This document shows positions 1-64,000 of a DNA stretch of 64,000 bases, piece after piece. The stretch lies in the NCBI GenBank assembly GCA_005888735.1, contig VBBN01000029.1, positions 14,564-78,563 of the forward strand, in the 5' to 3' direction. The notes under the pieces are model-generated. The model was not told where the DNA came from. It ran no database searches and saw only the letters and a list, made by a program, of their open reading frames with translations. Made by a program: the position numbers and the translations under genes. Each line of letters starts with the position of its first letter. Positions within the stretch are counted from its first letter, which is position 1. Source of the stretch: Candidatus Bathyarchaeota archaeon (GTDB taxonomy: Archaea; Thermoproteota; Bathyarchaeia; 40CM-2-53-6).

Positions 1-420
1 CTTCTGCAAACTCGCGATCGTCATGGCCGCTGAGCTCTCAGACGGGGGTGTCGTTTGTGGCTTGGACATTTGCCCTACTAGCGAGACTAGTCTCCGTCCC
101 GATGGGATCATTACTCCGAGGGCAATTATGAGGACTATGAGGCCTAATCCGGCCCCGGCTTGAACATAGATGGCCCCTGAACCACTCGGGGTCGCGTAAG
201 CGTATAGCGAGAGGCCCGCTATTATCGCGATGACTGAGCTTCCACCGACGAACCTCAAGTATCTAGGAAGAGCTGACGTAATGAACTCGGCTCTGGAGGC
301 GGGGGACATTTTTCCGAGTGAGGGAGCTATGACGGAGACGAACAGTGCGGCTCCACCCATCCAGGCCACTATTGACCCTACATGGAGGACGAGAAGAACG
401 AGAAAAACGCTATCGACCAT
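1..420 (-). CDS. membrane protein, partial (C-terminus beyond window edge)
   Basis: Reverse frame is open from the ATG (rc of cat 418-420) to position 1. Translation MVDSVFLVLLVLHVGSIVAWMGGAALFVSVIAPSLGK... is strongly hydrophobic. It is missing from the ORF track because it runs off the window. Confidence 0.45.
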   Translation of the reverse strand, partial: MVDSVFLVLLVLHVGSIVAWMGGAALFVSVIAPSLGKMSPASRAEFITSALPRYLRFVGGSSVIAIIAGLSLYAYATPSGSGAIYVQAGAGLGLIVLIIALGVMIPSGRRLVSLVGQMSKPQTTPPSESSAAMTIASLQK

Positions 421-540
421 TTATCGGACCCAGTTCTCGACCAGGGAACTCACTATTTAGCGTGTTTCAGAGGAGATGCAATCGCGTCTACTTTCGCCCA
501 CCTCTCTATCGCATTAGCCGGTCGTCAATAGCGCGAGACT

Positions 541-813
541 ATGGTTCGGGTTGGATCCTGCCTCCTATGCGGGTACGAAGCGGTCGAGAATGACGTTCGG
601 AACCTGACTGACCACCTAGAGAACGAACATCGCTTCGAATACGGGCCCCTCAAAGCAGGAACTCCTGAGCTAAGGGAGTGGCTAGAGAAGTATACCCGGG
701 TCGAAGAAAGAACAATGCGTCCCGGGACAAATCCATGGATTGAAAGATTGTACAGCCGAACGATGAGGACGGGGATTGGAGCTGTCGCAGGCGACTTTGA
801 GGAAGGCGAGTAG
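541..813 (+). CDS. small C2H2-like zinc-finger protein (hypothetical)
   Basis: 90-aa ORF with CLLCG...HLENEH spacing resembling a C2H2 finger. No competing ORF has better composition. Confidence 0.4.
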   Translation: MVRVGSCLLCGYEAVENDVRNLTDHLENEHRFEYGPLKAGTPELREWLEKYTRVEERTMRPGTNPWIERLYSRTMRTGIGAVAGDFEEGE

Positions 814-875
814 ACGGGAGAGTAAGACTGGACTGAACTTCGGCCCATAGCAATACTCTCTTGAACTGAGATCGA

Positions 876-2066
876 TTAACCGACCCTGATTAGTTCGTTC
901 TGTAGTTTCGATAGTTCCTGGTACCCCCTTGTTAAGACCAAGACGTCTTGTTCTAGGTTGCATGTTCCGAACTTGCTCCTCACAGAGGGTTCGATGGTGA
1001 AGACCATGTCTTTCTGGACAGGTTTCTCGCCCTGCTTGCCGTACCTGTTCGGCCATCTCGGACCTAACAGTGGGCCAATTTCGTGTGTGCTTCGTCCCAA
1101 AACATGCCCGAGGGCGTGCATGTACTCAGGATAACCCCGCTTAACAATCAGCCGCCTTCCAGCCTGATCGACCAAGTAGCCGGAAACTCCAGGTTTCAAA
1201 ACCGACAGCGCGGCGTCGTTCGCATCTCTTGCGGTCTGGAACATCCGTTTCATTCCACCTGGGACGTTTTCCGTACCGACGAAGTAGTTCCTTTGTATGT
1301 CGGAGCAGTAGCCTTCGTAGTTGACGCCAAAATCGAGCTTCACAAAGTCACCCTTCTGAACAGTATCGTTGTGATAGCCCAGATGTGCCATCGGACTGTT
1401 GCCGACAATAACGGAGGGACAGCGGTCAGCCATCCACGCAGTAGTCAAGCCTCTATCGCTGACCAGTTTGTGCGCGAAATCGTGAATGTACCTGTCTTTC
1501 TTCCCGGGCTTAATGACCTCTTCGATATCGTCGTAGATTTTCTCGCACTCGTGAATTGATTTCTTTACCAGTTCCACCTCTTCAGGCACTAGCTTGGCGC
1601 GTAGGGCGATGGCAAGGTCCTCCCCTGACACGAATCGCTTCGAATAGGCCTTCAAGCATTTCGCAAGATAGTCGCGCATTCCTGACGATAGGCCGTCTGC
1701 TGCGCCCTCGTCAAAGCTTGTGTTGACCGCGATCTTCTTCGGCTTCTTCCTGCCGACGAACTGTCTCAGCTTTGGTGCGGCACCCTCGCTCCCATATCCA
1801 AAAACGTCGTCGTAGAACTTTGCCCGTTTGATTGCTTCCGCGTCAAGGTTTCCAACGATGGCCGTCCGTGTTCCATCCTGTTCTATGATGGCAGCGGATC
1901 GCCAAGTGAGGTCGCTGAACCTGAGGTCCTGCGCAAGTGGGTCTTCGTTGCCTTCCCGGGTGAAGATGAGCCACAGGTCAATTTCCTGTTCCTCCATCGT
2001 CTTTCGTATGAAATTCAGTTTCCTTCTCAAGAAATCCATTTTGAGAGGAATCTTGTCGAGCTTCAC
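876..2066 (-). CDS. M24-family Xaa-Pro aminopeptidase / prolidase-like
   Basis: 396 aa. C-terminal pita-bread motifs are present (DFGVNYEGYCSDIQR, HALGHVLGRSTHE, FTIEPS), with a creatinase/prolidase-like N-domain. Confidence 0.8.
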   Translation of the reverse strand: MKLDKIPLKMDFLRRKLNFIRKTMEEQEIDLWLIFTREGNEDPLAQDLRFSDLTWRSAAIIEQDGTRTAIVGNLDAEAIKRAKFYDDVFGYGSEGAAPKLRQFVGRKKPKKIAVNTSFDEGAADGLSSGMRDYLAKCLKAYSKRFVSGEDLAIALRAKLVPEEVELVKKSIHECEKIYDDIEEVIKPGKKDRYIHDFAHKLVSDRGLTTAWMADRCPSVIVGNSPMAHLGYHNDTVQKGDFVKLDFGVNYEGYCSDIQRNYFVGTENVPGGMKRMFQTARDANDAALSVLKPGVSGYLVDQAGRRLIVKRGYPEYMHALGHVLGRSTHEIGPLLGPRWPNRYGKQGEKPVQKDMVFTIEPSVRSKFGTCNLEQDVLVLTRGYQELSKLQNELIRVG

Positions 2067-2260
2067 GTCACTAGACCCGGCGTAAATTGGACTTATTCTT
2101 TTAGTTGGATTTCTAGTGACGCCCCGCGGAGGGACCGTCTAGAGTCTAGGGGTAAACAGTTCTTTCTGAGCTGTAAGGTCCAAGACCTAACAGGGGTCAT
2201 CAAGCCCAGAACATTGTGGTAGACGCCAGGGCTTCTACTCGCGTGGTGTGTTTCGAGCCG

Positions 2261-3262
2261 CTAGCCGAGGTAAGGCTGGAGCCATGACACTGCGAAGGAC
2301 GCTCCAATTGCCAACAATCCCGCTGCTGGAAGCGTGACGAACCATGCCAGCAGAAACCCCTTCAGCGTGGAACGAACATGCTCCTTACGCCCCCCACCGA
2401 TTCCGGTGGTTGCCCCGGACGCAACATGGGTTGTAGATAGAGGAGCTCCTAGAATCGCGCCCAAGGAGACGAGCGCAGCCGTAGTCACCCCGGCTGTGAC
2501 GTGTCTGTCACGGGCCATGGGGACAAGGCGTCCCACGAGGGTTCGGGTCACTCGCCGTCCCCAGCCGATAGAACCTAGAAAGACGGCGAGAGCGACGAAG
2601 AGAAATGGAATCCACGGTTTTGTCTGCAACCCAGCTGGAAGAAGGATTACTCCTAGCGCCACCATTTTGGGCGCATCGTTTATTCCTCTTGCGAGAGCGG
2701 TTGCTGCCGCTGAAATCCAATGACCAAAGCCTGCGACCTTTCCAGTATGGCCTGGAGTCTCGGCTTCTGGTGGAGGTGGAGACTTGTTGCGCTTTCTGCG
2801 GTGCAGTAGATATGTTAAGAAAAGCGCGGCGAAGGGCCCTCCTGCCAGGGGAAGGAGAACTCGTAACCCTATAGCCGCCCATGCGAGATGACTAGCACCG
2901 AAAAGATAGGCGGTCTCGAATAGAATAGCCCCTATGATCGCATGGGTCAGCGAGACAGGAAGTCGCATCAGAGTCGCTCCCAGCACCCACGCAGTGGTTC
3001 CCAGAAGGACGGCGAGGACGAAGTCGTCACTAGGCGTCGGTGTCAAAAGAGTACTCGTGAAAACTGAAAGGAGCTGTTCCGCAACCAGGACAGCGATGAG
3101 ACTCCCCAGGCCTGTGAAGACCCCGCCCCAGACAAGCGCACGGCGCGTCGAACGGCCCCCGGAACTCTCGACCACAGTCGCTATACTCTTCCCTACATCG
3201 TTCGCCCCGTTGGTGAACGCTAGGAGAAAGAGGACCCCTAGGCCCACTTCTTCAACCAGCAA
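2261..3262 (-). CDS. inorganic phosphate transporter, PiT family
   Basis: 333 aa and polytopic. It has the duplicated PiT signature GANDVGKS (N-terminal) and GINDAPK (C-terminal half). Confidence 0.8.
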   Translation of the reverse strand: MLVEEVGLGVLFLLAFTNGANDVGKSIATVVESSGGRSTRRALVWGGVFTGLGSLIAVLVAEQLLSVFTSTLLTPTPSDDFVLAVLLGTTAWVLGATLMRLPVSLTHAIIGAILFETAYLFGASHLAWAAIGLRVLLPLAGGPFAALFLTYLLHRRKRNKSPPPPEAETPGHTGKVAGFGHWISAAATALARGINDAPKMVALGVILLPAGLQTKPWIPFLFVALAVFLGSIGWGRRVTRTLVGRLVPMARDRHVTAGVTTAALVSLGAILGAPLSTTHVASGATTGIGGGRKEHVRSTLKGFLLAWFVTLPAAGLLAIGASFAVSWLQPYLG

Positions 3263-3440
3263 TTCTCGAAACTTGCTCCTCGAGCTTAGTTAGCCCGTTC
3301 TTCGGGCTCCACCCCGGTCTATATTCGAAACGGAACCGTTGCGATTGGACGGTCGTCTCGTTGCTTTTGTAGAGTTAGATGTTAGGCCTCGGGACCGGAA
3401 GGTTGTCGTTCAGTTGGTTGGTGAGTGGTGATGAACGCCC

Positions 3441-3473
3441 TCCCCCGTACCCCTCTCTTTCTACTGGAAACCC
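3441..3473 (-). repeat. ORB-like origin recognition box (inverted orientation)
   Basis: The reverse complement reads GGTTTCCAGTAGAAAGAGAGGGGTACGGGGGA. This gives a TTCCAGT-GAAA dyad followed by a G-string, as in archaeal ORB elements. Confidence 0.55.
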
Positions 3474-3636
3474 GGTGACGTTGCGAGATCCCTTTGATAT
3501 CCTGTATAGAATCGAAGATTATTGAGTATGAAAAAATGAACAGGTTTACCTAAATTCACGCGGGATAAACTACCGTGTGGAGTATTTTTTTTGTTGAATC
3601 AAATCCTCCACACACCCTAACAACAGAGAATATTCT

Positions 3637-3660
3637 CATTCCATCGGAAGCGGAGGGGGC
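3637..3660 (+). repeat. ORB-like origin recognition box
   Basis: CATTCCATCGGAAGCGGAGGGGGC has a TTCCA-N2-GGAA dyad plus a GAGGGGG G-string. Its orientation is opposite to the 3441-3473 copy. Confidence 0.55.
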
Positions 3661-3769
3661 TGTGGGTTCCGGTCAGTTTTTCGTTGTTCCACATGAAACC
3701 GTTGTACTAGAACCCTTTATTCCACTCGAACCAGCGTTGACGAGCTGAGCCTCGTGAGACGATAGGTTC

Positions 3770-5020
3770 TTGTCACAGCAAGGGTTGGACCTTATCTTCG
3801 AACAGGTTCTCGCAGGCGGCGAGATTTTCAGGGACAGGAACCTCCTACGGCATGATTACATGCCCAGCAGTCTTCCCCACCGTGAGGACCAGATCAAACG
3901 ATTAGGCTCGATTCTCGCCCCGGCGCTGGCGAAGGATCGCGTGTCGAACCTGTTCGCCTATGGCAAAACGGGAACCGGTAAGACGATTGTGACACGATAT
4001 GTTCTGGAACGCTTGCAACGGAAGGCTAAGGACCACGGAATAGCCCTCAACACGAGCTATGTGAACTGCCGCCTGGTTGGGACTAGCTACCGTGTAATAG
4101 CAGACCTGTGTAGGACACTCGGCGTTGATGTTCCCTTCACGGGCTTGGCCGTGGGGGAGGTCTTGGACCGTTTACGGAATGCCCTCAGGACTCGGAACAG
4201 CGCTTTTCTTGTTGTCTTGGACGAGATCGACGCGCTTGTGAAGAGGAGCGACGATGACAGTCTACTGTACGAACTGACACGGATTAACGAGAGTCTCAGC
4301 GATGGCTGGATTGGATTGATCGGAATCTCGAACGATCTTCACTTCAAAGACTTCCTTGATCCTCGCGTGCTGAGCTCGCTGGGAGAGGAGGAGTTGATTT
4401 TCAAACCCTACTCGTCGGAGGAGTTGCATGATATCCTGGAGGAGAGGTCGAAGATCGCCTTCCAGCCACGGGTCTTGGAGGAGGCGGCACTTCGGCTCTG
4501 CGCGGCCCTCGCCGCTGGAGAGCACGGGGACGCGCGTAGAGCATTGGACCTGTTGCGGGTGGCAGGCGAGATTGCTGAAAGGAATCGGGAATCACGTGTC
4601 CTTGAGCGGCATGTGCGCGAGGCGCAGCAGAAGGTTGAGCACGACCGGGTCAAAGAGGTCTTGGCGTCTCTACCGCTACACTCCAGGGTTCTCTTAGTCT
4701 CCGTGTTGGACTTGGAGAAGGCGCGGAGCGAGAGTAGTGTGACAGGTGACGTCTACGCGGTCTACCGTGAACTCTGCACCGCAGCATCCGTAGAACCGCT
4801 GACCCAAAGACGCGTAAGCGGCTTGTTGAACGAGCTTGACATTATGGGGATTGTCAATGCTCGCGTCGTAAGCTTTGGAAGGTATGGAAGGACGAAGAAG
4901 ATTCGCCTGGGGGTCGAGGCGAGAGCTATTACCGCAAGCCTTGGCGAGGACCAGCTTGTCAAGAGTCTTCTCTCCTATGCACCCCGCTGCCTCCATAAAC
5001 AGCAACACCTCAACGCGTAG
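3770..5020 (+). CDS. cdc6: Orc1/Cdc6 replication initiator
   Basis: 416 aa. It has Walker A GKTGTGKT, Walker B VVLDEID, the N-terminal LPHREDQI motif and a C-terminal winged helix. TTG start. Confidence 0.95.
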   Translation: MSQQGLDLIFEQVLAGGEIFRDRNLLRHDYMPSSLPHREDQIKRLGSILAPALAKDRVSNLFAYGKTGTGKTIVTRYVLERLQRKAKDHGIALNTSYVNCRLVGTSYRVIADLCRTLGVDVPFTGLAVGEVLDRLRNALRTRNSAFLVVLDEIDALVKRSDDDSLLYELTRINESLSDGWIGLIGISNDLHFKDFLDPRVLSSLGEEELIFKPYSSEELHDILEERSKIAFQPRVLEEAALRLCAALAAGEHGDARRALDLLRVAGEIAERNRESRVLERHVREAQQKVEHDRVKEVLASLPLHSRVLLVSVLDLEKARSESSVTGDVYAVYRELCTAASVEPLTQRRVSGLLNELDIMGIVNARVVSFGRYGRTKKIRLGVEARAITASLGEDQLVKSLLSYAPRCLHKQQHLNA

Positions 5021-5582
5021 AATTATCGGAATAGACGACGGACCCTTCAAGCCGAAGAGAGGGGCGAACCGAGGTTATGCGCCACTGGTCGCCGTTTGGC
5101 TGCAAGGACCGCACCTCTACAAGCTAAAGCTGGGAATGATAACCGTCGATGGTCTCGATGCAACAAATGAAGCTCTCAGTCTACTGGACGGCTCACACGG
5201 TATCCCGATTCTGCTCTCAGGCGTCACATTTGGCGGCTTCAACCTCATAGACCCCCGGGTCGTCCGACAACGGTGCAAGGCTTCGGTAATCGTCGTTGTC
5301 GGATCTCGCCCTGACAACCGGGCTGTGAAACGTGCCCTCGTAAAGCATTTCCCTGATTGGAAGAAACGTTGGGAAATTATCAAATCACTCGGGCCGCTCC
5401 GCCGGGTCCAGACTCTCCAGGACGAACCGCCCCTCTTCTATGAGAACCTCGGCTGCACGCCTCTTGAGGCGAGACGGGTCCTCTCGTCTGCGGCTTACGT
5501 TTCGAGAGTTCCTGAGCCTGTTCGTGTCGCCGGTTTGTTGGGGAGTGGCCTCTTCTCCCAGACCCGCAGGAGTAGCGGCTAG
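4977..5582 (+). CDS. DUF99 (UPF0215) family protein
   Basis: The RRIIGIDDGPF motif is typical of DUF99. I chose the first ATG upstream of the motif (4977), which overlaps the cdc6 3' end. The start is uncertain. Confidence 0.65.
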   Translation: MHPAASINSNTSTRRIIGIDDGPFKPKRGANRGYAPLVAVWLQGPHLYKLKLGMITVDGLDATNEALSLLDGSHGIPILLSGVTFGGFNLIDPRVVRQRCKASVIVVVGSRPDNRAVKRALVKHFPDWKKRWEIIKSLGPLRRVQTLQDEPPLFYENLGCTPLEARRVLSSAAYVSRVPEPVRVAGLLGSGLFSQTRRSSG

Positions 5583-5596
5583 GTTACAGTCGGCTT

Positions 5597-5854
5597 TTGT
5601 CGTCCAATCGACTATCCCGTGGACAGTCAGTATCAGAGGCTCATCGAGAATCGATGGTGGCATGGTCCCTGAAACAAGCCAAGCGGTCAGAGGAGAACAA
5701 GCTGAACGACTACTACCGGCGCCGCTGCGTTAACTTTGAACGTTTCCTATGCGACCGGGTCTGGGAGTGCGCGGAGTGTGCAAAGCACGCGACAAGAGTT
5801 GAGCCCGTGGAGCCCTCGACGCTTCCAATTGCGACATATCTGAGGAGGAGGTGA
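5597..5854 (+). CDS. hypothetical small Cys-containing protein
   Basis: 85-aa ORF with C-x7-C ... CAEC. Its TGA stop lies within AGGAGGAGGTGA, which also provides an RBS for the next ORF. Confidence 0.35.
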   Translation: MSSNRLSRGQSVSEAHRESMVAWSLKQAKRSEENKLNDYYRRRCVNFERFLCDRVWECAECAKHATRVEPVEPSTLPIATYLRRR

Positions 5855-5858
5855 GAGC

Positions 5859-6086
5859 GTGGAAGTTTTACGAGAGGACGAGGTTCTCGCCCTAGAAGAG
5901 GAGATTCTCCGGAAACTTGAGGAGCGCCTGACACCCATAATGCACCAGGTGGCCGCAGACGCTGCGAAGAGGGCTATGCACGAGTTAAGGCTCGACCTTC
6001 TATCTCACCTCAGCCGTCACGAGACCCACATCAAACACTTGAATCGGGCAGAAGCAGCCCTGAGCGAGGTTTCAGGGCTCCGGTAA
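5859..6086 (+). CDS. hypothetical coiled-coil protein
   Basis: 75 aa with heptad-like charged composition (EEEILRKLEERL...). A GTG start lies 4 nt after the preceding stop, downstream of an AGGAGG RBS. Confidence 0.4.
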   Translation: MEVLREDEVLALEEEILRKLEERLTPIMHQVAADAAKRAMHELRLDLLSHLSRHETHIKHLNRAEAALSEVSGLR

Positions 6087-6289
6087 CAGAGTGCAAATAC
6101 CGAGAGCGACCATCTTTCTTACGCTGTCGAATGGGTCGACTAATCCAGGTAAGGCCGTTCGCGCCGCTTCAGGGAGTGTTTCGTCTAGACAGAGGTCAGA
6201 GTTAAGGTACACTTATGGCAACACCAGCCCCCCGCTCTTCACACAGATCCGAGAGCGGGTACACCGTGTCCGACAATGAACGGGGAGAA

Positions 6290-6604
6290 ATGTACGCGGA
6301 GCTCGAAAGGGCCTGCGACGAGCTCGACAGAGCCCTCGACCAACTGAAGAAGACAGGGTACACTCTTCGCGAGTTCGCTAAAGTCTTGGAACAGGACCCG
6401 ACCGGTATACTGTTCACACACTACCCAACCGGTTACATGATCTACCCTGACGAGATGAACAAGACCCCGTGGGAGTACAACGCGCTCCGACCGATTGTTG
6501 ACTTGGAGAACATTATCGAGCTTCTGAAGCGATCACGCGAGTTAAAGCGTGCGAAGATGGAGATCGAGAAACGGCTCGGAAAGAAACTCGTACCGCTCGG
6601 CTAG
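6290..6604 (+). CDS. hypothetical protein
   Basis: ATG at 6290 is preceded by GGGGAG. The 104-aa product has protein-like composition. The longer 6215 start gives an S/R-rich extension that looks non-coding. Confidence 0.4.
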   Translation: MYAELERACDELDRALDQLKKTGYTLREFAKVLEQDPTGILFTHYPTGYMIYPDEMNKTPWEYNALRPIVDLENIIELLKRSRELKRAKMEIEKRLGKKLVPLG

Positions 6605-7065
6605 TTTTCCCTTAGCCCGTATGCATTCTCGAATAGCCAGTTGAGGAATACAAGAACATCCGCCGTTAGTTCGCACCACACGTGGACTCCACCTGGCAAA
6701 CAGTCAATTCGGCCCGACGATAGTTTCACCCTCAAGCCCTCATAGCCGAACCCTGCTTTGTCGAACGAGACGGGGTTCAAGGGTTGAAGATGCTCCCTTA
6801 GGTCTTGTTCGGTGATGCCTTCGAACTTTTTCCTGTCTCGGTAGGCCAGTATACTGAGGTCGCGGCGCCCGAGCTTGCTAGGTCCAGGGATTTCTTGGCC
6901 GGGTGGAAAATTGAGTTGGAGGAAGACTCCCCATTTGGACCCGACCTCGGAAGCAATCTCGTTAATGACTGCGAAAGCCTCAACCTTCCCTTCATGAAGA
7001 GCATCCTCGTACTGTCTGCGGCTGTCCCACAAGGCCTTCCAAAGGTCTTTGACGATCCAGCTCAT
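6601..7065 (-). CDS. hypothetical protein
   Basis: 154 aa from MSWIVKDLWKAL. Its ATG overlaps the stop of the upstream ORF as ATGA (7062-7065), indicating a two-gene operon. Confidence 0.5.
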   Translation of the reverse strand: MSWIVKDLWKALWDSRRQYEDALHEGKVEAFAVINEIASEVGSKWGVFLQLNFPPGQEIPGPSKLGRRDLSILAYRDRKKFEGITEQDLREHLQPLNPVSFDKAGFGYEGLRVKLSSGRIDCLPGGVHVWCELTADVLVFLNWLFENAYGLREN

Positions 7066-7436
7066 TCCGGCGGTCGGACCTCTTGTCCTAGGACTTTCTT
7101 GAGGGTCTCCAGGAACTTCGAGTTGGGCACAATAACGTCTACACCAGCCCGCTCTCCTTGTGTTCTCAGCTCGGCCTTCACGTGTGGGAAGAACCCGAGA
7201 ATCTGCAACGAGGGCCAAGCTCCCTTCATGTCTCGGGCAGCCTCGAACGGGTCGTAGTCTGGATCGGAGAGGTCAAGAACAACCAGGACAGTGTCGGGTG
7301 TCACTTGTCTCTTCAACCCAGCAGAATCTGCCGCGAAATAGGCTGCAACCCCCAGTGAAACTGCCAGCTCTGTAATCCGTGACTGGAGGAACAGGTCCGA
7401 TGTTCCCGCGACAAGAGTTTGAGACCTTCCAGGCAT
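7062..7436 (-). CDS. hypothetical protein, receiver(CheY)-like fold suspected
   Basis: 124 aa from the ATG at 7436. It shows an alternating beta/alpha pattern (TVLVVLDLSDPDYDPFEAARDMK..., VDVIVPNSKF). The longer ORF-track start would run antisense into pyrB. Confidence 0.45.
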   Translation of the reverse strand: MPGRSQTLVAGTSDLFLQSRITELAVSLGVAAYFAADSAGLKRQVTPDTVLVVLDLSDPDYDPFEAARDMKGAWPSLQILGFFPHVKAELRTQGERAGVDVIVPNSKFLETLKKVLGQEVRPPE

Positions 7437-7494
7437 GACTCTTTCGTCTTGCAAGAGAAAGTTATAGACACGCTCTTCACAGCCGTGTTCCACA

Positions 7495-8415
7495 TTGCCC
7501 AGCTTCACCGGAAGAGACATTGTCTCGATCCGCGACCTTCCACGTCCTGACATTGACCACATTCTTGACACCGCCGACGTAATGGAACCCTTGGCCAAGG
7601 CGGGCTCCGAGATGCTGCACGGTAAGATAATGGCGACACTGTTCTTCGAGCCGAGCACTAGGACCCGGCTGAGTTTCGAGTCGGCCATGACCCGGCTCGG
7701 CGGCACTGCTTTGGGGTTCGCGGAGACCAAGGGAACATCGGTGGAGAAGGGCGAGAACCTTGCCGACACAGTGAGGGTGGTTGAGAACTATGCTGACCTG
7801 CTTGTGGTGCGACATCCTCTAGAGGGAGCGGCTAGAATGGCGGCGGAATTCTCCAAAATGCCAGTGATAAACGCGGGCTCCGGGGCAGAAGAACACCCAA
7901 CCCAAGCACTCCTCGACCTCTACACGATTCGGAAGGAGCTCGGGGCCATCGACGGATTGAACATAGGCCTAATCGGAGACCTCCGCTTTGGACGAACAGT
8001 CCACTCCCTCGCCTACGCGCTGTCGCAGTACAAGGTCAAACTTTTCCTCATATCGCCGGAGATTCTGAAGATGCGAAAGGAGGTTTTCGAAGAAGTATCC
8101 AAGCACGTGACTGCGAAAGAGACCGCGTCCTTCCATGAGCATATTCGCGAACTGGATGTTGTCTACATGACAAGGGTCCAGAAGGAACGGTTCGCCGACC
8201 TGGCCGAGTACGAGAAGGTGAAAGGTTCCTATCGGCTAACAGCTGAGGAACTAACGAAAGCGAAGAAGAACGCAATAGTCATGCACCCGCTTCCGCGCGT
8301 GGACGAGGTTGCTGCAGATGTCGACACAACAGCTCATGCGAAGTACTTTCAACAGGTCCAGTACGGAGTAGTGCTTCGAATGGCGCTGCTAGCCCTCGTC
8401 TTGGGCGCTGTATAG
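7495..8415 (+). CDS. pyrB: aspartate carbamoyltransferase catalytic subunit
   Basis: 306 aa with FFEPSTRTRLSFE, HPTQALLD and HPLPRVDE motifs. TTG start. Confidence 0.95.
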   Translation: MPSFTGRDIVSIRDLPRPDIDHILDTADVMEPLAKAGSEMLHGKIMATLFFEPSTRTRLSFESAMTRLGGTALGFAETKGTSVEKGENLADTVRVVENYADLLVVRHPLEGAARMAAEFSKMPVINAGSGAEEHPTQALLDLYTIRKELGAIDGLNIGLIGDLRFGRTVHSLAYALSQYKVKLFLISPEILKMRKEVFEEVSKHVTAKETASFHEHIRELDVVYMTRVQKERFADLAEYEKVKGSYRLTAEELTKAKKNAIVMHPLPRVDEVAADVDTTAHAKYFQQVQYGVVLRMALLALVLGAV

Positions 8416-8454
8416 ACGCAGAGTAAGCTGTTTGCGGCGTAAAGCTGTTGCAGA

Positions 8455-8838
8455 TCATATGGTCAGTAGTTTGACGCTTTTCATTCCGTCGTCTTTCTGG
8501 AATGCTTTGGTCATCGCGGCTATTCTCGACCCGTCTCCGTCCAGCACGAACAACTCTACGCAGTTGTGAAGCGTGATCTTGTTGTGAATATGAGTCTTCA
8601 CTATTCCTTCAAACCTATGCTTGAGCTTTGTCACAGATTCCTCGTTGTCCTCATAGTGCGTTACTACCAATATGGCATTCATTGGGCCGGCAAGGGTGTC
8701 CTTGTCTTTGGTGTCCTCGAACATGAGCCGGATGGACGCTCTCACTAGTTCTGACCGGCCGGAAAACCCTCGGGACTTCTGAACCTGGTCCATCGCATTG
8801 ATCATTGGTTCTGGGAGCGAGAAGCTCACGATAGGCAT
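8455..8838 (-). CDS. nikR: NikR-type nickel-responsive regulator (RHH + ACT-like metal-binding domain)
   Basis: 127 aa. The N-terminal ribbon-helix-helix is VSFSLPEPMINAMD...GFSGRSELVRASIR. The C-terminal H-x-H-x5-H-x-C cluster is THIHNKITLHNC. Confidence 0.8.
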   Translation of the reverse strand: MPIVSFSLPEPMINAMDQVQKSRGFSGRSELVRASIRLMFEDTKDKDTLAGPMNAILVVTHYEDNEESVTKLKHRFEGIVKTHIHNKITLHNCVELFVLDGDGSRIAAMTKAFQKDDGMKSVKLLTI

Positions 8839-8848
8839 GGCCTTTCCA

Positions 8849-8914
8849 GGTTGATAACAATCTTATAAGTTGTTACTAGTTTCTTGATAAACCAAGGCTT
8901 ATTTGTTATCAACC
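8849..8914. promoter_or_regulatory. candidate NikR operator in the nikR/ZIP divergent promoter
   Basis: A perfect 12-bp inverted repeat, GGTTGATAACAA (8849-8860) / TTGTTATCAACC (8903-8914), is present. Internal related half-sites are TTGTTAC at 8871-8877 and TTGATAA at 8884-8890. Confidence 0.5.
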
Positions 8915-8991
8915 CCGAGCGTCTTCACGAGTTGCACGAGTTGCCCATCTACCCAGACCGAGATAGGTGCAGACCGCAGGGTGCACCATAG

Positions 8992-9759
8992 GTGGCGTGG
9001 TCGGGTCTTGCAGTCCTGTTCGTCGCTGTAACTTTCTTTTCGACATTACTCGGGGGACTGTTCACTCTAAGAAATAGCAAACTTCAGGTGAAATATTTCT
9101 TCGCTTTTGCAGCCGGTGCCCTGGTAGGCGTTTCCTTCTTCGACCTCATGCCGGAGATCTTCGACCTTGTAAGCCAAACGAAAGTACCGATTGCAGCTGT
9201 TATGGGAAGCATTGTCGTCTCCTTCCTCTTCTTCCACGTCCTAGACAGAACAGTCGTGATACACGCCATGAGGCAGGGACACTCTCTCAACGGCACCGGA
9301 AGGATTCCGGAAACAGCGTTGATGACAAACGGGATCGTCAGAGCAAGCGGCCTATCATTACACAGTTTTCTGGATGGTGTCGCTATTGGAACAGCTTTTC
9401 ACATCGGCTTCGAGCTTGGACTGGTCGTAGGCCTAGCAGTCGTCTTTCACGATTTCTCAGACGGCCTCAACACTGTCACAGTAATGCTACGAGCAGGCTC
9501 CACGCGTCGAGTAGCGTTCTTCTGGCTGCTGGGAGACTCGATCACACCTACGGTCGGTGCTGTTGCGACCCTTCTGATCACGTTGAGTTCCGATGTTCTC
9601 TCCATCATGCTAGCGTTCTTTGTTGGAGAGTTTCTCTTCATCGGAGCGGCAGACCTCCTTCCAGAAGCACATCAGAGAGGCACCTCATTCCGTCTCGTAT
9701 TCGCAACTATCCTCGGCGTACTACTCCTCTTCACAGTTACAAGATTTCTCAACCTGTAA
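8992..9759 (+). CDS. ZIP-family divalent metal transporter (ZupT-like)
   Basis: 255 aa and polytopic, with HSFLDGVAIG and HDFSDGL motifs characteristic of ZIP transporters. Confidence 0.8.
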   Translation: MAWSGLAVLFVAVTFFSTLLGGLFTLRNSKLQVKYFFAFAAGALVGVSFFDLMPEIFDLVSQTKVPIAAVMGSIVVSFLFFHVLDRTVVIHAMRQGHSLNGTGRIPETALMTNGIVRASGLSLHSFLDGVAIGTAFHIGFELGLVVGLAVVFHDFSDGLNTVTVMLRAGSTRRVAFFWLLGDSITPTVGAVATLLITLSSDVLSIMLAFFVGEFLFIGAADLLPEAHQRGTSFRLVFATILGVLLLFTVTRFLNL

Positions 9760-9828
9760 CACGTTTCCAAGCAACGTCGCGCCGCCTTTGGGCGTTTACA
9801 AGTTAGAAGGCTTAAGTCCAAACGGGTC

Positions 9829-12066
9829 CTAGTTCACATCCACAACTGTTAGTCTTTCTAGGTCCCGTCTTCTAGACTCTGGCCACAGTTCCATTGGAAC
9901 AGGTCTTCCCGAGTATCTCCCGAGCACGGTCAGCTCGTCCGAGCCACAACTCTTACACCTAGATAGGATGCCATGTTCGGAATGCCCACAGCCTTGACAC
10001 TGGGACCTCACAGAGGAATATGTGAAAGACTTGACCCCAGCCTCTCCCAGGTCCCGTGCAACTCGGGACAAGTTCGCCACGTCAACTTTTGGACCGAGCC
10101 TCAACGGGAGAAGAGATCCACCATCGAGCATCCTCTGGAACTCGCCCTCAACAGATCCACGACTGGACAGAGACATCTTCTGAGCGAGTGGGACAACGGG
10201 CGCGTCGGTGTAGTAGGGGTTCTTCTTTGACCCTTGATAGACGAGGGTCGAAAAGCCAAACTTCTCAGCATCGATCAGCGACAGCCTCGACGAAGCCTCG
10301 GGAGACGGGTGAAGTCCGATGGTCAGTCTGAGACTAGAAACGTCAGCCTCGTGAACCGCCCGTTTAACCGTCTCTATGATTCGTTTTGCTAAAGCCAAGG
10401 TTTGCTTCTCGCCTAGGTCGTTGTGAGAATGGCTTTTGACAGCCTCGCTTAGACCGAGCAGCCCGATTTCAGCCACAGGGGTGCTGGACCCGTAGTAAAC
10501 GGTGCCATCTGGTCGCCACGAAAGCAACGGGAGGATTCCCTCTCTCATCCTTTCCGTAACAGCTCGGCTTCGAACCTCCAACGCTTTGACTGCGTCGAGC
10601 GTGGCATCGTGAACTGTTTGCAGAAATTTCTCATCCTTGCCGGCCGCTTCGTAGGCCGCTCTCGGAAGATTCACATGGACAGTTCCAACTATCGCTCCGC
10701 GTCCGTATTCTTGGTTTGAGAATATACATCCTTCCGATGATACCGCTAAAGGTGCAGCTGGGTCCTGAATCAGATAGTTGGGAATAGAGAATTTTGCAGA
10801 ACTCTCAAACGCCGTTGTCAGGGGCGCATCTTGTTCACCAAGACGATTTTGCGAAACGGTCACGACTAGTGACGGGTTTACCATTGGTGTACGGCGGCTG
10901 ATTTCAACAGCCGAGTCGATAATGATTCTAAAAAGGTCCGAGGCCTCGCGAGTGTAGTCTCCGTAAACTCCGGTCTTCTTGCCGCCAGGACCTGTCGCCG
11001 GCTGATTTTGAAGCTGGCTCAGTGCATCGCGGGCGAGTCCGATGGTTACTCTCGGGGGGAGAACGTTCGATAGCTCGTCCCAGTTGAGGGCGTGTACGAA
11101 GATGCTGACCGCGTCCCGGGCCTGCTGTCCAGTCGTGCCTTTGACAAAAGGCGCGAGGAAGATGTTGAAGTTAGCGAAAATCTGTTCTCCCGAAATCTCC
11201 CCTTTTCCAATGCTCACCAGTTTCTGAACCATGGCTAGGGCGGATTCTAGAGTTGTGGGTGCCTGCCGCCCTGGGAGTCCTGTCTCAAACACTGGACGGA
11301 GGTCGTGGAAGAACTGGCTAGGCTTCAGGATCCAAGAGTCAGCTTCGTCAAGGTGGATGCGGCCCGAGATGTGGGCATCAGCGAGTTGCTTGTCGATTCC
11401 TTGCAGGAGGACGTATTCTCCCGTTACTGCAGAGCCTGCGGAGGTTTGTACCCAGCCCGAGTCTAGATGTTTCTGAGCTGCTTCGCGGATGAGCATCGAA
11501 ACGTCATAGACGGGGAGTCCCAGCCTCGTGAGCTTGTGACGGTACTCCTCAAGCTTCCTCTCGACAAGGATGGTATTGACAAGCTCCCTAATTAGAGGAC
11601 TGGTGAGGTAGGTGGTTCCGAAACGCAGAAGCCTCTCCTCAGCCTCGACTGCTATCTCACTCGCCAACGTCTGAGGCATTCCCGCCTCCGTCACCAAGCT
11701 TCGAGCTATCTTAGAACGGTCAAACTCTTCAATCGTCATCCGGGAAGTCCGTACGAACAGCCGACCTTTGCTGGCCGCCGCGTATTCTTCCAGGTCCCGG
11801 GAGAATTCGACAAGTCTCTCTCCCAACTCTGTTATTCCGTACTTCTTGGTGCCCTTCTCGACCGCGACGAGCTGGGCCTTCTTCAACGTCTTGAGGTGGT
11901 AGACGAATTTTCCAGCATCCCTGATCGGGTCCAGCTTGTTCGTCGTCATAATCTCGGTATACGGGAGGGGACCCTTGGATGCGAGCAGTTTCAGAATCTG
12001 GAGCCGAACGGGTGCTGAGGCGGCGTCGAGAACCTCAGAGCTGAAACGCTCGTAGGATTTTTGCAA
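9829..12066 (-). CDS. nrdD: anaerobic (class III) ribonucleoside-triphosphate reductase-like protein with N-terminal wHTH and ATP-cone
   Basis: 745 aa. It has an ArsR-like wHTH (VRLQILKLLASKGPLPYTEIM), an ATP-cone-like segment (RMTIEEFDRSKIARSL), NrdD-like core strings (NFNIFLAPFV, VHVNLPRAAYEA), and a C-terminal CQGCG...CKSCG zinc ribbon followed by GRYSGR. TTG start. Confidence 0.7.
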   Translation of the reverse strand: MQKSYERFSSEVLDAASAPVRLQILKLLASKGPLPYTEIMTTNKLDPIRDAGKFVYHLKTLKKAQLVAVEKGTKKYGITELGERLVEFSRDLEEYAAASKGRLFVRTSRMTIEEFDRSKIARSLVTEAGMPQTLASEIAVEAEERLLRFGTTYLTSPLIRELVNTILVERKLEEYRHKLTRLGLPVYDVSMLIREAAQKHLDSGWVQTSAGSAVTGEYVLLQGIDKQLADAHISGRIHLDEADSWILKPSQFFHDLRPVFETGLPGRQAPTTLESALAMVQKLVSIGKGEISGEQIFANFNIFLAPFVKGTTGQQARDAVSIFVHALNWDELSNVLPPRVTIGLARDALSQLQNQPATGPGGKKTGVYGDYTREASDLFRIIIDSAVEISRRTPMVNPSLVVTVSQNRLGEQDAPLTTAFESSAKFSIPNYLIQDPAAPLAVSSEGCIFSNQEYGRGAIVGTVHVNLPRAAYEAAGKDEKFLQTVHDATLDAVKALEVRSRAVTERMREGILPLLSWRPDGTVYYGSSTPVAEIGLLGLSEAVKSHSHNDLGEKQTLALAKRIIETVKRAVHEADVSSLRLTIGLHPSPEASSRLSLIDAEKFGFSTLVYQGSKKNPYYTDAPVVPLAQKMSLSSRGSVEGEFQRMLDGGSLLPLRLGPKVDVANLSRVARDLGEAGVKSFTYSSVRSQCQGCGHSEHGILSRCKSCGSDELTVLGRYSGRPVPMELWPESRRRDLERLTVVDVN

Positions 12067-12249
12067 GGAGAAGAACCGCCGATGAGAGACAGCCCTAGTT
12101 TAAAAAATTGGTGTAAAACAGAATCAGGCAAGACCCAAGGTTTGAAATTTCACGAAAAAAAGAGCTCAACCTGGGCCATGTCGAGCGAATCAACGCCCCG
12201 AGTAACAGAACAACCCTCCGAACGAGCCACTTCTCCGTCCGGAGAGTTG

Positions 12250-13095
12250 CTAGCATCTTTGGTCGAAATGCATACCGGCCATTGCGACGTCGAGTATGTT
12301 GACCATGCCATCATGGTTCAAGTCGGCCTCAGGGTTCCATAGGTTCGAGGCTTCCCTCAAGTCGAAAGCGCGGGCGATGATCCCGATGTCCAAAATGTTA
12401 ACGACGCAATCATGGTTCATATCTCCGATAAGCGGTTGGTTCCTTGGCGGATTTGCGAAGCTCCCTCCTTGAACATCCGACATGAAACCCTTCTGCGCGA
12501 CTGAATTGGAAAATAGTGCACATCCACAGCTCCACCCTGACGGGCTCACTTGGTCAAACAGCACGATTGGCGAGGCCGCGGTTCTCGCTAGGACAATGTA
12601 GGTTAGAGTGAAGAGCAAACCGGTTGTTGGGGCTTGAGTCACCATCCCAGAAGCGGAGACCCGGACATCGCCTGGACCGAGGCCGAGCCAGTAGCCACAA
12701 GGGTCGCCATTTTCCCCAGTGCAAATCATGTAGTGCAAGTTTTGAAGTAAGCCGCCAGTCGCATCTACACTGGCCACTTTCAGTATAGACTGGTTGACGC
12801 CAACGGCGACACTGTAAGAGTCGAAGGCGTCAATACTCTGAGTCACCACTCTCACTCTCAGTTGGCTTCCCGGGTCCGCTGTGAAGACCGCGGGGGCGGC
12901 AGGGCAGGAGTTTGCCACTGCTGAAACGCAGACGAGGCCCACGGTCGAGTTAGAGTAGGCCCGGTTCACAGTGAGCGTTGTCGCAACGGCCAAGATGGTC
13001 AGGAATGAGAGAACCATGAAGGGTTTCGTCGTACCTTGGATATTGCCTCGCAGTGCACACACGCTTGTCCTGATAGCTTCATTTGGGGTGGGCAA
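12250..13095 (-). CDS. secreted protein with cohesin-like domain and C-terminal type I dockerin
   Basis: The N-terminal hydrophobic segment is FMVLSFLTILAVATTL. Two dockerin Ca-binding repeats are present: DMNHDCVVNILDIGIIARAF and DLNHDGMVNILDVAMAGMHF. The middle beta-rich region resembles cohesin. Confidence 0.7.
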   Translation of the reverse strand: MPTPNEAIRTSVCALRGNIQGTTKPFMVLSFLTILAVATTLTVNRAYSNSTVGLVCVSAVANSCPAAPAVFTADPGSQLRVRVVTQSIDAFDSYSVAVGVNQSILKVASVDATGGLLQNLHYMICTGENGDPCGYWLGLGPGDVRVSASGMVTQAPTTGLLFTLTYIVLARTAASPIVLFDQVSPSGWSCGCALFSNSVAQKGFMSDVQGGSFANPPRNQPLIGDMNHDCVVNILDIGIIARAFDLREASNLWNPEADLNHDGMVNILDVAMAGMHFDQRC

Positions 13096-13144
13096 GAATA
13101 AGTCTTGCGCTACACCGTTCTGTCGGTCGTCGGGTGCCTCTCTG

Positions 13145-13644
13145 ATGTATTTGGAGGGTTTTGGCTCTTATCGTTCGTTGTTAGCTGTCAAGTCTGTCCG
13201 GCAACACTATGCTCCGACACAGGACGTGCTAGGATTACTGGAAGTGTTCAGGAGGATGGTCAACGAGTCCATACGGATAGGTCTGGCTAACGATTTATCT
13301 TCGCTGAGAAAGCTCTCACAACTCTCCTACAACCAATTAGCCCAGTATGATTCTCCCAGTTGTTACAAGCTCTGCGCCATGCAGAGCAGCAGGAATACTA
13401 GCAGCTAGGAAGAAGTCTCTCAGGAGGAGGATTTCCCACCAGAGAGCCCTATACTGTCAGACAGCAGCTCGTATCATGCTACGGCTTCAAGACGAAGAAC
13501 GGAGGATTGGAGATTCCGATCGCGAGAGGGAAACGTCTCAGCATACCCCTAACCAAGCACACGCTAAAGGTCATCTCTCAGCCAGGAGTCACTGTACGCT
13601 CCCTTCACCCGGTTCGGTCGACTTTCTCGTTTCGGTCGCCCTGA
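13145..13644 (+). pseudogene. degraded TnpB / IS200-IS605 OrfB N-terminal fragment
   Basis: TnpB-like N-terminal sequence is spread over three frames: ...VKSVRQHYAPTQDVLGLLEVFRRMVNESIRIGL...SYNQLAQYDSPSCYKLCAMQ / RAAGILAARKKSL / PYTVRQQLVSCYGFKTKNGGLEIPIARGKRLSIPLTKHTLKVISQPGVTVRS. No RuvC or zinc-finger part follows. Confidence 0.5.
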
Positions 13645-13832
13645 TCATAAAGTAAAGCGTAGTCTCTGGACCCATAAGTGGACGGTCTCGGAGTTGGGGT
13701 TGGAGCACTGGGTGAAGGAATCGGGGGAAGAGTTAGCTTGGCAGCGGTTAGTGAGCCGCCACAGTTCTGACAAAACTGAGCCCCGAAAGGGTTGGTGCTG
13801 CCGCACTGGGGACAAACTGGAGGTTTCGACAT
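13605..13832 (-). CDS. small zinc-ribbon protein
   Basis: 75 aa with an N-terminal CPQCG-x10-FCQNCG ribbon followed by a P/S/T-rich tail. Confidence 0.45.
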   Translation of the reverse strand: MSKPPVCPQCGSTNPFGAQFCQNCGGSLTAAKLTLPPIPSPSAPTPTPRPSTYGSRDYALLYDQGDRNEKVDRTG

Positions 13833-13976
13833 TGCAGTGTCGCGCCGTAGCCTCGGATGACAGTTTTTTGTGGCGCGCGCTACCTATTTGCTTTTATTGT
13901 TTGCCAACGCCTTCCCCTCAAAAGGGGATAAGCATAAAACTGTCCTGGGGCTATCCAAGGACTGCTGAAGATAGAA

Positions 13977-14162
13977 ATGGGAAAAGTAATGATCTCTCTC
14001 TCCGATGAGGCAGAAAGCCTCGTCAGACGCGAAGTGGACAAGGTCTTCTTTGGCAGAACAGGCGGAGTCAGCATCTTCTTCGAAGGCCTGGTCAGAAAAT
14101 ACTTCAACGGCGGCTTCAAGAAACCAGCCGATGCGAAACACTCGAAGAAAAGCCCCACGTGA
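13977..14162 (+). CDS. hypothetical small protein (possible RHH-like)
   Basis: 61 aa. VMISLSDEAESLVRREV resembles an RHH beta-strand plus helix. Support is weak. Confidence 0.25.
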   Translation: MGKVMISLSDEAESLVRREVDKVFFGRTGGVSIFFEGLVRKYFNGGFKKPADAKHSKKSPT

Positions 14163-14642
14163 AGTTGAAGGTCCCTCTCACAAGTCGCAAGTAAAGCTCG
14201 AGGGCAGCCGATATCCAACGGGTCTGTGGGCTAGCGGGCTCAGAAAGCTTCCCTCGAGCCGTCAAGACAGGAACTAGCCAGACTTTCTAACAAGACGAAT
14301 CGTTGCCATTGGGACAATCAGTTAGACCACTGAAACCCGTCCACAGCGCATCAGGTACGCAAACACTACAATACGCGAGTGGAAGAATTCTCATCATTGC
14401 CTGGCCGTCACCCATTCTGTCCGTTCTAGTCCTACTATCGTTGGACACGACACTTTGTGTCTAAGCATTGACTACGTCAATATCCAGAGATAGATGCTGT
14501 GGCCATGCATCGAGAAACTAGTTGAAATCCTCAACTTGCTTCGAAACAGTCTTTTTGCGAAGCGGGTCTAAGCTAGGGCTGACTACGTGGGCGTCAGCAT
14601 GATTCTCGCGAGGCTAAATACGCGGACCGAGGTTGCAAAGTC

Positions 14643-15101
14643 GTGTCTCCTGGCTGGAATGTGAAGCCACCGAAGGACGATAACGAGTATTTTGAGCGCA
14701 TGACAAAGTCAGTGTTCAGCGCGGGTCTCAACTGGAGGGTCGTTGACAAGAAATGGCCTGATCTCCAGAAAGCCTTCTCCGGCTTCTCGCTTAACAAAGT
14801 GGCGAAGCTATCCGAGAAAAATGTCAAGGCTTTGATGAACGATGAGGGAATCGTGCGGAACGAGAAGAAGATTCGAGCAACAGTGCACAACGCTAACGAA
14901 TTTCTGAAACTTCAGAAGGACCCAGGCTCGTTTCGCGAATACCTCGAATCATTCAAGAAGGATGAAGACGGTCTTCTCGCTGATCTACAGGCAAAATTCA
15001 AGCACCTGGGTCAATCCACAAGCCGGACCTTCCTCTGGTCGGTGGGCTACCAGCTTACGCCCAATAAGGAAGAGAAGAAATGGATGGCGTCCCACAAGTA
15101 A
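14643..15101 (+). CDS. tag: DNA-3-methyladenine glycosylase I (Tag)-like
   Basis: 152 aa. FERMTKSVFSAGLNWRVVDKKWPDLQKAF...GIVRNEKKIRATVHNA matches the Tag family core. GTG start. Confidence 0.75.
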   Translation: MSPGWNVKPPKDDNEYFERMTKSVFSAGLNWRVVDKKWPDLQKAFSGFSLNKVAKLSEKNVKALMNDEGIVRNEKKIRATVHNANEFLKLQKDPGSFREYLESFKKDEDGLLADLQAKFKHLGQSTSRTFLWSVGYQLTPNKEEKKWMASHK

Positions 15102-15180
15102 AGACTCCGGAAGAATCGCGCAAACTTCTCCCTGAATGATTTTATCCCCGGCCATCAGAGGCAGTTCTACCCGCCGCCAT

Positions 15181-15238
15181 GGGGCGGTGGTCTAGCATGG
15201 TCTAAGATAGCTGGCAGGCAACTAGTGGTTCGAGCACA
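15181..15238 (+). pseudogene. decayed tRNA-Pro-like copy (intact acceptor 5' strand and D-arm, degenerate 3' part)
   Basis: GGGGCGG-TG-GTCT-AGCATGGTCTA-AGAT-A forms a canonical acceptor 5' strand and D-arm. The rest (GCTGGCAGGCAACTAGTGGTTCGAGCAC) aligns with gaps to the anticodon and T arms of the tRNA at 16152, but no CCGCCCC acceptor 3' strand is present. Confidence 0.5.
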
Positions 15239-15389
15239 TACAGAGTTAGCTGTTGCAGTAGGCTAACGCCAACAGTTGAATGCTTTATTTCACAGTTACG
15301 TGACGCCGTGATTTCTTGTTTTCTCCAAAACAACACTTTCGTCAATCACTATTAGCTATGTAGCCCCAAGCAGAGGCTGTAGTCACGTC

Positions 15390-16121
15390 TTGAATTTTGA
15401 ACCCTCTGAAGACCTAAGCTTCGTAATTGGATCTTTCTTGGGTGATGGCAGCTTTGTCGAAGACTCGGATTACCATCACCATGTAAAATTGGCTGTTCGA
15501 GACCGCGATTTTGCGGAAGCCTTCAATCTGGCGGTCGGTCATATACTTGGTCGGAAAACAAACAAGATCATAGTAACACACGATTTGGGAAAAGTGTACT
15601 ATGAGTCCAAGTACTCCTCGCGATCCTTGGGATTATTCCTCAGTTCTTCGCTAGGGGAGCTTAGGCCTTTTGCGGATGCTTATCCGGCGGAGTTCTTGCG
15701 TGGCATATTCTCCGCGGATGGCTGCGCGGGCCTTTACGTTGATCATGGTTATCTGAGGCTTCAGATCGTACTTGGCAATTCAGATCCAGAACTGCTGGGA
15801 TTGGTGAAGTCCTTACTTCAATCACATTTCCAGCTACATTCCAATACGTACCTTCGGAAGAGAAGAGGAGCTACATGGAAGAATGGCAGCAAGACCGTCG
15901 TCCTAAGGAAAGACGCGTATGCTCTTCAGATTCAAAGGGTCCATGATGTGCGAGCGTTCGTCGAAAAGATTGGTTTCGTAATCGCTAGAAAACAACACGT
16001 TGCTGAGCAAGCGATCCTTTTGAACCGAACTATAGGCTCTTCACGTGCTGCAGTTGAATGGAGGAAACACTGTTCTCAGAAGAAAGGGGGTCGCTGGCAT
16101 AATTTCGGACCATCTGAATGA
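15390..16121 (+). CDS. double-motif LAGLIDADG homing endonuclease (free-standing)
   Basis: 243 aa with two LAGLIDADG motifs about 95 aa apart (FVIGSFLGDGSF and FLRGIFSADGCAG). It is not in frame with any host protein. TTG start, TGA stop. Confidence 0.85.
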   Translation: MNFEPSEDLSFVIGSFLGDGSFVEDSDYHHHVKLAVRDRDFAEAFNLAVGHILGRKTNKIIVTHDLGKVYYESKYSSRSLGLFLSSSLGELRPFADAYPAEFLRGIFSADGCAGLYVDHGYLRLQIVLGNSDPELLGLVKSLLQSHFQLHSNTYLRKRRGATWKNGSKTVVLRKDAYALQIQRVHDVRAFVEKIGFVIARKQHVAEQAILLNRTIGSSRAAVEWRKHCSQKKGGRWHNFGPSE

Positions 16122-16128
16122 TTTATTT
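16114..16128 (+). promoter_or_regulatory. TATA-like promoter element for tRNA-Pro
   Basis: CTGAATGATTTATTT ends about 24 nt upstream of tRNA position 1. The 11-mer CTGAATGATTT recurs at 15132-15142 upstream of the decayed tRNA copy. Confidence 0.4.
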
Positions 16129-16151
16129 CTCCTTGATTACTCTAGGTCTCG

Positions 16152-16271
16152 GGGGCGGTGGTCCAGCCTGCCGCGAGGCAGGGACAACTTGGTCAAAGGG
16201 CAACAAAACCCGGCTCGGATACTGGTCTCGGGCACCAGTGATCGTGGGTTCAAATCCCACCCGCCCCACCA
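16152..16271 (+). tRNA. tRNA-Pro (anticodon CGG) with about 40 nt of extra sequence in the D-arm region; CCA encoded
   Basis: Acceptor is GGGGCGG/CCGCCCC. Anticodon arm is CTGGT-CTCGGGC-ACCAG, with the anticodon at 16229-16231 and G37. Variable loop is TGATC. T arm is GTGGG-TTCAAAT-CCCAC, then A73 and CCA. The D stem GTCC pairs with either GGAT (16217-16220) or GGGC (16198-16201), leaving one 42-nt insertion or two of about 20 nt. Confidence 0.75.
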
Positions 16272-16303
16272 GCGCTTACCCCTGTTCTGGGCAGGATTCT
16301 TGC

Positions 16304-16310
16304 TTTTTTT
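16304..16310 (+). terminator. oligo-T terminator after tRNA-Pro
   Basis: A run of seven T lies 33 nt downstream of the tRNA 3' end. This is the usual archaeal termination signal. Confidence 0.4.
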
Positions 16311-16829
16311 GGGCAATGGGGCTGGATTAATGCTGCTCTGGTTTTGCTTTCACGTTCGGTTTCCTGTATCTGTTTAACGCTCACGAATCGTGGTTGTGTC
16401 TTTCGTGGGTTCGAACCGTGGGCCGAGTACCCGTTACGCAGTATCGTGTTGTTGCTGTTTTGAGTGATGGTAAGGTTCTGAGTTCTCGTGAGGTTGGGGT
16501 GTTGACGGGTCTTCCGCGGTTTGCTTTGTGGGAGGGTCTGCGGCTTGGTTAAGTCGTCATTGATATGCCAAAATTCGTGTTAATCATCGAATTTTGGGCC
16601 CGAGTTGTCCAGTAAGCTTGCTGGCGTGTATCTTGCTCGCGAAATCGGTCATGACCATTGGGAACCTTGGGGGCTCCACCGTAACAATGTTCTCTGGGAA
16701 ACTCAGTGGCGAATGAGATTCTGTGTCAAAGTCTAGAAGCATTTGTGAATTCAATTCTGAAAACCATTAGTTATTTTGACACGAATGCAAGTTTCTGCCA
16801 GCCTGGATTGTGGAGCTCAAGGATTGCCC

Positions 16830-16847
16830 ATCTCACACGCCCCACCA
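16830..16847 (+). repeat. direct repeat of the tRNA-Pro 3' end (att-like)
   Basis: ATCTCACACGCCCCACCA matches ATCCCACCCGCCCCACCA (16254-16271) at 16 of 18 positions. A further T-arm fragment TCGTGGGTTCGAACC lies at 16403-16417. Confidence 0.4.
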
Positions 16848-17144
16848 CGACGGAACCAGCTGAAACCTACTCGGACGACTAATTTGCAGAGAAGATTAGA
16901 CCCGCAGGTTCACGATTTCCACGCATTCTGACGCCGCCCCGAACGGGCCAGCGAGAAACCCTTCTATGAAGCACCTATTCGTTGCCGTCTTTTCCGTGCT
17001 CGAGTCTTGTCTCGTCATCTTCTCGTCTTTGTCTGTTCGAAGCCCTTCTCATTCTAATCAATTTCCCTTCTCTTCTCCGATTCTCTCACCTCTATCCATT
17101 TCCGCAAAACGAACACGACCCCATAACGCCCAAGTCCGTACGGA

Positions 17145-17525
17145 CTACTCGGCCCCAGTCCTCCGAGAATCGCTGACGCGGTTATCCACAATGCCTATTG
17201 GCAGGAGGAGGAAGCCCCAGATTATCTCGTCAAAATTCACTAGGAAGATTCCAAAGCCGAGCACGACGAGGCCAACGGCTAGACCCACTGCGAGCCTAAG
17301 GGCGTCGACCCTGGCCATTATGTCCATCCGTTGCTTGTCTTCCAGAGACTTCCGTGCTTCGTCCTCTAGAATGCTCTGCTCAAGGGTTTCATGCATCGGA
17401 GAGACTCCAACGAGGCTCTCACCACATACTCCGCAGGTTGTTTTCTCATCTGAACTGATCGATCGACAACCAGGGCATTTCTTCAAGTGTTCCAGAGATC
17501 CCCCGCTTTCAGTGTAATCAGGCAC
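17145..17525 (-). CDS. zinc-ribbon membrane protein
   Basis: It has a CPGCRS-x10-CGVCG ribbon, a charged helix, then TM segments (LAVGLAVGLVVLGFGIFLV). I chose the GTG start at 17525 to avoid overlap with the divergent gene. The start is uncertain. Confidence 0.45.
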   Translation of the reverse strand: MPDYTESGGSLEHLKKCPGCRSISSDEKTTCGVCGESLVGVSPMHETLEQSILEDEARKSLEDKQRMDIMARVDALRLAVGLAVGLVVLGFGIFLVNFDEIIWGFLLLPIGIVDNRVSDSRRTGAE

Positions 17526-17634
17526 AATGTGCCCTTTATTCCTTGGGACAGCAAAAGACTTGAGATAACGTAAGGAGTGACAGTCACCTTTGAGCGGGAA
17601 ACTCCAGGCAAGGGTCTTCCTAGGAAAAAGGGTG

Positions 17635-17943
17635 ATGGCGAAAGTCGACAGGCCGCTCGGCAGCAGACACCCAGAGCACAACGACGTTCGGTATCCTGTC
17701 AACTACGGCTTCGTGCCCGGTGCCCTAGGCCACGATGGTGAAGAGCTTGACGCGTATGTTCTCGGGGTCTCGGAGCCTGTCAAAACGTTCATCGGCAGAT
17801 GCATTGCTATCATCCATCGAACAGATAGTGGCGATGACAAACTGGTCGTTGTTCCTGAGGGACAGGATTTATCGGATGAGCAGATACGCGTCCTAACGGA
17901 TTTCCAAGAGAGGTTCTTCAAATCAATCATTGTCAGACCCTAG
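17635..17943 (+). CDS. inorganic pyrophosphatase-like small protein
   Basis: YPVNYGFVPGALGHDGEELDAYVLG matches the family I PPase core motif, but the protein is only about 100 aa. ATG is preceded by GGTG. Confidence 0.55.
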   Translation: MAKVDRPLGSRHPEHNDVRYPVNYGFVPGALGHDGEELDAYVLGVSEPVKTFIGRCIAIIHRTDSGDDKLVVVPEGQDLSDEQIRVLTDFQERFFKSIIVRP

Positions 17944-18049
17944 CAAGAATACTAGGTCCGACGTTACACCCAACAGCTGGGCAGCCTGTGTCGGCAAACC
18001 ACCCAGTTTGGCGAACCGGTCGTTATAGATTCAAGGTTTAAAGGAACGA

Positions 18050-19279
18050 TTGCCTTCAAACGAACTTACACCCCCGGGACCCGTTTTGACGAGCACCCTT
18101 ATCCCTCGAACCGCAGACTACGAGGTCAAACTGACTGCCGAACATGAGACGCTCAGGAACACTATTCGAGACTTTGCCGAGAAAAAAATCCGGCCAATAG
18201 CTGCCCAGATTGACCATAACAACAAGATTCCCCCGGACCTAATTACTCAGATAGCGAAACTAGGTCTATCCGCCATCACCTACAAGGAAGAGTACGGAGG
18301 CCTAAACGCAGACCTCCTATCTATGGTAATTGCTCTCGAAGAGCTGGCGCGAGTTTCAGCAGCTTGTTCCACGGTTTTTGTGGCGAGTCACTTGGTCTCC
18401 GAACCCATTAATGAATGGGGGAATGAGGAGCAGAAGAAACGCTACCTCGTCCCAATGGTAGCCGGCGACAAGATAGGAGCTCACGCGATGACCGAACCTG
18501 GAGCAGGCTCAGACGTTGCAGGGATCAAATCTACAGCCAAGTTGCACGGGACCCATTGGGAAATCACCGGGCGGAAAATGTTCATCACCAATGGAGAAAT
18601 CGCCGACTACTACCTCGTCTTCGCCCGGACCAGCCCCGCGCCGAGCAAGGCCGAGAGACACAAGGGGCTGAGCGCATTCATCGTTGAACGCGGAACCGAG
18701 GGCTTCCAGGTCGGAAGCAAAATCGAAACAACCGGACTCCGCGGCTCGCAACCCTCCGAGCTAATACTCGACCGAGTCCGTGTCCCAAAGGACAACCTTC
18801 TCGGCAAAGAGGGAGATGGATTCTACATCGGAGTCAAAACCTACGATCGTGGCCGAATAGACGTGTCAGCCCAAGGTGTCGGAATCTCCCAGGCCGCCTA
18901 TGAAGCAGCCGTCAGCTACGCCCAGACACGCACAAGCTTCGACTCCCCGCTCATAGAATTTCAGCAGGTCCAGTACAAGTTGGCGGAGATGGCAATCGGG
19001 CTCCACACCGCCAGGCTTCTCACTTACTGGGCCGCTTCGCTGAAGGACCAGGGCAAGGACTTTGTCAAAGCAGCCTCCATCGCCAAAGTCACAGCGACAG
19101 AAACCGCCGAGAAACTAGCCCTACAGGCCATGATGATTCACGGAGGGTACGGAGTTGCAACAGAATACCCCGTGGAACGCTTCCTCCGCGATTCACAGAT
19201 CATCAAAACATACGAAGGTACGAACGACATTCAACGGCTGACTATAGCCAAACAACTGTTGAGAGAATTGAAAAGATAG
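18050..19279 (+). CDS. acyl-CoA dehydrogenase
   Basis: 409 aa with AMTEPGAGSD and YEGTNDIQRL motifs. A GGTTTAAAGG TATA-like box at about 18034-18043 suggests the real start may be the in-frame TTG at 18086. Confidence 0.9.
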   Translation: MPSNELTPPGPVLTSTLIPRTADYEVKLTAEHETLRNTIRDFAEKKIRPIAAQIDHNNKIPPDLITQIAKLGLSAITYKEEYGGLNADLLSMVIALEELARVSAACSTVFVASHLVSEPINEWGNEEQKKRYLVPMVAGDKIGAHAMTEPGAGSDVAGIKSTAKLHGTHWEITGRKMFITNGEIADYYLVFARTSPAPSKAERHKGLSAFIVERGTEGFQVGSKIETTGLRGSQPSELILDRVRVPKDNLLGKEGDGFYIGVKTYDRGRIDVSAQGVGISQAAYEAAVSYAQTRTSFDSPLIEFQQVQYKLAEMAIGLHTARLLTYWAASLKDQGKDFVKAASIAKVTATETAEKLALQAMMIHGGYGVATEYPVERFLRDSQIIKTYEGTNDIQRLTIAKQLLRELKR

Positions 19280-19427
19280 GCATTTCAAAGCATCTCGATT
19301 CTATATTTGTGACATGTTCTTGGCAAAGAGGAGTCCCGCTCGCAGAGAAACGCCAGGGAATCACGTAGAATCGAAAAATCGGGAGACTGGTCAGAGCCCG
19401 AGACTCAGGCCTTCCGCTGGTCTGATC

Positions 19428-19862
19428 TCAAAGACGAAAGCAGAGAATGCGGGGAAAGTGCAGCCCGATTCCGAAGAAGTGGTACGACACCGACTGCCAT
19501 TCGGTGTAGATACCGTCGCAAGGGGCAGTGTAGACTCTCTGAACGCCCATGACAGGAACCATGAAGACGAAACCCAGCAAGAGCATTGGGAGAAGTAATA
19601 ACAAGGGAAGTGCACTCATCTTCCCGGCCATCAATAGAGCCATGCCTACGGAGACAGGAAAAAGGACGACGAATGAAGGCGCGATCAAAAGGTAGACGTC
19701 GTTGCTGACGGAAATGTTTCCGAAATACACAGAGACTTGCGGGTCCACAATCGACACAAAGTCTGCTACCACTATGAAGAACCCCACGGCGGAAGAGCCG
19801 AGCAGGAACGCGACAAAAGTCCTCCACGGCCAGAAGTCAAGAACCGCTGTCCGACCTACCAT
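19428..19862 (-). CDS. hypothetical membrane protein
   Basis: 144 aa with four hydrophobic segments. The overlapping ORFs have poorer composition. Confidence 0.45.
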   Translation of the reverse strand: MVGRTAVLDFWPWRTFVAFLLGSSAVGFFIVVADFVSIVDPQVSVYFGNISVSNDVYLLIAPSFVVLFPVSVGMALLMAGKMSALPLLLLLPMLLLGFVFMVPVMGVQRVYTAPCDGIYTEWQSVSYHFFGIGLHFPRILCFRL

Positions 19863-20151
19863 TTACTCTCCTTCCCTCTGAACATTCAGGGTGTAGAAGA
19901 GTATAGGGGAAGCAACGTCCTCTCTTTGTACAAAAGCAGAGCCCCAAGAAGACTGCGAAAGTAAGCGAAGGAGCACCACGGGCGTTACGGGGCGCAAGGT
20001 GGACGATTCTGTCATACATTAAGAAACGCTCTAATGTATTTTGCGGATCACTGAAGCCATGCCTACAATTCCAGTTGGTAAAGAGCGTCCGGTAAGGTCG
20101 GAACAAGAGAGAGTTGAAAGGATAGACGAACAAGACCCCCTTCGTTCCTAG

Positions 20152-20514
20152 TTGGAGTCTTCTAGCCTTCTCTATGTCGTCAAATCAATCGTCAAACCGG
20201 AAGTAGAGCGTGAGTGGGACAAGTGGCACTCGGACTCGCACGTACCCGACGTCCTTAAGCAGCCCGGCTTCCTAAAGGCGACCAAACTTCACCGCTCAGA
20301 CTCGATAGATAGCGACCCGGAATATTGGACAATTTACGAGATGACGAGCCTCGAAGCCTTCCAAAGTTACAACAATTCAGAGGCTGCCAGAAGACTCCGA
20401 GACGATCACAAAGAGCGATGGGGAAGCCTTACGAAGCTCGAAAGGTTCGTCCTTGTCAAGACGTTCGAAGCAACAAACCCTCAATCCGAGCCCAAAGCTA
20501 CGGCACGCAAATAA
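20152..20514 (+). CDS. hypothetical protein (small alpha/beta, ABM/EthD-like by pattern)
   Basis: 120 aa. The family assignment from LYVVKSIVKPEVEREWDKWHSDSHVPDVLKQPGF...WTIYEM is tentative. Confidence 0.45.
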   Translation: MESSSLLYVVKSIVKPEVEREWDKWHSDSHVPDVLKQPGFLKATKLHRSDSIDSDPEYWTIYEMTSLEAFQSYNNSEAARRLRDDHKERWGSLTKLERFVLVKTFEATNPQSEPKATARK

Positions 20515-20644
20515 TAGTCCAGCACCTTACTCACGAACCCTACCTTGTAGGTTGGGGAAAATTACAAGAGGTCGATAGACTGCGCTAACCCAAAATACGG
20601 GATCAGGAAACAGATGCAGAACCTCCCCAGCGAAAGATTGGTTT

Positions 20645-20890
20645 CTACTCTTCCACGGCTCGGACCGGGTATGTCCTCATATATTTCTCAATCGCTTCCT
20701 CGGTGCCTATCGTGTCTAGCCGGTCGTCGAATGGCCTTGGATGATGGTGTTGGTCATAGTATCCTGCGAACTTCCATCCTATCACAGCAAGCGCCCCGAC
20801 TTCGATTAGAGCAGTCCACCACCGCATGAACATCAGAATTGAAACGAAAAAGGCGAGGTAGGGAACGAACACGTAGGCGAGAGCTTTCAC
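20645..20890 (-). CDS. small membrane protein with His-rich loop
   Basis: 81 aa with two TM segments followed by DQHHHPRPFDD. It lies directly downstream of the Cys-rich mini-ORF on the same strand. Confidence 0.45.
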   Translation of the reverse strand: MKALAYVFVPYLAFFVSILMFMRWWTALIEVGALAVIGWKFAGYYDQHHHPRPFDDRLDTIGTEEAIEKYMRTYPVRAVEE

Positions 20891-20999
20891 AGCTCACGCT
20901 TTCCTGGGCCCGGTACTTATTGCTATGGGATTCCCAATGCTCGGCGTCACTGACTATCTCCAGTGTTGCTCCGGGGGGCCAGGTCTCGTGCGAGGTAGG

Positions 21000-21086
21000 C
21001 TAGGTTTCCCTCGAGGCCTGTTGCTGGTTCAGCGGCCCGCAACATCCACAGCCGCATCCGCCGCTACAGCAATCGCAACATCCCAT
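21000..21086 (-). CDS. unannotated 28-codon cysteine-rich peptide (metallothionein-like)
   Basis: The reverse strand reads GGTGAAGCGTGGAG-ATG GGA TGT TGC GAT TGC TGT AGC GGC GGA TGC GGC TGT GGA TGT TGC GGG CCG ... TAG, giving MGCCDCCSGGCGCGCCGPLNQQQASRET. That is 9 Cys in the first 16 residues, with an SD-like GGTG/GGAG just upstream. Confidence 0.4.
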   Translation of the reverse strand: MGCCDCCSGGCGCGCCGPLNQQQASRET

Positions 21087-21168
21087 CTCCACGCTTCACC
21101 TCGGATACTTACTTACTAATGTAAAGTATTTAACTTGGGAAGTTACCAGTCCCCAACAAGGTTACCAA

Positions 21169-21522
21169 TTGGTTAGACAGAAAGAGGGAGAACCATGCTG
21201 CGTCTGCCCCTGTCCATGTGAGGGAGTCATCGATATCATCGGCAAGAAATGGGTCCTCTGCGTTCTCGCATTACTCGGAAACAATGGAAAACTACGCTTC
21301 AACCAGCTACTCGCCAAACTGCCCGGCATCAGCGCAAAAACCCTCACCGAGGTTCTCAAAGAAACACGAAGAACTGGTCTTGTAAAGCGGGAAGCCTTCG
21401 CGGAGATACCGCCAAGGGTGGAATATCACCTCAGCAAAGAAGGAAGAGAGCTAACAATTCTAGTCGCTCCACTGATGGCCTGGGCGGACAAGATGGCAGG
21501 ACTCATCGAGCTAGAAACCTAG
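21169..21522 (+). CDS. HxlR-family transcriptional regulator with Cys-rich N-terminus
   Basis: 117 aa. IDIIGKKWVLCVLALL...LRFNQLLAKLPGISAKTLTEVLKE...PPRVEYHLSKEG is the HxlR/DUF24 pattern. The N-terminus EPCCVCPCPCEG is unusually Cys-rich. TTG start. Confidence 0.8.
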   Translation: MVRQKEGEPCCVCPCPCEGVIDIIGKKWVLCVLALLGNNGKLRFNQLLAKLPGISAKTLTEVLKETRRTGLVKREAFAEIPPRVEYHLSKEGRELTILVAPLMAWADKMAGLIELET

Positions 21523-21530
21523 ACCAACGA

Positions 21531-22163
21531 TTGCTGAGCCCCAAACTTATCCTGAACCGCTACAGAGAGTTCGCACAGTCCAATCCAAAATATGGAGATG
21601 CAATCAACCTTACCTATCTTCCACTCCAACGTTATCAAGTCTACGAGAGATGGAAGCCAAAACGCGTCAGGGTCCTCCTCCTCGCCGAGTCTCCTCCCTG
21701 GAGGAAAAGGTCCGTGTACTTTTACAACGAACAACGTTCGGGAGGATTGAGTAAAGCCGTTTTCAAACAGCTCAGCATCAAAGGAGAATCTAAGAGCAAG
21801 AAACTTCGGGAATTCAAAAGAAGACATTTCTTTCTTACAGACACCGTCAAATGTGTCTTTGAGAAACCCAAAATAGGCTCCATGCCTCAGGAGCTCGTCA
21901 GATACAGTGCACGAGAGATTTTGCAAGATGAACTCTTGGCTCTTCGTCCTAGGCTCATTTTGGCTCTCGGAGCGACCGCTCTCGCTGGTTTGAAACAGAT
22001 AGGCCGATTTTCGAGCGCTCTGGGTCGATACCATTCCATAACCGCGGCTTCTGGCAGGTCAGTCACGGTAGGCAAGACCACATTGATTCTGAGTGTCTTC
22101 CCGAACGATAGAAACAAACAGTACGAGAAAAGTATCAAGTCGGCCTTTCACATGATAGGATGA
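21531..22163 (+). CDS. uracil-DNA glycosylase superfamily protein
   Basis: VRVLLLAESPP...FFLTDTVKC...LILALGATALAGL resembles UDG-superfamily motifs. I chose the TTG at 21531. The upstream part of the long ORF overlaps the HxlR gene and looks non-coding. Confidence 0.55.
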   Translation: MLSPKLILNRYREFAQSNPKYGDAINLTYLPLQRYQVYERWKPKRVRVLLLAESPPWRKRSVYFYNEQRSGGLSKAVFKQLSIKGESKSKKLREFKRRHFFLTDTVKCVFEKPKIGSMPQELVRYSAREILQDELLALRPRLILALGATALAGLKQIGRFSSALGRYHSITAASGRSVTVGKTTLILSVFPNDRNKQYEKSIKSAFHMIG

Positions 22164-22176
22164 TTCAATAGGAGTT

Positions 22177-23733
22177 CTACATTGAAGCGTGTTCTAGCTT
22201 CTTCTTCGTTGAGTCCGCTAGCTTGGAGGCTTCTGACCTCAGCGCTGTAAGGCGCTTGCTTATCTTGTCAACGTAGCTCTTGTCCTTGATGGGGTTCAGA
22301 TTGATCAACACATTGCTCGCGGCTCCTTCAACTGCTCCCATGGAAGCGGCGACCGCAGTTGCAACGTCGGATAATGCTGAAGTTGTCCCGATGTCCGCTA
22401 GCTCTCCAGCAAGTTTCAAGGACTGATGGGCAAGTTCAATTGTCGACATGGGAACTTCTGTGGCCTTTATGGTTGCGGCCTGGATTGCTCTCGTTCTTGT
22501 ATCCGCATTGTCCTTAGGCAGCTTGTAGGCTTGGATAACTGAGTCGAACGCGGCAGCGTCCTCCACTACCAGACTTAACAGTTTCTGGCGTAGCTTCTCC
22601 CCTTCACTCACAATCTCCGTCAACCGTACCGAATTGCCGGTAGGCTCTCTCTTTCCAAGGGTTATGCGAGCAACCATGCAAACGAGCCCAGCACCTAACG
22701 CTCCCATGTAGGCTGACACGCTCCCGCCTCCCGGAGTCGCCTTCCTCGACGCCACCTCCTCGCTAAACAGACTAAGGCTACGGTCTGTCAAGGTGTCAAG
22801 CCGCGGGGCGAACAATTTTTCCTCCAAGATTTGGTCGCGGCTGAAATTCTCAAGACGGAGGTAGAACTCGGCCGAGTCTATAATGGCGTCCATCGGCACG
22901 AGGCCTACAACCTCGCTTCCAACTACCGGGACCCCGTACCGTTCTGCGAACAATCTGACCATCTCGTACGCCTTGAACATCTGGCTCTTCCGGAAGTTCG
23001 TTAGGTTCATTGAGACTTGGACTATTCCACGTTCCTTCAACTCGAAACCTAAGGCTTTGACAAAAGCCAACCCACCGTCCTTCGAGCGCAACTCATGCGC
23101 GATCTTCTTTGCCACTGATAGGTTGCTTGTTCCAAGGTTCGCGTTGTAGGCGATGAGAATCTCGCGGGCTCCAACAGCGGTAGCTCCCGCGGTCGGGTGG
23201 ATCTTCTCGGGCCCAAAGTCAGGCTTTCTGGTCGGGTTCTTTCCAATCTCGTCACGGAGCTTTTCGAACTCTCCATCTCGGACATCGGCAAGGTTATGCC
23301 TGTCTGGGGTCGTAGCTGCTTCTTCGTAGAGGAATACTGGGACGTGAAGCTGTTCAGCAAACTCCTTCCCAAACTCCCTCGCCAGCCCAACGCAATCTTC
23401 CATCGTCACCCCGGATAATGGGACAAACGGGACCACGTCGACAGCGCCCATTCGCGGATGTTCACCTTTGTGATGGTTCAAGTCGATGAGCTTGACGGCC
23501 ATACGTCCCGCCGCTAGTGCCGCCTCTTTGACGGAGAATGGTTCTCCTACAAAACTGATGACACAGCGGTTATGGTCAGGGTTCGACTCGACATCCAGCA
23601 GCGTAACTCCGGGAACCGACTCTATCTCTCCGGTAATCGCATCGACAACTTCCTTTCTCCGTCCCTCGCTGAAGTTTGGAACACACTCTACGAGACGCAA
23701 TTTCGCAAGCCGCCGGGCGAAGCTTCCGGTCAT
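22177..23733 (-). CDS. glutamate formimidoyltransferase fused to formimidoyl-THF cyclodeaminase (FTCD-like)
   Basis: The N-terminus LVECVPNFSEGRR... marks the formiminotransferase domains. The C-terminal roughly 200 aa is an all-helical cyclodeaminase-like domain (ATPGGGSVSAYMGALGAGL). Confidence 0.8.
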   Translation of the reverse strand: MTGSFARRLAKLRLVECVPNFSEGRRKEVVDAITGEIESVPGVTLLDVESNPDHNRCVISFVGEPFSVKEAALAAGRMAVKLIDLNHHKGEHPRMGAVDVVPFVPLSGVTMEDCVGLAREFGKEFAEQLHVPVFLYEEAATTPDRHNLADVRDGEFEKLRDEIGKNPTRKPDFGPEKIHPTAGATAVGAREILIAYNANLGTSNLSVAKKIAHELRSKDGGLAFVKALGFELKERGIVQVSMNLTNFRKSQMFKAYEMVRLFAERYGVPVVGSEVVGLVPMDAIIDSAEFYLRLENFSRDQILEEKLFAPRLDTLTDRSLSLFSEEVASRKATPGGGSVSAYMGALGAGLVCMVARITLGKREPTGNSVRLTEIVSEGEKLRQKLLSLVVEDAAAFDSVIQAYKLPKDNADTRTRAIQAATIKATEVPMSTIELAHQSLKLAGELADIGTTSALSDVATAVAASMGAVEGAASNVLINLNPIKDKSYVDKISKRLTALRSEASKLADSTKKKLEHASM

Positions 23734-23829
23734 CGCGTTTAAACTTGACAAACAAAAGCCGAAATGAACACTCACTACTCCTTGCCGGAGGTCGGTTAGG
23801 TTCGGTCGAGAGGCGGGGATACTAGAGTG

Positions 23830-24237
23830 TCAGGTTTGAGGGCCGGGTGAAGGTGAACTCTTGCCGAAGAAGATCTTGACGTTTTGCCGTGTCAGATAGG
23901 CCGGAATTACTACTCCCGCGACAATTCTGATAATACCTCCAATTCCTCCAACCATCCCACCGTAGACAATTTCTGCGACGCCAAGTCCGATTGAGACGAT
24001 GTAGATTATGATGCCCGCCATCCATGCCCAGCCCATTCCGGTGTAGAGCCCAGCCCCTAGGGCAAGGCCGAAGATGCCAAAGATGATCACGACGACTGCG
24101 AGCACGAATGGACCAGTGGCCATTCCGGACAAGACTGAGCTGCCTCCGAAGAGGGACAGTAGGCCTCCCGCGAAGGCAACGGCTGATATTATCGCGACTC
24201 CAACGGGTCCTTTGGGCTTTGCTTGTGGCGATTGCAC
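23830..24237 (-). CDS. hypothetical membrane protein (paralog of the N-terminal part of 54109-54735)
   Basis: 135 aa. It shares GMGWAWMAGIIIY / GKGWAWTLGMVAN and YLTRQNVKIFFGK / YLTRTRVKAFFGK strings with the 54109-54735 product. Confidence 0.55.
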   Translation of the reverse strand: MQSPQAKPKGPVGVAIISAVAFAGGLLSLFGGSSVLSGMATGPFVLAVVVIIFGIFGLALGAGLYTGMGWAWMAGIIIYIVSIGLGVAEIVYGGMVGGIGGIIRIVAGVVIPAYLTRQNVKIFFGKSSPSPGPQT

Positions 24238-24324
24238 AGTATCAGGCTCGCTTGTGAAGAGTGATAAGCCTAGTGAAAGTGGGCGGGGTCTCCGTCTTTC
24301 GATTTTGTCCTTTCGGGTCCCTAA

Positions 24325-24687
24325 CTAGCCAGTCTTCTTTTGTTGTTGTTTAAGCATGACAATCGCCTGCGCAAGGTCTCCGCCGGATGCTTTCAACGCG
24401 TTAGTAGCCTCTTCCACGGAGACTCCCGCCTGCCCCGCCACCAGACTAGCATCTTCAACAGAAGTCTGTACAGCAACACTCTCAGTCCGAACACTCCCTC
24501 CTCCAACTTGGTAAATCGTCTGGCCCTGAACCGTCACCGTCGCCACCTCAGGCCCATCAATAATGATCCTCCGCGTCGGACCCTCCATAATCACAAGAGT
24601 CACATCATCGAGCTGAGTCACCTGCATCCCCATCCGCTTCATCATCCGGTCTGCCTCACGCGGGTTGATCCTACCACGGGGCATCAA
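24325..24687 (-). CDS. nac: nascent polypeptide-associated complex protein (NAC alpha homolog)
   Basis: 120 aa with a NAC domain (MMKRMGMQVTQLDDVTLVIMEG...) and a C-terminal UBA-like segment (VSVEEATNALKASGGDLAQAIVML). Confidence 0.9.
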   Translation of the reverse strand: MMPRGRINPREADRMMKRMGMQVTQLDDVTLVIMEGPTRRIIIDGPEVATVTVQGQTIYQVGGGSVRTESVAVQTSVEDASLVAGQAGVSVEEATNALKASGGDLAQAIVMLKQQQKKTG

Positions 24688-24732
24688 GTCGAGTCCAACC
24701 GGGAGACTATCGGAAGGTGATTGTTAAGCCTA

Positions 24733-25233
24733 TCACGCATCCAACCCATGCCGGACCTTCACAGCCATTCCGACAGTGAAGCTCATCATCTCCGGCGCAT
24801 TGAAGAAACTCCTACCGACAGCTAGCAGCTGATCTCTGCGACCAACTATCAAGACTTCTTCCTCCGGCCGGAGCTCCGGGTCCACCCTAACAACGTGCTT
24901 CGCAAAGACGTTTCCTCCCTTCTTGATGAACTCCTCGACATCAGGCAAAACTCGGACCCGTAGTCGCGGAGGCTTGAACAATTTATGCAACGCCCGTCCA
25001 CCTTGAACCGTTATCGCTAGAAAGCCATCTTTGGCTCGCAGCGTGGCAAGCAACTCGCCGTCCTTGAAGATGTAACGTATCTTGTGAGTCCGAGGCGACC
25101 GAGTGATCTTGATAGTATCAGGAAACGCCTTCGAGGCGCCTCTTCCAAACTGGTAGTCAGCTATTACACGAATTCTGCGGAGCTCATGAAGCTTAGGCGT
25201 GACAGGCTGCAAAGTACGGGGTCCACCGCTCAA
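24733..25233 (-). CDS. PUA domain-containing RNA-binding protein
   Basis: 166 aa with a C-terminal PUA pattern (GGNVFAKHVVRVDPELRPEEEVLIVGRRDQLLAVGRS...MAVKVRHG). Confidence 0.7.
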   Translation of the reverse strand: MSGGPRTLQPVTPKLHELRRIRVIADYQFGRGASKAFPDTIKITRSPRTHKIRYIFKDGELLATLRAKDGFLAITVQGGRALHKLFKPPRLRVRVLPDVEEFIKKGGNVFAKHVVRVDPELRPEEEVLIVGRRDQLLAVGRSFFNAPEMMSFTVGMAVKVRHGLDA

Positions 25234-25353
25234 GCGGCCGAAGTATCGGTTGTGATATCAATTCTACGGCACCTTCTCGGAATGGTCCCGATACCTAATT
25301 AAGCAGGGTCTGACAGTCTTCTAGCAGTTCTCGCCGCGAGGTTATGCTAAGCA

Positions 25354-25863
25354 TTGTTCTGTGAGGTCTGCGGGCGCGAGATAGTCGGCAAGCCGGCACG
25401 TGCCCTTGTAGAAAGAGCCACTCTTGTAGTGTGCAAAAGCTGTGCAGGACTAGGAACCGAACTACCGGGCTTTCCTGAACGCCCACGACCCCGGACGCCT
25501 AACATAGTTGGACACTCGACATTTCGACCCCCGATAGAGAAACTTCCAAAAGCAGTCGAAGAAACTGACCTCTTAGACGACTATTCGCACATCGTCAAGG
25601 AAGCACGCGAAAAAATGCACCTTTCCCAGGATGAACTCGCATTCAAGGCGAAGGAGAAGGTGACTGTCATACAGAAAATAGAACTCGGGAAAATGCTACC
25701 GACAATGCGACTAACAAAAGAACTAGAACATATTCTCCGTGTCAAATTGCTCGTTCCGAAGGAGGAAGAGCTTCCCGCGGCACTCATGAAGTCGCCACCT
25801 AGAGCTGAGGCCACACTTGGCGATGTGGCTTTGGTTCGACACAAGGACGAGAAAGAAGAGTAA
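25354..25863 (+). CDS. mbf1: archaeal multiprotein bridging factor 1 (zinc ribbon + Cro/C1 HTH)
   Basis: The N-terminal CEVCG...CKSCA ribbon and C-terminal HTH (MHLSQDELAFKAKEKVTVIQKIELGK) are present. Confidence 0.85.
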   Translation: MFCEVCGREIVGKPARALVERATLVVCKSCAGLGTELPGFPERPRPRTPNIVGHSTFRPPIEKLPKAVEETDLLDDYSHIVKEAREKMHLSQDELAFKAKEKVTVIQKIELGKMLPTMRLTKELEHILRVKLLVPKEEELPAALMKSPPRAEATLGDVALVRHKDEKEE

Positions 25864-26446
25864 CACCTCGGGGTAAAGCAGGCTGGCACTGGACGATGGT
25901 TCAGTTCCAGAAATTACGGATGCGACGGGGAAGCACTTCAATCCTTATTTTCGTAGAGAAACGGGGGTCACGTAGAGCTGCACGAACGGGGGATCCATGT
26001 ATTGCGAAAGGGCCGCATTCTCTCCTGAAAAATCGCTTGGATTCAGCCCTAAAGCACGATCTGTCAGCGACCATCAACGGTCGCCTTGACGGCCTGAAGG
26101 AAAATGCTAGCGATTCCACTTTCTCAAATTTCCAGACTCGCCCATAACAAGCCCTGTCGGCAGGAACTCGTCCATAATCACCGCCGGACAGAAAAACGGC
26201 TCGCGGAAAAACGATCGGGTACGGACGCGGCCATTTGAGACGTGAGAGCGGCGGGTCCGGGACCCGTCTAGAACGAGATTAACGGTAAGATGTGAAACCG
26301 AAAAAACGGCGAATCTTTTTGTCACGAATGGTTTCTTGTCGAGAAATCTTTTGGCCCCCGGGGGGTCCTCGTTTCTCCCGCCCGCGAGCCCGAACAACAA
26401 ATTCATCGAGTCCGAACAAGCTAAGCAAACGGGCTCAGCACCCTGG

Positions 26447-27013
26447 TCAGCACGATGTCTCAGGACTTGCCACCTTCCGAGCCCTCCCCTTGACAATTTT
26501 CCCTCGGGCTGATGGAACAATAACCGTTTCCGCGTCCTGAAACTCCGCTTCGAACTCTCGATGTTCGCCAAACCAGTCTAGGAATACGGCTAGAGCTGCC
26601 ACCTCGCTCATCGGCTGGTTCGTAACCGAGACATTCCAGTCAGCCAACCTGAACACTTCACCCGGAACCTTCTCCGAGCCCACAACAATCAGCAAATCCA
26701 ACGGTTCCCGTTGAATCTCGTCAATTAACTTGGGAAGCGGAAGCCCATACGCCGTAAGGTGAACAATCCTACCCCCAGACCTCTTCCATTCACGTATCAC
26801 CTGTCTCCAGGCGATCCCACTCGTAACCTCGAACCTGCCCCCGAACCGGTTCGCGACATCTCTAACAGTAGCCTCCACTTCCTTATCCTGTCTATCAGCA
26901 ATCACCACTCCACTGGCTCCAAACGCGCGTGCGGTAAGGCAAACATGGGTCGTAACCCGCGAATCCCTGAAAAAACGGTGCCCAAGCCGCAAAACAGTGA
27001 TTTTTCCCATCAA
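26447..27013 (-). CDS. trm56: tRNA (cytidine56-2'-O)-methyltransferase aTrm56
   Basis: 188 aa. ITVLRLGHRFFRDSRVTTHVCLTARAFGASGVVIA is the typical aTrm56 N-terminus, on a SPOUT-like fold. Confidence 0.8.
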   Translation of the reverse strand: MMGKITVLRLGHRFFRDSRVTTHVCLTARAFGASGVVIADRQDKEVEATVRDVANRFGGRFEVTSGIAWRQVIREWKRSGGRIVHLTAYGLPLPKLIDEIQREPLDLLIVVGSEKVPGEVFRLADWNVSVTNQPMSEVAALAVFLDWFGEHREFEAEFQDAETVIVPSARGKIVKGRARKVASPETSC

Positions 27014-27084
27014 CAGCCCACCCCGGTTAGGGTATACATTAAATCGTAGAAAGGGACAATATAGTGTAGAGAGGAGTTTTCAGG

Positions 27085-27612
27085 GTGGCAAATCACGACG
27101 ACCTCGCGCGACTGGCAAGCTTCTTCGGCGGCGAAGAAGCTATCAACGTAGTCAAGGCCCTAGCCCAAGCCGGCACCACCACCGACGACGTCATCGCCAC
27201 CCAGGCCAACGTCCGCCTCAACACAGCGAGGAGAATCCTCTACAAGCTCTACGATCACGCCCTAGTAACCTGCACTCGAAGCCGTGACGAGACAACAGGC
27301 TGGTTCATCTACCACTGGAAACTACAGCCAGACCAGCTGGACACCTTCGTCCGCAGCAGAAAAAAGAAAACCCTCGAAAAAATCCGAACGCGCCTAGACT
27401 ACGAGAAGGACCACAGCTTCTTCATGTGCAAAGCCTGCCTGACAATCAGGGTCACATTCGAGGATGCGATGGAATCCGCCTTCCGATGCAGCGGCTGCAA
27501 CGGCCAACTGATCAGCGAGGACAACAGCAAGACAATACAAGTCCTAGAAGAGTCGGCCCGCAGGCTAGAGTCCGAACTCTCAGAGCAACAGTTCGGCAAC
27601 GGCAAATTCTAG
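27085..27612 (+). CDS. tfe: transcription factor E alpha subunit (TFE)
   Basis: 175 aa with an N-terminal winged helix (VRLNTARRILYKLYDHALV...WFIYHWKL) and a CKAC...CSGCNG zinc ribbon. GTG start. Confidence 0.85.
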   Translation: MANHDDLARLASFFGGEEAINVVKALAQAGTTTDDVIATQANVRLNTARRILYKLYDHALVTCTRSRDETTGWFIYHWKLQPDQLDTFVRSRKKKTLEKIRTRLDYEKDHSFFMCKACLTIRVTFEDAMESAFRCSGCNGQLISEDNSKTIQVLEESARRLESELSEQQFGNGKF

Positions 27613-27636
27613 ACTCAGAAGAGTGAAGCACCTCAC

Positions 27637-28458
27637 ATGACCGAGGGATGGCAAGAAGCCACCCTCGCCGAGAAAATCTCACAAAAAACCCAGAGACAAG
27701 GACCCGCTCCCATCAATCGATTACTGTCCCGGGAAGCCCGGGGTCTCAAAGTCGACTGGGAATTCTCCGCCCCACAAGAATGGCTAGACGTCAGAGCGAA
27801 AGGCGAGGACGCAGACGCGTTCCTAAACTTGTTAAGGGGCAAGTTTGGAGAGGCGCCGCGACATCACTCCAATATAGAACGCTGGGACGTCCGTCGAGGC
27901 TTCATCATTGGCTCAGGCCGCATTGGGTTCGGAGTGTATGTGGACGTAGGAATAACAGAGCCAGCCCACAAAGACGCTCTATACCCGCTTCACAGAATGA
28001 GGGCGCAGCTCGCAGATGGAGCAGTTACATCTTGTAGAGAACTACTGGAGGAGAACGCGCTAACAGATGACTTTCCCGTCAAGGTTCTCGTCACAGAAAT
28101 AGACGGGGAACGTCTCACCGTCGAACTTGCGGACGAGACACGTGAGCTATTTGCTTCATGGAAGAAGTTTCCTTTCGACCGAGTCATTGCAATAGGCGCG
28201 ACAAAAGACGCAGTCGAGGGCGCGGTAAGCAATGCAAGGATCGAATATGATGTAATCAAGGTTGAGCCTCTCTCCATCTTCGCTCACTGCCTAGTGTGCA
28301 AGATTGGAACTGATGCTCCGGGCGTTATCGCTAGAATCGGAAACAGGCTAGGGGGTGTCGCTCTCGTTTCCTACCGGACCAAGATTGGGCAAATGCCCGC
28401 TACGAAGACGCGCCACTTACCCTCAACAGTTCTCGGCCCGAGGCAACCGTCAGCATAA
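27637..28458 (+). CDS. conserved archaeal hypothetical protein (DUF2110-like, tentative)
   Basis: 273-aa ORF immediately after tfe on the same strand. The family name is from memory only. Confidence 0.5.
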   Translation: MTEGWQEATLAEKISQKTQRQGPAPINRLLSREARGLKVDWEFSAPQEWLDVRAKGEDADAFLNLLRGKFGEAPRHHSNIERWDVRRGFIIGSGRIGFGVYVDVGITEPAHKDALYPLHRMRAQLADGAVTSCRELLEENALTDDFPVKVLVTEIDGERLTVELADETRELFASWKKFPFDRVIAIGATKDAVEGAVSNARIEYDVIKVEPLSIFAHCLVCKIGTDAPGVIARIGNRLGGVALVSYRTKIGQMPATKTRHLPSTVLGPRQPSA

Positions 28459-28475
28459 GGCTGAGAGTCCCTTCC

Positions 28476-28676
28476 TCAGTCGTTCCAGTCCGGGGCTATG
28501 GACAGTCCTATAGTTACAAGTCCAGCAGGAATCATCATGGTCCCTGCGAGGAAGACGGTTGAGTAGTAGAAACCGTTGCTAGCATAGAGAAGCGATCCAA
28601 CAAGGACCATAACCAGCCCTGCCAGTGAACCCAGAACTGTTCGCGGCCTCGCCCTAGTTGTATCGAGGAAATTCAC
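28476..28676 (-). CDS. small membrane protein
   Basis: 66 aa with two hydrophobic helices. Confidence 0.35.
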   Translation of the reverse strand: MNFLDTTRARPRTVLGSLAGLVMVLVGSLLYASNGFYYSTVFLAGTMMIPAGLVTIGLSIAPDWND

Positions 28677-28810
28677 ATGCTGACGCTAATAATTGCCCTT
28701 AGTCTCGCCTTTATTGTTAACGGAATAACGAGGCGAAAACATGACCGTTCCCTGAAACAATGGCACCCTCTGGGCCTTGCTTCATTTCACAAGACCAGGA
28801 GGAATGACCG

Positions 28811-30010
28811 TCATTCCCACTTATTACTCCCCCTGGTTTCTACCGAGGTAGCCAAGGCGAATCGGGAAGCCTCCTTCTGCGAGTACCCCAGCTTGCGCAG
28901 AACCGGAATCGTATGCTCACCGAGTTCTGGAGCAGTCAAGAACGCAGCAGGTCTTCTGGCTGAGAACAAGAGCGGAGAGGCTAGTCGGAGGGTTCCCCTG
29001 TCTCGTTGTATAAGGCCACGGCTAAGCAATTGCTTGTCCTTGGTAACGCTACGGATAGTGTACACCGGTGCCGATGGAATTCCGTGACCGGTAAGCAGTT
29101 TATGCCAGTAGACTACTCTCTGTTGACGGAACATTTTCGAGAGCGTGAGGACCAGAGCGTTTCTGTTTCGTACTCTCATCGGGTTTGTCGAGAATCTTCT
29201 ATCTTCGCTAAGTCGATGGAGCTCAAGGGTCTTGCATAACGACTGCCATTGCTTGTCGTTTCCAACAGCGACGATGAGGTAGTCGTCTTGACACTTGAAA
29301 GCTTGGTAGGGAACTATGCTTGGATGGGCAGAGCCAAACCGGTCCGGTTGCTTACCAGTCGTGAAAAAGTAAGTGGCGTTGTAGGTGAGCCATGAAACGA
29401 TCGAGTCTAGCAGCGAGACATCCACATAGTCTCCCGTTCCCGTTACGAGCCGTCTCGCTAGTGCAGCCAGTATCCCCGTTGTTGCATAGTGTCCCGCGGC
29501 AATGTCAGCGACTGGGACGCTGACTCTGATCGGAGGCCGGCCCCTTTCGCCTGTTGTGCTCATGATGCCGCTCATGGCGAAGGCTGTTAAGTCGTATCCT
29601 GGCCGGTTCTTGTAGGGTCCGGTCTGCCCGAAGCCTGATATGGAGCAATAGACCAGTGCTTTGTTCAAGCGTCGGAGGCTTCGGTAGTCCAAGTGCATCT
29701 TCGAGAGTGTGCCGGGCTGAAAGCTCTCGACAAAAAAGTCTGAGTCAACGACGAGCTCTCTGATGACTTTCTGAGCCTCTCTAGTCCGGAGGTCGAGCGC
29801 GACACTTTTCTTTCCTCGGTTAAGGCTGAGGAAGTAGCAGCTCTGTCCCCTAACGAAGGGCGGACCCCAGGCTCTTGTCTCGTCTCCGAGCCCAGGCTTC
29901 TCCACCTTAATCACTTCCGCGCCGAGGTCGGCTAGTATCATTGTGCAGAAGGGGCCTGCGAAATCCTTGGTCAAATCGACGACTCGGAGGCCTACGAGAG
30001 GCAGGGCCAT
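28811..30010 (-). CDS. family III CoA-transferase (CaiB/BaiF/Frc-like)
   Basis: MALPLVGLRVVDLTKDFAGPFCTMILADLGAEVIKVEKP... is the canonical family III N-terminus. I chose the ATG at 30010. Confidence 0.85.
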   Translation of the reverse strand: MALPLVGLRVVDLTKDFAGPFCTMILADLGAEVIKVEKPGLGDETRAWGPPFVRGQSCYFLSLNRGKKSVALDLRTREAQKVIRELVVDSDFFVESFQPGTLSKMHLDYRSLRRLNKALVYCSISGFGQTGPYKNRPGYDLTAFAMSGIMSTTGERGRPPIRVSVPVADIAAGHYATTGILAALARRLVTGTGDYVDVSLLDSIVSWLTYNATYFFTTGKQPDRFGSAHPSIVPYQAFKCQDDYLIVAVGNDKQWQSLCKTLELHRLSEDRRFSTNPMRVRNRNALVLTLSKMFRQQRVVYWHKLLTGHGIPSAPVYTIRSVTKDKQLLSRGLIQRDRGTLRLASPLLFSARRPAAFLTAPELGEHTIPVLRKLGYSQKEASRFALATSVETRGSNKWE

Positions 30011-30072
30011 GGGCTTATCTCTGGCCCTGACCATTTGATTTGTGCCACGTATAACCGTGAGGCTTACCATAT

Positions 30073-30633
30073 ATGGAAGTTTACAAGCCGACTGTCGAGG
30101 TCTTGGTTGAGGGAGAGCTCTCACCATTCGAGCACGAGGCCCTCTACCAGTTGCTCAAGAAGACGTTCAGTGTGGAGCACCCCTCGTATGTTGAGCTTTC
30201 TGACGAGAACTTGGCCACACGGGTCAACATCGTCTTTCACCACCCGTACACCAGCGAACTGTTCAACAGTGTGTTGCAGGAGAACTGGCGAGACTTGAAG
30301 GAGATTCTGAGACAGGTCCGACACCGGCGAGGACGGGCTGGAGCAGCGTTCAATCTCGCATTTGTAAATGGTAGCTGTCGTCTAGTGTTCAGCTCCGGAA
30401 GGCTGGAACAGAATGCGATGAGTTCTGCAATAGAACAGGTTGGCTACTTGACCGGCATTGTGCAGCAAATGATGCGCCCGGACACGATGAAAGAAACCCT
30501 TGGGCTCATCGAATGTTCATTCGATCCGAAAACCGACCGGTGGCACGAGTTCAGAGGGTTCAGCCTCTCAAACGAGAAGAAAATCTACGCCTTCGACGAT
30601 TCGACTCTTCAGTGGACACCTCTCAGCGAATAG
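30073..30633 (+). CDS. hypothetical protein
   Basis: 186-aa ORF with globular composition and no motif I recognise. Confidence 0.45.
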   Translation: MEVYKPTVEVLVEGELSPFEHEALYQLLKKTFSVEHPSYVELSDENLATRVNIVFHHPYTSELFNSVLQENWRDLKEILRQVRHRRGRAGAAFNLAFVNGSCRLVFSSGRLEQNAMSSAIEQVGYLTGIVQQMMRPDTMKETLGLIECSFDPKTDRWHEFRGFSLSNEKKIYAFDDSTLQWTPLSE

Positions 30634-30646
30634 ACATGGAAGAAGG

Positions 30647-30979
30647 GTGAAGGTTCAAAATCCAGAAACCGCTCATCCTGCATTCAAGATGATGGTTCGA
30701 AGAACCTCTGACTACAAAGCTCCGGGCGGAAAACTCGTAAGGGTCCGAATGGAAGAGAAGAACGGTGAGATAGAGACTATTCGAATATCGGGAGACTTCT
30801 TCCTTGTTCCCGAAGACCAGCTTTCAAAGCTGGAAAAGATGCTGATCGGGGCTCCATTGAAAGCAAGAGAGCTCAAGCTATTGGTTGACAGGTTTTTCGT
30901 GGCGACGAGAGTTAAGGGTCTGGGGGTTTCACCGGACGACTTCGTCCAGGCCGTTCTCACAGCAACGGTGGTGGAATAG
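30647..30979 (+). CDS. lplB: lipoate-protein ligase C-terminal domain protein (LplB-like)
   Basis: YKAPGGKLVRVRMEEKNGEIETIRISGDFFLVPED matches the LplA C-terminal accessory domain. GTG at 30647 lies after a GGAAGAAGG RBS. An ATG at 30689 is an alternative start. Confidence 0.65.
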   Translation: MKVQNPETAHPAFKMMVRRTSDYKAPGGKLVRVRMEEKNGEIETIRISGDFFLVPEDQLSKLEKMLIGAPLKARELKLLVDRFFVATRVKGLGVSPDDFVQAVLTATVVE

Positions 30980-31038
30980 GACTGACTGAAACCTGGCGTC
31001 TCGTCGACCTTGAGTACAGGGACGATCCTTTCAAGAAC

Positions 31039-31755
31039 TTGGCCGTCGAGGAGGCTATTCCGCGAACCGTAGGAAAGGGAAAAGCGCCGACCACTGTGCG
31101 CTTCTGGCATAACGCAAACACTGTGGTCCTAGGATGTTTTCAGTCGGCGCAGCTCGAGGTTAACTTTGACGCGTGCAAACAGACAGGGACACAAGTTGTC
31201 CGCCGGTTCACGGGGGGTGGGGCTGTTTACCATGACGCGGGGAACCTGAACTACGCCATATCACTGAGGGAAGGCCATCCTGTCATTCCTAAAGATGATA
31301 ACTTGCAACTTGTCTTCAGAAGGCTCTCGGAGGGAACAGTGAAAGGCCTTCGAGACCTCGGTGTCAGTGCCGAGTTCGAGCCCATCAACGATATTCAAGT
31401 CGACGGAAAGAAGGTCTCGGGGGCAGCTGGAAGTGTCAGGTGGGGAGCGGTGTTCCATCATGGATGTATTCTTGTTTCATCTGACTTGACGATTCTAGGC
31501 AAGGTGTTGAATGTGTCGAGGGCTAAACTGTCAGACAAGCACGTGGCTAGCGTTCAAAAGAGAGTGACAACTGTCCGGGAAGAACTTGCGCGCCACGTCA
31601 CAACCTTTGAGGTGCAGGATGCGATTGTCAAAGGAATCGAGGAATGCTACGGGGTCCACCTTGAGAACGCCGACCTTACTAAGGAAGAGTTGGCTCTGGC
31701 CCAAGAATTGTATGATACGAAATACAGCCGCTCCGAATGGAACCTTAGCCCTTAG
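31039..31755 (+). CDS. lplA: lipoate-protein ligase A catalytic subunit
   Basis: The BPL/LPL catalytic domain is present (VRRFTGGGAVYHDAGNLNYAI, GKKVSGAAGSV). N-terminal homology (TWRLVDLEYRDDPFKNLAVEEA) extends upstream of the first canonical start to about 30982. Confidence 0.85.
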   Translation: MAVEEAIPRTVGKGKAPTTVRFWHNANTVVLGCFQSAQLEVNFDACKQTGTQVVRRFTGGGAVYHDAGNLNYAISLREGHPVIPKDDNLQLVFRRLSEGTVKGLRDLGVSAEFEPINDIQVDGKKVSGAAGSVRWGAVFHHGCILVSSDLTILGKVLNVSRAKLSDKHVASVQKRVTTVREELARHVTTFEVQDAIVKGIEECYGVHLENADLTKEELALAQELYDTKYSRSEWNLSP

Positions 31756-31796
31756 GGCTTTGCGGTCGCTGTGAAGAAAAAGGAGGTTCTTGCAGC

Positions 31797-32018
31797 CTAG
31801 AGTCTAGGTGTTTGGAGACGATTACTTGATGCTATAGAGGGTTCCGGCGAATCGTTGAGGTGTGGCTTTGATCTGAAGGGCGGAGTCTTACCATTATCGC
31901 CTTGGGTCCTGAACCATTCAGGAATAATGACTGCACGCAACAGTTCCTGGACTGAAACTCCCCTCTCTTTGGCTTCGTTCTCTAGTAAAGTGAATGTCTG
32001 AGGGCCGAACGCAACCAT
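31797..32018 (-). CDS. hypothetical RHH/CopG-like protein
   Basis: 73 aa. QTFTLLENEAKERGVSVQELLRAVII resembles a ribbon-helix-helix. No partner toxin gene lies adjacent. Confidence 0.3.
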   Translation of the reverse strand: MVAFGPQTFTLLENEAKERGVSVQELLRAVIIPEWFRTQGDNGKTPPFRSKPHLNDSPEPSIASSNRLQTPRL

Positions 32019-32270
32019 TACCTTTGTTGACGTTGGGGCATCCCGTTTCTGGTCTCCAAGTATTCCCTAGGCTGGAGGAATGAGCCCATGGGATACTGCG
32101 GATACCATCCAGTATTGTGAGCGGCAAGCAATATAAGCCTGCCGGATAGGATTTTCCGAAAAACGGATAGCGTGTAGTACACGTCTCTAGATGACCAGGA
32201 CAACAAAATCATAGCCACTCTCCAACGGGATGCCAGCCTAAGCTACAAACAAGTTGCCGAGAAACTCGGA

Positions 32271-32606
32271 ATGAACGAGTCGACTGTGAGGAAACGAATA
32301 GTTTCCTTGAAAAGAAGACGCATAATTCGTAGGTTCACAGTGGATGTCGACGCCGAGAAGCTGGGGATAAAGACCCGTGCTTTTCTCGGAGTAGATGCCG
32401 AGCCCTCGAGGATTCTAGATGTTGGAAGGCAACTGGCTGAGATGACTGAGTGTCGTTTTGTCTTCAACGTTGCTGGCCACCATGATTTCTGGGCCATTGT
32501 CTGGGCCAAGGATAGGGAGGCCCTTTCGGGAATCATTCAGCGGATTTCCGCCATAGAGGGTGTCACCAGCGTAAACCCCTCGATCCTGGCAGAGAGGCTG
32601 AAGTAG
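32271..32606 (+). CDS. Lrp/AsnC family transcriptional regulator (copy 1)
   Basis: An HTH (MNESTVRKRIVSLKRRRII) and a RAM/AsnC_trans_reg domain are present. Homology to copy 2 continues upstream (SLDDQDNKIIATLQRDASLSYKQVAEKLG) to about 32184 with no canonical start. Confidence 0.75.
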   Translation: MNESTVRKRIVSLKRRRIIRRFTVDVDAEKLGIKTRAFLGVDAEPSRILDVGRQLAEMTECRFVFNVAGHHDFWAIVWAKDREALSGIIQRISAIEGVTSVNPSILAERLK

Positions 32607-32607
32607 G

Positions 32608-33027
32608 TTGTCGCTGGACGAGACGGACTACAAGATAATCTCGGTTCTTCAGGAGGACTCCAGCCAGACATACAGGGAGCTAGCGGGGCGGCTCAGCATG
32701 AACGAGTCAACCGTGAGAAAGAGAGTTATTGCGCTGAAAAAACGGGGTCTAAGGTTCACCATTATTGTTGACACGTCAAAGCTGGGGTTCAAGACTGATG
32801 CCAGCCTCGGAGTTGACGTCGATCCATCGAAGCTTCTTGAGGTAGGAAAGAAGCTGGCTGAGCTTCCAGGGCTGAGAATGGTGTACACAGCATCCGGTGA
32901 GAGCGACTTCCAAGTGGTGGTATGGGCTAGCGACAGAGATGCATTGGCCAACATAGTAGAGCGGGTTTCGGCTCTAGATGGTGTCTTGAAGGTTCGTGTC
33001 TCAGTTGTGGCGGAGCGGCTGAAGTAG
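32608..33027 (+). CDS. Lrp/AsnC family transcriptional regulator (copy 2)
   Basis: 139 aa, a full HTH + RAM architecture with a TTG start 1 nt after the stop of copy 1. Confidence 0.85.
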   Translation: MSLDETDYKIISVLQEDSSQTYRELAGRLSMNESTVRKRVIALKKRGLRFTIIVDTSKLGFKTDASLGVDVDPSKLLEVGKKLAELPGLRMVYTASGESDFQVVVWASDRDALANIVERVSALDGVLKVRVSVVAERLK

Positions 33028-33117
33028 ACCCTGTTGCGTCACGTCCAAAGGTCTCGGCTGTCTCTCCGCGGAAGCTTCTTGAGCGTCTTTTTCACGGTCT
33101 TCTCAAGTGAAGTTCGC

Positions 33118-33294
33118 ATGCCGATAATCAAAGTCTTGATGTATACTGGCCGGAGCCAGCAGCAGAAAGATGAGCTTGCCAAGGCGATTACGGACGCGGT
33201 AGAGGCGATTGCCAAGGCGCCGCGTGACCAAACGATTGTTGTGTTTCAAGAGGTTGTTAGGGAACACTACTATGTTGGGGGCAGGAGGGCGTAG
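33118..33294 (+). CDS. 4-oxalocrotonate tautomerase family protein
   Basis: 58 aa starting MPIIKVLMYTGRSQQQKDELAKAIT, with the Pro1 tautomerase signature. Confidence 0.7.
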   Translation: MPIIKVLMYTGRSQQQKDELAKAITDAVEAIAKAPRDQTIVVFQEVVREHYYVGGRRA

Positions 33295-33489
33295 CCTGGA
33301 AAACCCGCTTTGCGGGCTCCAGATAAGAATGTCTACTGTGTTTTGTTCGGGGTGCCCCGTGACTGGGGGTGTTTTGTAGGATGGGCTTGTTTTGGGCTTG
33401 TTTCAGGGTTTTGAAGCTTGAATCTGGTTTCTCTCAGGCGTCTAGAACCTGCATGGTACGCGCATTAGAAGCGCGGGAACCGGGGCCGG

Positions 33490-34527
33490 GTGGCTTTGGA
33501 AGGGTTCAGGGAGAATGTTTTAACCGAACAGCTTCTCGTTTCTCTTCCGGAATCACCTTTGGCTCAGACCCTCTCCCAGTTCAACGGACACCGAGAGCTG
33601 GCAGAGGAAATTCTGAGGTTGAAACAGGAGAGAAACGCTGTCATTCTCGCTCACAACTATCAGGTGCCTGAGGTCCAAGACATTGCCGACTTTGTGGGCG
33701 ACTCCTTGGGGCTGTCTCAGGCCGCGGCGAAGACCCCTGCTAAGGTGATAGTCTTCTGCGGCGTCCACTTCATGGCAGAGACGGCCTCGATAATCTGCCC
33801 GGACAAGACGGTGCTCCTTCCAGACTTGGCGGCCGGATGCTCCCTTGCAGCGACCATAAACGCGGAACAGCTCAAAACATGGAAGAGAGAACATCCAAAC
33901 GCAGTCGTAGTCTCATATATCAACACAACCGCCGAGGTCAAAGCGGAAAGCGACTACGTCTGCACATCCAGCAACGCCGTCAAAGTTGTTAACAGCATTC
34001 CCCGAGATAGGGAAATTCTCTTCCTGCCAGACCTCTTCCTTGGCGCCTACGTCAAAGAGAAGACCGGGCGAGACATGGAGATTTGGCCTGGCGAGTGCCA
34101 CGTTCACGCAGGAATAACGCCGGATATTGTCAACCAGAAACTCGCTGAGAACGCTGGCGCGGAGTTCTTGGTCCACCCAGAGTGCGGCTGTGTCACGCAG
34201 TTCATGTATTTTGCAGAGAAAGGAGACTTCAACTCTCAGCTGACCCATGTCTTCTCAACGGAGGGAATGGTGAGGCACGCGCGAGAATCCGCTAGCAGCA
34301 AATTCCTAGTCGCAACCGAGACCGGGATTCTACACCGGATGAGAAAACAGAACCCGGACAAGACTTTCCTCCCGGTAAAGGATGACGCTGTCTGCCAATA
34401 CATGAAATCAATAACACTGGAAAAAGTCGCGACTTCCCTGAGAAACATGGTCCACGAGGTCCACGTTCCCGAAGATGTGGCGGACAGGTCTCGTCGAGCA
34501 ATCGGACGAATGCTCGAACTGGCGTAG
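33490..34527 (+). CDS. nadA: quinolinate synthase
   Basis: 345 aa with AHNYQ, VHFMAET and HPECGC motifs. GTG start. Confidence 0.9.
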   Translation: MALEGFRENVLTEQLLVSLPESPLAQTLSQFNGHRELAEEILRLKQERNAVILAHNYQVPEVQDIADFVGDSLGLSQAAAKTPAKVIVFCGVHFMAETASIICPDKTVLLPDLAAGCSLAATINAEQLKTWKREHPNAVVVSYINTTAEVKAESDYVCTSSNAVKVVNSIPRDREILFLPDLFLGAYVKEKTGRDMEIWPGECHVHAGITPDIVNQKLAENAGAEFLVHPECGCVTQFMYFAEKGDFNSQLTHVFSTEGMVRHARESASSKFLVATETGILHRMRKQNPDKTFLPVKDDAVCQYMKSITLEKVATSLRNMVHEVHVPEDVADRSRRAIGRMLELA

Positions 34528-34576
34528 AAATGCTGACTGTTACTCGCAGGCTGGGTGACGGTTTCGATCCCCAGTT

Positions 34577-35419
34577 TTAAGCTACCGTCGTAGCGAGGAG
34601 GAAACGGCCCGCGCGTAGGGCTTTCCCACTTGATACGAGTGCCTCCTTTGCCTCAAGGAGACAATCATTCCATCGGAACCAGTCCGCCACCTCTTTCTCA
34701 GGGACCAAAACAGCAGCTTCGATAGTACATTGGAGCAGATCCTCTAGAGCTTTCTCATAGCTCGGCGAGCCCTTGTTCGAGCGTTCTGTGAACGCCTGGG
34801 GCCAGAGCCGCCATATGTTTGCGTGAAGATGCCTTTCCGGTTTCGGATCTTCGTATCCCACAATGAGCCCCAGGCTCTCAAGCTTGACTAGGCTTCGGTG
34901 AAACGGGGCAGTGTTCGTTTTTCCCGTCAGTTGGAGCGTGATACGAAGCTTGTCGGTTCTTGTCGGGCCTTTCTCTTCAAGAACGTCCATAATTCTCCAT
35001 TCAAAAGTAGAAAGGATTCTATGGTCCGAGGCCAGTTTATGGTAGTGCTCTACGATTGGGTCCATGACTGGCCAGAGCTTACTTGACACTAGGGTTTTGG
35101 TGTCTCGAAAGATTCTCATCTCAATGACGTCTTTGTCCTTAGAGAGTTCTCGCAACCAGTAAGCGATGCGGTGTCCTGAGACTTGGACATTCCACCAGTC
35201 AAGCCAGGACGTGAACCCTCTTCCCGTAGGCTTCCAAGGCTTTCCAAGAATCGCGCCGATGAGGCTGGGGAGTTCGTTGCCAACTAGGGTCGAGACGAGG
35301 CCTTTGTCGCGGATGAACGCGCGAATATCCCCGATTGTCTTTAGTCGCAGCGAGGGCTTTAGTCTATGTTCCTTCTCGCGAGCCCTTCGGGCTTTGACAA
35401 GTAGGCTGGCCGTGTTCAA
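34577..35419 (-). CDS. hypothetical protein (winged-helix-like segment), translationally coupled to nadC
   Basis: 280 aa. Its TTG start overlaps the nadC TGA stop (TTGA at 35416-35419). An internal wHTH-like stretch is RIMDVLEEKGPTRTDKLRITLQ...FHRSLVKLESLGLIV. Confidence 0.5.
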   Translation of the reverse strand: MNTASLLVKARRAREKEHRLKPSLRLKTIGDIRAFIRDKGLVSTLVGNELPSLIGAILGKPWKPTGRGFTSWLDWWNVQVSGHRIAYWLRELSKDKDVIEMRIFRDTKTLVSSKLWPVMDPIVEHYHKLASDHRILSTFEWRIMDVLEEKGPTRTDKLRITLQLTGKTNTAPFHRSLVKLESLGLIVGYEDPKPERHLHANIWRLWPQAFTERSNKGSPSYEKALEDLLQCTIEAAVLVPEKEVADWFRWNDCLLEAKEALVSSGKALRAGRFLLATTVA

Positions 35420-36297
35420 GAACTGGCTCTCCGTTTGCTGGTTGCAGCTTTTACGTCCATGCTTACGTCGATGCTACGAGCTGAGTGCGTTATGCTACCT
35501 ATTGACACCACGTCAACTCCCGTCCTTGCATAGTCTGCGATGTTCTGTTTGCTTATTCGGCCTGATGCTTCAAGCAGTATCCGAAGCCTCAGGTTTTTCC
35601 TCTCTAGCAGGGAGACCGTTTTCCTCACGTCTCCAGGCTCCATATTGTCTAGAAGTATGATGTCAGCTCCTGCCAGGGCGGCTTCAACTGCCTGAGCTGG
35701 TTCGGTAACCTCCGCCTCTATTTTCTTAGTGAAGCTCACCTTCGACCTTGCTGTTTTGACCGAGTCGGATATTGATCCTGAAAGACTAAGATGGTTGTCT
35801 TTGATGAGAACAGCATCATCCAGCCGCAACCGGTGAGTGTCTCCACCGCCCAGTTCGACAGCTTTTTTCTCAAAATATCGTAAGCCTGGAAGGGTCTTTC
35901 TTGTACATGCGACCCTAGCATGGGCGTTGGCCTGCTTGACAATCGCGACTAATTCCGCAGTAGCTGTTGCGACTCCGGACATGTGAGAAAGTAAGTTCAA
36001 CATAGTACGCTCAACAATGAGCAAGGAGCGCCCCGGGCCGTTGATTCCAAGGAGTCTTGTTCCACCAGAAACCCTGCCCCCATCCTGCACGTTTGGTTTC
36101 CCCGCGCAACCGACTAGTTCCAGCAAGGCCAGGCTCTCCACGAGCCCCGCCACGACTGCAGGTTCGTTACACACAACATCGGCGGTGGCTAAGGTCCCAG
36201 GCTTGACTAAAGCATTGGTTGTAATGTCTCCAAAGCCAAGGTCTTCAGCTAGGAAGGAACGTAGAGCTGTCTCGATTTCAGGTCGCGCAGAGTCCAA
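35416..36297 (-). CDS. nadC: nicotinate-nucleotide pyrophosphorylase (quinolinate phosphoribosyltransferase)
   Basis: LAEDLGFGDITT, CTRKTLPGLR, GGGDTHRLRLDDAVLIKDNH and IILLDNM motifs are present. I chose the TTG at 36297. The longer ORF-track start adds a non-homologous extension. Confidence 0.9.
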   Translation of the reverse strand: MDSARPEIETALRSFLAEDLGFGDITTNALVKPGTLATADVVCNEPAVVAGLVESLALLELVGCAGKPNVQDGGRVSGGTRLLGINGPGRSLLIVERTMLNLLSHMSGVATATAELVAIVKQANAHARVACTRKTLPGLRYFEKKAVELGGGDTHRLRLDDAVLIKDNHLSLSGSISDSVKTARSKVSFTKKIEAEVTEPAQAVEAALAGADIILLDNMEPGDVRKTVSLLERKNLRLRILLEASGRISKQNIADYARTGVDVVSIGSITHSARSIDVSMDVKAATSKRRASS

Positions 36298-36333
36298 GAG
36301 TACGAGAAGAAGGACTGCTTTCAGTATAAAGAA

Positions 36334-37131
36334 ATGGGAGAAGGAACGCTGCTGTTGAAGCTCATAGCTACACTTCACAACCGTCGAGGGGATCCTCTGA
36401 TACTTCTCAGATTCCTCAAGACACTGGTGCAGCAAGGCAAGCTAAGTAGCATCGGGGTTGCTTGGAGTGTTCCTTCAGGCGAGGCCGAGCCTAACTGGCC
36501 AGAGCTTCTGAAGGAAGAGAGGCGTATTCAGGAGGTTCTTCGCTCCTCGGTCCGACTCGTTCACGGCTCTGGTTTGTCCTGGGAGGCAAAATCCTTCCTC
36601 GGACGATGTTACAGGTCCTTCCAATACGAGTTCATGGTATCCTTGAACCTGAAGCGCCGTGATCAACGTGTGAGATTGGTTCTCATTGACGACCCAGAGG
36701 CGAGAGAGACCCGATACATGGAGATGCGCAGTCCCACCGAATTTCTCAGAGAGATTTCTTCGTATCCAAACCGGGAACAGATACAAGTTCTACAGTCTCG
36801 ATACGCAGGATACAAAGAGGCTTACGAAAGGATCGACGTCTACGAGAAAATGATTCTTCACCCTGAGTCCGCTCTCTTAGAGATTCATACAGAAAACAAG
36901 GGACTTGCGGAGTCGCGGGCAGGCTACATGTCTAAAGTGATAACCAGCGCCAACCCTGACATTATTATTGTCAGGTTGTTGCACTGTCTCAATAATCCTC
37001 CTCCCTCGCTAGCTGGGCTGTGCTCCGCGTCTTCGCTTAGCCTACCTGCAAGGCTTGGACTCGGGAGAGGGGCCGTCACGAAGCTTTCCGATACTGAAAT
37101 CATCGTAGGACCTCTGCCTGCGAGAGATTAG
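36334..37131 (+). CDS. hypothetical protein
   Basis: 265-aa ORF divergent from nadC, with no motif I recognise. Confidence 0.45.
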   Translation: MGEGTLLLKLIATLHNRRGDPLILLRFLKTLVQQGKLSSIGVAWSVPSGEAEPNWPELLKEERRIQEVLRSSVRLVHGSGLSWEAKSFLGRCYRSFQYEFMVSLNLKRRDQRVRLVLIDDPEARETRYMEMRSPTEFLREISSYPNREQIQVLQSRYAGYKEAYERIDVYEKMILHPESALLEIHTENKGLAESRAGYMSKVITSANPDIIIVRLLHCLNNPPPSLAGLCSASSLSLPARLGLGRGAVTKLSDTEIIVGPLPARD

Positions 37132-37313
37132 TGCTCGGTCTCTACTTGGCCGCGGTGAACTTGGTGTCCGCGCGCTCCCAAGAACATGTCCAGCCCATCG
37201 GGAAACGCATCATCTCGATGAGGGCTCACGTGTACAAAGACAACTCGTCTCTTGAATCAGGACAAACCGTTAACGACAAAACCCCAATTCTTAGGCCACC
37301 CACGTTCAGAAGT

Positions 37314-37751
37314 TTACCGAGATCTCTTCGCGTTTCGTTCCCTGACCACTCGTTCTACGTGGTCAATTATTGTCTTGAGAGAGGTGCCTGGGCCGAAATT
37401 GCCGGTGATGCCATGTTTCTCCAGGAGAGGTTTGTCTTCGTCAGGAATTATTCCTCCCCCCACTAGAAGAATGTCGCTACCGCCTTTCTCCCGAATTAGT
37501 TTGGCGACTTTTGGGAAGGCTGTCATGTGGGCTCCGTTGAGGAGGCTCATCGCCACGACGTCCACGTCTTCGTCGATTGCCATCTGGGCTACTTGTTCCG
37601 GGGTGGCTAGGAAGCCGGTGTAGATGACTTCCATCCCAGCGTCTCGGAAAGCCCTGCACAGGACTAGCGCCCCTCGGTCGTGGCCGTCAAGCCCAGGCTT
37701 CGCTACTAAAATGCGAATCTTCTTGGAAGGCTTGAGGGGTTTCTTGGCCAT
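37314..37751 (-). CDS. B12-binding small subunit of an acyl-CoA mutase
   Basis: 145 aa. KIRILVAKPGLDGHDRGALVL carries the DxHxxG cobalamin motif, and ...VVAMSLLNGAH is also present. Confidence 0.9.
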   Translation of the reverse strand: MAKKPLKPSKKIRILVAKPGLDGHDRGALVLCRAFRDAGMEVIYTGFLATPEQVAQMAIDEDVDVVAMSLLNGAHMTAFPKVAKLIREKGGSDILLVGGGIIPDEDKPLLEKHGITGNFGPGTSLKTIIDHVERVVRERNAKRSR

Positions 37752-37918
37752 AGGCCAATCAAAAGGCGCTCTTGCCTATTTCGCTAATAAGCACTACGAG
37801 GGTTTCTCGTGATTCTTAGTCACACGTACGTGAAACGAGACGAGGTGCGCCATAGAAGCCGCGGTCCGCTTTCCACCTTTTTATTTCACCGATATGTTGC
37901 TCCTAGTGTGAAGTATTC

Positions 37919-39004
37919 GTGCTAGAACAGGTTCACCTTTCGAAGAACGGAGTCTCAGGGAGTGTTTTGGACTGGCTGTTGGAGGAAAATGAGCCCTCGG
38001 TGAGATACCACGCCCTTACCCAGCTTCTCGACAGGGATCAAAGCGATGCTCAGGTGGAGAAGACTAGGGCCGGCATTGGAAAGCACGGATGGGCGGCGCG
38101 AATCCTTGCTGAACAAAAGGAAAACACGTACTGGGACAACCCGTTTTCTTGCACAGTTCCAAAGTTCTCAGCCTGTAGCTGGCAGCTCGTGGTCCTCGCA
38201 GACCTTGGAGTCTCAGGGAAGGACCCGCGAATCAGAAACTGCGCTGAGCATTTGATGTTGCTTCACAACGTCGACGAGGGAGGGTTTTCTCTTAGACCGA
38301 GAAAACCGCCGGTGGAAATCAAGGACTGGCCGCTTCAACCACACATCTGTTTGACGGGCAATATGGTTCGCACTCTTGGAAAACTGGACTATGCAAATGA
38401 CGCGAGGGTCCGCAAGGCCATGGACTGGCTCGTGACTATGCAGCTCCCAGACGGTGGCTGGAACTGCTCTCCTCAAGGAAAGCATGGTTCGTTCATGGCA
38501 ACTGTCCAGCCCCTCTGGGCTCTAAGCGAGATGATTGCCGCCGATCCTCAGGAGACGTGGAAGCAATCGGCCAGAAAGGGTTTGGAATTTCTCTTGAAAC
38601 ATCGAGTGTACATGTCTGACACGAATGACTCAGTCGTTCTGCTCGATTTCCTGAAGACACACTATCCGATGCACTACTGTTACGACTTCCTCCATGGCCT
38701 GAGAATTCTGACAGAGAACGGCGTGAAAAACGACTCTAGAATGGACGATGCTGTCAGGGTTCTGTTAGCCAAAAGGCTGGCTGATGGCCGATGGCCGTTG
38801 GAGGGCGTGTACCGAGGCTGGCGGCATGCTCATCCCATGCACAACTGGGAGACAGTCTCACGGCCGGAGGAGAGGGAGCTGATAACTGAAGGCTGGGGCA
38901 CGGATCGGTCGATTCAGCTAGAGGAAGCCGGCAAACCTAGCAAGTGGATAACACTCCAAGCTCTCTTGGTTCTCGAGAGACTCGGCCTTCTCGAAACGCC
39001 TTAG
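37919..39004 (+). CDS. prenyltransferase/squalene-oxidase repeat (alpha-alpha toroid) protein
   Basis: 361 aa with repeated QLPDGGWN / RLADGRWP type motifs. GTG start. Confidence 0.55.
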   Translation: MLEQVHLSKNGVSGSVLDWLLEENEPSVRYHALTQLLDRDQSDAQVEKTRAGIGKHGWAARILAEQKENTYWDNPFSCTVPKFSACSWQLVVLADLGVSGKDPRIRNCAEHLMLLHNVDEGGFSLRPRKPPVEIKDWPLQPHICLTGNMVRTLGKLDYANDARVRKAMDWLVTMQLPDGGWNCSPQGKHGSFMATVQPLWALSEMIAADPQETWKQSARKGLEFLLKHRVYMSDTNDSVVLLDFLKTHYPMHYCYDFLHGLRILTENGVKNDSRMDDAVRVLLAKRLADGRWPLEGVYRGWRHAHPMHNWETVSRPEERELITEGWGTDRSIQLEEAGKPSKWITLQALLVLERLGLLETP

Positions 39005-39095
39005 CCATCCGTTTCCCTCTTTTTGTTGGTTACTTTCGAGTCCGGTTATTCATTCAGGTTTAATAGAGACAGATTTTTCCGTTCTCGACGAACCA

Positions 39096-40373
39096 ATGTC
39101 CAAAACAATTCTGAGCGATGAATCTCTCACTTTTGCCGAGAAGGTCATCGGCATGCGGGCCCAGAGCAACAACAGGCCCCTGAGTCCGGGGGAGATTACG
39201 GTTCTTCCTGTGGACATGGCTATGGCCCAGGATAGTACTGGTCCGTTGGCGATTAAGGTCTTCGAGGAGATGGGTGTTGGGAAGGTTTGGGACCCATCAA
39301 GAATTCATCTTGTAATCGACCATACCTATCCTGCTGCTGATGAGAAGGTTGCGAAGCTTCACATTTTGATGCGCGCCTTCGCCAAGAAGCACGGAGTCCG
39401 ACTTGTCGAGGGCAGCATATCACATCAGCACTTGCTCGAGAACCATGTTGTTCCAGGTATGGTTCTTTTCGGTGCTGACTCGCACACTTGCCAGGGAGGA
39501 GCGGTGGGAGCGTTTGCCACGGGAGTCGGAAGCTCGGAGATGGCCGGGTTGTGGGCGACGGGAAAGCTCTGGGTTAGGGTTCCCGAAACTATCAGGGTTA
39601 ACATTACGGGCGAGTTCAAGAAAGGAGTGTATGCTAGAGACCTCATCTCCCATTTCATTGGCATGGTTGGCGAGGATGGTGGAAACTACATGTCCTTGGA
39701 GTGGAAGGGTCCGGCTGTGAGGACCCTCTCCATAGCATCCCGGGCCTGCGTTAGCAATAACTCGATGGAGTGCGGCTGCAAACTGTCTATTTTCGAGGTA
39801 GATGCTCTGACTCAGGAGTATTTTCGTTCGGTGGGACGCGAGTCAATCCAGGAAGTTCATGCGGGATTGAAGGCCACGTACAAGGACACACATGATGTCG
39901 AGCTGGGAAAGCTGGAGCCCGAAGTGGCCGAGCCGGGGAACGTGGACAAGGTGAAGAGCGTGGATGAGCTTGAGGGCACACCGATCGACCAGTCCTTCAT
40001 CGGCTCATCGACCAACGGCCGTGTCGAGGACCTGGTTGTCGCGGCTAAGATATTGAAAGGTCACAGGGTCAAGACCGGTTCACGATGCATTGTCACGCCT
40101 GCGAGTAGGCAGGTTTTCGAGTACGCGATCAGCAACGGTTTGGCGGAGACGTTCCTCCAATCAGGAGCAGTTTTCACCAATGCCACCTGTGGGGCGTGTG
40201 TTGGGACCCATCTGGGAGCGCTGGGCGAGAACGAGGTTTGCATCTCTTCTTCGCCGAGAAACTATACTGGGCGCATGGGCGCGACGAGCGCGAAAATCTA
40301 CCTAGCTTCACCAGCGACCTGCGCGGCCTCGGCTATTGAGGGCAAGATTGCGGACCCGAGGAAGTACCTATGA
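39096..40373 (+). CDS. leuC: aconitase-family dehydratase large subunit (3-isopropylmalate or homoaconitate dehydratase)
   Basis: 425 aa with GADSHT, GSSTNGR and the Cys ligand region CGACVG. LeuC and HacA cannot be distinguished by eye. Confidence 0.9.
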   Translation: MSKTILSDESLTFAEKVIGMRAQSNNRPLSPGEITVLPVDMAMAQDSTGPLAIKVFEEMGVGKVWDPSRIHLVIDHTYPAADEKVAKLHILMRAFAKKHGVRLVEGSISHQHLLENHVVPGMVLFGADSHTCQGGAVGAFATGVGSSEMAGLWATGKLWVRVPETIRVNITGEFKKGVYARDLISHFIGMVGEDGGNYMSLEWKGPAVRTLSIASRACVSNNSMECGCKLSIFEVDALTQEYFRSVGRESIQEVHAGLKATYKDTHDVELGKLEPEVAEPGNVDKVKSVDELEGTPIDQSFIGSSTNGRVEDLVVAAKILKGHRVKTGSRCIVTPASRQVFEYAISNGLAETFLQSGAVFTNATCGACVGTHLGALGENEVCISSSPRNYTGRMGATSAKIYLASPATCAASAIEGKIADPRKYL

Positions 40374-40915
40374 CAATTCCAGCGACTCTCCAGGGGAGGG
40401 CGTGGGTCTGGCCTGATAATGTGAATACTGACATTATCATTCCGTTCCGGTTCAAGGCTCGAACCAACGATCCGGTGGAGATGGCAAAGTATGCGATGTA
40501 CGGTTTCGACCCGGAGTTTTACAAGAAGGTCAAGCAAGGAGACCTGTTTGTCGCGGGCCGTAACTTTGGCGGAGGTTCAAGCAGGGAGCAAGCACCCGTT
40601 GCTATCAAGTACGCGGGCGTTGCTGCGGTTGTCGCGGAGAGTTTCGCGCGCATCTTCTACCGAAACAGTTTCGCGATCGGTCTGCCGGCCTTGGAGGTTC
40701 CAGGGATTAGTAATGAGGTGAAGCAGTTCGAGGAGTTGGAGGTCAACGTTGAGAACTGGTCGGTGAAGAGGCTTCGGGACGGTAGAGTGTTCCAGGCCTT
40801 GAAGGTGCCGGGGTTCCTGCGAAACCTGATGCGTGAAGGGGGTCTAGTGGAGTACTACAAGCGACACAAGACGTTTCCCTGGGAGCAGTTACAGACGGCT
40901 GCAGCCACCGCCTAG
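40370..40915 (+). CDS. leuD: aconitase-family dehydratase small subunit
   Basis: 181 aa with [13 protein letters not shown]. It overlaps the large-subunit stop as ATGA. Confidence 0.9.
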
Positions 40916-41346
40916 GTATACATGTGAAGAGGTCTCTGTCAAAGTTCACTTCCTATACGTGGCTGTCACGTAGGTGCTGAGTCCGTCACCCGTCTGAAAC
41001 TGATTGAACGGTTGTGCCCGTTCGGGGTATGGAGGGTGGGAGGCACGGACCCGGGCCCGGAAGGGATGTTTGAGATTTCTTACAATTTTTTCCCGATTCC
41101 GCATTCCGGGAGAGAGGGAATCTGTCTCTCGAGAAGACCACACGATGACGAATTTTTTCCGAGGTAGGTTTCTGTCTCGCGGGGAGAATGGGCGGGTTTG
41201 GGCTGACAGGGCGTGAATCTGGCGAGTCCAGGGTTTTCCGACTCGGCGTTTAGGGCGTAGTTTTCTCGTGAATTAGTTGCGTTTGGAAGTCGCGGGTTCA
41301 AAACGGCGAAAGCGGCTTGTTCTGGGCGATTTTTCCCCGCAGGTTT

Positions 41347-42495
41347 CTAGAGCCGGTATGTCATCCAGAACTTTTCAAGGGCGATCTTGTCAAAGTGCCA
41401 TTTTCTCCGGGGAGGGTGGAACTCAAGCCTCGGTGGTTTGGATAGAAACGTGCCTCTGAGGAAGGCACTCTCGCTCTTACTCACCTCTAGGAAACATGTC
41501 CCGGATCCATCCCAAGCCTTCCGTTCGCCTTTCCCGGTGATCGAATGTGCTATGTTGTTCGCGAGAATCTCCGCTTGACCTTGAGCGAAGACTCCGGCCT
41601 TGGGCAGAAACGGCATGTGTCCATGTGGGGTCTCGATGGCCGAAACATCGCCTATCGCGTACACATCTTCTACTTTCGTGGCAAGTGTGTTAGGATTGAC
41701 TGGTACCCAGCCTGACGAGTCCGTCAGTCCCGCATCGACAACTACACTAGGACATCGGTGCGGTGGAACAGCGACAAGGAGGTCGTGGTTGATTTCTTCT
41801 CCGTCCTCGAAAACTATGCTATCTCGGGCAACCTTGACCAGTTTCTTCTTTGGATGATATTTTATTCCGCGAGTGGCTAGCATTCGTTCGACCTGTTTTC
41901 CGATTACTGGACCCGTTGCCGGGAGGGCTTGGGCTTCCGGGGTGAACATGTGAACTTCGACTTTCTTTCCCTGTTTGCGGAAGTTATCGTCCAGAAGGAG
42001 GGACATTTCGTAGGGAGCGGCTGGGCATTTGAAGGGCGTGCGTGATACTCCAACGGACACGGTGTTCCCGGCAAAGCCATTGAGGGCTTCTCTGAACTTT
42101 AGCGCCGAAACCAAATCATAGAACTGGTGAGCGTAGTCCTCGAAACCAGGGATTTCCCCCGGAACATGCTCAGCACCGAGAGCGACTACGAGATAGTCAT
42201 AGGCTATTTGTGAGGAGCTCGTAGCTACGCGCTTGGCGGATAGGTCGATCTTGATGACGGCCTCGTTGATGATCTTGACTTTTTTCCTGGCAAGGGGCGT
42301 TAGGTCCCGTTGGACCTGTTTTGGCTCCCGCCATCCCATCACGACCCATGTGTAAGAGGGTGGAAACTGAAACCGGGATTTGCGTTCGATTACAGTGACG
42401 GAGGCTGAACCTTTGGCCTGTTTTGCCAAAGTGCTAGCGAATGTGAGTCCTCCGACCCCGCAGCCTAGGACAACGACTTGGTTCTTCAAGGACAA
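41347..42495 (-). CDS. FAD-dependent pyridine nucleotide-disulfide oxidoreductase, sulfide:quinone reductase-like
   Basis: 382 aa with N-terminal VVVLGCGVGGLTFA (the GxGxxG motif), FKCPAAPYE and AIGDVS motifs. Confidence 0.7.
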   Translation of the reverse strand: MSLKNQVVVLGCGVGGLTFASTLAKQAKGSASVTVIERKSRFQFPPSYTWVVMGWREPKQVQRDLTPLARKKVKIINEAVIKIDLSAKRVATSSSQIAYDYLVVALGAEHVPGEIPGFEDYAHQFYDLVSALKFREALNGFAGNTVSVGVSRTPFKCPAAPYEMSLLLDDNFRKQGKKVEVHMFTPEAQALPATGPVIGKQVERMLATRGIKYHPKKKLVKVARDSIVFEDGEEINHDLLVAVPPHRCPSVVVDAGLTDSSGWVPVNPNTLATKVEDVYAIGDVSAIETPHGHMPFLPKAGVFAQGQAEILANNIAHSITGKGERKAWDGSGTCFLEVSKSESAFLRGTFLSKPPRLEFHPPRRKWHFDKIALEKFWMTYRL

Positions 42496-42548
42496 TGACT
42501 GTCAGTAGCCTAGCGATAGCAGTAGGTAGGGGTGGGTATTATGTTCTG

Positions 42549-42761
42549 TTAGGAGGCGGCTTCTACCGGATAGTCCCCTTTTGTCCGGACTAGCCGGTGA
42601 AGGCGGACCTGCTTTGCGGCCTCTTCGTAGCAGAAGCTGCACAGACGAACCGAGTTTTCGCCTGGCTCAGGCATGAACCACGTAGTCTCAGAAGCAGGCT
42701 TCTCTTCCTTGCACCATGCGCACGCAACAGTGTCCCTGGAGATGAGGGAGGTTTCTTCCAT
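42549..42761 (-). CDS. small CxxC...CxxC zinc-binding protein
   Basis: 70 aa with CAWC and CSFC pairs. Confidence 0.4.
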   Translation of the reverse strand: MEETSLISRDTVACAWCKEEKPASETTWFMPEPGENSVRLCSFCYEEAAKQVRLHRLVRTKGDYPVEAAS

Positions 42762-42817
42762 AGCTGCGGGAATAGGAACCGAACTAAGAGATAAGCCTAG
42801 CTGAAAACGATTTCACA

Positions 42818-43723
42818 GTGCATGCTTCGACCAAACGTGGAAGGAAAAATCAGGCTAGGCTGTCAATGACACAAAGAACAGGACTGGCATCGACAATAGT
42901 GTCCGGCGTTCTCTTCGGCACCAGCGTGCCAGTCATCAAGCTCGGTTTGGGAGTGATTCCACCGTTTCTCTTCGCCACTCTAAGGTTCCTTGTGGCGTCC
43001 GCGGTCGTTGTCTTCGTTCTGGGCCGGAGGGGGTGGGTGAAGAGAGAGCTCTACCGTTCGAAGCTCTTGTGGGCCATTGGAGTTCTGAACACTGTTGGCT
43101 ATGCTATGCAGTTCGAAGGCCAATTTCTGACCACGTCTTCTGACGCGGCATTGATCATAGGCTCCGCGGCATTGATGATTCCAGTCATAGCTCGGCTTAG
43201 AGGGAAGGAGAAACTGGTCTGGAGGAGGAGCCTAGGAGTCCTACTCGGGTTCGCCGGAACCTCCCTCGTCGTGGCAGGGAGAGGGCTCGAGCTTGGAGGA
43301 GGCCAAGTGATCGGTGACTTCTTGATTCTCGGAACCGCGGTAACCATCGCCCTCATCTTCGTGTTCTCCAAGGACCTAGTGGAGGTCCGCGGCAGTCCAG
43401 CTGTAACTGGGGGACTTCTGATCACAACGGCGACTCTACTGCTACCATTCACGACTCTTGACTTGGGCCGGCCGATCAGTCTTGGCCCGGATGCCTGGTT
43501 CTACGTTCTGTTTCTAGCCGTCTTCTCAACTGTCGGGTCTTACTATTTCTTTACAAAGGGTCTGGAGACGATTAGTGCTACAGTATCATCGATAATTCTG
43601 CCAATCGAAGTTGTCGTGAGCGTAGTTCTTTCAGTCCTGATCTTTCGTGATTCTTTCAGTCTACTCTCCGGGACTGGTGCAGCCTTGATAATAGTCGGGG
43701 TAGCGATGGTCTCTCTTTCTTAG
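42818..43723 (+). CDS. EamA/DMT-family transporter
   Basis: About 10 TM segments in two EamA-like halves. The real start is probably the internal MTQRTGLAS. Confidence 0.75.
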   Translation: MHASTKRGRKNQARLSMTQRTGLASTIVSGVLFGTSVPVIKLGLGVIPPFLFATLRFLVASAVVVFVLGRRGWVKRELYRSKLLWAIGVLNTVGYAMQFEGQFLTTSSDAALIIGSAALMIPVIARLRGKEKLVWRRSLGVLLGFAGTSLVVAGRGLELGGGQVIGDFLILGTAVTIALIFVFSKDLVEVRGSPAVTGGLLITTATLLLPFTTLDLGRPISLGPDAWFYVLFLAVFSTVGSYYFFTKGLETISATVSSIILPIEVVVSVVLSVLIFRDSFSLLSGTGAALIIVGVAMVSLS

Positions 43724-43764
43724 TAGAGAGAGCGGCGCGAAAGTAGACGCTCGCCCAGTCTATA

Positions 43765-44568
43765 CTACTGGTGTCCGCCACAATTGGGGCAGACACTCGC
43801 GCCCTGGTCGATCATGGTCTGGCAGAACTTGCAACGGGCCTTGGCGGTCTGCTGCGCTGGCTGTTGGGGTGCATACTGTGGATACTGGGGTCCATAGCCC
43901 GGAGCCATTCCAGGCTGACCGTATCCAGGTGTAGGACCGTAACCTTGGGGCCCATACGTTTGAGGGGGATATCCGGGTGGTCCATACATAGGCTGCGGGC
44001 CGTACCCAACTGGTTGCATGGGAGGACTCATGACCGGGTAGGCCGCCGGGGGGCCGAATGCGATCTGAGTTGTGCTTGTGGCGTCGGGGCGTCCCTTTAC
44101 GGAAAGTACGCCCTTGACTGCGTACTCGACGTTTCCGCCCGGGCGAGTTGGCCTGAAAGTGGGAATTCCGATGGAGAAGGGGAAGCTTCTGGTGGGTCCC
44201 TGGCCGAAATCGGAGGGTCCCGCGACGTTCTCGTCTCTTGAGAAGAGGCTGTTCTGTTTGCGGACGTTTTGCTGAATCCTCTGGTTGTTGACTACAACCC
44301 ATTCAGTTTCTTGATAGTTCTCAGTCGCCCGGGCCTCGACGCGTACACCAAGAGACTGGATATACTCATGAGCCTCAACGTTCACCTTGCCGACTACTGG
44401 TTCGCCTTGGGCAAACGAGGGCTTGTCGAGGCTAATCCACACCTTGGCTTTCAACGGCAATAGACGCTTTAAGAAACTCAGGGCCGATTCTCCTCCAAAG
44501 ACCAGTCTGCTAACCGGGTGTAATAAGAAATCGTTACTGACGATTCTCGCTGTAGGGAAAGAGAACAA
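43765..44568 (-). CDS. arrestin/Spo0M-like beta-sandwich protein with P/G/Y-rich linker and C-terminal zinc ribbon
   Basis: The N-terminal pattern VWISLDKPSFAQGEPVVGKVNVEAHEYIQSLGVRVEA is followed by a roughly 70-aa GYGPQ/PGY low-complexity region and then CKFC-x10-CPNCG. Confidence 0.5.
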   Translation of the reverse strand: MFSFPTARIVSNDFLLHPVSRLVFGGESALSFLKRLLPLKAKVWISLDKPSFAQGEPVVGKVNVEAHEYIQSLGVRVEARATENYQETEWVVVNNQRIQQNVRKQNSLFSRDENVAGPSDFGQGPTRSFPFSIGIPTFRPTRPGGNVEYAVKGVLSVKGRPDATSTTQIAFGPPAAYPVMSPPMQPVGYGPQPMYGPPGYPPQTYGPQGYGPTPGYGQPGMAPGYGPQYPQYAPQQPAQQTAKARCKFCQTMIDQGASVCPNCGGHQ

Positions 44569-44644
44569 CCTTTCGTCCCGGAGAATAGGAGGCCGTATGT
44601 CTCAGTCGTGAGGGAAACCCGGTTTTGAAGGCGGGCGTGTCCTA

Positions 44645-44656
44645 AGGTTTAATTTT
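44645..44656 (+). promoter_or_regulatory. BRE/TATA-like element upstream of grpE
   Basis: AGGTTTAATTTT lies about 60 nt upstream of the grpE ATG. The same GGTTTAA core occurs upstream of leuC (39056) and the acyl-CoA dehydrogenase (18034). Confidence 0.3.
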
Positions 44657-44715
44657 CCCACACTCCTCCGCTCCTAGGAATAGGATACGTCAGCCTGCAC
44701 AGGTAGAGTCAAGGG

Positions 44716-45327
44716 ATGATCGTGCCGGAGGAAAGCAAGCCAGACCTGGCCCCTAGGCCAGAGGTAAAGCCAGCGAAGAGTCCGAAGCATGACGCCAGGA
44801 GAGACGAGAAACCTGACCCCAGGCTAGCGGAGCTGGAGAGTGGACTGAATGCTGAGAAAGCAAAGGCGGACGATTATCTCAGACGGCTTCAGTATCTTCA
44901 GGCTGACTTCGAGAACTATCGAAAGAGGGTGGAAAAGGAGGTCGGAGACTCAAGAAGATTTGGAAACGAACGCTTGCTATCCGAGCTTCTTGTCGTGAAT
45001 GACGAACTGGAGCTGGCTCTTCAGAGATCGAAGGAGGCTGAGCAGGACTCTGTGCTAATCGAGGGAGTCGATATGGTACACAAACGGTTGCAGGGCCTAC
45101 TGTCGAAAGAAGGCGTGAAGAAGATCGAAAGCGTAGGGTCTAAGTTCACACCCGACCTGCATGAGGCGGCTCTCGCTATCGAGTCGGACCAAGAGGAAGG
45201 CACCGTTATTGAGGAAATTAGGATAGGTTACCTGCTGAACGGGAAGGTTCTACGCCCGAGTATAGTTAAAGTGGCAGAGAAACACGCTACAGGGGAAAGC
45301 CGAGCTAATGAGGGTGAGAGCGAGTGA
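44716..45327 (+). CDS. grpE: nucleotide exchange factor GrpE
   Basis: 203 aa with [18 protein letters not shown] and a C-terminal beta domain. Confidence 0.9.
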
Positions 45328-47210
45328 GTAAGACAGAGACCGAGAAGATAATTGGAATAGACCTAGGAACCACGAATTCGGCAGCAGCCGCGATGGAAGC
45401 AGGACGCCCCACGGTCGTACCCAGCGCTGAGGGACAGACCGCCGCCGGGAAGATGTTCCCCTCCGTTGTGGCCATGACCAAGGAGGGCCAGCTGTTAGTA
45501 GGTGAGCCTGCAAAGAGGCAGGCCGCGACGAACCCTGAAGGAACCATTTTTGAGGTGAAGCGGAAGATGGGGACATCAGAGAAAGTCGTTCTTCAGGGCA
45601 AAGAGTATACTCCTCAGCAGGTCTCTTCTTTCATTCTTCAAAAGATCAAGAGAGACGCTGAGACTTTTCTGGGAAGGCCCGTTAAGAAAGCCGTCATCAC
45701 TGTTCCTGCACACTTCAACGATAACCAGCGACAGGCCACAAAGGACGCGGGGGAAATTGCGGGCTTAGAAGTTGCTCGTATCATCAATGAGCCAACTGCG
45801 GCTTGTCTAGCCTATGGACTGGACAAGACAGACAAGGAGATGAAGATCATGGTCTTCAGTTTCGGCGGAGGAACGCATGATGTTACCCTAATGGAGTTCG
45901 GGGGCGGAGTCTTCCAGGTTCTGGCCACCAGTGGAGACACACAGACAGGTGGCACAGATATCGACAACGCTGTTGTCGAATATTTGCTGGCCGAGTTTCA
46001 ACGGCAGACGGGCATCAGCCTCCGCAACGACAGAGCCGCGATGACCCGTCTAAAGGAAGCTGCGGAGAAGGCGAAGATTGAGCTTTCAAACCTCGTAACA
46101 ACAGACGTCGACCTTCCATTCCTGACACAGGATTCCTCAGGACCGAAGCACCTTCACACGACCCTTACAAGAGCGAAACTCGAAGACTTGGCTGGGCTGA
46201 TCGTCAAGAAGGTCGAGGCCCCCATCCAGAGAACCCTGGCAGACGCAAAGCTCACGACAAAGGATGTTGACCGCATCATTCTCATCGGAGGCCAGACTCG
46301 AATGCCCTTGGTTCGCAAGTCTGTTGAGGACATCGTTGGGAAACAGGCGGAACGGGGCGTCGACCCGATGGAATGTGTCGCTGTAGGCGCGGCGATCCAG
46401 GGCGCGGTTCTTGCAGGGGAAGTCAAAGACATACTCCTTCTCGACGTCACACCCCTCTCCCTCGGCGTTGAAACCCTGGGAGGAGTCTCCACGAAGATCA
46501 TGGAGAGAAACACAACCATTCCCACAAAGCGCAGCCAGGTCTTCTCGACAGCGGCAGACTTCCAGTCCACCGTAACAATCAATGTGCTCCAGGGAGAGCG
46601 TGCGATGGCAGAGGACAACCTTTCACTTGGAAAGTTCAACCTGACGGGAATACCACCGGCACCGAGAGGCGTTCCGCAAATCGATGTCACCTTCGACATA
46701 GATGCAAATGGAATTTTGAACGTGACTGCGAAGGACCTTGGGACCGGCAAGGAGAACAAGATCACGATTACCGCGTCGACGAAGCTGTCCAAGGACCAGA
46801 AGGAGAAGATGGTCCATGAGGCGGAACAGTTCGCGGAGCTAGACAAGAAGAAGCGGGAAGAGGTCGAGCTTCATAATAACGCTGAAAGTATGCTTTACAC
46901 GGCTGAGAAAACCAAGGACGAGTTAAGAGGCAAAATCGGCCAAGAACAGGTCCAAGTTATCGACAAAGCCGCGGGGGCTCTCAGAGCCGCACTGTCTTCG
47001 AAAGAACCTGACAAGATCAAAGCCGCCAGCGACGAACTGTCTAAGACTCTTCAGAAGGTCGGAGCGGGAATCTACCAGAACGTCGCGGCTCAGCAGGCTC
47101 CTCAGGGCGGGACACAAGGAGCCTCTGGGCAGAAGACTGGATCATCTTCTGAAGACGATAATGTCGTGGATGCTGATTTCAAAGAAGTGAAGAGTGAAGG
47201 GTCTAAGTAA
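45324..47210 (+). CDS. dnaK: chaperone DnaK (Hsp70)
   Basis: 628 aa with the [16 protein letters not shown]-like and other Hsp70 signatures. The GTG start overlaps the grpE stop. Confidence 0.97.
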
Positions 47211-47234
47211 GAGAACGAGCTGAATGACCTGTAG

Positions 47235-48344
47235 ATGGAGAAGCGCGACTACTACGACGTTCTCGGCGTTCCCCGAGGCGCGTCTAAGGACGAGATAAAA
47301 TCCGCTTATCGTAAGCTGGCCTTACGGTATCATCCTGACAGGAATAAGGCTCCAGAGGCTACTGAGAAGTTCAAGGAAATCTCCGAAGCCTACGCCGTAC
47401 TCTCGGATGATGAGAAGAAGACGCAGTTTGACCAGTTCGGCAGAGAAGGGGTCTATCAGCGCTATAACACCGAGGACATTTTCCGCGGGGCAGACTTCGA
47501 CTCCATATTCCGGGACTTAGGCTTTGGTGGGCTTGGCGGTATCTTTGAACGGTTCTTTGGAGGCATTGGGGGCATTGGGGGTTTCGAGGGCTTTGGACCA
47601 CGACAGCCCACGCGAGGGGATGACTTGGCCTACGATTTGGAAATTACCTTTGAAGAGGCGGCGCACGGGGCGGCCCGGGAGATAGATATTCCTCGGCTGT
47701 CCGAGTGCGCTACGTGCAACGGGACCGGTGCGCAGCCAGGCACCAGTCGGAAGAGGTGCGCAGAGTGCAATGGTCGCGGCCAGGTTCAGCACGTACGGAG
47801 AGCGGGTTTTGCCCAGTTTGTACAAATAACCACTTGTCCAAAATGCCGGGGAGAAGGAACCATAATCGAGAAACCGTGCAAAACCTGCAGGGGCTCTGGG
47901 CTGGAAAGGGTCCGCCGGAAGTTGCAGGTCAAGGTTCCCGCAGGGGCTGATGAAGGCCAGGGTCTACGGCTCAAAGGTGAAGGAGACGCGGTTGCAGCTG
48001 GCCGGGCAGGAGATCTGTATGTTCGAATTCACATGAAGCCCCACCGCGAGTTCAAGAGACAAGGGAACGATGTGGTTTATGAGACGAGGATCAGCTTTCC
48101 GAAAGCTGCCCTAGGGGGGGAACTAGAAGTTCCTTGCATCGACGGAAAGGCCAGGTTGAAAATCCCTCCAGGAACGAGGTCCGGTACTGTCTTTAGGCTT
48201 GAAGGGAAGGGCTTTCCGAACCTTGACGGATGGGGCAAGGGAGACGAGCTTGTTCGCGTTGATGTGGATATTCCCCAGGACCTTTCACGGAGGCAGCGCG
48301 AGCTACTGCAGGATCTTGCCCAGGAAATGGGAGAGAGACTCTAG
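47235..48344 (+). CDS. dnaJ: co-chaperone DnaJ
   Basis: J-domain with HPD (YHPDRN), a G/F region and four CxxCxGxG repeats. Confidence 0.95.
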
Positions 48345-48473
48345 AACGGCGGAGTCATAGCTAAAACGGCCACTATCCCAGCTATCAAATCTTTCACTTC
48401 CCTACCGCTCCAAATACTCGCAGGTTCACGTGTTAGAAGCGTAACGCGAAGTGTGTCGCTCTCCCATTACTAG

Positions 48474-49922
48474 TCACACTTCGATTCTTACCCTGTACTC
48501 GCCGTAGGCCTCCCTCAGAGCGTAACTGACTTCGCCTACTGTGCAGCCTACCTGAACTGCTCTCAAGATACTTGGTACGAAGTTTTTTTCTGCTCTGGCA
48601 GACCTTGTCAAGGATCCGAGCGCGTTGTTCACTCGGGTTCTGTTTCTTGATGCTTTGAAATTTCTAAGCTGGCGGATTTGAGTTTTCTCGATCTTGGGGT
48701 CGAGGCGTTGGATTCTAGGCTCAGGACCCGCTCCATCAATGAACCTGTTTACGCCCACGATGATTGTTCGTCCCTCATCGACTGACTTTTGAAACCTGTA
48801 GGCGCTCTCCTGAATCTCCCGGTGGACGAAGCCTGACTCTATTGCCTTCCGTGCTCCACCTAGGCTCTCTACTCTCTCAAGAAGCTCCAGTACATTCCGC
48901 TCAAGGCTCCGTGTCAGGTTCTCAACATAGTAGCTACCGGCCAGGGGGTCAGCGGTCCGAGTCACTCCTGACTCGTAAGCGATGATTTGCTGGGTTCGCA
49001 GTGCAACTCTCACCGAATCCTCTGTCGGCAGGGAGATCGCCTCATCCTTGGAGTTCGTGTGTAAAGACTGGGTCCCGCCCAGGATAGCGGCTAAGGCCTG
49101 AATCGCCACCCTTGTGACATTATTGTCAGGCTGCTGGGCGGTCAGTGTTTCGCCGCTAGTTTGAGTGTGAAAGCGGAGTTTGCAAGATTCCGGATTTCGA
49201 GCATTGAACCGCTCTTTCATCAACCATGCCCATATTTTCCGGGCTGCTCTGAGCTTGGCAATCTCCTCGAGAAAGTCGTTCCGGCAGGCGTAGAAGAATG
49301 AAAGGTGAGGGGCAAAGTGGTCGATCCTTAGCCCCCTTTCCAAGGCCGCTCTTACATACTCGAGAGCGTTTGCGAAGCTGAACGCTAGCTCCTGTATAGC
49401 GTTTGCACCGGACTCTCTGATATGGTAGCCGCTTATGCTGATTGGATGCCACATGGGCATTTTTTCGGCGCAGTATTCTATCAGGTCCACTGCTAATCTC
49501 AATGAAGCCTCGGGGGGATAGATGTATGTGTTCCGGGCAATGTACTCCTTCAGAATATCATTCTGAGTAGTTCCTCGGAGAACTCTCTGTGAGACGCCTT
49601 GTTCCTGAGCCACAGCGACATAAAGTGACAGGAGGATAGGGGCCGTCGCGTTAATTGTCATGCTGGTGCTAACTTTGTCGAGATGGATGCTGTCGAAGAG
49701 CTGTCTCATGTCGTCAAGGCTGCTTATCGCAACGCCTACCCTACCAACTTCTCCGGCCGCGCGTGGATGGTCTGAGTCAAGGCCAAGCTGAGTCGGCAGG
49801 TCGAAGGCGGTGCTGAGGCCAGTCTCTCCATGTGAGATTAGATACTTGAAGCGCTTGTTGGTTTCCCGTCCTGACCCGAAACCCGTGTACTGACGCATCG
49901 TCCACAGTTTTTGTCTATACAT
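48474..49922 (-). CDS. methylmalonyl-CoA mutase-type catalytic (large) subunit
   Basis: 482 aa from the first ATG with WTMRQYTGFGS, KEYIARNTYIYPP and [10 protein letters not shown]. Homologous N-terminal sequence (TTDSGIPSKRVYTQKD...GLPGQYPYARGIYEE) continues upstream in frame to the TAG at 50064-50066. Confidence 0.9.
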   Translation of the reverse strand: MYRQKLWTMRQYTGFGSGRETNKRFKYLISHGETGLSTAFDLPTQLGLDSDHPRAAGEVGRVGVAISSLDDMRQLFDSIHLDKVSTSMTINATAPILLSLYVAVAQEQGVSQRVLRGTTQNDILKEYIARNTYIYPPEASLRLAVDLIEYCAEKMPMWHPISISGYHIRESGANAIQELAFSFANALEYVRAALERGLRIDHFAPHLSFFYACRNDFLEEIAKLRAARKIWAWLMKERFNARNPESCKLRFHTQTSGETLTAQQPDNNVTRVAIQALAAILGGTQSLHTNSKDEAISLPTEDSVRVALRTQQIIAYESGVTRTADPLAGSYYVENLTRSLERNVLELLERVESLGGARKAIESGFVHREIQESAYRFQKSVDEGRTIIVGVNRFIDGAGPEPRIQRLDPKIEKTQIRQLRNFKASRNRTRVNNALGSLTRSARAEKNFVPSILRAVQVGCTVGEVSYALREAYGEYRVRIEV

Positions 49923-50063
49923 CTCCTCGTAGATTCCCCGCGCGTAAGGGTACTGTCCAGGTAACCCGATCGACTTGGCCCACTGGGGCGGGACGTCCTT
50001 TTGAGTGTAGACTCGCTTGGAGGGTATTCCGGAATCGGTTGTTACGGGTTCAGGCGTAGATTT

Positions 50064-51005
50064 CTAGTCTCCTAGCTTGCTGATGGTCTTTACCAGTTTT
50101 GACGCCGCGGTTTCAGGGTCTAATTGGCGCTTGACGACCTGGTTGACGATTCCAGTCCATTCCTTCCGGGTCTTCAACCGGTCCACTGTTTCACGGTGAA
50201 AATCCGAAAACGCTGCTTCAATCAGCTCTTGTTCAATTCTTCCCTGCGCACGTTTCTCTCGCAGGTCCTTGTCGTCGAGGTGTTTGCGAAACCTCTCAAG
50301 TGAGTCGACTACCGCCGGTACTCCAGTTCCTTTCAAAGCAACGGTCTTCAACACCGGCGGCCTCCAGCCGTCCTTCTCCTTCAAGCCGCTGGCAATGTTG
50401 TACATGGTCTTTGAGGGGTTGACGAGGTCCGCCTTATTCACCACGAAGACATCACCGATCTCGCCGAACCCTGCCTTGAACGCTTGAACCTCATCGCCGA
50501 GCTGAGGCATAAGCACGACGACGACTGCATCCACGGCCGACGCCACCTCCACCTCGGCCTGCCCAGCTCCGACGGTTTCTATGATTATGATATCCATCCC
50601 GGCTGCGTCGAGAACTCTGACCGTGTTCCTAGCAGCACGGGCGAGACCTCCAATGTCTCCCCTTGAGGCCATGCTACGGATGAACACGCCCTTTTCCAGG
50701 CTGTGGTCCATCATGCGAATCCTGTCACCGAGCAGTGCGCCTCCGGTGAAGGCGCTTGATGGGTCGATGGCTAGGACCCCGACTCTCTGGGCTCTCTTGC
50801 GATACTCTTCAATCATCTTGTCGACGAGAGTACTCTTGCCCGTCCCGGTGGGACCCGTCACCCCTACCGTGAAGGCCCTACCAGTGCGGGGGTAAATCTC
50901 ATGGATGAGCCGACGACACGCCTCCCCCCCACCCTCAACAACCGTAATGGCCTTGGCAAGGGCGCGATGGTCCCCTCTCGAAACTAGTGTCGATAATCCG
51001 ACCAA
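50064..51005 (-). CDS. meaB: MeaB/ArgK-type G-protein chaperone of B12 mutases
   Basis: 313 aa with P-loop GPTGTGKST, switch regions and NKAD. Confidence 0.9.
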   Translation of the reverse strand: MVGLSTLVSRGDHRALAKAITVVEGGGEACRRLIHEIYPRTGRAFTVGVTGPTGTGKSTLVDKMIEEYRKRAQRVGVLAIDPSSAFTGGALLGDRIRMMDHSLEKGVFIRSMASRGDIGGLARAARNTVRVLDAAGMDIIIIETVGAGQAEVEVASAVDAVVVVLMPQLGDEVQAFKAGFGEIGDVFVVNKADLVNPSKTMYNIASGLKEKDGWRPPVLKTVALKGTGVPAVVDSLERFRKHLDDKDLREKRAQGRIEQELIEAAFSDFHRETVDRLKTRKEWTGIVNQVVKRQLDPETAASKLVKTISKLGD

Positions 51006-51122
51006 TGTGATACCCGTTCTTCACTTCCCTGTAGGATATTTCAACGTTGAAGGGTCCCTACTGGTGGGGAAAATGGAGAAATAGGAAAATCCCGTCTTAC
51101 TCAGCTGTTTCGTGAGACTGTT

Positions 51123-52871
51123 TTGGCAGCAAGCTATTGGAAGAAAGCTCTTGGAGAAATAGAGACGCACCGACGAGCACCAGCCTCAACTTTCAACCAG
51201 GCACACTTGACGAGGCTGAAGAGAGGAAACAAGAGGTGGGCAGAGAAAACGCTCGGAGAGTGGTTGCGCACAAGCCCCGAGACGAGGAAAGAATACCGTA
51301 ACCCGTCAGAAATTCCCCTCCGACGGACATACACTCCCGAGGACATATCCTACTTTGACTACTCCAGCGACGAGGGTTTTCCTGGCGAATACCCGTATGT
51401 CCGGGGTGTCTACCCTACGATGTACAGGGGAAGGCTTTGGACAATGCGCATGTTCTCAGGCTTTGGTACACCTGAAGACACCAACAAGAGACTCCATTAT
51501 CTGCTCGAACACGGCGAGACAGGTCTCAGCATAGCCTTCGACATGCCGACACTGTACGGTTATGACCCCGACCATCCTCGTGCAGAGGGCGAGGTCGGAC
51601 GTTGTGGCGTCTCAGTCGGCTCGTTGAAAGATATGGAGATTATTCTCGAAGGAATTCCGCTCGACAAAGTCAGCACGAGCATGACCATCAACGCGCCAGC
51701 CTCCGTGTTAACCGCGATGTACGTGGGCGTGGCTGAGCGGCATGGTGTCAAGGCGAAAGACCTCAGGGGAACGGTGCAAGCGGACATTCTCAAAGAGTAC
51801 ATCGCCCAGAAAGAATGGGCGTTTCCACCTGAAGCACACTTGCGAATCATCCGGGACATGATGGTCTACTGCACCAAGGAGATGCCCCAGTGGAACTACA
51901 TCAGCATAAGCGGCTACCACATCCGTGAGGCAGGCTCGAGCGCGGTCCAAGAGCTGGCATTCACTTTAGCGGACGGTTTTGCGTATGTTGATCTGGGTAT
52001 TGAAGCTGGGTTGAACGTTGATAACTTCGCTCCCCGTCTCAGCTTCTTCTGGAACTGCGGAATGGATTTCTTCGAAGAGGTCGCTAAGTTTCGAGCAGCG
52101 AGGCGAATATGGGCCCGGGTCCTGAAGGAGAAGTACAAGGCGAAAGACCCGCGCTCGCTACTCCTACGGACACATGCTCAGAACTCTGGCGTGTCGCTAA
52201 CCTGGCAACAGCCCCTGAACAACATAGTCCGGACAACTATTGAGGCCCTCGCCACCGTCCTAGGCGGGACTCAGTCTCTGCACACGAATTCCTATGATGA
52301 AGCCTGGGCTTTGCCCTCAGAGAAGGCTGCGACGGTAGCCTTGAGGACGCAGCAGGTAATAGCCGAGGAGACAGGCGTCACAGACGTGATCGACCCGCTA
52401 GCAGGGTCCTACTATCTAGAATGGCTAACGGATGAGATGGAACAGAGAGCGTTCGAGTATTTCGACAAGATAGAACAGGCGGGAGGCCTGCTGGAGGCGA
52501 TCAAGACCGGGTTCATTCAGCGCGAAATAGCCGAGACAGCCTATCGTTACCAGCAAGAGATGGAAAAAGGAGAACGCGTCGTGGTTGGAGTCAACAAGTA
52601 TCACGTTGAGGAGAAGATGCCAATTGATACGTTGAAGATCAATCATGAAGCACAACGCCTGCAGGTCGACAGGATCAACAAAGTCCGCCAGACCAGGGAT
52701 AACGGGAAGGTTCAGAGGTCTCTAGAGGAGCTCCGGAAGATCTTCGAGGACCCGAAGGCGAACGCCATGTACCCAATGATAAGAGCGGTCAAGGCATATG
52801 CCACACTGGGCGAGATAATGGACGTGGGCCGCAAGGTCTTCGGAGACTACAAAGAACCGCCCATCCTATAG
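51123..52871 (+). CDS. acyl-CoA mutase catalytic (large) subunit with isobutyryl-CoA-mutase-type specificity residues
   Basis: 582 aa with [11 protein letters not shown] and [13 protein letters not shown]. These carry Phe and Gln where MCM has Tyr and Arg. TTG start. Confidence 0.85.
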
Positions 52872-52909
52872 CCAGGAAGCCTAAGGAGCGTCCGACCAGG
52901 ATCTGAATC

Positions 52910-53491
52910 ATGGCCTACACGATAAAGGAACTGAGCCCTCGGACGCTAGCAGACTTCGAGGATCTAGCCGCCCAGCAAGGATATTGTTGGTGCATGTACT
53001 ACCAGCGCCCCAGACCTGTCGGAAGGAACCTCTCGAATGTGGAGAGGAAGGCGAAGAATAGGAGAGACAAGGCGGCTCTCGTGCGCGCAAGCCGATCTCA
53101 CGCGATTCTAGTCTACGACGGCGAGAAAACAGTAGGATGGTGCCAGTACGGGGTCAAGGATGAGCTTCCACGGATTGACGCGGGGCGTAACTATCGCAAG
53201 GTCGCCCCTCCAGTCGAAGCTGAGAAGCTATGGAGAATAACGTGTTTCTTTGTTGACAAGGACTACCGGGGCAAGGGGGTTGCCAAACTAGCGCTCAAGG
53301 CCGCCCTAGACAGCATTAAGAAACAAGGAGGAGGAGTCGTTGAGGCGTATCCCGTTGTTTCGGAGAAAATGGCCGCGGTCGCGGAATGGCGCTGGTTCGG
53401 GACACCTAGCATGTTCCGAGGGGAACATTTCAGAACAGTCGCGCCCTTAGGCTCGAGTGGGGTCCTTATGCGGAAGACTATTTCTCCATAG
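52910..53491 (+). CDS. GNAT-family N-acetyltransferase
   Basis: 193 aa. CFFVDKDYRGKGVAKLALKAALDSIKKQGG is the acetyl-CoA binding motif A. Confidence 0.7.
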   Translation: MAYTIKELSPRTLADFEDLAAQQGYCWCMYYQRPRPVGRNLSNVERKAKNRRDKAALVRASRSHAILVYDGEKTVGWCQYGVKDELPRIDAGRNYRKVAPPVEAEKLWRITCFFVDKDYRGKGVAKLALKAALDSIKKQGGGVVEAYPVVSEKMAAVAEWRWFGTPSMFRGEHFRTVAPLGSSGVLMRKTISP

Positions 53492-53522
53492 TCGACGATA
53501 CTCCCATTCCCTGAAGACTATC

Positions 53523-54140
53523 ATGAAGTCTACCCGCCCCCTCTTTCGCAGGTCGCCCAAGCAATGGCGTATGACCCGGACCCGGCAGGTAGCCGCGGTG
53601 GGCAACGTAAAGCTTCACGAGGATGACATCGTCTCCACGACCGGATTCAGAACAAAGCATCTCCGACTTAGTCTTCACGACTTTGCAATAATCGTCCCGG
53701 TCTTGGACAAGAACCGCTTTGTCTTCATCTGGAACTACCGCCACCCCATTCAAGGCTGGGAGCTAGAGTTGCCGGCCGGCCTGATGGACGATGGCGAGGG
53801 TCCAGAAACATGCGCTCGGAGAGAGTTGCGGGAGGAGACAGGATACTCTGCCCGGAACTGGACGAACATAGGCTGGCTACACACGACTCCCGGAATCTCA
53901 GCACAACGGGCCCACGTGTTCTTGGCAACAGGGTTGAGAAAGGGAAAAGCCCGCCTAGAACCCTACGAGCGAATGAACACTCGAATTATCACAGTCAAGA
54001 AAGCGTATCAGCTATTGCACGAGGGCAAGCTGGTGCACTCATCCACAGTCTCAGCGTTGAGCCTAGCTGAGAAGGCTCTTCTCCGCACACCAAGTGTCGA
54101 AAAGGATTCTAGAGGTTGGCACCACAGGCGGCACATTTAG
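53523..54140 (+). CDS. NUDIX hydrolase (ADP-ribose pyrophosphatase-like)
   Basis: Nudix box GLMDDGEGPETCARRELREETGY. I chose the ATG at 53523. Confidence 0.8.
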   Translation: MKSTRPLFRRSPKQWRMTRTRQVAAVGNVKLHEDDIVSTTGFRTKHLRLSLHDFAIIVPVLDKNRFVFIWNYRHPIQGWELELPAGLMDDGEGPETCARRELREETGYSARNWTNIGWLHTTPGISAQRAHVFLATGLRKGKARLEPYERMNTRIITVKKAYQLLHEGKLVHSSTVSALSLAEKALLRTPSVEKDSRGWHHRRHI

Positions 54141-54735
54141 TGCTACCCGGGCTGATTGTTGCCCCGCAGTGGGTGCAAAAGTGGGCAAGTGTCGGAGCCG
54201 GCGTTGATGTTCCAGTTGGACTGATTTTAGAGCCAAAGCTTGTGCTCGTTGTCGTACCGAGTGATGGAGTGTTGAATGACGGTGTCGAGAAAGATGGAGG
54301 TGGCGTGAAGGTTGCGGTGGGTGACCAGGATGCCTTTCCAAAGAAGGCCTTCACACGTGTCCGAGTTAGGTAGTAGACCAACAAACCCGGAATGATTATG
54401 CCTGTAATGCTACCGTAGCTGCCGGATGCAGTCAGCGTAATAGCGAAAACTATCAGCAAAATGTTCGCGACCATTCCAAGAGTCCATGCCCATCCCTTCC
54501 CGTTGAGAAAACCAAACCCGGTAGCAACCCATATGAGGCCGAGCACAAGAATTATGCCGCCGAAAATGGCTCCAAGCCCGGCGAGTACTCCACCGGTTGG
54601 GCCTAGAAACCCCACAAATAGAGCTGACAACGCTATCAGCCCCAAGCCGAGGATCGTCACAGGGATCCCTGCGAGCAGGGCCAGTATTGCAATTATTGTT
54701 ACGCCTAGGGGTCTCGACGGCTTCTGAGACTGCAT
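54109..54735 (-). CDS. membrane protein with S/T/P linker and C-terminal zinc ribbon
   Basis: 208 aa with four TM segments paralogous to 23830-24237, a T/S/P-rich linker and CTHCG-x10-CAACG. Confidence 0.6.
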   Translation of the reverse strand: MQSQKPSRPLGVTIIAILALLAGIPVTILGLGLIALSALFVGFLGPTGGVLAGLGAIFGGIILVLGLIWVATGFGFLNGKGWAWTLGMVANILLIVFAITLTASGSYGSITGIIIPGLLVYYLTRTRVKAFFGKASWSPTATFTPPPSFSTPSFNTPSLGTTTSTSFGSKISPTGTSTPAPTLAHFCTHCGATISPGSTKCAACGANL

Positions 54736-54893
54736 AGGGTTCGCGTAGCAGACGGTCCATCGATTATGCTTAGCGTAACTCTACATGACGATCCGCGGTT
54801 ACTGACCATGAAGGACGGCCTTGGACGAAGCGACGAAAGAAGGACTGTATCCTGGCGGCTTGGATGACTTCCTGTATCCTACCTGGCCCTTAC

Positions 54894-55130
54894 CTAAATA
54901 ACTGAAGCTCCGCAGGAGGGACACTTTGTCGCTCCAGCGGGAATGCTCGCTCCACAGGAGCGACACACCACTGATGTTCCCATAGTGCCAGATGCGCCCG
55001 TCGATCCCATCATTCCAGGGCCCGTGGTGGCATCTGGTATCTTTGGTCGAGTGAAGTAATACGCAATAGCAGCTGGCCAGCAGAACAGGACAAGAATGAT
55101 GAGAATTGCTAGATTGTATTTTCTTGCCAA
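54894..55130 (-). CDS. small membrane-anchored zinc-ribbon protein
   Basis: 78 aa with an N-terminal TM segment, a G/T/M-rich linker and CRSCG-x10-CPSCG. Confidence 0.5.
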   Translation of the reverse strand: MARKYNLAILIILVLFCWPAAIAYYFTRPKIPDATTGPGMMGSTGASGTMGTSVVCRSCGASIPAGATKCPSCGASVI

Positions 55131-55209
55131 TGCTTTCTACAGTCCAGCGTCACCCTTTTTGAACACTTTTAAGCTTAGTGCAATTCTCTAGGATTTCAAC
55201 GAAAATGGC

Positions 55210-55677
55210 ATGCAGTCAAGTCCTGATGAACGTGCGTCGTTGCGGTTCTTGTTACTCGCGCACCATTCCGTGAAAGGCCTGTCTCATACTATCAGAATCA
55301 ATCTCCTAGGGAGAACACTCTATGTTTGCGCTAGGTGCACAGGAGTGGTTTTGGGATTTCTACTCGGAACACTCTACACTAATCAGCTGATGATGGGCGT
55401 CGCTGCCCGGCCGTACCTTCTTGCGATTTTCCCGATTCCCGCTGCAACTGACTGGCTGATTCAGGTGCATGGGCTTCGAGAAAGCTCGAACTGGAGGCGA
55501 GTTGTCACAGGCGTCGCCCTAGGGCAATCGTACCTCGCGGGACTAGTTGCCTTGCTCACGGGGCAATTCCTCCTGGTGATATATGCAGGCTTGGTTTGGC
55601 TGATGTACGCGGTCATCCTATTCACCATATTTAACAAGACGAACGCGTTGCAAAGTTATCTACGCAAGTCATTCTAA
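55210..55677 (+). CDS. DUF2085-like membrane protein
   Basis: 155 aa. LYVCARCTGVVLGF is typical of DUF2085, followed by four TM segments. Confidence 0.6.
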   Translation: MQSSPDERASLRFLLLAHHSVKGLSHTIRINLLGRTLYVCARCTGVVLGFLLGTLYTNQLMMGVAARPYLLAIFPIPAATDWLIQVHGLRESSNWRRVVTGVALGQSYLAGLVALLTGQFLLVIYAGLVWLMYAVILFTIFNKTNALQSYLRKSF

Positions 55678-55715
55678 CTTGGGAAGCGTCTCTGCAGTGC
55701 CTCTGACACCCCTTT

Positions 55716-56731
55716 TCACGCTGTGGTCTCTGTTGGTTGAAGGGTTGGGAAAGACGGGACTACGGAGTGGAAATCCAGCCTAACGGCTGTCACGATTCGC
55801 CTTCTCAGCATTATCACAAGTACCAGGAAGCCAACCCCTACCCCACTCATTCCTAGAACCCCGTTCAGCTCCAGAACAAAGTCAAAGAACATGAAGAAGC
55901 CGAGGGCCCCAGCAATAATGCTAAGCCTTTGAAGATCGCTGAATCCCCGTAGAGACCAACGACACAAGAGATTCTGATAGGCAAGAGCGACTAGAAACCC
56001 GACCGCCATCGTTATCGCGGCGACGGGAATGATCGTGCTGTAGAAGAAGACCAAGAACCCCAGAGGAGCTGAAGTGCCGAGTAGAGCAAGCTTCCACTCA
56101 GCCACCTTCAACGTTGACTGTGACAATGGATTGTTGGGCACCCGTTTTGCAAACCAGCCCAGAAAGACAACCGCGGCAACACATGCAGGAAGCCAAAGGA
56201 GAAGCTCAGGCGCAAAATATGGAAAACCTACAAAACCGGCAACTATCGAGGCGAGCAGCAAAGACTGGAACAGTCTTCTCTGATTTTTCGAAAGCCACAG
56301 CTTGGCTCGCGCCTCTGGATAGTAGAGCTCAACGATGAGGATCGGGATCGTTATGCTGAAGATGGCATGGTATATCGTGAGCCACTCCGCCCAGACCCAG
56401 TTCACACCAAGCCAGCGACCATAAGTCCCAAGAACGCCTAGGTCCTTCCAAGCGGGGTTGAAAAAGCTCCGGACGAGAATGCCCTCCTCAATAATGCCGT
56501 AGGCCGCGCCTAGCAGCAGTATCGAGCGCCAGCTTTTTCCCCAGCGTCTCGCATAGTCTCGAACCAGTAAGGCACCGCTTCCGTAGAGCGATGAGAGAAA
56601 AACCAGGCCGACTGGTTGAAGAATGCAAGAGGCGGCGAGGCCCCTGAGAGGAGTTCGCCAACTGCGGGCGAGAGCAGGAAGAGAAAGAGGATCGGTTTAC
56701 GATAATCTCTTCTGGCGGCAAGGTTCTCCAA
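55716..56731 (-). pseudogene. polytopic membrane protein gene interrupted by one frameshift (or a sequencing error)
   Basis: The N-terminal part (MENLAARRDYRKPILFLFLLSPAVGELLSGASPPLAFF) is in one frame. From about 56615 the protein continues in another frame (PVGLVFLSSLYGSGALLVRDYARRWGKSWRSILLLGAAYGIIEEGILVRSFFNPAWKDLG...GVNWVWAEW...) down to 55716. Confidence 0.5.
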
Positions 56732-56859
56732 GACCGTTTCTCCAACGGTCGAGACCGTTAAAACTCGGGAAAAAGGGGTTTGGTAACCGGAATCAGATGT
56801 TCGCGGTCAGGCTGGCCTGCGATAAGGGTCTGGTTCAGCCCTTATCGTCGCCTTGGGTT

Positions 56860-57210
56860 CTACTTTTGGCTCCAGATTCCGATTAGGTTGCCGTGCGGAT
56901 CCTTGAGGGTGCCCCAGTACCCCATTCCGCCGCCGATAGCCTTTTTCCGCTGTCCGATTTTTCCGCCGAGCTGCACGGCCTTCTTCTGTGCATCAGGTAT
57001 GTTCTGCACTGTCACGTAGAACGTGGTGGTTCCTGGGGTTATCTTCTTGGCTAGGTTGAAACCGCCGCCCACGCCTTTCTTAGAGGTCTTGAACATTGCG
57101 TAGTTGTCGCCGAACATTTGGAATTGCCAGCCGAAGAGTCTTGAGTAGAACTTCTTTGTCGCCATTAGGTCTTTGGAGTTGAGTTCTATGTGGTTGATTT
57201 CCTTACCCAT
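56860..57210 (-). CDS. VOC/glyoxalase-family protein
   Basis: 116 aa with INHIELNSKDLMATKKFYSRLFGW...DPHGNLIGIW. Confidence 0.75.
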   Translation of the reverse strand: MGKEINHIELNSKDLMATKKFYSRLFGWQFQMFGDNYAMFKTSKKGVGGGFNLAKKITPGTTTFYVTVQNIPDAQKKAVQLGGKIGQRKKAIGGGMGYWGTLKDPHGNLIGIWSQK

Positions 57211-57313
57211 GGATTATTCTTGAGAGAAGTATATCGAAATATTGAGTTTAAAAAGCCTAAGGTTGGATAGGAAACCGGCTATTTCTTCGGTTGAAGCATC
57301 GCTGGGCAGTTGC

Positions 57314-57805
57314 TCACATTGCGGTTGGCGATGGGACCTGCTGTTTCGGCCCGAACCTGCCAAAGAAAGTGCCTAGCAGATATCCGTAGACGAGGCTCGC
57401 TATGAGCCCGATGAGAACTGAGAGGCCGATATAGGTAGCTCCGTATGAAAAGCTGCCTATGTTAAACAGAATTCCGATTATCCAAAGTATCACACCGAAC
57501 ACTATGCCCCTCATGGCTAGGCTCTTGCTTTGCATGTACTTGTTGTGCGCTGCTGCGAATACTAGACCCAGAATTGCACCCACGACTATTGTGCCGACGA
57601 AAGTACCGACTACGAGAAGTACTAGAGCTGCGGCTAGCGCTTGGTCGACGGTAATCACTGAGCCCACAGGGAGCGCGTCTTGAATGGCTCGTCTAGCCGT
57701 GTCCTGGACTAGTGTGAACAGAGCATAGTAGCCTATCGCGAGAATAACTCCACAGACCAGCCCAGCTACTACTCCTGCTTTAGCTCCTCTTCCATACTCT
57801 GCCAT
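57314..57805 (-). CDS. hypothetical membrane protein
   Basis: 163 aa with four or five TM segments. Confidence 0.45.
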   Translation of the reverse strand: MAEYGRGAKAGVVAGLVCGVILAIGYYALFTLVQDTARRAIQDALPVGSVITVDQALAAALVLLVVGTFVGTIVVGAILGLVFAAAHNKYMQSKSLAMRGIVFGVILWIIGILFNIGSFSYGATYIGLSVLIGLIASLVYGYLLGTFFGRFGPKQQVPSPTAM

Positions 57806-57841
57806 GGCCCGGGCGGAGGAGGTTGTAGTATAGAAGAGTTT

Positions 57842-58300
57842 CTATTGGACTAGATTTGTCCCCGCAGGTGCGGGTGTGATGGAGGCAGACTTGGATGTTC
57901 GAGAGGCCATCACCGTGATCAATGTGGCTAGGCACACGAAGAGTACGTAGACTGGGAGTAGAAAGTAGAGGAACCCGTAGAGAAAGATTGAGCCGTAGAA
58001 GAGGACGAGTCCTCCGATAACTGGGAATGAAATATGAGTGTGAAGCATTCGGTTAACCTCTACCCAGATTGACTTGTCTTTTGCTATAAGACCTGCGAGC
58101 CCGAAGTAGGGGCCCAGAATCATTCCTGCTACAGCCATGACGTTCAGTATGAGCCCGCCAGGGAACAGGAAACTGACTAAACTTCCTCCGCCGTAGGGAT
58201 AATTACCGTAAGGCGAGAACAACGATGGAATTAATAGGTAAGCCGCGCTCGCCACAACGATGAGATACGAAATCGGAACGACTCTTCCCTTCAAGCTCAA
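57842..58300 (-). CDS. hypothetical membrane protein
   Basis: 152 aa with four TM segments. Confidence 0.45.
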   Translation of the reverse strand: MSLKGRVVPISYLIVVASAAYLLIPSLFSPYGNYPYGGGSLVSFLFPGGLILNVMAVAGMILGPYFGLAGLIAKDKSIWVEVNRMLHTHISFPVIGGLVLFYGSIFLYGFLYFLLPVYVLFVCLATLITVMASRTSKSASITPAPAGTNLVQ

Positions 58301-58338
58301 TGATTGTGTGAGCTTGGAAGATAAAGGGATACAGTAGC

Positions 58339-59259
58339 TCAGCGACTCATCAATCGTCTAAGAAAAACCTGTTTGAAAGCCGCGGCTTTTGCATCCTTAC
58401 AGACTGCGATCCTCTGACCCTGTAGCTCCTTGGATGGCCGGTCTCTCCTATCACTGACTGTCATACCCGTCGTGTACTCGCCCTTTGTCTCCACATTGAC
58501 ATGATAGTCCTGGAACTTGAACAGGGAAGGTCTCACTTTCATGGCAATAGCCATTGGATCATGCAGAGCGAATCGTTTCTCTCTTCCCATGGCCTTTGCC
58601 AGAATTTTGGCGGCGAATTGGGCATGGTCGGTCTCACTCCTCTTGATTGTAGCATATTCCCTCGGTGATAGTTGAGCGCCAGGAGTCATCGTTACATCGA
58701 GGCCGACGCATTTCAGTGACACTCCCGATTCGAACACTATTTTGGCCGCTTCCGGGTCTGAGTAGATGTTGAACTCTGCGGCAGGCGTCTCGTTCCCAAC
58801 GCCGTACTCTGTTAGACCGTAAGCTCCGCCCATTATCACTACATCGTCTAACCTTCTTACAATATCAGATTCTTCGGTGAAGACAGCTGCAATGTTCGTT
58901 AGAGGTCCGGTGGCAACAATGCTCAGCCTTCGGCGACCGGCCCCCTGGGACTCTTGCTTGATGAGGGACAGCGCGCTCTCAGCACGGGGTCTCAAGCTTG
59001 GACTAGGGAGCTCAGAGTCTCCCAGTCCATCCGCGCCGTGAAAGTCCATAGCCCGTACCGGGTCTCGCACCAACGGATTCGCTAGACCTCTAGCGACCCA
59101 GACATCCTTTCTTTCAAGAAGTTCGACGACTCTCAGCGCGTTCATCGCGGCTTGTTCAACAGGGACGTTTCCCGAGACAGCTGTGATTCCAGCGACATCC
59201 AATTCCGGCGACCTAAGGGCGAGGATCAGCGCTAGCGCGTCGTCTATCCCACCGTCCAT
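58339..59259 (-). CDS. nucleoside hydrolase (IU-NH family)
   Basis: 306 aa from the first ATG. The N-terminal Ca-binding motif reads IIDMDGGIDDA, so its first Asp lies upstream of that ATG. The frame is open up to the TAG at 59302-59304. Confidence 0.85.
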   Translation of the reverse strand: MDGGIDDALALILALRSPELDVAGITAVSGNVPVEQAAMNALRVVELLERKDVWVARGLANPLVRDPVRAMDFHGADGLGDSELPSPSLRPRAESALSLIKQESQGAGRRRLSIVATGPLTNIAAVFTEESDIVRRLDDVVIMGGAYGLTEYGVGNETPAAEFNIYSDPEAAKIVFESGVSLKCVGLDVTMTPGAQLSPREYATIKRSETDHAQFAAKILAKAMGREKRFALHDPMAIAMKVRPSLFKFQDYHVNVETKGEYTTGMTVSDRRDRPSKELQGQRIAVCKDAKAAAFKQVFLRRLMSR

Positions 59260-59301
59260 GTCGATAATGACCCGGGCGGGCCGCTTCGACCCGAAACGCC
59301 T

Positions 59302-59940
59302 CTAGAACAGTTTCACAATCTTATTGGCCGGAAGAATGTCAGCCAGGTACCAGAACTTGAGATACTGGAGACCTGTTCGGTATTGTAGTTCTGTGAACGA
59401 GTTAACGGCATCCTCGGCAATAATAGTCTCGTATCCTCGGAAAAACGCATCGGCGGTCGTGTGTCTTACACAGCAGTCCGTGTGCAAGCCGGACAGAACT
59501 AAGGTGTTGGCGCCCTTTCCATCGTATGCCCTCTTCAACTCGCGTTCAAGCCTTGTATTGAAGAAACTGCTGTAAGTTGTCTTTGGGATCTGCAAGTCCT
59601 TCTTGCGGGGGCGAAGTTCTGTGATTACACGCGCGCCCTTGGACCCGCGCATCGCGTGTTTTCCCCAGCGGTAGATCTCAAAGTCCTTCCGTGTATGTGA
59701 GTCGTTCGGGTAGAGCACTGGAACCCCGGAGCTTCTTGCCTTGTCCGCCAGATCCCCCGTCCGCGGAATCATTGGCACAGCCCTGTCACACTTGATTTTT
59801 CCATAGACGAAATCGTTCAACATGTCTACGACAAGCACTGCGTACCTGCGATCCTTGTTGTAGACGTGCGGAGCAACCGAACCGGCGGGGTCATAGACTG
59901 CAACGTTTTCCGCCGAGCCTTGACCGTGAACCCGACCCAA
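59302..59940 (-). CDS. isochorismatase-family cysteine hydrolase (nicotinamidase-like)
   Basis: 212 aa with catalytic D/K/C context: VLVVDMLNDF, IPKTTYSSF and GLHTDCCV. Confidence 0.8.
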   Translation of the reverse strand: MGRVHGQGSAENVAVYDPAGSVAPHVYNKDRRYAVLVVDMLNDFVYGKIKCDRAVPMIPRTGDLADKARSSGVPVLYPNDSHTRKDFEIYRWGKHAMRGSKGARVITELRPRKKDLQIPKTTYSSFFNTRLERELKRAYDGKGANTLVLSGLHTDCCVRHTTADAFFRGYETIIAEDAVNSFTELQYRTGLQYLKFWYLADILPANKIVKLF

Positions 59941-60015
59941 ATAGTCGTCCGCTCAACGAGGCTGGGGGTCAGGCATGGATTTTAAGATGATGCCGTACTC
60001 GCGAGCTCTTCAAGG

Positions 60016-61251
60016 GTGGAGAATCTGGAAGAGGCCGCGGACGTTGCCATTGTCGGAGCAGGATTGCCGGCCCTGGCCCTCGCAATCTCTCTTCAGGAGA
60101 GGGGGATTTCTACGATGCTGCTCGACAGCCGGAAATCCGCGGATAGTTTTCCCAGAGGCTTTACGCTTCAGCCCAATGGGCTTGAAGTTCTAGACAAGCT
60201 CGGCCTACTTGACAAGGCACTGCAGACGGGTTCCAAGGCCGAGGTTTTCGAGGTTCGCGCCTGGGACGGCAAAATACTGCTTGAAGCAGACTACAAGCTT
60301 CTCGATCACCCACAAAACTACCTCCTCACAGTAAACGCGACAGATCTAGACATGGTCTTGCGATACAAGGCGGAGAAGTCAGGCGCCCAGTTCGTTTGGG
60401 GAACGAGCTTCAAAGACCTAGTCCGCAATAACGGCCAACTAACTGGGTTAAAGTTCGAGACCAATGGCGCGCTTCAAGAAACAAACACGGCTGTCGTCGT
60501 AGGAGCTGATGGTGCAAATTCCAGAGTCAGAACACTCATCGGCTCGAAAGCCGAGGCCCAGAAGTATCGTGACTCCTTCATCGTTGGGCTAGTCGGCCCG
60601 GTTTCCGGGTTTCAGGGCCGCGCCCGTCAATACCAAAACCCCGGAAAGATGCTTGGAGTGATGCCCGCTAGCCCCACAATCACGTACTTGTTCCATTGTG
60701 TGGGGAAGAGCAGCTTCGACCAAGTTAAGGCTGCAGGGATGGAAAAGCTCAAGGCAGAAGTGAACCGGGTCGCGCCGGAGACAGTCGAAGCCTTGGCAGG
60801 AATGGAGACCTGGACCAAGCTCGCTTTCTTTACCCCAAGCCGGGTTCTCGTGGATCGATGGGTTGACAACGGCGTCGCCTTGCTGGGTGATTCAGCCCAC
60901 TCCTTCCATCCTCACGCCGGCCAGGGGCTGAACCTCTCACTACAAGACGCGCTCGTCCTAGCCGAGGTAATAGAGAAGGCCGTAACATCACACGACAACT
61001 CTGCTAACTTCCTGCGGGAATACGAGACTCGACAGCGTATGTTCTCTGATGTAATCGGGCAACATGCAGACTACTCTGCCCGGTACGCGCTGAGCTCAAA
61101 CTGGCTGATACGGAGGCTGAACAGGAGAGCACTCAACAAGCTCCAAAAGAACCGCAGACTATTGAAGGAGGCTCTGGAAATCACCGCAGGCGTCTTCCAG
61201 AAGAAGCCTAGCCTATTGAAGCTCGCCCGAATCGGCGGCCTACTCCCCTAA
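60016..61251 (+). CDS. FAD-dependent monooxygenase/oxidoreductase (UbiH/geranylgeranyl-reductase-like)
   Basis: 411 aa with DVAIVGAGLPALALA (GxGxxG), VVGADGANSRVR and GDSAHSFHPHAGQGLNLSLQDA. GTG start. Confidence 0.8.
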   Translation: MENLEEAADVAIVGAGLPALALAISLQERGISTMLLDSRKSADSFPRGFTLQPNGLEVLDKLGLLDKALQTGSKAEVFEVRAWDGKILLEADYKLLDHPQNYLLTVNATDLDMVLRYKAEKSGAQFVWGTSFKDLVRNNGQLTGLKFETNGALQETNTAVVVGADGANSRVRTLIGSKAEAQKYRDSFIVGLVGPVSGFQGRARQYQNPGKMLGVMPASPTITYLFHCVGKSSFDQVKAAGMEKLKAEVNRVAPETVEALAGMETWTKLAFFTPSRVLVDRWVDNGVALLGDSAHSFHPHAGQGLNLSLQDALVLAEVIEKAVTSHDNSANFLREYETRQRMFSDVIGQHADYSARYALSSNWLIRRLNRRALNKLQKNRRLLKEALEITAGVFQKKPSLLKLARIGGLLP

Positions 61252-62513
61252 GTCGCGGCCGGAATCGGGGCTAGGACCTTCTCCTCAGGCAATCGCGTCT
61301 CCTTGAAAGCGACCCAGAAGTAGCTGATAGATGCCAGGTAGAGTCCTGTACAAATCCAGAAGGGCAATGAGAGGTACAGGAAACCGCCGAGACCCATAAT
61401 GTAAGCCCCCAGTCCCGTGCTAATCGAGTTAGGAAAACGCCACAATGCAGCGGTTATCGCCGCTGCCGTAGCCCTCTCGTCTTCAGAGACCAATCCCATC
61501 AGCAACGACTGTTCTGCCGGGTTTGACATCATCATCAAACAACTGCGCACTATGAAAACGGCAGAGGCAGCTGGGAAGTTTGGGGTGAAAGGCATCGAAA
61601 ACAGGAAGGCAGTCGAGGAGGCCTGTGTCACAACAATTGTCTTGACCGTGCCGAATCTCTTCGCTAGTCTCGGCGTTGCGAGATTCGCAACTCCCATAAC
61701 CAGGCTGTTGATACCGCCAAAGACTGGCCCTGTCACGTCATCCTTCACTCCGAACCTCAGGTAGGCCCATCCCGGAACAAGCGGGACTACCATCCCCGCG
61801 CCGAACGCGATGAGCCCTCCAGCGATCGAGTACTGGACTACGGGTCGGAGCGATTTTCTGGGTAGAAAGTGAAAGCGGGGGTTGCCAAGCACAGAGGGCT
61901 TCGAATCGGACACCTTGGAGACCATTGCGGGCCCGAAAAGGCTGACGGCCGCGACACCCGCGAACAGGTAACGGTGTCCTTGGACTAGGCTGATGCCAAG
62001 CAGAGAATCGATCGGTCCAAGGATGCTTGCGCTAAAACCTCCCGCAGCAGAGCTTATGGTAGAGACGAAAAAAGAAAGTGTGAAGGCTCTGGTACGCCAA
62101 GCGTTAGTAGCCTTGTCAGCAAGCATAGCAGTCCACGATGAGGCGAACATTGCCTCGGAGAAGCCGGAGAGGGCCGCAGCCGCGAAGAGTAGCGAAATAT
62201 TTGTCCCCACGATTGCAAAGAGGGTGATTGCGAAGGCTGAAACTACTCCTCCGCCGATTACGAAACGCTTCCTTCCATAGCGGTCGGCGAGTATGCCAAA
62301 GGGCCACGTGGCCAAAGCGCTAGTAATCCCGAACGTACCAACAATGAGCCCTGAGAGGGCAAAGCTCAGCCCTTCGAGAACAAGGAAGACTTGGAGGGTG
62401 ATGAAGAGTAGGCCTGCGGCCGCCCAGTTGAAGAAGCTGGCGTAGATTAGCAGGTCTGCCTCGCGTGGAATCCCCTTGTAACCGTCAAAAACTCCGCCGA
62501 AGCGCCATCCCAA
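61248..62513 (-). CDS. MFS transporter
   Basis: 421 aa with 12 TM segments and the loop 2-3 motif GILADRYGRKR. Confidence 0.8.
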   Translation of the reverse strand: MGWRFGGVFDGYKGIPREADLLIYASFFNWAAAGLLFITLQVFLVLEGLSFALSGLIVGTFGITSALATWPFGILADRYGRKRFVIGGGVVSAFAITLFAIVGTNISLLFAAAALSGFSEAMFASSWTAMLADKATNAWRTRAFTLSFFVSTISSAAGGFSASILGPIDSLLGISLVQGHRYLFAGVAAVSLFGPAMVSKVSDSKPSVLGNPRFHFLPRKSLRPVVQYSIAGGLIAFGAGMVVPLVPGWAYLRFGVKDDVTGPVFGGINSLVMGVANLATPRLAKRFGTVKTIVVTQASSTAFLFSMPFTPNFPAASAVFIVRSCLMMMSNPAEQSLLMGLVSEDERATAAAITAALWRFPNSISTGLGAYIMGLGGFLYLSLPFWICTGLYLASISYFWVAFKETRLPEEKVLAPIPAAT

Positions 62514-62597
62514 GCAGGGTTCCCCGCGGCTTGTCGCTGGACGCGATTGCTTTGGCGACTCTAAAAGATTGGTCCGAGACGATGAGTCTGGGCTAAT

Positions 62598-63524
62598 TCA
62601 GCCGAACAGTCGAGACAGGAGAAAACCGGCGATTGCGCCGCTAGCGGGCGAGACGACCCAGCTGGTCAAGATCAGGAAAACGTTTCTCACATTCATCACT
62701 CGCATCTTCCTCGCAAAACCCGACCCGATTATCCCAGAGGAGACGGTCTCCGTGATAGACACAGGTATCCCGAGCTGGCTTGCGAGTTCAACTGAACTCG
62801 TCCCGAGCAGTTGGGCAAAGAACGCGTTGGGGTAGCGAAGCTGGAATATTCCCTCGGTAAGTCTGCGAAGAACACCCTGGCCCAGAGTAAACGCACCTAG
62901 AACCGCTCCAAGCCCGACCACTACGGCCGTCTCAAAGGTTTGACTGCTTGGGACGCCAACGATCAATCCCAGCGTATTGTTACCGAGGACGTAGGCTGAG
63001 AAGAAGCCGAGAAAAAGCAGTCCGGCCTTGAGGATGGACAGTTTCAGCCAGAGATTCTGCGGACTGTACCGGTCATCAAGTCCGACCAGAACAACTCCGA
63101 GGCCTGTTGCGACGATGGGAGCGGTTGTCCAGAACAAGAATATCAGGCCTAGGTAGCGGTTTACTTGGAGGGTTCCCGCGGAGAGGCTGACCCCTAGTAT
63201 TGCCCCGGTCAATGCTTTGGAGAGAGACAATGGAACTCTAGCAAATTCCCCCCCGACGAAAACAAGCAATGTCGCAAACAGTATCGAGAAGACCTGCGCA
63301 GATGTCTCCGTTGGTAGAAATCTTTCACGGACCTGGAAGAGTTTCGGTCCCTCTAGAGAGAGTCCTAGGATGTACCCTGCGGTCGCGATCAGAATGCCTG
63401 ACCTCTTGCTCACCATCCCCGTACCGATAATTGTCCCGGAGCAGGCTGAGAGATTGTTTCCTCCGACGACGATGCCGAGAAGCCCTGCTAGAAGAAGCGA
63501 GGCGGCACTGAAGAGGTCAGTCAT
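62598..63524 (-). CDS. PiT-family phosphate transporter-like protein with a degenerate N-terminal signature
   Basis: 308 aa and polytopic. The C-terminal PiT-like string is LGIPVSITETVSSGIIGSG. The N-terminal signature reads GGNNLSAC rather than GANDVAN. It is preceded by a DUF47/PhoU-like gene. Confidence 0.65.
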   Translation of the reverse strand: MTDLFSAASLLLAGLLGIVVGGNNLSACSGTIIGTGMVSKRSGILIATAGYILGLSLEGPKLFQVRERFLPTETSAQVFSILFATLLVFVGGEFARVPLSLSKALTGAILGVSLSAGTLQVNRYLGLIFLFWTTAPIVATGLGVVLVGLDDRYSPQNLWLKLSILKAGLLFLGFFSAYVLGNNTLGLIVGVPSSQTFETAVVVGLGAVLGAFTLGQGVLRRLTEGIFQLRYPNAFFAQLLGTSSVELASQLGIPVSITETVSSGIIGSGFARKMRVMNVRNVFLILTSWVVSPASGAIAGFLLSRLFG

Positions 63525-63531
63525 CTTTCAG

Positions 63532-64000
63532 CTAGGCACCCAAGGCCTTCGTTACGGCGATGACAAGATCGGAAGCATCCTCGCAGAGGTCCAGAATATC
63601 ATCAGCCTCAATGGTCGTCTGGATATGATTGTGGAATGACGCAAAGTCCAATTTCTCCCAGGACCCATAGATCTCATCCAGCATTCCATCCTTGACATCA
63701 TCACCCTGCTCCTCCAGACGCTCTATTTCATGGGCCAAGCCCACTGCTCTTGCACGGTCTGACCCGGCTGCGACCAAGAGCCTGCGTAGAACCTTGACTT
63801 GGGACTGGCCGATCTCGATCAGCCGAACCTGCTCTTTCCGGAATGCCGTATCAAACTCCTTCGCTTGCCTCAGCGGCCGCCTGGTCACTCTTCGCAACTG
63901 ACGCGACAGAGAATGCGCTCTATCGAGAATACTGTCAACAGAGTCAACCAGTCTCTCAAAGTCGTTTGAGAGGGATGCAATGATGGCCCCTCTTCCGAGG
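63532..64000 (-). CDS. DUF47 / PhoU-like Pit accessory protein, partial (N-terminus beyond window)
   Basis: The reverse frame is open from the window edge (...LGRGAIIASLSNDFERLVDSVDSILDRAHSLSRQ...) through the 121-aa ORF. The helical PhoU-like composition and position upstream of a PiT gene are typical. Confidence 0.65.
   Translation of the reverse strand, partial: LGRGAIIASLSNDFERLVDSVDSILDRAHSLSRQLRRVTRRPLRQAKEFDTAFRKEQVRLIEIGQSQVKVLRRLLVAAGSDRARAVGLAHEIERLEEQGDDVKDGMLDEIYGSWEKLDFASFHNHIQTTIEADDILDLCEDASDLVIAVTKALGA

Follow-up and report, generated by a model that had tools for sequence, protein, structure and literature searches.

Probable invasion of a tRNA-Pro(CGG) gene by a cassette with a free-standing LAGLIDADG homing endonuclease in a soil Bathyarchaeia archaeon

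The tRNA-Pro(CGG) locus described here, from a soil Bathyarchaeia archaeon, appears to be a gene that was invaded at tRNA positions 27/28 by a cassette with a free-standing LAGLIDADG homing-endonuclease gene, the 3' part of the tRNA having served as homology, a reading to which we assign a probability of roughly 70%. Coordinates refer to the window, the whole stretch of 64,000 nt that was analysed, all features lie on the + strand, and L-numbers denote the related Bathyarchaeia loci that were compared, about 40 of which carry the enzyme gene. Placed between resident positions 27 and 28, the cassette would have its 5' part joined to the resident 3' part (28-76), thus giving a working gene, and the best explanation for the sequence upstream is that the resident promoter-like motif P0 and positions 1-27 (15132-15241) were stranded there as a dead fragment.

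The cassette (15252-16271) comprises a promoter-like motif (P1), a leader, the enzyme gene, a further motif (P2) and the tRNA with its introns. A junction filler (15242-15265) leads from the fragment end to the conserved cassette and has no clean match in any other locus; in the locus alignments, similarity to L004 begins at 15252 and similarity to L006 and L008 at 15266. The insert is bordered on both sides by a direct repeat of tRNA positions 1-27, at 15181-15241 and within 16152-16222. The G+C content of the cassette (0.445-0.49) is slightly under that of the flanks, a difference so small that composition is uninformative. The same layout, fragment included, recurs with 99.3% identity over 13890-16140 in the independent assembly GCA_001920655.1 (MNKG01000083.1), which confirms that it is no assembly artefact. 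Standard tRNA finders fail on loci of this kind and assemblies break there, the NCBI contig stopping at the repeat.

Two copies of the tRNA-Pro 5' end

The downstream copy is a functional tRNA-Pro(CGG) with encoded CCA (16152-16271; exons 16152-16166, 16188-16196 and 16218-16271). It had been called as an intact gene in the first-pass annotation, to which we add two 21-nt introns in the D-arm; because of these, both plain ARAGORN and Rfam at its gathering threshold miss the gene, while the acceptor and T arm are found by Rfam with E=2e-9. Upon removal of the two best bulge-helix-bulge introns, which form the top-scoring candidate combination, a 75-nt tRNA-Pro(cgg) remains that ARAGORN accepts. 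Considering that an ARAGORN-scored enumeration of single deletions is too permissive for intron placement, motif scans and between-locus comparison were used instead. Intron 1 (16167-16187) follows position 15 with the motif GTCC[AG|C]CTGCC..GGCAG GGAC[AA|C], made up of a 4-bp central helix, a 5-bp inner helix and an outer helix of only 1 bp. Its pairing is backed by covariation across 18 alleles, with 92% of cells paired, while slid controls do not exceed 51% and none of 500 shuffles scores as high; four pairs are changed on both sides. Intron 2 (16197-16217), which we term type A, is located at ~22/23 with the motif GGTC[AA|A]GGG..CCC GGCT[CG|G], a 4-bp central helix, a 3-bp inner helix and again an outer helix of only 1 bp; the 3' strand of its central helix varies between loci (GGCT, GACC, GACT, GGTC) with the pairing kept. 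It sits 3-5 nt to the left of the 27/28 junction, 5 nt in the window. Both are predicted to be archaeal bulge-helix-bulge tRNA introns of the relaxed form at non-canonical positions.

The upstream copy is a 5' fragment of the resident tRNA-Pro(CGG) (15181-15241), composed of positions 1-23 (15181-15206), a 31-nt intron and positions 24-27 (15238-15241). As had been noticed before, it opens with the 12-mer GGGGCGGTGGTC, identical to the start of the downstream tRNA, and has an uninterrupted D-arm. The 12-mer has two matches at up to 1 mismatch in the 64 kb against 0.32 expected by chance, and the repeat is thus significant. In contrast, the supposedly decayed anticodon and T-arm region of this copy is in fact the intron (15207-15237) followed by ATAC (positions 24-27), with a sharp stop after C27 at 15241. 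The intron is the relic of a second type, type B, with splice sites TCTA[AG|A] .. GAGC[AC|A] and a partly degraded inner helix; its region is 85% identical over 48 nt to the intron-2 region of the functional tRNA of L027, and splicing of the type-B introns of L002, L027 and L033 gives a canonical tRNA-Pro. The fragment hence represents a different allele from the downstream tRNA, without intron 1 and with an intron of another type. It is 94% identical over 34 nt to the functional gene of L052, with which it shares the D-loop AGCATGGTCTA and the absence of intron 1.

Could the fragment instead be a live 5' exon, with a P0 transcript spliced over ~1 kb, across a giant bulge-helix-bulge intron housing the enzyme gene, or matured as a split tRNA? 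LAGLIDADG genes are indeed known from archaeal rRNA introns that splice in this way, and ARAGORN in intron mode joins 15181 to 16271 as one 'tRNA' with a 990-nt intron; this call is however an artefact, a forced 'tRNA-Cys' in which the real anticodon arm is used as variable arm. Scanning 15176-15250 against 16100-16262 recovered bulge-helix-bulge motifs at chance level, none of which produced a tRNA. Moreover, both splice sites of the small intron in the fragment are present and its helix is degrading, the fragment stops at position 27, many loci keep the enzyme gene without a fragment, and the downstream gene is complete with its own promoter-like motif. We therefore regard a live exon as extremely unlikely. 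The idea that the locus is the relic of a giant tRNA intron, raised in the first-pass annotation, is abandoned on related grounds: there is no credible joining motif, a small intron lies complete within the fragment, and the tRNA gene is contiguous at loci that lack the enzyme gene. A split or permuted tRNA gene was likewise rejected, as no bulge-helix-bulge motif connects the fragment to the downstream exons and the downstream gene is complete.

Both copies are preceded by the 11-mer CTGAATGATTT, of which the window has exactly two occurrences, at 15132 and 16114, where chance predicts 0.04 (two were reached in none of 100 shuffles), confirming an earlier observation. It is part of a motif, TTGAATG[AC][TC]TTAT[CT]T, which almost every related locus has ~37-48 nt ahead of tRNA-Pro, the distance being 37-41 nt in most of the enzyme-linked ones. 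P0 (CTGAATGATTTTATCC, 15132-15147) belongs to the resident, now truncated gene, as assigned from the 11-mer repeat and comparison with L052: its ~48-nt spacing to the tRNA matches that of the enzyme-gene-less tRNA-Pro of L052. P2 (CTGAATGATTTATTTC, 16114-16129), identified by the same repeat and by locus comparison, is carried by the cassette and overlaps the end of the enzyme gene, the stop codon TGA (16119-16121) lying inside the downstream 11-mer, as the first reading of the sequence had it. A third copy, P1 (TTGAATGCTTTATTT, 15276-15290), precedes the enzyme gene by ~100 nt; its counterpart in the alignment with L053, a locus without the enzyme gene, is the only tRNA promoter motif that L053 has. 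All three may act as promoters, with P1 a candidate for driving the enzyme gene.

The endonuclease gene and its product

The free-standing gene between the two copies (15390-16121, TTG start) encodes 243 aa with two LAGLIDADG motifs, ..FLGDGS.. and ..FSADGC.., congruent with the original description, and is intact and supported by a Pfam match to LAGLIDADG_3 (PF14528) at E=3.9e-16. A single-sequence search of solved structures gave no match, while a profile search of the same kind retrieved I-DmoI with E=3e-5; in the profile alignment, D19 and D110, which are conserved across the family, align to D21 and E117 of I-DmoI. The AlphaFold2 model (pLDDT 90.7, pTM 0.88) displays two alpha-beta-beta-alpha-beta-beta-alpha domains that form a DNA-binding saddle, with the secondary-structure order as expected, and Foldseek pairs it with I-DmoI at a probability of 1.00 and a target-normalised TM-score of 0.66-0.72. 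In addition, the model contains a C-terminal three-helix region at residues 184-229. With dN/dS values of 0.13-0.44, the gene is under purifying selection. On sequence and model grounds, the protein is thus an intact I-DmoI-like double-LAGLIDADG enzyme and a candidate for site-specific double-strand cleavage of a long (~20 bp) target.

I-DmoI is the closest solved structure (TM ~0.7) and shares the fold, the double-motif monomer and the aligned catalytic residues, but sequence identity is ~18-20% and it is encoded inside the intron that it mobilises. The window gene instead lies outside the tRNA, between P1 and P2, the 21-nt introns are passengers and the C-terminal region is extra. An intron- or intein-encoded endonuclease was considered and rejected, as there is no spanning bulge-helix-bulge motif, no group I or II intron in Rfam and no surrounding host protein frame; the Rfam search of the whole window was empty at the gathering threshold, and with E<=10 it yielded no relevant match in 15000-16500.

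Related loci, transfer between hosts and a possible route of invasion

Among the related loci, tRNA-Pro(CGG) begins 34-86 nt after the enzyme gene in every sufficiently long one with at least 51% protein identity (L001-L037). The close homologs are free-standing and always at tRNA-Pro, with none in an rRNA intron or intein and none at an unrelated locus, and the association of gene and tRNA proposed in the first-pass annotation is thereby upheld. A fragment of the enzyme gene in L038, in an unrelated and possibly chimeric context, was set aside. The site is also polymorphic, as had been asked of related genomes: the orthologous loci L053 and L055-L062, anchored by the same small upstream ORF, have neither the enzyme gene nor a fragment, and L052, the closest host relative (small ORF 94%, flanks 81-86% identical), has its tRNA-Pro without the enzyme gene.

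Where fragments are present, they end alike. In four or more cassette classes (the window; L033/35/36/41; L020/23/25; L002/05/11/13/14/32), they stop at tRNA positions 25-27. In principle, a small number of events with later homogenisation by gene conversion could also have produced such similar fragments. For L003, L037, L004, L006 and L027, local alignments in search of an upstream fragment were no better than shuffles. A putative decayed 3' part upstream in L005 was dismissed as not significant.

The cassette and its hosts tell discordant histories. The window cassette is 93% identical to those of L006 and L008 and 89% to that of L004, while the host flanks are just 72-74% identical, and host markers, the most widely used of which is only 140 nt long, are 70-77% identical. 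Congruently, dS of the enzyme gene is 0.135-0.34, as compared to a host acyl-CoA dehydrogenase gene that is saturated at synonymous sites (pS 0.84). Conversely, close hosts (81-94%) hold three enzyme types that are just 64-73% identical. The same discordance is visible within the tRNA itself, where the 5' part of the functional gene resembles the distant hosts L006 and L008 and the fragment resembles the close L052. The enzyme gene is also found in recombinant and decaying forms: one and the same recombinant form is shared by L017 and L018, which come from two different samples, the gene is frameshifted or truncated in eight loci, and L011 exhibits a second, older 5' fragment from another allele (z=12.3). 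Polymorphism at one site combined with spread independent of host, as found here by sequence comparison, points to a mobile element; given that the locus is syntenic across hosts, its distribution is also in part vertical.

That synteny, across many Bathyarchaeia, would also suit an old vertical local duplication with a domesticated, immobile LAGLIDADG protein that serves, for instance, as a WhiA-like DNA-binding regulator or as a factor in tRNA-Pro expression or processing. WhiA is indeed the top Foldseek match, the protein is under purifying selection, and gene and tRNA have promoter-like motifs in common. Such a history however conflicts with the strong incongruence between cassette and host divergence in both directions, with alleles in close relatives that are without the gene and with the eight disrupted copies. 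The catalytic acidic residues are moreover conserved, and to our knowledge WhiA is devoid of them. Domestication is accordingly judged quite unlikely.

How the introns are distributed bears on the route by which a homing cassette may have entered. Intron sequences track enzyme type and not host. The fragments of L033/35/36/41 and L020/23/25 are without intron 2, and their linked functional copies have it, the fragments of the L002/L005 class being too decayed for intron-2 scoring. All four types of enzyme-gene-less alleles have an intron at the place of intron 2; L019 has the enzyme gene and no intron 2, its anticodon stem differing instead, and L003 and L037 possess a T-loop intron only and no significant upstream fragment.

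We propose that the enzyme would cut a cassette-free tRNA-Pro gene near 27/28, a position deduced from the fragment ends; free-standing endonucleases can also cut away from their own genes. The right-hand end would then invade a cassette-bearing donor via the invariant 3' part of the tRNA, and copying would proceed to the left, taking in the new 5' part, then P2, the enzyme gene and finally P1. With a homologous left flank, as between close relatives, the whole 5' region would be co-converted and no fragment left (the L004/L006 type), whereas in a host that is too divergent the left side would be joined illegitimately and the old 1-27 piece kept (the window, L033 and L020 types). An intron-2-free tRNA-Pro gene reads ..GGTCTAAGATAC|TGGTCTCGGGCACC.. 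at 27/28, and intron 2 probably splits the recognition site of the enzyme in the DNA and is spliced from the RNA; with the site so split, cassette-bearing alleles would be immune, and the intron may hence protect the rebuilt gene. The window fragment already has an intron 2, of type B, which means that the invaded allele was not intron-free (as reconstructed, it reads ..GAGCACATAC|TGGTC.. at 27/28) and that simple immunity needs recognition to be type-specific. Of the mechanisms floated in the first-pass annotation, an endonuclease-driven gene-conversion cassette is thus retained in modified form, as a cassette that invades at 27/28 and becomes fused to the resident 3' part. A mobile unit with its own replacement tRNA holds as regards the mobile unit, but instead of a whole tRNA the unit carries a promoter-like motif and the intron-containing positions 1-27.

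Precedents and a possible wider class

The arrangement, at first believed to be without precedent, is a variant of a known one, the closest cases being an insertion in a tRNA-Thr gene of Caldiarchaeum and mobile-ORF hybrids in fungal mitochondria. In Caldiarchaeum subterraneum, tRNA-Thr(GGU) is accompanied by a 5' fragment of positions 1-27 (Sugahara et al. 2012, PMC3293823). The 1,868-bp insertion there spans from the fragment end to position 27 of the new copy, with an 813-bp ORF directly upstream of the complete tRNA on the same strand; the complete tRNA has gained an extra intron at 24/25, and a single population contains both insert-bearing and insert-free alleles (PMC3293823). The 1-27 fragment, the ORF-bearing insertion and the extra intron are thus common to both, while the window differs in phylum and tRNA, in its LAGLIDADG ORF, in an element of ~1 kb and in transfer between divergent hosts. 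The Caldiarchaeum ORF was assigned by an SVM classifier as a putative recombinase and integration of the pNOB8 type was invoked, no homing endonuclease being recognised (PMC3293823).

The near-identical architecture makes the same model worth weighing for the window, namely an element integrated by a trans-acting site-specific recombinase of the pNOB8 or SSV kind, with the 1-27 repeats as attachment sites and the LAGLIDADG gene as passenger or last survivor of a larger, deleted element. Congruent with integrase-mediated integration, the insert is flanked by direct repeats of a tRNA part, and the SSV and pNOB8 elements similarly target a tRNA gene, reconstitute it and leave a partial direct repeat at the other border. 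In addition, the 3' end of tRNA-Pro is used by a separate integrating element in L055-L059, probably also in the window. The SSV and pNOB8 elements however depend on attachment sites and a tyrosine recombinase, and it is mostly the 3' part that they duplicate. Here, the insert is only ~1 kb and the LAGLIDADG_3 gene is the sole ORF with a family match between fragment and tRNA, likewise in the ~40 related loci; no recombinase gene was found there or in the flanks. The left junction differs between classes, without a conserved attachment sequence, several loci have no fragment, and no relative of the enzyme was detected on the viral contigs of IMG/VR. Recombinase-mediated integration is therefore considered unlikely, and we favour entry by homing.

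The fungal mobile ORFs (Allomyces macrogynus atp6; Glomus atp6, atp9, cox2 and nad3) resemble such an entry: a LAGLIDADG or GIY-YIG ORF travels with a foreign gene end that functionally replaces the native one, and the native relic resembles the gene of close relatives more than the insert does (PMC3630166). Likewise, the endonuclease gene of the window adjoins a foreign gene end and the displaced native end resembles that of a close relative, L052. In the fungi, it is the in-frame 3' (C-terminal) end of an organellar protein-coding gene that is replaced, whereas in the window it is the 5' end and promoter region of an archaeal chromosomal tRNA gene, with small bulge-helix-bulge introns brought along.

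A further likeness can be proposed to the intronless homing of the T4 Seg and Mob enzymes, in which the product of a free-standing gene beside its target cleaves alleles without that gene, which then spreads by co-conversion of flanking markers, the endonuclease gene adjoining its target as in the window. SegB is a GIY-YIG enzyme of a phage genome, with no duplication of a gene part, leftover fragment or introns. SegB acts in a tRNA gene region of T4 (PMC13096335).

More broadly, the locus is a concrete candidate for tying homing endonucleases to interrupted and fragmented archaeal tRNA genes. For some two decades, the source of introns at odd positions and of fragmented or split tRNA genes in archaea has been under discussion, with protection against integrating elements and 'intron transposition' among the ideas so far, and we know of no enzyme that has been named for these processes. 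It is conceivable, though we lean somewhat against it, that free-standing archaeal LAGLIDADG_3 endonucleases constitute a broad, unrecognised class that homes into tRNA genes, installs non-canonical bulge-helix-bulge introns as immunity and sheds 5' fragments by co-conversion, and as such would be a major driver of the emergence of multi-intron, fragmented and, in the end, split tRNA genes in archaea. Should cleavage and immunity prove true, the window would provide the first demonstration in archaea of a homing system that targets a tRNA gene without residing in it, a mechanism would be at hand for the spread of introns that are unable to move by themselves, and the Caldiarchaeum tRNA-Thr case would merit re-examination.

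Our literature search retrieved no paper that links LAGLIDADG genes of Caldiarchaeum, Bathyarchaeia or Thermococcus to tRNA genes. L039 and L040, distant loci from a metagenome scan, gave no tRNA match in searches that intron-containing tRNAs would escape. Among other distant relatives (30-38% identity; Thermococcus, Nitrososphaerales and others), all five whose context was looked up have a tRNA gene at a distance of no more than ~120 nt, which contains introns in three cases. The wider class draws its support from this proximity of distant relatives to tRNAs, together with the 1-27 fragment and the 24/25 intron of Caldiarchaeum.

Truncated and functional tRNA-Pro copies in the window

The enzyme gene, a 243-aa ORF with a TTG start at 15390-16121, belongs to LAGLIDADG_3 (Pfam E=3.9e-16) and contains both motifs, congruent with the first-pass annotation. 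The intact downstream tRNA-Pro(CGG) proposed there was likewise confirmed, following removal of two 21-nt introns. This gene (16152-16271, CCA encoded) is missed by plain ARAGORN and by Rfam at the gathering threshold, and its acceptor stem and T arm were recovered by a permissive Rfam search (E=2e-9). A bulge-helix-bulge scan places intron 1 at 16167-16187 (GTCC[AG|C]CTGCC-GCGA-GGCAG GGAC[AA|C]) and intron 2 at 16197-16217 (GGTC[AA|A]GGG-CAACAAAA-CCC GGCT[CG|G]), the pair that scores highest among all candidate-intron combinations, and excision of both yields a 75-nt product identified by ARAGORN as tRNA-Pro(cgg). The two repeats noted earlier are exact and improbable by chance. A promoter-like motif, TTGAATG[AC][TC]TTAT[CT]T, is located 37-48 nt 5' of the tRNA in most loci, and also 5' of the tRNA fragments; the window holds three copies, P0 (15132), P1 (15276) and P2 (16114), representing putative promoters. 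An independent NCBI assembly (GCA_001920655.1, contig MNKG01000083.1) is 99.3% identical over 13890-16140, upstream tRNA piece included, and the arrangement is therefore real. The contig stops just short of the second tRNA copy; evidently, the arrangement breaks assemblies.

The upstream copy had been described as having an uninterrupted D-arm and a decayed anticodon and T-arm region. The former stands, as direct reading assigns 15181-15206 to tRNA positions 1-23 with the D-arm uninterrupted, while the supposed decay is instead a 31-nt insert (15207-15237) followed by ATAC, tRNA positions 24-27 (15238-15241); no tRNA-like sequence was read from 15242 onward. The insert matches the type-B form of intron 2 in functional tRNA-Pro genes elsewhere (85% identity over 48 nt in the related locus L027), and functional genes with this intron splice to canonical tRNA-Pro. 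A decayed whole tRNA is thus ruled out, the fragment being a truncated gene of another allele with the insert as its type-B intron, the 3' part of which accounts for the T-loop lookalike GGTTCGAGCAC.

To which allele the fragment belonged is indicated by orthologous loci, anchored through a small conserved ORF (13977-14162) that most relatives have ahead of the locus. In the empty loci L053, L054 and L055-L062 the anchor and the promoter motif are followed directly by tRNA-Pro, with enzyme gene and fragment both absent. The closest host relative found, L052 (small ORF 94% identical, flanks 81-86%), also has tRNA-Pro without the enzyme gene. Its tRNA-Pro shares with the window fragment, and not with the functional copy, a promoter-to-tRNA spacing of ~48 nt, the D-loop AGCATGGTCTA and the absence of intron 1. 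Therefore, the fragment is what remains of the resident gene, and the 5' part of the functional tRNA came with the cassette. The anchor ORF family (53-61 aa, MGKVMISLSDEAE..GRTGG.SIFFE..) is an upstream landmark of the tRNA-Pro locus throughout soil Bathyarchaeia, and the window member matched no Pfam family. Between anchor and tRNA sits a Tag-type 3-methyladenine glycosylase gene (14643-15101) in the window and L063, and a different gene in L052.

Linkage, constant junction and transfer between hosts

The enzyme has 58 homologs in Bathyarchaeota and soil 'Crenarchaeota' bins. The comparison drew on 2 Bathyarchaeota genome loci, 46 metagenome loci and 3 further contigs. Without exception, loci with at least 51% protein identity and enough downstream sequence (L001-L037) have tRNA-Pro(CGG) starting 34-86 nt 3' of the enzyme gene, the variant copy of L019 being identified by eye. 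The tRNA-Pro exons are invariant across loci and the introns vary. Intron 1, after position 15, exists in several covarying versions (18 alleles, 92% of cells paired versus at most 51% in slid controls), a covariation score matched by 0/500 shuffles. Intron 2 is of several types, among them type A (16-21 nt long, located at ~22/23) and type B (30-31 nt, located at 23/24), while L003 and L037 hold one T-loop intron in place of the usual introns, and L019 intron 1 only. The downstream tRNA-Pro of L036 diverges in the T-loop after GGGTTCAA (..GGGTTCAACGCAAAGACGGC..), which could represent an additional intron or insertion, and an enzyme-gene piece in L038 (308-658; residues 67-183, 58% identity) lies inside unrelated sequence and may reflect a chimeric assembly.

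Many loci retain a recognisable 5' fragment, 60-150 nt ahead of the enzyme gene. The fragments stop after ..GATAC or ..GAT(C)C, equivalent to tRNA positions 25-27; this holds for no fewer than four cassette classes (the window; L033, L035, L036 and L041; L020, L023 and L025; L002, L005, L011, L013, L014 and L032), and the sequence right of the junction is unrelated between these classes. L004, L006 and L017 have no fragment, the host flank passing directly into P1. Beyond its proximal fragment, L011 carries a second, older 5' fragment, 167-204 nt before the enzyme gene begins. It spans positions 1-34 and derives from another tRNA-Pro allele, with the GGGGCCG acceptor also seen in L003 (z=12.3 versus shuffles), which suggests that this locus was replaced repeatedly, in nested fashion, and with the break at a different point.

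The host flanks, represented by the small-ORF region and the acyl-CoA dehydrogenase gene (18085-19279), show a uniform ~70-77% identity to the window at every locus. Cassette identity (15252/15266-16271) covers a wide range: 93% in L006 and L008, 89% in L004 and L007, 73% in L001 and L005, and 64-66% in L026 and L027. In L003, L020 and L037 the enzyme gene is undetectable with the window cassette, the tRNA exons alone matching in L020 and L037. Between the window and L004, synonymous sites of the acyl-CoA dehydrogenase gene are saturated (pS 0.84), compared with an enzyme-gene dS of 0.34; against L006 the enzyme-gene dS is 0.135. Conversely, the anchor is 81-94% identical among L006, L004, L005, L013, L027 and L002, yet among these similar hosts the enzyme falls into three types that share just 64-73% identity and are each accompanied by a particular set of introns. 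One recombinant enzyme gene occurs in two separate samples (L017 and L018): its first ~250 nt are L006-type, and from there on, tRNA and introns included, the sequence is L027-type. Enzyme genes are mostly intact (dN/dS 0.13-0.44), with frameshifted or truncated copies in eight loci (L007, L015, L029, L033, L034, L035, L036, L037), where the frame breaks after 37-116 codons and the DNA is still alignable, representing either decaying copies or sequencing frameshifts. Pure vertical descent does not fit this combination of transfer, recombination and decay. The data show a cassette that moves horizontally as a unit, with the marks expected from the homing-endonuclease life cycle of invasion, fixation, decay, loss and re-invasion.

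Putative insertion mechanism and a possible role of intron 2

Aggregated, the comparisons show an insertion at 27/28, with P1, the enzyme gene, P2 and tRNA 1-27 with its introns as the insert, and the resident 1-27 piece and P0 as the displaced parts. The enzyme would cut cassette-free tRNA-Pro genes near 27/28, and the invariant tRNA 3' part would provide right-hand homology for copying of the donor. The left end may be resolved homologously between close relatives, leaving no fragment, and illegitimately in divergent hosts, leaving the fragment behind; in the window, a 24-nt filler (15242-15265) would mark such an illegitimate joint.

Intron 2 may confer immunity on the cassette-bearing allele. 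The idea arises because the clearly preserved fragments, in the L033/L035/L036/L041 and L020/L023/L025 classes, are without intron 2, which does occur in the functional copies linked to them, at a distance of 3-5 nt to the junction; the comparison was scored on these two fragment classes, those of the L002/L005 class being too decayed. Alleles without the enzyme gene also have an intron at the intron-2 site, in 4/4 types. In its simple form, however, such immunity is at odds with the window, where the invaded allele already carried a type-B intron, with L019, which is without intron 2 and has an altered anticodon stem instead, and with L003 and L037, which have the T-loop intron instead. Speculatively, a type-specific arms race would reconcile these exceptions.

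The enzyme, comparable systems and a second element

The AlphaFold2 model of the enzyme (pLDDT 90.7) is structurally closest to I-DmoI (target-normalised TM-score ~0.7) and WhiA, and a profile search of solved structures returned I-DmoI (E=3e-5). D19 and D110, conserved in the family, align with D21 and E117 of I-DmoI; WhiA is not known to have equivalent catalytic acidic residues. The conserved pair favours an active nuclease over a WhiA-like binding function. At its C-terminus the enzyme has an additional three-helix region (184-229), which I-DmoI lacks.

Classical archaeal LAGLIDADG genes reside within rRNA introns or inteins, unlike the window gene, and we found no literature link between free-standing archaeal LAGLIDADG genes and tRNA genes. 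The nearest precedent for the arrangement is tRNA-Thr(GGU) of Caldiarchaeum subterraneum, where different alleles coexist: a 1-27 fragment is followed by an insertion of 1,868 bp, the 813-bp ORF of which immediately precedes a tRNA-Thr that gained an intron at 24/25, attributed by its authors to pNOB8-type integration and a putative recombinase (PMC3293823). Mechanistically, the nearest analogue is a fungal mitochondrial mobile ORF, where the endonuclease gene brings a foreign gene end and the native end is displaced (PMC3630166).

Profile searches also recovered relatives of the enzyme from Thermococcus, Nitrososphaerales and other archaea (30-38% identity). All five contexts examined among such distant relatives (L064, L065, L066, L068, L070) adjoin a tRNA gene within ~120 nt, in a small sample without a random-gene control: tRNA-Met 120 nt upstream in T. 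pacificus, a convergent, abutting tRNA-Met in a second Thermococcus-like genome, intron-containing tRNAs 47-48 nt downstream in L065 and L066, and a convergent intron-containing tRNA(CAT) in L068. No tRNA fragments were seen nearby in L064, L065 or L066. Two other distant relatives, L039 and L040 from the metagenome scan, gave no ARAGORN or gathering-threshold Rfam tRNA match, both methods being blind to intron-containing tRNAs. We regard tRNA adjacency of distant LAGLIDADG_3 relatives as a lead rather than a result.

Directly after the window tRNA, a ~570-bp stretch (16272-16847) opens with ~57 nt that correspond to the left end of the ~2.3-kb insert seen in L055-L059, and closes with an imperfect repeat of the tRNA 3' end (16832-16847, CTCACACGCCCCACCA). 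It appears to be what is left of another, unrelated element that had integrated at the 3' end of the tRNA.

Follow-up and report, generated by a model that had tools for sequence, protein, structure and literature searches.

A B12-dependent mutase gene of a Bathyarchaeota archaeon with a probable ACG start codon six nucleotides past the meaB stop

The gene for the large (catalytic) subunit of an MCM-type acyl-CoA mutase follows meaB on the reverse strand of a 64,000-nucleotide stretch of DNA from Candidatus Bathyarchaeota archaeon (GCA_005888735.1, hereafter the window). The mutase is probably translated from an ACG codon at 50055-50057, as a separate gene that is coupled to meaB. This codon occupies the position at which the mutase genes of relatives carry ATG or TTG, and the conserved N-terminus of the protein lies upstream of the first canonical start codon.

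The meaB gene (50064..51005, reverse strand) has a TTG start and a TAG stop (50064-50066) and encodes a G-protein chaperone of B12 mutases of 313 aa. Its product matched PF03308 (E=1.8e-86, 290 bits, cut-off 23.1) and, with 319.7 bits against a cut-off of 240.75, also TIGR00750, which makes it a member of the MeaB family. The stop-to-stop ORF of the mutase (48474..50063, reverse strand) is in the same frame as the meaB TAG. If started at ACG, the gene extends over 48474..50057, ends with TGA (48474-48476) and codes for 527 aa. The product covers positions 1-512 of the 512 positions of PF01642 (E=2e-214) and scores 742.6 bits against TIGR00641 (cut-off 303.8). Assigned by motif position, the residues contacting the substrate carboxylate are of the Tyr/Arg type (motifs RQY in MRQYTGF and ...YIARN) and are presumably Tyr89 and Arg207 in the numbering of the P. 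shermanii enzyme. A paralogous mutase large subunit of 582 aa is encoded in divergent orientation (51123..52871, forward strand, TTG start, PF01642). It is 50% identical to the first mutase, features Phe/Gln at the specificity positions (RMF in MRMFSGF and ...YIAQK) and was found at the same place in three related loci (L081, L165 and L167). The genome also encodes a separate B12-binding small subunit with a DGHDRG motif (37314..37751, reverse strand; PF02310, E=2.4e-24), about 11 kb from the mutase genes.

The initial annotation had noted that the meaB TAG (50064-50066) shares its frame with the mutase and that no ATG, GTG or TTG follows for 47 codons, with which both the sequence and its translation agree. 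These codons encode KSTPEPVTTDSGIPSKRVYTQKDVPPQWAKSIGLPGQYPYARGIYEE. The first canonical start of the ORF is an ATG at 49920-49922 (reverse strand), which is codon 48 of the ORF and codon 46 when counted from ACG; it is the choice of the gene callers and yields a product of 482 aa. The Met at this position is internal and invariant in all relatives and corresponds to M99 of human MUT. Upstream of it, codons 2-45 of the mutase (49923..50054, reverse strand) form a conserved N-terminal arm with the pattern TDSG...VK..Y..KD...PGxYPYARGIY. Alignment of this segment with the N-terminus of the paralog at 51123, which had been claimed before, was confirmed by BLASTP, starting at residue 9. Position 1 of the Pfam MM_CoA_mutase profile falls on codon 8 of the extension, TIGR00641 likewise aligns from codon 8, and orthologs and solved structures (HcmA 4R3U, human MUT) align with the mutase from residues 5-9. 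Since profiles and orthologs align upstream of it, a start at the ATG (49922) would indeed delete conserved sequence. The mutase thus shows conserved coding sequence upstream of its first ATG, GTG or TTG, bounded by an in-frame stop, as is characteristic of a gene with a non-canonical start.

An upstream stop falls in frame in 1 of 3 cases by chance, and 47 codons without a canonical start have a chance probability of about 0.1 (a rough estimate). The in-frame TAG and the 47-codon absence of a canonical start are unremarkable by themselves; it is the comparison across loci that exceeds chance. A canonical start upstream of the N-terminal segment was present in 158 of the 163 evaluable mutase loci of bacteria and archaea. 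Four of the five exceptions belong to the window's own clade. The fifth (L022) has an ATG inside a short N-terminus and was flagged by the cut-off alone.

The relatives' ATG or TTG occurs at one homologous position, of which the ACG is the positional ortholog. The junction reads TAG AAA YCY ACG CCT GA in the window and in four related assemblies (L084, L165, L166 and L081), and TAG AAA CCC ATG CCC GA in the closest ATG-bearing relatives, L082 and L083 (87% protein identity). In the DNA alignment and the junction views, the ACG differs from the ATG of these nearest relatives by one T/C change. L084, L165 and L166 are three independent assemblies with 99.6% DNA identity to the window, whereas L081 represents a second lineage at about 85% DNA identity; all have the same TAG and the same ACG. 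Both ACG lineages therefore carry an identical substitute codon, which in the window and in L081 is the sole near-cognate codon between the TAG and the TDSG motif. The TAG is reproduced in five assemblies, and the bases at 50064-50066, which the initial annotation had singled out for checking, recur in each of the three further assemblies and in L081. Given this reproduction across independent assemblies and L081, neither the meaB TAG nor the mutase ACG is a sequencing error. A peptide-pattern scan of genome contigs gave a best match of 61% identity among the matches listed, while at least five useful relatives at 76-80% were among the matches listed in a metagenome scan. The DNA pattern of the junction was not found in the genome-contig scan of species representatives, from which it follows that the window's clade is not among them.

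The distance from the meaB stop to the mutase start is +6 nt in the window (to ACG) and -8, -4, +3 or +6 nt in the relatives. Distances of 3-6 nt or overlaps of 4 or 8 nt are the usual layout of termination-reinitiation pairs. The last MeaB residue is the same in the orthologs and is followed by TAG, TGA (L167, L168, L169 and L088) or TAA (L086); in L085 and L089 the meaB stop overlaps the mutase start out of frame. The spacer between stop and proposed start, AAA TCT in the window (6 nt, 50058..50063, reverse strand), is short and variable, being AAA CCC, AGA CGG, CCA, GAT, GCA or an overlap in relatives. We conclude that the in-frame position of the meaB TAG is incidental. The two genes are co-directional and lie within the range of -8 to +10 nt that a study on Haloferax volcanii took as predictive of coupling; the same study gives a loss of coupling at about 22 nt and an enrichment of coupled pairs for subunits of complexes (PMC10666635). 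MeaB/MMAA does form a complex with the mutase, of which a structure (PDB 8GJU) was among the structure matches. A Shine-Dalgarno-like AGGAG (50069..50073, reverse strand) is located within the final meaB codons, 11 nt 5' of the ACG, and presumably acts as Shine-Dalgarno sequence for the mutase. It is identical in L081 and L082, and GGAG, GGGG or GAGG is found 8-10 nt before the ATG or TTG in relatives. The 11-nt spacing between AGGAG and ACG is rather long.

Reinitiation at a non-canonical codon had been one of three explanations offered initially, and it is the one that fits best, the ACG being located where orthologs have ATG or TTG, 6 nt past the stop. Accordingly worded as a mechanism, meaB and the mutase large-subunit gene would be separate genes with coupled translation. 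The ancestor of this small Bathyarchaeia clade would have had an ATG as mutase start 6 nt past the meaB stop, and this ATG would have become ACG in the lineage of the window. Ribosomes terminating at the meaB TAG would restart at the near-cognate ACG, aided by the AGGAG and most likely by means of initiator Met-tRNA, so that the full-length mutase of 527 aa with its native N-terminus would still be produced, with a yield that is probably below that from ATG. We infer that ACG would be the codon actually used, that the first residue would be Met and that translation would depend on the coupling to meaB, with reduced output. ACG is not on the start list of NCBI genetic code 11, and no description of an ACG start in archaea was found in a full-text literature search. 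In an E. coli reporter, ACG initiates with Met and belongs to a class giving just 0.1-1% of the AUG level (bioRxiv 10.1101/063800). In ribosome profiling of H. volcanii, near-cognate codons made up about 30% of the putative alternative initiation sites (PMC7261190).

The body of the mutase gene is under strong purifying selection. Its dN/dS ratio is 0.067 between the two ACG lineages (dS about 0.8) and 0.075-0.092 in comparison to the ATG lineage, with 0.07-0.09 for the whole gene, and neither ACG lineage has a frameshift or stop across the 1.6 kb. Substitutions in the N-terminal 44 codons follow the pattern of coding sequence. These codons contain 24 nucleotide differences and 9 amino acid changes between the window and L081; random placement of 24 differences gives 9 or fewer amino acid changes with P = 5e-4, and retention of all family-invariant residues with P = 2e-4. 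The family-invariant residues of the N-terminal arm are present in the window at 16 of 17 positions and in L081 at 17 of 17; the change in the window is V13S, at a family-invariant Val. In the stretch from ACG to an ATA codon at 50025-50027, five of the six differences between the window and L081 fall on third codon positions and TDSG is kept, indicating that translation begins upstream of the ATA. The dN/dS ratio of the N-terminal segment is 0.37 between the window and L081, where the order of divergence with L082 is flat by quartets. In a hand count for this segment, non-synonymous changes on the window's own branch were roughly as numerous as synonymous ones. A neighbour-joining tree grouped the window with L081 at 75% bootstrap, and the quartet site counts were about equal for the three topologies, so that a single origin of the ATG-to-ACG change is not claimed. 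The ACG may have arisen twice, and recently. If it is recent, the N-terminal conservation is in large part older than the change and tells less about present translation. Third positions agree in 15 of 15 codons at the 3' end of meaB; this synonymous-site conservation was discarded as a distinctive signal, because other 15-codon windows in both genes are equal to it.

Two more genes of the window, each located just past an upstream gene, are likewise without a canonical start. The gene for the catalytic subunit of lipoate-protein ligase (lplA, 30982..31755, forward strand) has CTG (30982-30984) where its orthologs start, and the TAG of the upstream Lip_prot_lig_C gene lies 2 nt ahead of this CTG. 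The orthologs, of 255-257 aa, begin with M/V/L-(T)ETWRL, and the sister genome L171 has a TTG overlapping a TGA. The first canonical start of lplA, TTG at 31039, removes 19 conserved residues. A nucleoside hydrolase gene (58339..59301, reverse strand) follows the TAG (59302-59304) of an isochorismatase-family gene; the first Asp of its DxDxxxDD motif is upstream of the first ATG (59257-59259), and the match to PF01156 opens, with profile position 1, 4 codons ahead of this ATG. A TCG at 59287-59289 is invariant in those of the nine compared Bathyarchaeia relatives that have no canonical start, and the anomaly recurs across Bathyarchaeia. An ORF at 57842..58357, whose CTGA overlaps with the upstream stop, was dropped, as it has no Pfam match and no homolog in the loci of the relatives. 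The lplA and hydrolase cases hint at relaxed start-codon rules at coupled junctions. Tentatively, ribosomes of this soil Bathyarchaeia clade that have just terminated might need no NUG codon to resume on the next gene, with ACG, CUG and possibly UCG as restart codons, read either directly under a relaxed check or after C-to-U editing; we regard this wider proposal as conceivable, but rather doubtful. If it is true, annotation would wrongly give truncated N-termini to a share of the genes inside operons of these genomes.

The initial annotation had also proposed partial read-through of the meaB TAG to give a MeaB-mutase fusion; a suppressor tRNA, pyrrolysine or a leaky context could bring it about. 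This would explain the loss of the ATG, and the TAG is in frame with just three sense codons (AAA TCT ACG) before the conserved sequence. That a G-protein can work in one chain with a mutase barrel is known from IcmF, and the hydrolase of the window is likewise located after an in-frame TAG. However, the TGA, TAA or out-of-frame overlap at the homologous codon in relatives, always with an independent start, indicates that the ancestral products were separate, and UAG is not conserved there. TAG is the main stop of the window (24 of 45 Pfam-supported ORFs), hence neither rare nor avoided, and a genome-wide reassignment of TAG was rejected on the same count. Within the 64 kb, a check for suppressor tRNA and pyl genes gave no tRNA gene (ARAGORN), no RNA family (Rfam) and no Pyl-related Pfam match among about 45 ORFs. 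No stable RNA structure was detected past the stop (z = 0.2-0.7); folding the junctions of the window, L081 and L082 gave structures no more stable than those of shuffled sequence, which speaks against a stimulator of read-through or frameshifting. The G domain and the mutase barrel do not form an uninterrupted ORF, the TAG being located between them. The relatives have separate genes with their own starts. No fused MeaB-mutase homolog was found among the best 120 matches of each of two word-index searches, and an exhaustive HMMER search with the read-through product gave no MeaB-to-mutase fusion among its best 150 matches. The long HMMER matches, considered as a fusion precedent, turned out by Pfam to be tandem mutase and B12 domains or mutase-B12-MeaB proteins. 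At the hydrolase junction, those relatives that have 13-nt spacers are out of frame, so read-through is not a general solution. We consider read-through quite improbable. The further suggestion, in which the stop of a truly fused gene is a recent point mutation or an error, is refuted, as the TAG is ancestral to the clade and was reproduced in independent assemblies.

A start further downstream, at the ATA (50025-50027, 517 aa) or the ATG (49920-49922, 482 aa), with the upstream part being a relic or functional as RNA only, is unlikely. Genetic code 11 does admit ATA as an alternative start. Public records use the ATA (P0241, 517 aa, beginning with MPSKRVYTQKD), the ATG (482 aa) or a later ATG (474 aa; OLE74980.1, OLD02899.1). 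In E. coli, expression from AUA exceeded that of the class containing ACG (bioRxiv 10.1101/063800), and with a recent ACG the upstream conservation could be inherited. Against this, the ATA and the ATG are the conserved internal Ile (of DSGIP) and Met of relatives that have a canonical start upstream. They lie 36 and 141 nt from the meaB stop, beyond the reach of roughly 20 nt measured for reinitiation in H. volcanii (PMC10666635), and neither has a Shine-Dalgarno-like motif at usable distance. The codon-periodic differences and the preserved TDSG upstream of the ATA also argue against a start there. The ATG would in addition remove the PGxYPYxRG segment, the Pro of which corresponds to P86 of human MUT (residue mapping from motifs and alignment); the P86L variant is disease-causing, at a position fully buried at the dimer interface, and has a Tm shift of -8.7 °C (PMC4441004). 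That the start was simply lost, the mutase being silent or nearly so and becoming a pseudogene while the neighbouring paralog covers the need, is highly improbable. The paralog does adjoin, the window branch slightly exceeds those of L081 and L082 in length, and V13S affects a family-invariant residue, but the intact 1.6 kb of both ACG lineages and a dN/dS ratio as low as in the comparisons with the ATG lineage point to a maintained gene. Moreover, with Phe/Gln instead of Tyr/Arg at the specificity positions the paralog is an unlikely substitute, and four assemblies of the species, as well as a second lineage, share the fixed ACG. We give equally little credence to C-to-U editing of the mRNA at the start codon (ACG to AUG) followed by canonical translation. 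This single type of change would make all three anomalies of the window canonical (ACG to AUG, CUG to UUG and UCG to UUG), and the creation of start codons by ACG-to-AUG editing is established for chloroplasts. However, we know of no mRNA C-to-U editing in archaea, and the hydrolase TCG was picked after the fact, for its invariance. In eukaryote-type initiation, CTG and ACG rank with the better near-cognate codons, and T-to-C mutations are common. The general annotation of the window gave no pointer to an editing enzyme.

If ACG is the true start, the mutase would be a natural archaeal gene with a codon outside the accepted prokaryotic start set, kept while both carrier lineages diverged to a dS of about 0.8. 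Together with lplA and the hydrolase, it suggests that restart in tightly coupled archaeal operons may tolerate codons that fresh initiation does not. This would bear on start-codon checking by the eukaryote-like initiation factors of archaea and on expression ratios within complexes such as that of G-protein chaperone and mutase. It has a bearing on gene calling as well, since pipelines give the mutase three N-termini (474, 482 and 517 aa), none of which is the likely one. The analysis also removes the unsupported reading of a new MeaB-mutase fusion via UAG read-through.

Compared to known systems, the locus resembles IcmF in having a MeaB-like domain before a mutase barrel. The correspondence in domain order pointed out initially is correct, with no bearing on the present question: both proteins of the window match the IcmF profile NF045497 only partially (119 and 372 bits, cut-off 1500), which places them outside the IcmF-like group. 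IcmF is a single chain, whereas in the window a stop separates the genes, an N-terminal B12 domain and an interdomain linker are missing, and the relatives are unfused. With pyrrolysine and other UAG recoding it shares an in-frame UAG followed by conserved coding sequence, but here UAG is the predominant stop and the 64 kb showed no Pyl machinery. The editing of plant organelles likewise concerns a genomic ACG in a conserved gene where relatives have ATG; comparable machinery is not known in archaea. ATT, ATA, ATC and CTG are listed as starts in genetic code 11. In the housekeeping-type genes infC (AUU/AUA) and dnaA (ATC) and rpsL (CTG) of Deinococcus, a conserved N-terminus upstream of the first ATG, GTG or TTG was likewise found by ortholog alignment, and related genomes conserve the odd codon (PMC2830850). 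Those starts are first- or third-position changes, while here the middle base is affected, in an archaeon with eukaryote-like initiation factors and with a start proposed from the sequence. ACG-initiated translation occurs in eukaryotes and their viruses. The codon is the same there and in E. coli, and reading by initiator Met-tRNA at reduced efficiency would be expected here too; the eukaryotic cases depend on scanning and Kozak context and the E. coli case is an artificial reporter, whereas the mutase start would be native, archaeal, operon-internal, preceded by a Shine-Dalgarno-like motif and located just past a stop. The closest parallel in layout is termination-reinitiation in archaea and bacteria (Huber et al. 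2019, PMC6728339; 2023, PMC10666635), with a co-directional pair, interacting proteins, a short distance (+6 nt here) and a Shine-Dalgarno-like motif inside the upstream gene end. The pairs of these two studies use ATG or GTG in overlaps such as ATGA and TGATG, and a non-NTG restart codon would be the new element proposed here.

On the reverse strand of the window, meaB (50064..51005; PF03308, TIGR00750) ends with a TAG stop codon (50064-50066), which is in the same phase as the reading frame of an MCM-type mutase large subunit (mutase 1) extending to a TGA at 48474-48476. As described in the initial annotation, the first ATG, GTG or TTG of mutase 1 is the ATG at 49920-49922, 47 codons past the meaB stop. 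Judged from alignments, these codons truly encode mutase. The Pfam and TIGRFAM profiles for mutases align from codon 8 of the segment, a paralog at 51123 matches mutase 1 from residue 9, and orthologs from many phyla as well as the solved structures of HcmA and human MUT align from residues 5-9. The concern that a start at the ATG deletes conserved sequence is well founded, as the product would lack the PGxYPYxRG segment. When mapped from the LPG and MY motifs of the alignment, the proline of this segment appears to correspond to P86 of human MUT. P86 is fully buried at the dimer interface, and P86L, a disease allele, causes an 8.7 °C drop in melting temperature (PMC4441004).

The proposed start codon is an ACG at 50055-50057 (reverse strand), located 6 nt past the meaB stop and 11 nt past an AGGAG motif; no other near-cognate codon is present upstream of TDSG. 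The resulting protein would begin with MPEPVTTDSGIPSK... or TPEPV....

A word-index protein search with the read-through product as query yielded only unfused mutases among the best 120 matches. Three of these are gene calls of 482 aa, two at 99-100% identity (the window's species) and one from a 90% relative. The remaining matches have lengths of 515-557 aa, mostly 526-527 aa, and begin with MPDPVTTDSG, MTDPVTTDSG or MKDEVATDSG; most orthologs carry the segment upstream of the equivalent of Met-49922, whose absence from them the initial annotation had named as a refuting result. The 527 aa database protein P0004 resembles the 80% relatives in its N-terminal three quarters and matches the window's protein exactly over its last ~115 residues; a chimera formed in assembly is the probable explanation.

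Junction DNA of relatives was fetched and aligned to the window. The junction reads ...TAG AAA TCT ACG CCT GAA... in the window and in three further assemblies of the same species (L084, L165 and L166; 99.6% DNA identity), ...TAG AAA CCC ACG CCT GAC... in a second ACG lineage (L081, GCA_030157165.1; ~85% DNA identity) and ...GGA GAC TAG AAA CCC ATG CCC GAC... in the nearest ATG-bearing relatives (L082 and L083, 87% protein identity). The mutase anomaly therefore consists of a T-to-C change at the second base of the start codon. More distantly related Bathyarchaeia feature TGA AGA CGG ATG (L167, L168), TGA CCA TTG (L169, L170), TAA GAT TTG (L086), TGA GCA ATG (L088), a TTGA overlap (L085) or an 8-nt overlap (L089). 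Since identity and phase of the meaB stop differ across these junctions and the position of the mutase start is constant, the in-frame TAG represents one way, among several equivalent ones, in which this tightly coupled pair is arranged. SD-like motifs (GGAG, GGGG or GAGG) were found 8-10 nt upstream of the relatives' mutase starts. The conserved segment is preceded by a canonical start in 158 of 163 evaluable mutase loci (92 ATG, 38 GTG and 28 TTG); a genuine lack is limited to the ACG clade. In a soil mutase locus of 61% identity (L116, Ga0299907_10028495), an in-frame stop lies 16 codons before PGxxP with no canonical start between them; a frameshift, a sequence error or a further unusual start could account for this.

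The gene body of mutase 1 is strongly constrained, with dN/dS values of 0.067 (dS 0.83) between the window and L081, both with ACG, 0.075 (dS 0.72) between L081 and the ATG-bearing L082, and 0.092 (dS 0.70) between the window and L082. For the N-terminal 44 codons dN/dS is 0.37, and the same segment yields 0.10-0.47 among canonical-start relatives. Of 17 residues invariant in seven canonical-start relatives, L081 keeps all and the window 16. When the 24 nucleotide differences in these codons were placed randomly, nine or fewer amino-acid changes resulted in 0.05% of trials, and the invariant residues were all kept in 0.02%. Between the ACG and a downstream ATA, five of six differences are at third codon positions. 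The branching of the window, L081 and L082 reached 75% in neighbour joining with flat quartet counts; ACG may have arisen once or twice, or may have reverted in L082. If it is recent and arose twice, part of the N-terminal conservation is older than ACG, but even then ACG would be a tolerated state, as two lineages converged on the same codon.

At third positions, the window and L081 show 100% identity in the last 13 codons of meaB (50067-50105, reverse strand) and in mutase codons 12-26 (mean 67%, SD 14%). As other 15-codon windows reach the same identity, RNA-level constraint near the initiation region is only weakly hinted at. Within the 99% identical contig of L084, amino-acid changes between its protein P0002 and the window cluster at ~2130-2150 (AISRTREHS versus AISLPTEDS), with an apparent dN/dS >2; this seems to be a local error in the assembly or consensus.

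Among ~45 Pfam-matched ORFs of the window, the Pfam domain begins before the first canonical start in only three, namely mutase 1, lplA and a nucleoside hydrolase gene. The gene lplA for the catalytic subunit of lipoate-protein ligase (within 30916-31755, forward strand) has a CTG (30982-30984) at the start position of its orthologs, which are 255-257 aa long with the N-terminus M/V/L-(T)ETWRLVD. The first canonical start, TTG at 31039, would cut off 19 residues that are conserved. The Lip_prot_lig_C gene upstream ends with TAG at 30977-30979, 2 nt before the CTG; among the loci compared (L171, 1501-2274, and L172), a sister genome has a TTG overlapping TGA (TTGA).

The nucleoside hydrolase gene (58339..59301, reverse strand) abuts the TAG of an isochorismatase-family gene (to 59304), and the first Asp of the catalytic DxDxxxDD motif lies upstream of the first ATG. 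This junction was compared in nine Bathyarchaeia relatives (L173-L181, around position 1440-1560). As in the window, eight of them have no canonical start upstream of DxDxxxDD, and the stop of the upstream gene is TAG in the window and all nine. The spacer from TAG to TCG is 12 nt in the window and 12, 13 or 15 nt in these eight relatives (18 nt in L179). Some of these lengths cannot be divided by three, so the spacer does not code for protein and rules out a fusion in several lineages. It is followed by TCG (AAG or AGA) (AGR or CGG) CCC, and the SKRPxRVIID segment is clearly coding, as CGG, AGG and AGA replace one another at its Arg positions. The TCG is invariant in the eight relatives, 6-7 nt downstream of an AGGG motif; L179 alone has a canonical start (GTG), with CCG replacing TCG. 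An ORF for a predicted membrane protein (57842-58357, reverse strand) opens shortly ahead of the hydrolase stop, has an overlap of stop/start type (CTGA; CTG 58340-58342) and reaches its first canonical start 14 codons later; it had no Pfam match and no homolog 3' of the hydrolase gene in the relatives compared.

The initial annotation had proposed that partial read-through of the meaB TAG yields a MeaB-mutase fusion. We regard this as improbable, given the varying stops and phases of the junction and the use of TAG as main stop in 24 of 45 Pfam-supported ORFs of the window. The 64-kb window contains neither a tRNA gene nor Rfam matches, nor an RNA structure at the junction. Long proteins among the best 150 matches of an exhaustive HMMER search are tandem mutases plus B12 or mutase-B12-MeaB; no MeaB-to-mutase fusion was listed. 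Mutation or sequencing error in a truly fused gene was likewise abandoned, as TAG and ACG recur in L084, L165, L166 and L081 and relatives are unfused. On these sequence comparisons, the junction anomaly is neither fusion nor error.

Translation from the downstream ATA or the first ATG is unlikely, although less so than read-through. The ATA is used in the 517-aa public record P0241, but it clashes with the coding pattern upstream of it and its distance from the meaB stop is unfavourable. Together, public records P0241, P0242, P0243 and P0001 give three N-termini for one mutase gene: 517 aa (ATA), 482 aa (ATG) and 474 aa (a later ATG; GenBank OLE74980.1 and OLD02899.1), none at the position homologous to the orthologs' start. 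Ongoing pseudogenisation of mutase 1 is very improbable, as it clashes with a dN/dS of 0.07. Similarly remote is a start codon restored by C-to-U editing of the mRNA, for which a speculative lead exists in that the odd codons of mutase 1, lplA and the hydrolase gene are each one C-to-U change from a canonical start.

The window is archaeal, encoding Cdc6/Orc1, TFIIE-alpha, aTrm56 and an archaeosine-TGT-type C2/PUA-domain protein, and near protein matches carry the names Candidatus Bathyarchaeia or 'archaeon 13_1_20CM...' (soil MAGs). Contigs analysed here came from samples of grassland soil, for example JGI 3300026296, 3300018431 and 3300026313. A free-standing ORF (15312-16121, forward strand) encodes a LAGLIDADG_3 homing-endonuclease-like domain (PF14528, E=6e-16). 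The specificity positions of mutase 1 match the Tyr/Arg (methylmalonyl-CoA) signature. The paralog (51123-52871, forward strand; 50% identical to mutase 1) has Phe/Gln instead and a 60-residue N-terminal extension ahead of the Pfam domain; it is probably an isobutyryl-CoA-type or related acyl-CoA mutase rather than a second methylmalonyl-CoA mutase. It adjoins meaB divergently, and meaB might serve both mutases. The window's sole B12-binding small subunit (37314-37751, reverse strand; DGHDRG motif, PF02310) is encoded 11 kb from the two large-subunit genes and adjoins NAD-biosynthesis genes (NadA, QRPTase).

Taken together, the best reading and, in our estimation, a reasonably probable one is that meaB and the mutase are translationally coupled and the mutase starts at a non-canonical ACG. 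Ribosomes fresh from finishing meaB would reinitiate at the ACG. Reinitiation at a non-canonical codon had been suggested initially; the ACG indeed occupies the orthologs' ATG/TTG position, and its use is proposed from its distances to the meaB stop and the AGGAG motif together with the literature on coupling and near-cognate codons. The lplA and hydrolase cases make this reading more plausible, as they indicate that this group stably retains genes which directly follow an upstream stop and have no canonical start. According to two studies, termination-reinitiation coupling in Haloferax volcanii as well as Escherichia coli operates across overlaps or very short spacers and is gone at ~20 nt, and coupled pairs are enriched for complex subunits (PMC6728339, PMC10666635). 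The start codons reported to date for archaea are AUG, GUG and UUG (PMC7531240). In ribosome profiling of H. volcanii, near-cognate codons made up ~30% of the putative alternative initiation sites (PMC7261190). An E. coli reporter with an ACG start gave protein with N-terminal Met, the codon class reaching 0.1-1% of the AUG level (bioRxiv 10.1101/063800). The ACG start would be a fresh variant of two known phenomena, non-canonical starts and termination-reinitiation.
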